A DNA stretch of 20,000 nucleotides from Emiliania huxleyi CCMP1516 (lineage: Eukaryota), in assembly GCF_000372725.1 (NCBI RefSeq), contig NW_005201912.1, positions 182,530-202,529 of the forward strand, in the 5' to 3' direction. Position numbers and translations under genes: made by a program. Shown piece by piece: positions 1 to 20,000 of this stretch (positions are counted from its first letter, which is position 1; each line of letters opens with the position of its first letter). Below the pieces are notes generated by a model. The model worked only from the letters and a program-made list of their open reading frames with translations, had not been told where the DNA came from and searched no databases.

Positions 1-640
1 GCCTCCTTCACCACGAGCTCGTATGCCACGTCGCCGCCTGTGTTTGGGTTTCTAGGTAGGCGGATCACCGCACTTCTCCCCGGCGAGATGAGGCCCTCCG
101 CGCTAGAGGAGAGGCGGATCAGACTAGGAGGAGCGGCGGAGGCCATCAAGCTTGTCTCGAGTAGCCCTCGCGCGCGCGCAATCGCGTGGCGGCGGTAGAC
201 CGATTTTCGCCACCGAGACGAACACCGACTCAAAGGGTAGCCGTGACAACTTCGTGTGTATAGCGGCTGATACGCTTATTCATACCAATTCTTTGCACCT
301 GCCGCTGCGGCGTGCCTCCGCCTCATCGCCCTCTCTGCGCTAGATCTGCTGACTAGCCCGAGAACGGGCAGAACGGGCCGTCCTCGCATACTCCGACACA
401 TCGAAAGTGGGAGCGAAAACTCAGCCTTGAGTTCTCAGCGCCCTCACGGCCCGCCGATGGCAAACCCGACTCCCTCCATCCGTGTGGCGCCGCCCGATGG
501 TGCCGGGAACCCTATTCCGGAGCGATTTCCCCTAGGGTTAGCGCCGAGAAAGCCGGCAGTCTCGCGCCTCTATTTTCGCCCTCTCTCGGCTACCCGGTAT
601 AAAACGAGGGCGCGACAGGAGGAGAGGACGCGTCAGAGCG

Positions 641-2110
641 ATGGCATCTCCCGAGTTCAGCACCGCCGAATGGCGCACCCTCGACGACGTCCTCTCCCTC
701 CTCCGCTCGCCGCAGCCATGGTTCGCCTCCGTGCCGGCTGGTCGCCTCTGTGCCGCCTGTCCAAAGCGCTCTCCGCACCTCAGTCCGCCCGATTTGCTGG
801 CGGTGAGCGGCAACTGGTACGACGTGCTGCACAAGGCGCCCGTACTCGCCCGCCTGGCGGCGGCGGCTCCGTCGGCCGACCTCTTCCTGGCCGGCGGGCG
901 GCGCGAGCGGCTCACCTCTGCCGAGGCCGCCGCCGAGGGTGGTGAGCCGCTGCTGCTCGGCCGCACGCTTGCTGTTCTCGGCGTGGCGCGGAGCCGGCTG
1001 GTCGTGTGGAGCGGGTCGCGCGTCACCAACCACAACCTGCGCGCGCTGCTGCACTACGCCAAGCAGAGGCGCGAGTTTGAGCCGGCGGCGCCGCCGCTGC
1101 GCGTGGCGCTGGTGGAGGAGGGCTTCCTGGTGCGGCGGGAGGCAGGCGAGGGGCACACTTCCGAGACACGAGACACCGGGCAGGGCCACCGCAGCGCCCA
1201 TCCTGGACGCTCCCGCAGAGCACCAGAGAGGGCTCCTTTTCGCGTCTCCATTTCACCGCTCCTCCTCTCACAGCTCCTATCCTTCCTCGTGCAGCGTCGC
1301 TCGCGCGGCTGCTGGCGGAGGACGACGCGGCGCAGCGCGCTCTCGGTGCGGCGGAGCTCGGAGCGGGCGGAGCCGAGGCGTGGAGCTCTTCCCTCCAGCC
1401 GCGCGGCCTCGCCGTGCCCCTTGCCGTGTAGGCACGGTCGAGTTCCGCCCCGTCGGCGCGCGCACCTTTTCGCAGCTCTGCCAGGCGCACAACGGCCGGC
1501 GGGACGTCGCGATGGCGCGCGCCTGCATACACTCACCCCGGCAACGCCACGCCGCACCGGCCCTTCGGCTCATCCACGACGCGAGCTCTGCCCGAGTAGG
1601 CGCTGGTGCTCGGCGAGCTCGACAGGCCAGCGGTGTGGGGTGGTTGAGGCGGCCGCAGCGCGCGCCACCGCAATCGTGTCACGCTCGTAGGCTCGAGCGG
1701 TACCGGCACGAGGGCAACGCGACGACCGCTACGCATGGGCAGGCGCCGCTCCAGACAGCACTCACGGGGGTCACTATGTGGGTGGGTGGGTGGGTGGGTG
1801 GGTGGGTGTGTGGGGGGGGTAATGATCGAAGCCACGCCACACCGCCACACCCACCACAAGCAGGTGGTGTCTCTGCTCGGCCGTCCGCTTACTGTCGGGT
1901 CCACCGCTGCGGCAGGTGCGGCACGGCGCGCTGCTGCCGGCCGAGGCGCTCGACGCGCTGGGGGCGCCGCTGCGGCAGGCGACAAGGGCGCTGCGCGAGA
2001 GGCACGCGGCCTCACTCGGCGAGGGGAGGCGGATCCTGGAGAGGGCGCCGCGGGGCGAGATGCTCGCGCTGGCGACGCCACGAGGGGGAGAGCGCAGCCG
2101 AGACACATGA
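641..2110 (+). CDS. YdcF/DUF218-like protein, 6 exons
   Basis: Exons 641-1145, 1295-1345, 1432-1514, 1600-1625, 1691-1742, 1916-2110 (donors GC,GT,GC,GC,GC; all acceptors AG) join in frame. The product has DUF218-like motifs LFLAGGR, LGVARSRLVVWSGSRVTNHNL and VALVEEGFLVRRE. Its C-terminus ALVLGELDRLERY...LPAEALDAL resembles the LLxGELPRL...PAEV segment of bacterial YdcF (recalled, not searched). Confidence 0.7.
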
Positions 2111-2255
2111 TTTAAAATCATTTTGTTACAAACGGTTGAGTGCAAAATCGGAGAGAATTCGCGCCCCCGGCAGTCAACACAATTCGTTTAGTTTTTCAGA
2201 AACTCGGGCCTCTCGGGTACTCTACCTCTTAAAAAACACGATGGGCAGCGAAAAA

Positions 2256-3157
2256 CAGCAAAAGTAGCAAAATCGGGCCCTTCGCCATGCGCGGTCCTTG
2301 CTGACCCTGCCAAACTCTCTCGCCGCCGTTCGCTGCTCGGCTTGCGTATGCGGATGGGAGCTTCGAGGACATGCAGGCGTCCCGCCCCCTCCGGCCATCC
2401 CCTCGGCTCCCAAGTGCGCGGCCGCGACGCGCTGCGCACCCTCTTCCGCGCTGCGCGCGCTCTCGGCACGGCCTTCGTCCGACGAGATCACCTCCTCTTC
2501 GCGCCGCAGGTGCACAACCAAGGGCTGGCCACCTCCGTATCCATCATGGTGAAGCCAATGGGCCAAAATTGGAGTGAGCTCCCCTCCCAGGTGGCCGGAG
2601 GGTACACCTCGGGTCGGCGTGCTGGGGGGGGCGCCGGTGCGCAAGCCCACTTTCCGGGCGACCCCGAGGGGGAGGAGGCCGGGCGAGTGGCAGCAATTCA
2701 CTGTTAGTGTCCCGGGCCGCTGCGGCACCGTTTATACGGCCCCTCGTGATGTCTTTCCGATTTTGCATTGTGAGTCGTCCTCTGGCCAGCCGAGGGGCGC
2801 CAGAACGGCATGTGTACTGCTGCTGGCTGCGGGTGCGGAACGGTTTTTTTTTAACTCGCAACCAAGCATACTATACAAGGACACCCTCGGGGGGGACACT
2901 CGGCGCATGTGCGACGCGTCAGGGTGGAGTTGGCGGTGGCCGAGCGTCGTCTCCAGATCGACTCGCAGCGCGGAGTCGAAGGGTAAAGGCTAAAGCGCGT
3001 CGCGCTGCGACACTCGAGAGCCGGCGGGATGGCCGTAGGGCGCAGCCGACTTTGATGTCCTCGAAGGCCCGGTGCGCATTCGTCCTCTGAGACCCACGCG
3101 TACAGGAAAGGGGGCGAGAACGCCATTCTGCTGGACCGATTTTGCCACTTTCTGCTG
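2256..3157. repeat. Diverged ~200-bp inverted repeat pair (2256-2455 and 2964-3157)
   Basis: The left arm CAGCAAAAGTAGCAAAATCGG...CTTCGAGGACAT...CGGCCATCCCCTCGGCTC...CGCGACGCGCT...TCCGCGCTGCG matches colinearly the reverse complement of the right arm, CAGCAGAAAGTGGCAAAATCGG...CTTCGAGGACAT...CGGCCATCCCGCCGGCTC...CGCGACGCGCT...TCCGCGCTGCG. Confidence 0.75.
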
Positions 3158-3248
3158 GCTCGTTCGCCACCGTGAAAAGTCTGCGATGGGCTGCCCGCGC
3201 ATCAATTTCTGTTCTTTCTTTCTCTCTTTCTGTTGGAGGTTATAATTG

Positions 3249-3542
3249 CTATATACGCCACCCTGCATTCTGAATCGTCACCTTGTTGTCGGCGTTGAAA
3301 GCGAGGCGCCTCAGCGCCCCCGCGGCCTGATACTTCTGCCTGGCCGTGCCGCCGCGAGCCAACGCGACCAGCGGCGCGATGCCACCCGCCTTCGCAATCG
3401 CCACCTTGTTGTCGGCGTTGTCAAACGCGAGCACCCACAACTCCCGCGCGGCCGCCTCCTTCTGCCCGTCCGAGCCGCCGCGCAGCTGCGCCACCCACGT
3501 TCGCACCTCTGAAGGAATGGAGGCGTCCACAGCCATCCCCAT
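3249..3542 (-). CDS. Armadillo-repeat protein (about two ARM repeats; possibly a fragment, start uncertain)
   Basis: WVAQLRGGSDGQKEAAARELWVLAFDNADNKVAIAKAGGIAPLVALARGGTARQKYQAAGALRRLAFNADNKVTIQNAG fits the ARM consensus. The frame stays open upstream to 4019 through Pro/Ser low-complexity sequence. Confidence 0.7.
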   Translation of the reverse strand: MGMAVDASIPSEVRTWVAQLRGGSDGQKEAAARELWVLAFDNADNKVAIAKAGGIAPLVALARGGTARQKYQAAGALRRLAFNADNKVTIQNAGWRI

Positions 3543-3783
3543 CGCCTCCGACACCGCTGCCTGCGCTCCGCCCTCCTTGCCGCCGCCCTCTCCCTCCTCC
3601 TGCGAGGAAGACACCGCTTCCGCCGGCGGCGGCGGCGAGGCCAGCGGCGGCGGCGGCGAGCCCAGCGGCGGCGGCGGCGGCGGAGGCGGCGAGCTATCCT
3701 GCTCGTGACGTCGGCTCCACAGACGCCAGCCAAGTTGGCGACGTGCGGCGGGGACCGTGGCCGCCGTTGCGACCGCCGCGGCG

Positions 3784-3919
3784 GGCAGCAGCGACGAGGA
3801 GGGCGACGACGAGGAGGGCGAGGGCGGCGGCGGCCCGCTCGTCGCTGCCTGCTGCAGCGGCGGTGGCGGCAGCAGCGACGAGGAGGGCGACGACGAGGAG
3901 GGCGAGGGCGGCGGCGGCC
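3784..3919. repeat. Exact 52-bp direct repeat (3784-3835 and 3868-3919)
   Basis: GGCAGCAGCGACGAGGAGGGCGACGACGAGGAGGGCGAGGGCGGCGGCGGCC occurs twice, 84 bp apart (in-frame spacing). Confidence 0.9.
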
Positions 3920-4179
3920 ACATTGTCAAAACGCCGTTCACAGACCCGCCGTTCACGTAAACGCACAACCCGGACCCATTACGCACAACCACAGACAGTC
4001 GAAAAGGGAGAGACAGCAATGACAGTCAGAAGTCAGCGCCGTGTACAGGCCTTGTTATTGAGAAGAAATACGTGCTGGCAGACTGTTTATCGAGAAAAGA
4101 AGAAATACTGCGTTGGCGCTGGCTAGTGCCATTTCACTGTGGCACAGCTCGCGTTACAAAACCTTGATCTTGACCATTT

Positions 4180-4329
4180 GCGCCATTTCGTACCTCTCGG
4201 TGCCTTCCAGAGGCAGCTGTCACCCCGCCGAGTAGACGGTTGCACACAGCAGGTAGCGCGGTGTGCAACCGTCCACTCGGCGGGGTCGCAGCTGCCTCTG
4301 CGCGTCCTGGGGAGGTACAAAAGTGTCGC
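4180..4329. other. Long hairpin; pre-miRNA-like or MITE-like
   Basis: Arms 4208-4247 and 4261-4300 are complementary at 37 of 40 positions around a 13-nt loop. Outer pairing continues (GTACCTC 4190-4196 with GAGGTAC 4312-4318). Confidence 0.8.
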
Positions 4330-4502
4330 CGCCGGAGACGACTCGACGCCGCTGAGATCGGAGATCAAGCTCTGACAGGTCGCACGTCGCTCCTTTGACG
4401 CCGACGTGACTCACCCGTGCAGATCAGTTTTCTTCTCTCAGTTTGAGAAGGAGACAACCGAGAAGAGAACGGGACGCGTCGCGCCGAGACGCGCCCGTCC
4501 AC

Positions 4503-5837
4503 ATGATCTTCGATGTTGCTGGCAACCCGATCGCTGCGATCGCCAATGGGACGGCGCAGGTCGTTAGCAGCCAACCTTTGACAAGCTGCGAGAGCGACGA
4601 TGAGGAGGCAAAGGAGGCGATGCAGTGTGAGGAGCAAGGTGGCTGGGGATCGGACGATGGCGGTGTACTGCCGCTCATTCCGTCCCTTCCACCGCCAAAG
4701 AAGTCGTTGAGCAATGCGGCCAATGCGCCGCCTGCCGACGAGTACCGGACGTGGGTCGAGGCGGTTTCTTACCAGGTGGGCAACGCGGCACACGAGATTC
4801 GCAACGCGCTGCGCTACTGGGCAAGTCTTGTCACAACCGACAGCTCGTCTGAGGCTTCGCAGCGGCTCCTCGAGCGCTTTCGGAAAGCCGACAATACATC
4901 GGGGAAAATCGAGGCAACGATGAGGGCTCTAGTAGGCCGGGTGCGGAATGCCCGCAACGTGAGCAAGCCGCTAGAGAGGCTGCTGCCGCAAGCAAGCCGA
5001 CTCCTCGCTCAGATCCGGACCGATCTTGACAGCCTCGGCGGGGACACGGAGGGTGTGGCTGAGCAGAGGGGCGTCATCAAAAGCCTGCTCGCGCGGAAAG
5101 ACAGATACCTCGCGGCAATCACGGCCGCGCACTCTGGAGGGGACCGACCACCGACGCGACCGAGCGGACTCGCGGACGGTGCGCCCCTGCCACTTCCGCC
5201 GCCCGGGGTACGGGTGGACTTCTTCTCCTGGGGGCAGGCCGAGGAGGCTCTGCTCTCCAAGGCCGGGGCGGTGGTTGCTTCAGCAGAGGTCATCATCGGG
5301 GTGGCGCGGCTGGCCTGCAACGCAGCACACGAATGCCAAAACCTTTGCGTGGCGCCACGCGGCGCGGCTGGCACCAAAGCGCACGCCACGCTCAAGCAAC
5401 TGGACAACCTCGCGGGGCAGTGCGAGAATCGCGCGAGGGCGATCATGGTGCTCGCTCACCGCTGGCACACGACCCAGCGGGCGCGACCGGCAGAAGCCAT
5501 CGTTAAGCAAGCCAACGCGCTTCAGGCGGCGGTCTCCACGGGGGAAGGGCTCGCACTGGCCGCTGCGTCGTGTGGCGAGGGCGGGAGCCAAGTGCCTGGT
5601 GCCAAGCTCGCATCCGTCTTGGCCCGCCTCGGCCGCCTCGCCAGCGTCCTCGCCACACGACGCAGCGCGAAACCGCAAGCGCGACCGGCCGCTCGCTGCG
5701 CCAACTGCGGCTATGCCGTCACCGGCCTCGCCCCGCAGCACTGCTGCAAAGGCTGCAAAAGGAGCCCCGGGCAGCACGGCCCCAAATGCCGAAAAGAGCT
5801 CTTCGTCGCTGACGGCGAGATTATAGCGAAGCCTTAG
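4503..5837 (+). CDS. Intronless hypothetical protein with two related helical domains and a C-terminal Cys/His putative zinc-binding motif
   Basis: Long complex ORF (first ATG 4503, stop 5835-5837) with internal protein-level duplication (NAAHE...DNxxGxxExxxRA...PxExxxxQAxxL twice) and C-x2-C-x10-H-C-C-x2-C-x6-H-x3-C at 5697-5789. Confidence 0.7.
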   Translation: MIFDVAGNPIAAIANGTAQVVSSQPLTSCESDDEEAKEAMQCEEQGGWGSDDGGVLPLIPSLPPPKKSLSNAANAPPADEYRTWVEAVSYQVGNAAHEIRNALRYWASLVTTDSSSEASQRLLERFRKADNTSGKIEATMRALVGRVRNARNVSKPLERLLPQASRLLAQIRTDLDSLGGDTEGVAEQRGVIKSLLARKDRYLAAITAAHSGGDRPPTRPSGLADGAPLPLPPPGVRVDFFSWGQAEEALLSKAGAVVASAEVIIGVARLACNAAHECQNLCVAPRGAAGTKAHATLKQLDNLAGQCENRARAIMVLAHRWHTTQRARPAEAIVKQANALQAAVSTGEGLALAAASCGEGGSQVPGAKLASVLARLGRLASVLATRRSAKPQARPAARCANCGYAVTGLAPQHCCKGCKRSPGQHGPKCRKELFVADGEIIAKP

Positions 5838-5938
5838 GGAGCTAAAGCAGTGAAGCAGGGGAGTCATGGTACAGGGGGCACACACGGCGGCAGAGAAACC
5901 GCGCAGGTTTTGGCGCGCCGGAATTTTTTCGCCCAGTG

Positions 5939-6134
5939 TAAAAGAAAGAAAGAAAGAAAACGGACAACCCAAGGGAGGGATGGGAGGACGGCACGCCGCC
6001 ACCACACAGGGATTTTAAGGAGAGGGGTGTGGCGCCCAAAAAGAAAGAAAACAGACAGTAAGGGAGGGATGGGAGAACGGCACGCCGCCACCACACAGGG
6101 ATTTTAAGGAGAGGAGTGTGATGCGCTAGCCGTC
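5939..6134 (+). repeat. Two tandem copies of a ~95-bp dispersed repeat (5939-6035, 6038-6134)
   Basis: (AAAG)n-AAAC(A/G)GACA...AGGGAGGGATGGGAG(G/A)ACGGCACGCCGCCACCACACAGGGATTTTAAGGAGAGG(G/A)GTGTG. A third copy lies inverted at 12344-12443. Confidence 0.9.
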
Positions 6135-6474
6135 ATGTATGGCATTCCGGATTCGAGTGAGAAGTGGTGGCTGACGGGGGTTACGCCTCACATTCTAAAA
6201 TTCTCTGTCTCGAATGCGAATCAAAATAACAGAATGAAAGAGAGTTCAACAAAATGAAAGAGATCTCGCAGCGCCGCCTTGCACCTGAGTAACTCTGTAT
6301 GTATGTCGCCTTGTCCGCCGCTCGGGCCGCCGCCGTCAGCACCGCGCCTCCGCCGACGAACGCGAGCGGATTCGGCATGGTGCGGCCGGCCCTGCGCCAA
6401 AGCCACGCTCCGGTGGGTGTCGGTCGCGGGCCTGACGCAATGAGACACGCTCATCGCTCCAAAGCCTCCCGAAC

Positions 6475-6596
6475 CGTAACGTCTAACCGCCCGCCGCGCG
6501 AACTGACTCATCATCATCCCTTCAACATACACCTCTCGTAACGTCTAACCGCCCGCCGCGCTAACTGACTCCTCATCACCTCCCTACGAACATACA
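6475..6596. repeat. Tandem duplication, ~62-bp unit x2
   Basis: CGTAACGTCTAACCGCCCGCCGCGC(G/T)AACTGACTC(A/C)TCATCA...AACATACA starts at 6475 and 6537. Confidence 0.9.
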
Positions 6597-7013
6597 TATG
6601 TAGTAAGGTGAAGAACAGTCAGGCTCGGACTGGACACCAACGCGGTATGGGTGGACGCAAGACAGATGATGACGACACGCACGAGCGACACACAGACACA
6701 AACAAGCTCACAAGACACACAGCCAGCGGGCTGCCACACATCCTGAGTGGGCGTACACATCACTCAGGCCACGTCCCCCCTGTCGCCCCCCCCAGCACTC
6801 CAAGGTGCCAAGAGACAAACAACAGCACAACAACAGACAGGCGACAGGGGCGAACGTGCCGTCGCCCACCCTGGGGAGTCCAGTGTTGTGTGACGGATTT
6901 TCTAAAATTCTTTTCTCTCTCAGGTCCGTCGCAGGCTGTGCCTCTTTTGGTACCTGTGTCGAATGCTGTGCGCATTGCTGAATTCTTTTCTCTCTCTCAT
7001 ACAACCGGTGCAG

Positions 7014-8977
7014 ATGGCTGTCGCGCTGGAGTCTGTCGACGCAGATCAAGACGACTCCAGCAGCGGCGAGATCGTCGGCGCAGAGGACGACGAGGCGGTC
7101 GAGGTCAGTGGTGACCGCCTCGACGATGTCGACACGCCTTCCAGTGGCGACAGTCCGACGTCACGTGGCGACAGCCCAACTTCGCAGCCGCAAACCTCCG
7201 AGGATGGCAGCGGCCTATGGCGGCTGCTGCTGACGGCATCCGCCTCAGCCGCGACCACCGCCGTCGGCATGGCGCTCCTCTTCACGCGTTGGATTCGGGA
7301 GGCGGCGCCGCCAGAGCTGCGGTACGCGCCGAGCGAGGAGAATGTCAAGCTCGTCATGGCGGTGCCGCTCCTGCTTCGGTCGTACATCCCGAACGTGCTC
7401 ACGCGGAACGGGCACCTCGCCTCCCTCTTTGGCTACATCAAGCTCCCCTCGTGGCGGCACCGCTGCGACCGCGAGCTAGTTCCGCTCTCCGACGGTGGCA
7501 CTGTCTCAGTCGAGTGGTCCCACCTCTAGATGCGGAAACGCGTACCACTCCCCTGTCTAGACGCAGTACTTTGCACCGTTGGCGCTCGGCTGCGGGCGTG
7601 CCACACATGCACACGCCCGTGCTCGGTTCATGGTTCCCGCTCTCGCCAAGGCTCTCGCCTTGGCTCATGGTTCCCGGACTCCAGCCTCCTTTGTGCGGCA
7701 AAGGTTCCCCTGCCGGCCGGCGGACGGCGTGCCGGTGATCCTGATGCTGCCGGGCATCAACAACGACGCCGCCTTCCCGTACGTGCAGCACGTGATGCGA
7801 CTCGTCCTCGCAGAAGGGCTCGGCACGCCCGCCGCGGTCAACTGGCGCGGGCTGGGCGGACTCCCCCTCAGCGCGGCGGGCGGAGCGACGCCAAAGGTCT
7901 ACTGCGGCCTCGGCGCGCCTGATCTGGCGGAGATCTTGAGCCACTTGCGGCGGCGGCTGCCCTCGTCCCCCCTCTACGCGGTCGGCTGGTCGATGGGCGG
8001 CTGCATCCTGGTGCGGCACATGGCAGAGGCGGGCGAGGGGTGCGAGCTGCGGGCGGCGATGGCCGTCTCGCCCGCGCTTGACGTGTCTGCGGTGCAGCGG
8101 TACTGGCAAGGCGCACACAGCGGGTCCGGCGGTGCAGGGCCCGCTGTGAGCTGGCGCGTCTCTTCACAGCGGCGCGGCTGTGAGCAGGCACGCCGGTCGG
8201 GCGCCTGTACGGCCTCGCGATCGGCTTCAAGTTGTGGCTGTACTTTCTTTCCCATCGGAGGGAGCTAGCGGGCGGTCCCGTCTCGGCGCGTGGCGCGGGT
8301 CTCCTCGGCGGTGTGTCTTGCATCGACCCTTCCCCGACTTCTCCCGGAGCCGTGTGTCTCTGCAGGTGTGGCGCGCCTTCCTGGGCGTCTTTCGCGGGTA
8401 CGAGGACGAGGTGTTTGCGCCGCTGTGGGGCCTGTCGGGCCACGAGGAGTACTGGCGCCGCTGCTCGGTCGGCGAGGAGCTGGTGCGGCGCGTCGCCAGG
8501 CGCGCGTCGCCGCCAGTAGCGGCGGCGGCGGCGGTGGCAGCAGCAGCAGAAAGTAGCAGAGGTCCGTAGCAGAGGTCTAGTGCACCCGAGTGCTCCGAGA
8601 AGACGCCGCGACACGACACCTCCACGACACCTCCTCGACACCTCCACGACACCTCCTCGACACTGACGGTGTGCTCCCCTAGGCCGCTGCTCGTGGTCCA
8701 CGCGCGCGATGACCCGGTGGTGCCCGTCTGGTCGCTGCCGCTCGCCGCGATGGCGTCGAACCCGCACATCGTGACGGCGATCACCCGGCACGGAGGGCAC
8801 ATCGGCTACACGGCGGGCGCGACGCCGCTGCTCGGCGCGTGGACCGACCGCGTCCTCGTGCACTACCTGCGCGCCATCCTCGCGAGGGAGGAGGAGCGGG
8901 AGGGGCGCGAGCAGGGGGAGATGCGCGGTAGCGGGTGCAGGAGATTGCCCACGCTGTGCGAGCACAGCAAGCTGTGA
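7014..8977 (+). CDS. Alpha/beta hydrolase, ABHD1/2/3-YheT-EHT1 family, 5 exons, C-terminal SKL
   Basis: Exons 7014-7516, 7704-8110, 8188-8285, 8366-8499, 8683-8977 (donors GT,GC,GC,GC). Family motifs: NGHLASL, RELVPLSDGGTVSVEW, ILMLPGI, NWRG, nucleophile elbow GWSMGG, acid HARDDPVV, His GGHIG. An upstream exon is possible because the ATG follows a pyrimidine tract and CAG. Confidence 0.9.
8614..8663. repeat. Intronic 11-bp tandem repeat CGACACCTCC(A/T)
   Basis: About 4.5 copies inside hydrolase intron 4. Confidence 0.9.
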
Positions 8978-9891
8978 GATCCGTCTTCAGAGCTAATTTA
9001 TGAAGCGTTTTCGACAGGGCCACCATGATTTCTTTTTCTGGGTCGTAAAATTCTTTCCCGCGATGTCCGCTCCGCTCGCCGCTCGCAACGCCATGGAAAA
9101 AAGAGAATTCATCGGACAAAATAAAATTGAGACCATGGGTGTGAGGTAAAATCACGCTACCAGCGCTTGGTCACATATCGGCCCCAAGGTCAGATCCTTC
9201 TACTCTGTGTTGATGACAACAGAACACTTGTCTACTCGCTGGAGCCGAACAGGAGGGCCCGGCGCGGCGCACAACCCCTGGTCAACTCACGGTCCACACC
9301 CCGTAGTATAGGGAGCGTAGAAGAAATTAAGCAAAGTCCAAAGAGGAGCCCTGCGCACGGCGGCACGCACGACTCCGCAGGAGAAGCCCCTCCCCAGACA
9401 AAACACAAGGGAGAGGTGGGTGGGTCACAGAAGACTGCGGCCGCCAGCGACTGAGTCATCACTGGGATGAGATCGGGAGATACGTCAGATCTGCCGAATA
9501 TATCCCGACTCGCTACAGCCGCCCACAGGAGCGCCGCCTCAACACGGGGTCTCGGCTCTATCGAGCCATGCTAGCTCCAGCCGCAGCCCCACCCGGCCGC
9601 CCGAGTGTGTTCCCGCAGGCAGAGAAGACCAATCCTGGGGGAAGCAACCGTCTTTCCCGAGACCCAGAGAGTGTATACACGTAGCCCCCTAGTCTCGGCG
9701 GTAGGATCTTGTATTTTTTCATAGAAACTCGGCGGTTGTGCCTCTTTATTTTATATTCGATCCCGCCGCGCAGCCGCGCGCCGCAGCCTCCCCCAGCCCG
9801 ACCGATTGCGCGATGGCCCTCGCCGCCCCGTCCGGAAAAGCGGAACTCCGCACACCACAGCCCAGCCCCACGCCCGCTCCTCACCCGTCTC

Positions 9892-10944
9892 TCACCGGTC
9901 CTGCCCGCCCGCGGCCGCACTCCGCGCGGGCGGCGGCCACGAGTCGGCGGCCGACATCTCGAGCAGCCGCGACGCCGCTCGCCGCTGCGCAAAGGCGGCG
10001 TCCTGCAGCCCGTTGAGCGCCGCCATCGAGACGCCCATGAGCCCGGTGGCGGACCACTCGGTCCCGTCCCCCATCCACCTGTCCACACGCGGGCAGGCGT
10101 GAGGAGGCGCCGTCCTCAGCCCCTCTGCTCGCGCCCCCCCCCAGGCACGTCGAGGTGAGCCCCGCAGACGCTCCGCCGAAGCCGCGCACAGACGTCGCGG
10201 CGGGCACCGGGTCGGCCTGAGCGTACGTGGACAGGCTGCCGAGGGAGGCTCGCATTCCCTCCTCGTGCATGCCGGAGAAGAGCTGCGGCAGCGGCACCGC
10301 CGACGAGAGGTGCAGCTCCTGCTCACAGGAAGAGGCGTGAAGAGACGCCGTCCACGTCCACGGGCTGGCGGCGAGAGGAGGGAGCTCCTTGCCCTGGTCG
10401 TACCACACGTCGATCAGCGTGATGAAGCGCCTCGCCGCGTTGTGGTCCTCGGGCGTGAGCGCAGGCACCCCCTCCACCGCGAGCAGCTCGTACCTGCTCG
10501 CAGCGCGCGACCCCTCCGCCTGTGAACAGCGTCTCCTCGCCCCCTCGGACCGCGAGCAAGCCCGCACCGCCTCGCCAGCTCGAGGTAGTCTGCGGCGCCG
10601 AGCGCGCTCCCGCAGAGCGTCGCGAAGCTCACCACGCACCCCACCCGGTTGGCGAGTGGCAGGTCGAGGCCGCGCCGCCCGCTCTCGCCGAGCGGCAGCC
10701 GCACGCGGCCCAGCGCGCCGCCACGCGCCTCGAAGGACCGCCGGATCGCCGCCGCCGCCGCCCCGTCCGCAGGCCAGTGGTAGCGCGCGCCGCCGGCGGC
10801 AGCCTCCGCGCCGTCGCCGCTGACGTCACCGCCGACGGCGCTGGCCTCGGCCTTGCGCCTCGTTCCTTGGTCCGCGCGGCGGGCGCGGTAGTCTGTGTCG
10901 CCCTCCGCCTGAGAGGGCGCCGTCAAAAGGGCGCGCGTACGAGT

Positions 10945-10977
<33 letters not shown>

Positions 10978-11707
10978 GTAGAGGCAGTGATTATGGTAGA
11001 GTGCTGGCGGCGGCAGCGAGGGCGGTGGCAGCGAGAGCGGTGGTGCGAGGCGGTTATCGAAGCGGTAGCGGTGGCGGCAGCGGTGGCGGCAGCGGTGGCG
11101 GACGCGCCTGCAGCTCGTGCACGACGACGCCGCGCCGCCCGAGCATCTCGCAAAAGCCGGGGATGTAGACGTGCCGGTTGAGCCCGTTCCAGTACAGCTC
11201 CTCCGGCCGCCGGTTTGATGTCGTCACGACGGCAGCACCGCCGCTCACGCAACCCTCGAGCAGGCGCGTGACAATGGCGGCGTCGGCGATGTCGGTGAGC
11301 GCCATCTCGTCAAGGCAGACGAGGGACGCCTCGGCGGCGAGGTCGGCGCCAATCTCAGGCGGCGCCCGTTTCTTGTGCATCTGTCGGTGCGCGTGCTCCA
11401 TCAGTTCGTGAAAGTGCAGCCGGCGGCAGCTGGCGCCCGCACCGCGGCAGCTCTGCAGCAGCAGGTCCATGAGCGCGGTCTTGCCGCTGCCGACCGGGCC
11501 GTGCAGGTACACGCCAGCGGGACCGGCGGCGGTGTGCGCGGTCGACACCCGTGCGTAGACCTTTTCGAGGTGGTCTAGCGCCGCAAGCTGCATCGGGTCC
11601 GGTCGGAAATAACCAGACGAGGTGGCGGCGTCGTAGCCGGCGCGCGGGCCGCCGGCGGAGTGGCAGGCGCGCACGAGGACGCGCAGGCCGTTGGTTGGCC
11701 GCAACAT
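9892..11707 (-). CDS. AFG1: AFG1/LACE1/ZapE-family ATPase, probably mitochondrial
   Basis: Exons 11707-11108, 10908-10568, 10493-10388, 10318-10149, 10078-9892 (the third intron is uncertain). Motifs: DPMQ, Walker A GVYLHGPVGSGKT, RRLHFHELM, Walker B LVCLDE..TDIADA, TSNRRPEELYWNGLNR, SFATLCGSALGAADY, ARRFITLIDVWYD, FAQRRAASRLLEM. The N-terminus is Arg-rich and presequence-like. Confidence 0.93.
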
Positions 11708-12343
11708 GTTTGCGAGGGGCTGTGCCACGCGGCGGCGTCGGGCGGGGACGGAGGGCGAGCGCGGGGAGTGCCGGCCAGGGCAGCCTGTGGCTCCTTCCAC
11801 TTTTTGCCCGCGCGGCAAAAGAGCAAAACAAACAAGAGAGAGAATTTTAGAACCCGTCCAACCCAGCCTCACGACACCTCGCACCAAAGAGGAGGCACCC
11901 TAAGGGGACCCCAGCGCCAACATCATCGGTGGAGGTAAAAGTGTTCGAAGAGAGAGTGGACCTGAGCAACGATATGACTTGGCGGCAAATGATCGCAGTG
12001 GGCGTCAGAAGAGTCGTCCTTGCGACAACAAAACAAATGCTAAAAATCTCTCTCTCTCCTTGCGCGAGGAGAGCTCGATAAACTCGAGGGGCCAAAATGT
12101 GCCGCCAGGAGGGCAGAGTTGCGCCGAAAGGCGGGAGAAGCCGCGAGAGCAAGGGATCGGCAGGCGGCGGCGGCGTCGCGGATGAGGCAGACGAGCGAGA
12201 GCGACGCGACAGAGGAGGAAGCGACAGGATGGAGAACGACGAGAGTGGGACGACCGCGAGGTGGCATGAAGGTTGCAGCGAGAATCGGCGAGGGACTGCG
12301 AAGGGAGATAGAAAGAGGCAGACGACCAAGGGTTAGGGTGGGC

Positions 12344-12443
12344 GACGGCTAGCACCACACTCCTCTCCTTAAAATCCCTGTGTGGTGGCGGCGTGCCGTC
12401 CTCCCATCCCTCCCCTGGGTTGTCTGTTTTCTTTCTTTCTTTA
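12344..12443 (-). repeat. Third, inverted copy of the ~95-bp dispersed repeat
   Basis: The reverse complement reads TAAAGAAAGAAAGAAAACAGACAACCCAGGGGAGGGATGGGAGGACGGCACGCCGCCACCACACAGGGATTTTAAGGAGAGGAGTGTGGTGCTAGCCGTC, near-identical to the copies at 5939-6134. Confidence 0.9.
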
Positions 12444-12573
12444 TATAGGCTGCAACCTACGGGAGAACGGGGCGGGATCTTTTCTTCTTTCTGCGTTCCT
12501 GGGCGGGGATCCCATCCATCCGGGCGTTTCAGGCTATCTCTCCGACACGCGCGGCTACCTGGTCTGAGCGGCA

Positions 12574-12705
12574 CTGAGGAGGGTGTAGAGGATGTAGAGT
12601 GTAGAGCGCTATGTAGAGCTGTAGAGTGTAGAGCGCTCTGGAGCGCTATAGTGTATAGAGCTGTAAGAGCTCTACATCCCGGCGCCTCCGACCTGCCCTC
12701 CTCAG
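12574..12705. repeat. Degenerate TGTAGAG array enclosed by nested short inverted repeats
   Basis: Multiple TGTAGAG/TATAGAG units at 12584-12670. CTGAGGAGGG (12574-12583) pairs with CCCTCCTCAG (12696-12705), and GGATGTAGAG (12590-12599) pairs with CTCTACATCC (12670-12679). Confidence 0.7.
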
Positions 12706-12821
12706 GTCCGGCTACGCAAAAAAGACGCCACCTAGATCGAGAATTAACAACAAATCCCGCCCAACGTTGTCGAAGCTCGGCGAGCCCAAACTGGATGAGC
12801 AGGTGACGTCGCTCGGCCGAT

Positions 12822-13028
12822 ATGAAGAGTGTCCTGGTTTTGCTGCTGATCCTCGTGAGTGTCGGGCTCTCGTCGGCCCTAGCGTTGCCCCTTGACTATT
12901 TGCAGTCGGCAAAGGCCCCGCCCTCGAAGCCACGCTCAGCTCAGCTCGCCAAGCGGAGCGCTTTACGTCGGTCACTGAAAAACCCGTCGACCAGATCGGC
13001 GAAAGCCACTCGTGCTTTGCACCCGTGA
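12822..13028 (+). CDS. Possible small secreted basic peptide (68 aa)
   Basis: MKSVLVLLLILVSVGLSSALA looks like a classical signal peptide and is followed by a Lys/Arg/Ser/Ala-rich tail. No family recognised; it may be a chance ORF. Confidence 0.3.
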   Translation: MKSVLVLLLILVSVGLSSALALPLDYLQSAKAPPSKPRSAQLAKRSALRRSLKNPSTRSAKATRALHP

Positions 13029-13399
13029 TCGAGGCGCCGGCAACGCGGCCGCGCCTTCGACTCCGCAACGAGAACCCGACCGCCGTTCAGATTTCGCGAG
13101 CTGATCACCTGCATCTCTCAGGCTCGCGCGGCTTCGCCTTCGAGCGCAGCCAACATGCTCATGTCATCCAAGGCCTGCCGACACGCCCCATACCATGCAA
13201 GCCACCATGCTGAGCCTTCTTCCGGCCGACTCTTACACACCTCCTTCTCTTTCTGTGTGCCACACGGACTTCGTCACTTGTCGGTGAGAGACTCTGATCG
13301 AGACGTCCGGGTCCGGTGTGCTCGCTGTGGCACGCCTTTTGCACACTCGACATAAATAAATACAGCCAACAATTTTCTACAGCTCCGGCCTATTCTACC

Positions 13400-14264
13400 T
13401 CCTCCCTCGCCGCTGCGTGACCACTCGTGGGGCGACACCGCGATCGACTCGTTCGTCCACGCCCACACCTGTGCCACATGGCGCGGCCGAGGTCAGTGTA
13501 GGCCTCGCGGCCGTGCGCCGTCAGGAAGTTGTCCACCAACACACACTCGCCCTCCTCGAGCCGGAAGCGAGCCGCCGTCGGCGGTCTCGGCGGCCACAGC
13601 GCGGAGAAAATGCATCACGGTCTGCATGTCAAGGTCCGGCCTGAGCGATGTCGGCAGCGGGCGCACGGGCGGCGTTTCCTCGGTCTCGAGAGCCGCCAGC
13701 AGGGCGTCGGCGTCGGAGAAGGAGGAGATTCGGATCGCCGGCCTTTGGTTGGCGATAGGATTTGGAACGACGAACCGCTCGACGCGATCGGTCGGTGCTG
13801 ACGCCGCATGTTCCGACTGCTGTGCCTGCGTGCGATCGGTGCTGTTGTCGCTGAGCCGGTCGTAGTCCGGCGGCAGTTGGATGCGTTGCACGATCGAGAG
13901 GCGATCGATGTGCTTCCGGTGCTCTGCAGGCATGCGGCGGACGGCGGCGCGCAGGCTCGTGAGGAATGACTCACCCGGAGACGGCCTGCGCGCACAGAGC
14001 ATGAAGAAGTCTGGCGCCTCGTACGGCTCAACGCGATACTGCACGATGGTGTCAACGTGCGCTCATGTCAACGCCGGTGAGTATGGAGGCGCCAAGCTCC
14101 CGTGCGAGCTCAAAGGCCTTGCCGGGGTCGCCGGTACGCTCCGGGAGGCCGGATGGTGCGAGAGAGCGGAGCTGCAGGCCCCTGCTCGGAACACCATGTT
14201 TGCTGCACACGGCCAACACGGCGACGACCGCCACGATCGAAGACGTCCAGCAGATGGGCCGCAT
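13400..14264 (-). pseudogene. Frameshifted TauD/TfdA-like Fe(II)/2-oxoglutarate dioxygenase (3' end approximate)
   Basis: Four segments separated by three frame changes assemble the fold: a hydrophobic N-terminus from ATG 14264; HVD...PDFFMLCARRPSPGESFL (HxD at 14059-14051); ARFRLEEGECVLVDNFLTAHGREAYTDLGRAMW (13572-13474); then QVWAWTNE. Frame changes fall at about 14060, 13579 and 13472. Confidence 0.75.
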
Positions 14265-14390
14265 CCTCGTTGTCTCTGCGTCTAGTAGTCGCTGTCCACA
14301 CACCCCAAAATTGAAGTCGACCGCCCAAATTTGTCCCCCCCCCCCCTCCCCCCCCAAACTCTAAACCACCATAAACTACAGGCTGCAAAC

Positions 14391-14661
14391 GACGTGTGAG
14401 TGTTAGAGTTGTTTGGAATTGCTAAAAATCTCTCTCTGAGGGGGTCGGCCCCCCCTAGACTGAAAACAAAAACAAGCTCGAAAGCAGCCAAAATCGGCCT
14501 GCGAGAGAGGCACTGCGCGCCGCTGACCTCATGTGGGGATGTGTATGTGTGCCGACACCAACTCTAACACTCAAATCTCTCTCTCCGACACCAATACAAC
14601 AAAAACAGGCCCCAAATGACGTGTGAGTGTTAGAGTTGTTTGGTATTGCTAAAAATCTCTC
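14391..14661. repeat. 44-bp direct repeat (14391-14434, 14618-14661) with an inverted partial copy at 14559-14573
   Basis: GACGTGTGAGTGTTAGAGTTGTTTGG(A/T)ATTGCTAAAAATCTCTC occurs twice with one mismatch. CAACTCTAACACTCA between the copies is the reverse complement of the core. Confidence 0.9.
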
Positions 14662-15125
14662 CCAATACAGATCTAAAACCTGGAAACCCTTGTTGCGCAG
14701 CGGCGCCGCCAGGCGCCCGCCCCGGCGGTTCACTTCTTTTTTGTGTTGCGTTGTTGAATGGTGCGTGCTGTGAGAGACCCCCTAGTGTGAGTGAGTGAGT
14801 ATTCTTGATACGAAACCACGACGACACACACCAGTCGACTCGCATCGGTTGCCTCCATGAACGGCGGAGCCATTCTCGCGCCCACACCACACCTGGCTCC
14901 AACGTGGACACGCCCATAGCTGGGGACACTACTAGGTCACGCATGGCATCAGAAGTTTTGTCTCTGGGCCCCGAAAGGCATCTCTAGCAGTGTCGTTACG
15001 CATGCCCCCTCCCCTCCTGGGCGCATGCGCCTCACGTCTCGCCAGAGCATAAGCCCTTGGCGTGTGGCGAGACGAGTTTTTCGCCATGCAGCGAGCAGCA
15101 AGCCGCCCGCCGCAAGCAGCCGGAG

Positions 15126-15126
<1 letters not shown>

Positions 15127-15156
<30 letters not shown>
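15127..15156. repeat. (CA)n microsatellite
   Basis: About 15 CA units. Confidence 0.95.
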
Positions 15157-15159
<3 letters not shown>

Positions 15160-15298
15160 AGACCCCCTACCCGCATGGTAAAATTCTTTCATTTTGTTCT
15201 AAGATTCTTTCATTCGTCAAGACGCCGTGGAACGGTGGAGGCTCCACTACCCGGGTACGGAGTAGTCGCAAAACTCGTCTGCTCGCAGCCTACCGATC

Positions 15299-16465
15299 AT
15301 GCGCTCCGCCGCCGCGGTCGAGGGCATCTCCCTGCTCAAGTCGGGCTGCGTGGCTGTAAAGTTTGGGGAGCAGGGCACGCCGCACGCCACCACCTTCACT
15401 CTGTCGCTGGACGAGCGCACGCTCTCATGGGCGGCGCGCGGCGTCGTGTCCGGTTTGTTGCCGAGATCGCGCGCCGTCGAGCTGCGACACGTCTCACGCC
15501 TGCTCGTTGGGAGAGAGAGTGAAGTCTTCAAACGCTACCGCGGCCGCCTCTCGGCGCCGGGTCGCGACCACCTCTCCCTGTCGCTGCGCTTCCACGAGGG
15601 CGGCAGCGGCGCGTCGGCCTCGTCCTCTCCGCCAGCGCAGTACAAGGTCCGTGGAGGCATCGGCCCTGCAGGCGGAGGCGTCGAGCCCGGCAGCCGGCGC
15701 GAGTCGCTCGACGTCTCCTTCGACGACGAGGTCACCTTTGGCCTCTGGGTGGCGGCGCTCCGCGCCCTGCTCCCTCCCGCTGCCCTGTGCACCGACCGGG
15801 ACTCCGCCGCCCACTCCGCCATCCACTCCGCCGCCCCGGCGCCCACGCCCATCTTCGGGGAGGGACGGCCCGGAGGATTGCCACCGCCGCCACCACCGCC
15901 GCCACCACCGCCGCCGCAGCAGCCGCAGGAGGGGCGGGTCTTTGACGACCCCTGGAGTGCTCAGCCCGCCGGCACGGCCTTTGGGCTCGGCACAGCCTAT
16001 GACAACCCGTGGGGGTCCACGGCGTCGGGGGCGGGCGGCGGCGCGGGCGGCGGCGGTGCCGATGGCCACGCAGCACCTGCGCACACGCCGTCGCCGCCGC
16101 CAGACTTGCTTGGGGCGAGCCTCGACGATCTGTTTGGCGGCGGCGCCGCGGCGTCGGCGGCGCCGGTGCTCTCGCAGCCGACCCCGCCCTCCACGGCACA
16201 GCCGACCCCGTCCTCTGGCGACCCATGGGCTGCCTTCGGCGCTGCTCCTTCGGCTTCGCTAGCAGGGGGCGGGTTTGCGGCCGCAGCGGCTTCGGGCGCT
16301 GCTAACCCGTTCGACACGAGCGGCGACCCGTGGTCCGCGTGCGCTGCGCCGGCGTCACCATCGGTGCCGCCTCTCTCTGCGGCGGGCGGGGATGATCTGC
16401 TTGATCCCTTTGGGAGGCTTGATGTGGGGCAAGCCGCGGGGGCCACAAACCCTTTTCAGAGATGA
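15299..16465 (+). CDS. PH-domain protein with polyproline and DPW/NPF endocytic motifs
   Basis: The N-terminus LLKSGCVAVKFGEQGTPH..FTLSLDERTLSW...VELRHVSRLLVGRESEVFKRY...LSLSL...SLDV...TFGLWVAALRAL resembles PLC/Mcp5/PRAF-type PH domains. It is followed by about 12 Pro and a disordered tail with DPW x3, NPW, DPF and NPF x2. Single uninterrupted ORF. Confidence 0.85.
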   Translation: MRSAAAVEGISLLKSGCVAVKFGEQGTPHATTFTLSLDERTLSWAARGVVSGLLPRSRAVELRHVSRLLVGRESEVFKRYRGRLSAPGRDHLSLSLRFHEGGSGASASSSPPAQYKVRGGIGPAGGGVEPGSRRESLDVSFDDEVTFGLWVAALRALLPPAALCTDRDSAAHSAIHSAAPAPTPIFGEGRPGGLPPPPPPPPPPPPQQPQEGRVFDDPWSAQPAGTAFGLGTAYDNPWGSTASGAGGGAGGGGADGHAAPAHTPSPPPDLLGASLDDLFGGGAAASAAPVLSQPTPPSTAQPTPSSGDPWAAFGAAPSASLAGGGFAAAAASGAANPFDTSGDPWSACAAPASPSVPPLSAAGGDDLLDPFGRLDVGQAAGATNPFQR

Positions 16466-16636
16466 CGCCGATGTCCATGTCGGATTAGAGTACTGAGGGA
16501 GAGACGTACACACACACGTAAGAGGGTAAGCTATCACGTACCGCGAGATCGGAGATGACGACTCAAAACTGAAAACTCAGTCACAAAAGCACTTGTAGAG
16601 AGAGACAGAAGTGTGTACGAGCCGCCGTGACCCGTG

Positions 16637-19600
16637 TCACACCCGCTCCGGCCCAGAGGCTCCTCCTGCTCCCCCCTCCTTGGTCGCCGTCCCATCGCTC
16701 GCGTCGCCCGCGCTCGACCCCCCACTGCTCCGGCATGGTGGTGACCTCTCGGATGAGCGCCTCCACGCCCGCATCAGCGCCGCGTGGTCGGTGGCGGGGG
16801 CCTGGCCGGTCGGCGTCTGCACTCCCCCGCCGGGACTACGCCCCTCCTGGTCGGGAGTCGGCGAGAAGGAGAGCCTCCACGATCGCACCAGCGCTGCGTG
16901 GTCGGTGACCACCAAGCCGAGCTCGACGTTGGGTCCGGGTGGGCCGGCGCGCGCCCTGTCGGCGTCGCCTCTGCCGTACGCGTGGATCGCCCGGATCGCG
17001 TCCGCTGCCACCGCCTCCATCTTTGCACCGTCCGCGTCGTCGAGCTCGCCCTTGGCCGACTCGCCGCTGTCGTCCGTGGTGTGCGAGCACGTGGTGCTGC
17101 GCGTCTCCGCAGGCGAGCACTTCGCACCGTCCGCTCCAGCCTCGCCGCCGGCCTCCGCCCTCGCCGGCTCTGCCTCGCTGCGCCTGTCCGAGGGGGGCCT
17201 CTTCAAGGCCGGCAGGCGCCGCATCACCGTCGGGGTCCACCGCGAGCCGCTCGAGGCGGTGCTCCTCCGGCTCAGCGACCTCTCAATCTTCTTCTGCACT
17301 CGCTGCACGTCGTGCCCGCTCTCCGCCTGCGTAGCGGCAAATCTCGCGGTCAGCCGCGGAGACTGCCGGGTTCCCCTCTCGGGTGGTCGAATCTCTCTCT
17401 CTCTCTCTCCGCCTGCGCGACGGCCTCGTCCAGGATCTGCGGGTCCAGATCGATGGCGCGCTCAACGAGGTGGATCAGCTCGCCAAACAAGTCCCGGCGC
17501 GGGTCGAAGCACCCTCCAAAGACGCGTGTCGGAAGCCGCGAGAGGAGCCGCTTCCGGAGCGGCAGCTGCGCGAGCCGCTGCGCCGACATGCGCAACTTCG
17601 GCGGGAAGATCTCGCCCCGCTTCGCGCCGCGGATCTCGTTGAGCACGAGCTGCAGCGTCTGGGCGCGCCGCTCCTCGCTGCCCACTTGACACAGCGCCGC
17701 CTCGGCTGCCGCGGCGGGCGAGGACTGCCACGGCACCGCCTGCGCGCGCCGCTTGAGCTCCAGGGCGTACAGCTCCGCGTACAACCCGAGAATGGGCAGC
17801 ACGATCGAGAGGTAGTCGCCCTCGTCCGTCACGTCGCCCTCAAACACGCGCAGCACCGACATCAGCCACTCGCTGTCGAGCTCGCCGAGGCGCCTGTGGA
17901 GAGAGAGGGCGCGGCGGCGGCGACAGTGAGGGCGGCGGGGGCGAGGCGGCAGCGGCGGGGCCGGCAGCGGCGAGGTGGCGGCGAGGTGGCGGCGAGGTGG
18001 CGGCGTTGCAACCTGCAGTCGTCCTCTGTGGTCGCGCACCACATCGTGCCTGTGCCCTTGCGCAGCACGTGGCACAGTTGCTCACAGCGGCACCACATCC
18101 GGCGCTGGTACGACTGCACGTTGCACACCTCGCCCGTGTCCGCGTGAATCGTGGTCGGCGCGCAAATCACAAAGGCGTGTGCAGCCGCGCAGTAACAGGC
18201 GATGGTCTGCACGGCCAGCTGCTTGAGCAGGGGCTTGCTCTGGGGGATCGAGGCCAGGTCCACCCACACCTGCACGTTGGCCTCCTCCCAGCCCGTGTCG
18301 GCGATGACACGCCGCAGCGACGCGGCCATCACTCTGTACTGCACTCCGAGCGGGTCGGGCGTGCCAAAGGAGAGCCACTGGTGCGAGAAGAAGACGACGT
18401 GTTTGTCGGCGAGCTGCCGCGGCGAGTCGTAAAAGAGCAGCTGGCCCTCGGCACGCAGCGCCTCGTGCTCGCGCAGTGACCCCATCCGCAGAAAGGCGCG
18501 CGCCGGCAGCAGCACGCACGGGTGGTCGAGCCGGTGTACGCCGCGGATCGCCTCGAGCACCTGCTTCGCCGCATTCTCGGGTGACCTCGGGTGATCTCGG
18601 GTGACCTCGGGTGACCTCGGGTGACCCCCTTTGACCGCGTATGACCTCGGGTGACCTCGGGTGGACATATCGGTCGATCTCGGGTCATCTCGCGCGCCTG
18701 CTTGGCCGCGATCTCGCGCCGCTTGAAGTTGCGCACGGAGAGGCTCGCGCGGTAGGTGAGCGCCACGAAGAGGAGGAGGAGCGCGCCGAAGACGGAGGTG
18801 AGAAGGATAATGAGGCGGCGCTGCTGCCGCCGCTCCGCCTCACGCTCCCGCTCGCGCGCGAGCAGGGCGTCTTCGGGCGGCGTGGCGGACCTAGGCATCC
18901 ATGCAGTGACGGGTGAACGGCTGTGGTGGAGCGAGGGCATCCTCGGGCTGGCTTGGCGGACCCGTCTCGAAAGAGGAGGGGCACGGTCTCGACCGCTTCC
19001 CAGTCCACCGCCGCAGCTTCGCCGGGCAGTATCTTGCAGATCCGCGGGGCCAGCCTCTTGCACGAAGCTGGCTCGGGAGAGGCTGGCTCGGTCGAGCAAT
19101 CAGCCGTCTCCGTATCAGTAACCAGCCTCCGGCGGGGCCAATCAGCCGTCTCCGTAAAAAAGCGGGAGAAGGTGAAGATGAGCCCCGAAGCGTTCCTGTC
19201 CAGCCGGGCGTCGAAGGCGACAGGCCCGGATGCGCCGTCGAAGCTCACCTGCCAGGGCGTGTCATGGACGTGTCATGGACGTGTCATGGGCGTGTCAGTG
19301 TCATGGACCCGTCCCGCAGCGGGAGCGCGCACCCTTGCGAGCGAGCGAAGGACGTCTGTGCCCCGGTGAGGGTTGTCGCTCGCGCGCATGCCCATGGCGA
19401 GCCCGGCGACGGCGTCGTACGCGAAGGCGGCGTACTGCGTGGGCGGCGACGAGAAGACGGAGGGCGGGACGTCGAAGATGCCTCCGGCGCCGGCGCGGGT
19501 GCAATCGTCGGGTCCGAGGCTGCTCCACAGCCTGGCAAGCCGCTGGAAGCCGAAGGCGGGCACCGGGTTGGCCTCAAAGGAGAGCCTGTGCGACGTGTCT

Positions 19601-20000
19601 CGGGTGTCTCAGGCGTGTCTCGGGCCGCCTTGGCGGGGAGGCGAGCGGCGAGGAGGGAGCTGGCGGGGAGGGGGGCGGGCGAGCAGTCGAGCGCGGGGAG
19701 TGGAGTGAGGCGGAGGGGTGAAGGAGAGAGGCGGGAGCTGTGCGCACATGCCGGCCATCAGGCGCGTCGCCTCTGGGTTGGTGCCTAGGTTGGCGGCGCT
19801 GCCGGAGCCCTCGATGATGATCCACACAAAGTTGTCTGCCAGCAGGCCCTCGTCCTCTGCGCTGCTTAGCAGCGGAAGCAGGTCGACCTCGAAGCTCAGC
19901 GAGACGATGATGTTCACTCCGATGTCCCTCATCATCTGCACCGCCTCGCGGATCTCCGCCGCGTTGCTCTCCGTCCAGCTGCCGCTGAACTGCGTCAGCC
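16637..20000 (-). CDS. Single-pass receptor: ANF-receptor/Venus-flytrap-like ectodomain + TM + HET-like cytoplasmic domain (5' end outside the window)
   Basis: Exons 20000-19748, 19585-19333, 19248-18962, 18890-18698, 18560-18013, 17893-17413, 17326-16637 (donors GT,GT,GT,GC,GT,GC) join in frame. Ectodomain motifs: GVNIIV..AEDEGLLADNFVWI, YAAFAYDAV, VSFDGASGPVAFD. TM: LIILLTSVFGALLLLFVALTY. HET-like motifs: VFFSHQW, VWVDLASIPQ, YQRRMWCRCEQ. Confidence 0.85.
18576..18663. repeat. Intronic 10-bp tandem repeat CTCGGGTGAC
   Basis: About 7 copies in the receptor intron 18697-18561. Confidence 0.9.
19258..19309. repeat. Intronic 11-bp tandem repeat CGTGTCATGGA
   Basis: About 4 copies in the receptor intron 19332-19249. 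Confidence 0.9.

What the first reader, a model, noticed from the sequence alone, without database searches (positions are those of the whole stretch)
16637..20000. Venus-flytrap ligand-binding receptor wired to an intracellular HET (TIR-related) domain
Seen: when spliced, the gene encodes a type-1 periplasmic-binding-protein-like ectodomain (AEDEGLLADNFVWI, YAAFAYDAV, SFDGASGPVAFD), one TM helix (about 18752-18814) followed by basic residues, and a cytoplasmic domain with SHQW (18375-18386), WVD..SIPQ (from 18266) and RMWCRCE (Glu at 18081-18083). Established: ANF_receptor domains normally feed class C GPCRs, iGluRs or receptor guanylyl cyclases. The SHxW / WxDxxxIxQ / RxWxxxE series typifies HET domains (PF06985), which are TIR-related cell-death effectors of fungal NLR-like proteins. 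Inference: this is a Toll-like-receptor analogue in which small-molecule binding dimerises a HET/TIR-like, possibly NAD+-cleaving effector. It could be an algal chemosensing-to-immunity or cell-death switch. I do not know of this architecture being characterised.
Basis: partly seen in the sequence, partly recalled or inferred. Interest (0 to 1): 0.9.

Follow-up and report, generated by a model that had tools for sequence, protein, structure and literature searches.

The report
Algal flytrap receptor with HET tail
An expressed coccolithophore gene joins two Venus-flytrap sensor domains through one membrane helix to an inner domain distantly related to fungal HET and TIR proteins; it belongs to a large, apparently undescribed plankton receptor family that likely turns small-molecule sensing into an NAD-derived signal.

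The parts
19748..20000 (-). Coding exon, middle of the second Venus-flytrap domain; the gene continues beyond the window end (about 660 more codons: signal peptide, first flytrap, start of second)
   Evidence: ANF_receptor E 9.5e-4 on the exon alone; RNA cover and joint; 1562-aa transcript protein P0247 matches the model from its residue 663
19586..19747 (-). Intron, GT-AG, 162 nt
   Evidence: joint in 4 of 4 RNA runs; ends
19333..19585 (-). Coding exon, flytrap domain (YAAFAYDAV)
19249..19332 (-). Intron, GT-AG, 84 nt, with an 11-bp tandem repeat
   Evidence: joint in 4 of 4 runs
18962..19248 (-). Coding exon, end of flytrap domain and extracellular linker
18891..18961 (-). Intron, GT-AG, 71 nt, 9 letters alike at both ends
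   Evidence: joint in 3 of 4 runs
18698..18890 (-). Coding exon with the single membrane helix and basic juxtamembrane stretch
18752..18814 (-). Transmembrane helix; predicted to run on as one 48-residue helix into the first helix of the cytoplasmic domain
   Evidence: hydropathy 2.9, the only such segment; helix 551-598 in the P0001 model
18561..18697 (-). Intron, GC-AG, 137 nt, mostly a 10-bp tandem repeat
   Evidence: joint in 4 of 4 runs
18405..18560 (-). Family-specific N-terminal extension of the cytoplasmic domain; carries conserved Glu, Arg and Asp that fall in the predicted dimer interface
   Evidence: conservation E35 119/119, R38 103/119, D47 101/120; interface residues 624, 627, 636 of P0001
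17845..18404 (-). HET/TIR-like alpha/beta core (model residues 55-201), split by the intron 18012-17894; motifs FxSHQW 18392-18375, WxDxxxIPQ 18266-18240, RMWCRxE 18101-18081
   Evidence: model pLDDT 94.8; structural rows cover 54/55-201; weak Pfam HET in relatives
18081..18083 (-). Invariant glutamate, predicted catalytic
   Evidence: 123 of 123; aligns with the invariant alpha-C Glu of a TIR_2 alignment
17894..18012 (-). Intron, GT-AG, 119 nt
   Evidence: joint in 4 of 4 runs
17413..17893 (-). Coding exon: end of the core and a mostly helical C-terminal extension (IFPP and LFGELI motifs shared with relatives)
17327..17412 (-). Intron, GC-AG, 86 nt, 13 letters alike at both ends
   Evidence: joint in 3 of 4 runs
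16637..17326 (-). Last coding exon: low-complexity, predicted disordered Ala/Gly/Ser/Arg-rich tail and stop codon; RNA contigs go on to about 16462
   Evidence: pLDDT under 50; composition

Best explanation
The gene encodes a single-pass receptor whose two flytrap domains likely bind a small molecule outside the cell and whose cytoplasmic HET/TIR-like domain is predicted to be a dimeric enzyme that cleaves NAD+ or a related nucleotide to make an intracellular signal. Shown: one spliced, expressed frame; two flytrap domains; one membrane helix; a conserved domain with invariant F-x-S-H-Q-W, W-x-D and W-C-R-x-E motifs. Predicted: the membrane helix continues rigidly into the domain, and two copies pair through the N-terminal extension and the loop after the second core strand. 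Inferred: ligand binding (an amino acid is the best guess for the first flytrap) re-orients a receptor dimer, the helix passes the movement on, the paired loops reshape the pocket around the Glu, and the product (ADP-ribose or a cyclic isomer, perhaps acting on Ca2+) is a routine second messenger. It would work like a receptor guanylyl cyclase with a different output module, not mainly like a death switch.
Confidence: 0.5

Rival explanations
1. Toll-like immune or cell-death receptor: the flytraps sense a pathogen- or damage-derived metabolite and the HET-like domain depletes NAD+ or recruits partners to kill the cell.
For: Fungal HET domains are sufficient to induce cell death and are remote TIR relatives (PMC10197012, PMC10890737, PMC4986451; passages). 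Type-I layout with a TIR-like tail matches TLR/IL-1R. A few relatives carry LRR, PAN, laminin-G or FG-GAP ectodomains (6 of 164), and structural neighbours carry Ank, TPR and LRR repeats. A green-algal TIR makes 3'cADPR and drains NAD+ in E. coli (10.64898/2026.04.20.719644, section 9).
Against: Small-molecule sensors dominate (36 against 6). No hypervariability: ectodomain 94.6% identical between variants. No defence-like neighbours among 36 frames scanned. Transcripts are found in a culture transcriptome and three metatranscriptome studies, though contigs cannot give levels.
Confidence: 0.2
2. The domain is an N-glycosidase or transferase on another substrate (nucleoside or nucleotide, as in deoxyribosyltransferases, DNPH1 or MilB) or a nucleotide-sugar-binding half of a glycosyltransferase, so the messenger is not NAD-derived.
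Against: The only recurring sequence-family hit is HET; sequence identities in structural rows are higher for TIRs (10-14%) than for GT-B rows (4-10%), a small difference.
Confidence: 0.15
3. The domain is a non-catalytic scaffold that signals by pairing with other HET-like proteins, as animal TLR adaptors do.
For: Proposed for fungal HET-NLRs (PMC4986451, passages); a homodimer is predicted; haptophytes hold many soluble proteins with this fold.
Against: Total conservation of polar residues around a TIR-type Glu across 123 sequences at 30-57% identity is the pattern of an active site.
Confidence: 0.13
4. Two neighbouring genes or an assembly or prediction artefact.
For: Contigs across two genes need not be one transcript (caveat).
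Against: One open frame across six spliced joints; the same fused protein in independent transcript and genome records; the same layout in 16 other flytrap-bearing relatives.
Confidence: 0.01

Closest known systems
Receptor guanylyl cyclases (natriuretic peptide receptors; ANF_receptor + one TM + cytoplasmic enzyme)
   Same: Flytrap ectodomain, single membrane helix, helical link to a predicted dimeric cytoplasmic domain; NPR structures are among the fold hits of the ectodomain.
   Different: Two flytraps in tandem; no kinase-homology or cyclase domain; the output is a HET/TIR-like domain.
Toll-like and IL-1 receptors
   Same: Type-I membrane protein with a cytoplasmic TIR-like fold; some TLR TIRs make cADPR (10.64898/2026.04.20.719644, abstract passage).
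   Different: Flytrap rather than LRR or Ig ectodomain; the tail does not score with Pfam TIR models, has a 54-residue N-terminal extension and insertions, and belongs to the HET branch.
Fungal HET-domain proteins (PF06985: HET-E/D/R, TOL, PIN-C, HET-6, BH) and their algal homologues
   Same: Three conserved motif blocks in the same order; weak Pfam HET hits in relatives; TM 0.57 to a fungal HET cluster. HET homologues in Haptophyceae and stramenopiles were reported by Dyrka et al. 2014.
   Different: Characterised HET proteins are described as intracellular, N-terminal effector domains with NLR or lectin-fold partners; here the domain is C-terminal, behind a membrane helix and an extracellular sensor, and this protein is below the Pfam threshold.
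Class C GPCRs (mGluR, CaSR, GABA-B)
   Same: Closest solved relatives of both flytraps.
   Different: One membrane helix instead of seven.
TIR NADases (SARM1, AbTir, Chlamydomonas 3'cADPR-producing TIR) and nucleoside 2-deoxyribosyltransferases
   Same: Flavodoxin-like core aligned over about 90-110 residues; Glu in the helix after the third strand.

Membership tests
ANF_receptor / Venus-flytrap ectodomain (PF01094) | Scores above the Pfam cut-off and has the type-1 periplasmic-binding fold | tested here: met
   258 bits against cut-off 25.4, two stretches; Foldseek E 2.8e-14 to mGluR and GABA-B ectodomains
Class C GPCR | Seven-helix membrane domain | tested here: not met
   one hydrophobic segment in P0001 and P0002; no 7tm_3 hit
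Receptor guanylyl cyclase | Cytoplasmic kinase-homology and cyclase domains | tested here: not met
   no such Pfam hit at E 10
HET domain (PF06985) | Score above the Pfam gathering cut-off of 22.5 bits | tested here: not met
   no hit for this protein; relatives: 4 of 9, 4 of 6, 3 of 39, 0 of 47 at E 0.001, 15 of 69 with 2 above cut-off
HET domain (PF06985) | Three conserved blocks that map to the TIR elements up to helix alpha-C (Dyrka 2014) | tested here: met
   blocks invariant and collinear with TIR_2; relatives cover HET profile positions 4-140 of 146 (P0224); the paper's own alignment figure could not be seen
HET domain (PF06985) | Structural likeness to fungal HET models | tested here: inconclusive
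   TM 0.57 over 173 residues for the E. huxleyi relative P0004, under the tool's bar for naming a family
HET domain (PF06985) | Induces cell death | not testable with these tools
   needs expression experiments
TIR-domain NADase | Flavodoxin-like TIR fold | tested here: inconclusive
TIR-domain NADase | Conserved W-x-x-x-E with the Glu in helix alpha-C | tested here: met
   W158 and E162 in 123 of 123, on helix 157-170; aligned to the invariant Glu of TIR_2, though with a non-significant score
TIR-domain NADase | NAD+ cleavage | not testable with these tools
   needs an enzyme assay
Toll-like / IL-1 receptor | LRR or Ig ectodomain | tested here: not met
   ectodomain is two flytraps
Toll-like / IL-1 receptor | Single-pass type-I topology with cytoplasmic TIR-like domain that self-associates | tested here: inconclusive
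   topology from sequence; self-association only predicted

The most novel reading that the evidence does not exclude
Marine phytoplankton (haptophytes, diatoms, probably dinoflagellates) run a whole class of receptor enzymes, parallel to receptor kinases and receptor cyclases, in which interchangeable small-molecule sensors (flytrap, solute-binding, Cache, and also receiver and HNOB modules) switch a HET/TIR-like NADase that makes an ADP-ribose-type second messenger; HET domains would then be everyday signalling enzymes and not only death effectors.
Probability: 0.4. Interest if true: 0.9.

Novelty: new variant of a known kind. Interest (0 to 1): 0.74.

Why it matters
How bloom-forming algae sense dissolved chemicals is poorly mapped. 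This is a concrete, expressed receptor from a family of hundreds of clusters whose output domain is invisible to standard annotation (the E. huxleyi record is named only for its ligand-binding region). Because the sensor is a tractable flytrap and the output has one invariant Glu, it offers a ligand-gated system in which the open question of what HET domains do biochemically can be tested directly, and it may reveal an NAD-based messenger pathway in the main marine primary producers.

Tried and rejected
No whole genome is held, so paralogues in this organism and the upstream exons could not be read from DNA; they come from transcript-derived proteins. Pfam on the cytoplasmic exons alone gave nothing. 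Sequence and profile searches of the PDB with the cytoplasmic domain gave nothing meaningful. Foldseek on PDB and on viral models gave no match at E 0.001. PADLOC and NCBIfam gave no hit under E 0.02. Viral contigs: 19 pattern matches, 0 relatives. Prokaryote genomes: 18 pattern matches, 2 weak 30-residue hits judged chance; Pfam HET in 0 of 401 genomes of one bacterial phylum with a silent control, which shows nothing. Direct profile comparisons with 8 TIR_2 domains were not significant (probability 0.6 and 1.2) and a global-mode run failed to align them. My first splice model was out of phase at three joints and was replaced by the RNA joints. The tree of 59 labelled domains (midpoint-rooted FastTree, unlabelled proteins left out) needs 8 changes for flytrap versus other, against 9 to a mean of 15 in 500 shuffles: flytraps are scattered over several clades, but the order of events was not tested. 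A second Atlas search, on the E. huxleyi protein itself, did not complete, so Atlas evidence rests on the relative P0004. Nine literature searches brought up no description of this architecture or of these gene ids; the library lacks most subscription journals and supplements were not searched.

Full report
Observation. The minus strand of 16637-20000 carries a seven-exon stretch of a GC-rich eukaryotic gene (GC3 0.88). Sixteen public runs hold the stretch, six of them on record as RNA. I laid four RNA runs from four studies: all six introns are skipped, four of them in 4 of 4 runs and two in 3 of 4. One contig (X15 record 8) is spliced from 20000 through to 16462 and another (X11 record 1) from 19817 to 16466. 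These are assembled contigs, not reads, so they give no level or strand; but the joined frame is open for 900 codons and ends at the stop 16639-16637. Four introns are GT-AG and two GC-AG.

Identity. Codons 22-900 are identical to Emiliania huxleyi CCMP1516 EMIHUDRAFT_439778 (879 of 879) and 99.7% identical to EMIHUDRAFT_444258; both records start inside the ectodomain and are named only 'receptor ligand binding region domain-containing protein'. Transcript-derived proteins of 1562-1570 aa contain the whole window model at 98-99% identity and extend it by about 660 residues, beginning with a short hydrophobic leader. Pfam finds ANF_receptor twice (E 1.5e-76) and nothing else at E 10. The closest solved sequences are the flytraps of mGluR6, 8, 4 and 7 (E about 1e-22), and the model of the second flytrap matches mGluR, GABA-B, plant GLR and natriuretic peptide receptor ectodomains (E down to 2.8e-14). 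In the alignment to mGluR6 and mGluR8 the first flytrap keeps the four short motifs GAASS, SYSSTS, DEYGASG and WLGSDA; from recall these hold the Ser, Thr, Tyr and Asp that grip the amino-acid moiety in class C receptors. The second flytrap has GAASRTN, SYYSSA, DEWAVG and WIFIEGS, so it departs from that pattern. There is one hydrophobic segment.

Signs of an enzyme. F59, S61, Q63, W64, Q109, R156, W158 and E162 are present in 123 of 123 rows whose identity to the query is 30-57%. Of the 22 substitutions that RNA contigs show inside the frame (30 listed, 8 outside the frame left out), all 10 in the folded cytoplasmic region are synonymous, against 6 of 12 elsewhere. Between the window model and P0002 the domain is 99.6% identical and the ectodomain 94.6%.

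Coupling. In the model of P0001 the membrane helix runs without a break into the first helix of the domain (551-598). Among 196 relatives with at least 60 residues before the domain, 166 have exactly one hydrophobic helix and it lies within 90 residues, 11 have that helix plus others, and 19 have none in that range; the distance is 36-41 residues for the middle half. Two copies of P0001 575-935 scored 0.54 against a best control of 0.00; runs agreed in at least 95% of contacts, partner pLDDT at least 66. The mark was reached by 21 of 30 microbial homodimers and 0 of 23 single chains, on eukaryotes by 17 of 29 and 0 of 30, but by only 1 of 7 without an older solved relative; the job carried NAD and so differs from the calibration. 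The interface (602-605, 624, 627-628, 630, 634, 636, 699-703, 706) joins the N-terminal extension to the loop after the second core strand and contains all three conserved charged residues of the extension (E35 119/119, R38 103/119, D47 101/120). Overall 5 of its 16 residues are at least 70% conserved, no more than the domain average (59 of 234).

The family. A six-sequence profile finds 3,143, 1,651 and 471 clusters of 50% identity at E 0.001, 1e-10 and 1e-30 (150 listed). Named members come from E. huxleyi, the diatoms Thalassiosira, Cyclotella and Stephanocyclus, and a Gymnodinium transcriptome. None was found in viral contigs or prokaryote genomes by pattern scan. Among 164 proteins scanned with Pfam, many of them fragments, 18 carry flytrap-type domains (two are this gene), 11 type-2 solute-binding domains, 7 dCache, 2 LRR and 4 lectin, propeller or beta-helix domains; one has a response-regulator receiver, one protein kinase domains, four EF-hands. 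On a tree of 59 labelled domains flytraps fall in several clades (8 changes; shuffles 9 to mean 15), which points to repeated swapping of sensors. From established knowledge, flytrap, solute-binding, Cache, receiver and HNOB modules normally feed cyclases, kinases and other everyday outputs; their company is the main reason I prefer a second-messenger role to a death switch. The neighbours in the window (armadillo repeat, alpha/beta hydrolase, AFG1 ATPase, TauD; 5 of 36 frames with a hit) suggest no defence cluster.

What is known. Dyrka et al. 2014 (PMC4986451, passages) reported HET homologues in stramenopiles and Haptophyceae and mapped three HET blocks to TIR up to helix alpha-C; whether their Emiliania sequence belongs to this family was not checked, and the figure and supplements were not seen. 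Passages of PMC10890737 state that how HET domains kill is unknown; PMC12881547 lists no biochemistry or structure for HET proteins; PMC10197012 calls for the enzymatic activity to be established. A 2026 preprint (10.64898/2026.04.20.719644; passages and section 9) shows a Chlamydomonas TIR making 3'cADPR in a clade that includes haptophyte TIRs; it does not mention HET domains. Passages of 10.64898/2026.09.21.753143, 10.64898/2026.10.11.758280 and PMC7075850 do not cover this family. Nine searches (other papers seen as listings only) found no description of flytrap-membrane-HET receptors or of these gene ids.

Verdict. The architecture is real and apparently undescribed; each part is of a known kind, so I file it as a new variant of the single-pass receptor with an enzymatic or TIR-like tail. 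Most likely it is a ligand-regulated, dimeric NAD-cleaving receptor enzyme used for ordinary environmental signalling (0.5); immune or death receptor 0.2; other N-glycosidase chemistry 0.15; scaffold 0.13; artefact 0.01. Interest 0.74.

Noticed in passing
window 18576-18663, 19258-19297, 17967-18005: Three of the six introns consist largely of 10-11-bp tandem repeats; RNA contigs from many other loci match the 18576-18663 repeat.
   Followed up: no
window 18883-18961 and 17319-17417: Two introns have 9 and 13 identical letters on both sides of the joint, as if they arose from short duplications or insertions with target repeats; one of them is GC-AG.
   Followed up: partly
window 19064-19078 and P0001/P0002 ectodomain linker: Variants differ by in-frame indels in the Pro/Ser-rich linker between the second flytrap and the membrane helix (15 nt left out in X13 and X15), and P0001 has a repeated 12-residue unit in the tail.
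   Followed up: no
P0095, P0099, P0110, P0239: Family members carry EF-hands, in three cases between the matched pieces of the cytoplasmic domain, hinting at Ca2+ feedback.
   Followed up: partly
P0201, P0235; Atlas cluster with HNOB: The same domain occurs behind a response-regulator receiver and with protein kinase domains; a structural neighbour cluster carries HNOB in 99% of 89 members, a possible NO sensor without a cyclase.
   Followed up: no
P0004, P0006-P0009 and diatom relatives: A subfamily has a Cys/His-rich insertion (CCR..H....CDR) after the core, a possible metal site absent from the window's protein.
   Followed up: no
window 3252-4025, 7561-8265, 9884-11899, 13496-14062: Neighbouring frames match armadillo repeat, alpha/beta hydrolase, AFG1 ATPase and TauD families.
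   Followed up: partly
P0244, P0245, P0246: The reference annotation holds this gene as N-terminally truncated models, with the first flytrap as a separate partial gene (EMIHUDRAFT_459284).
   Followed up: yes
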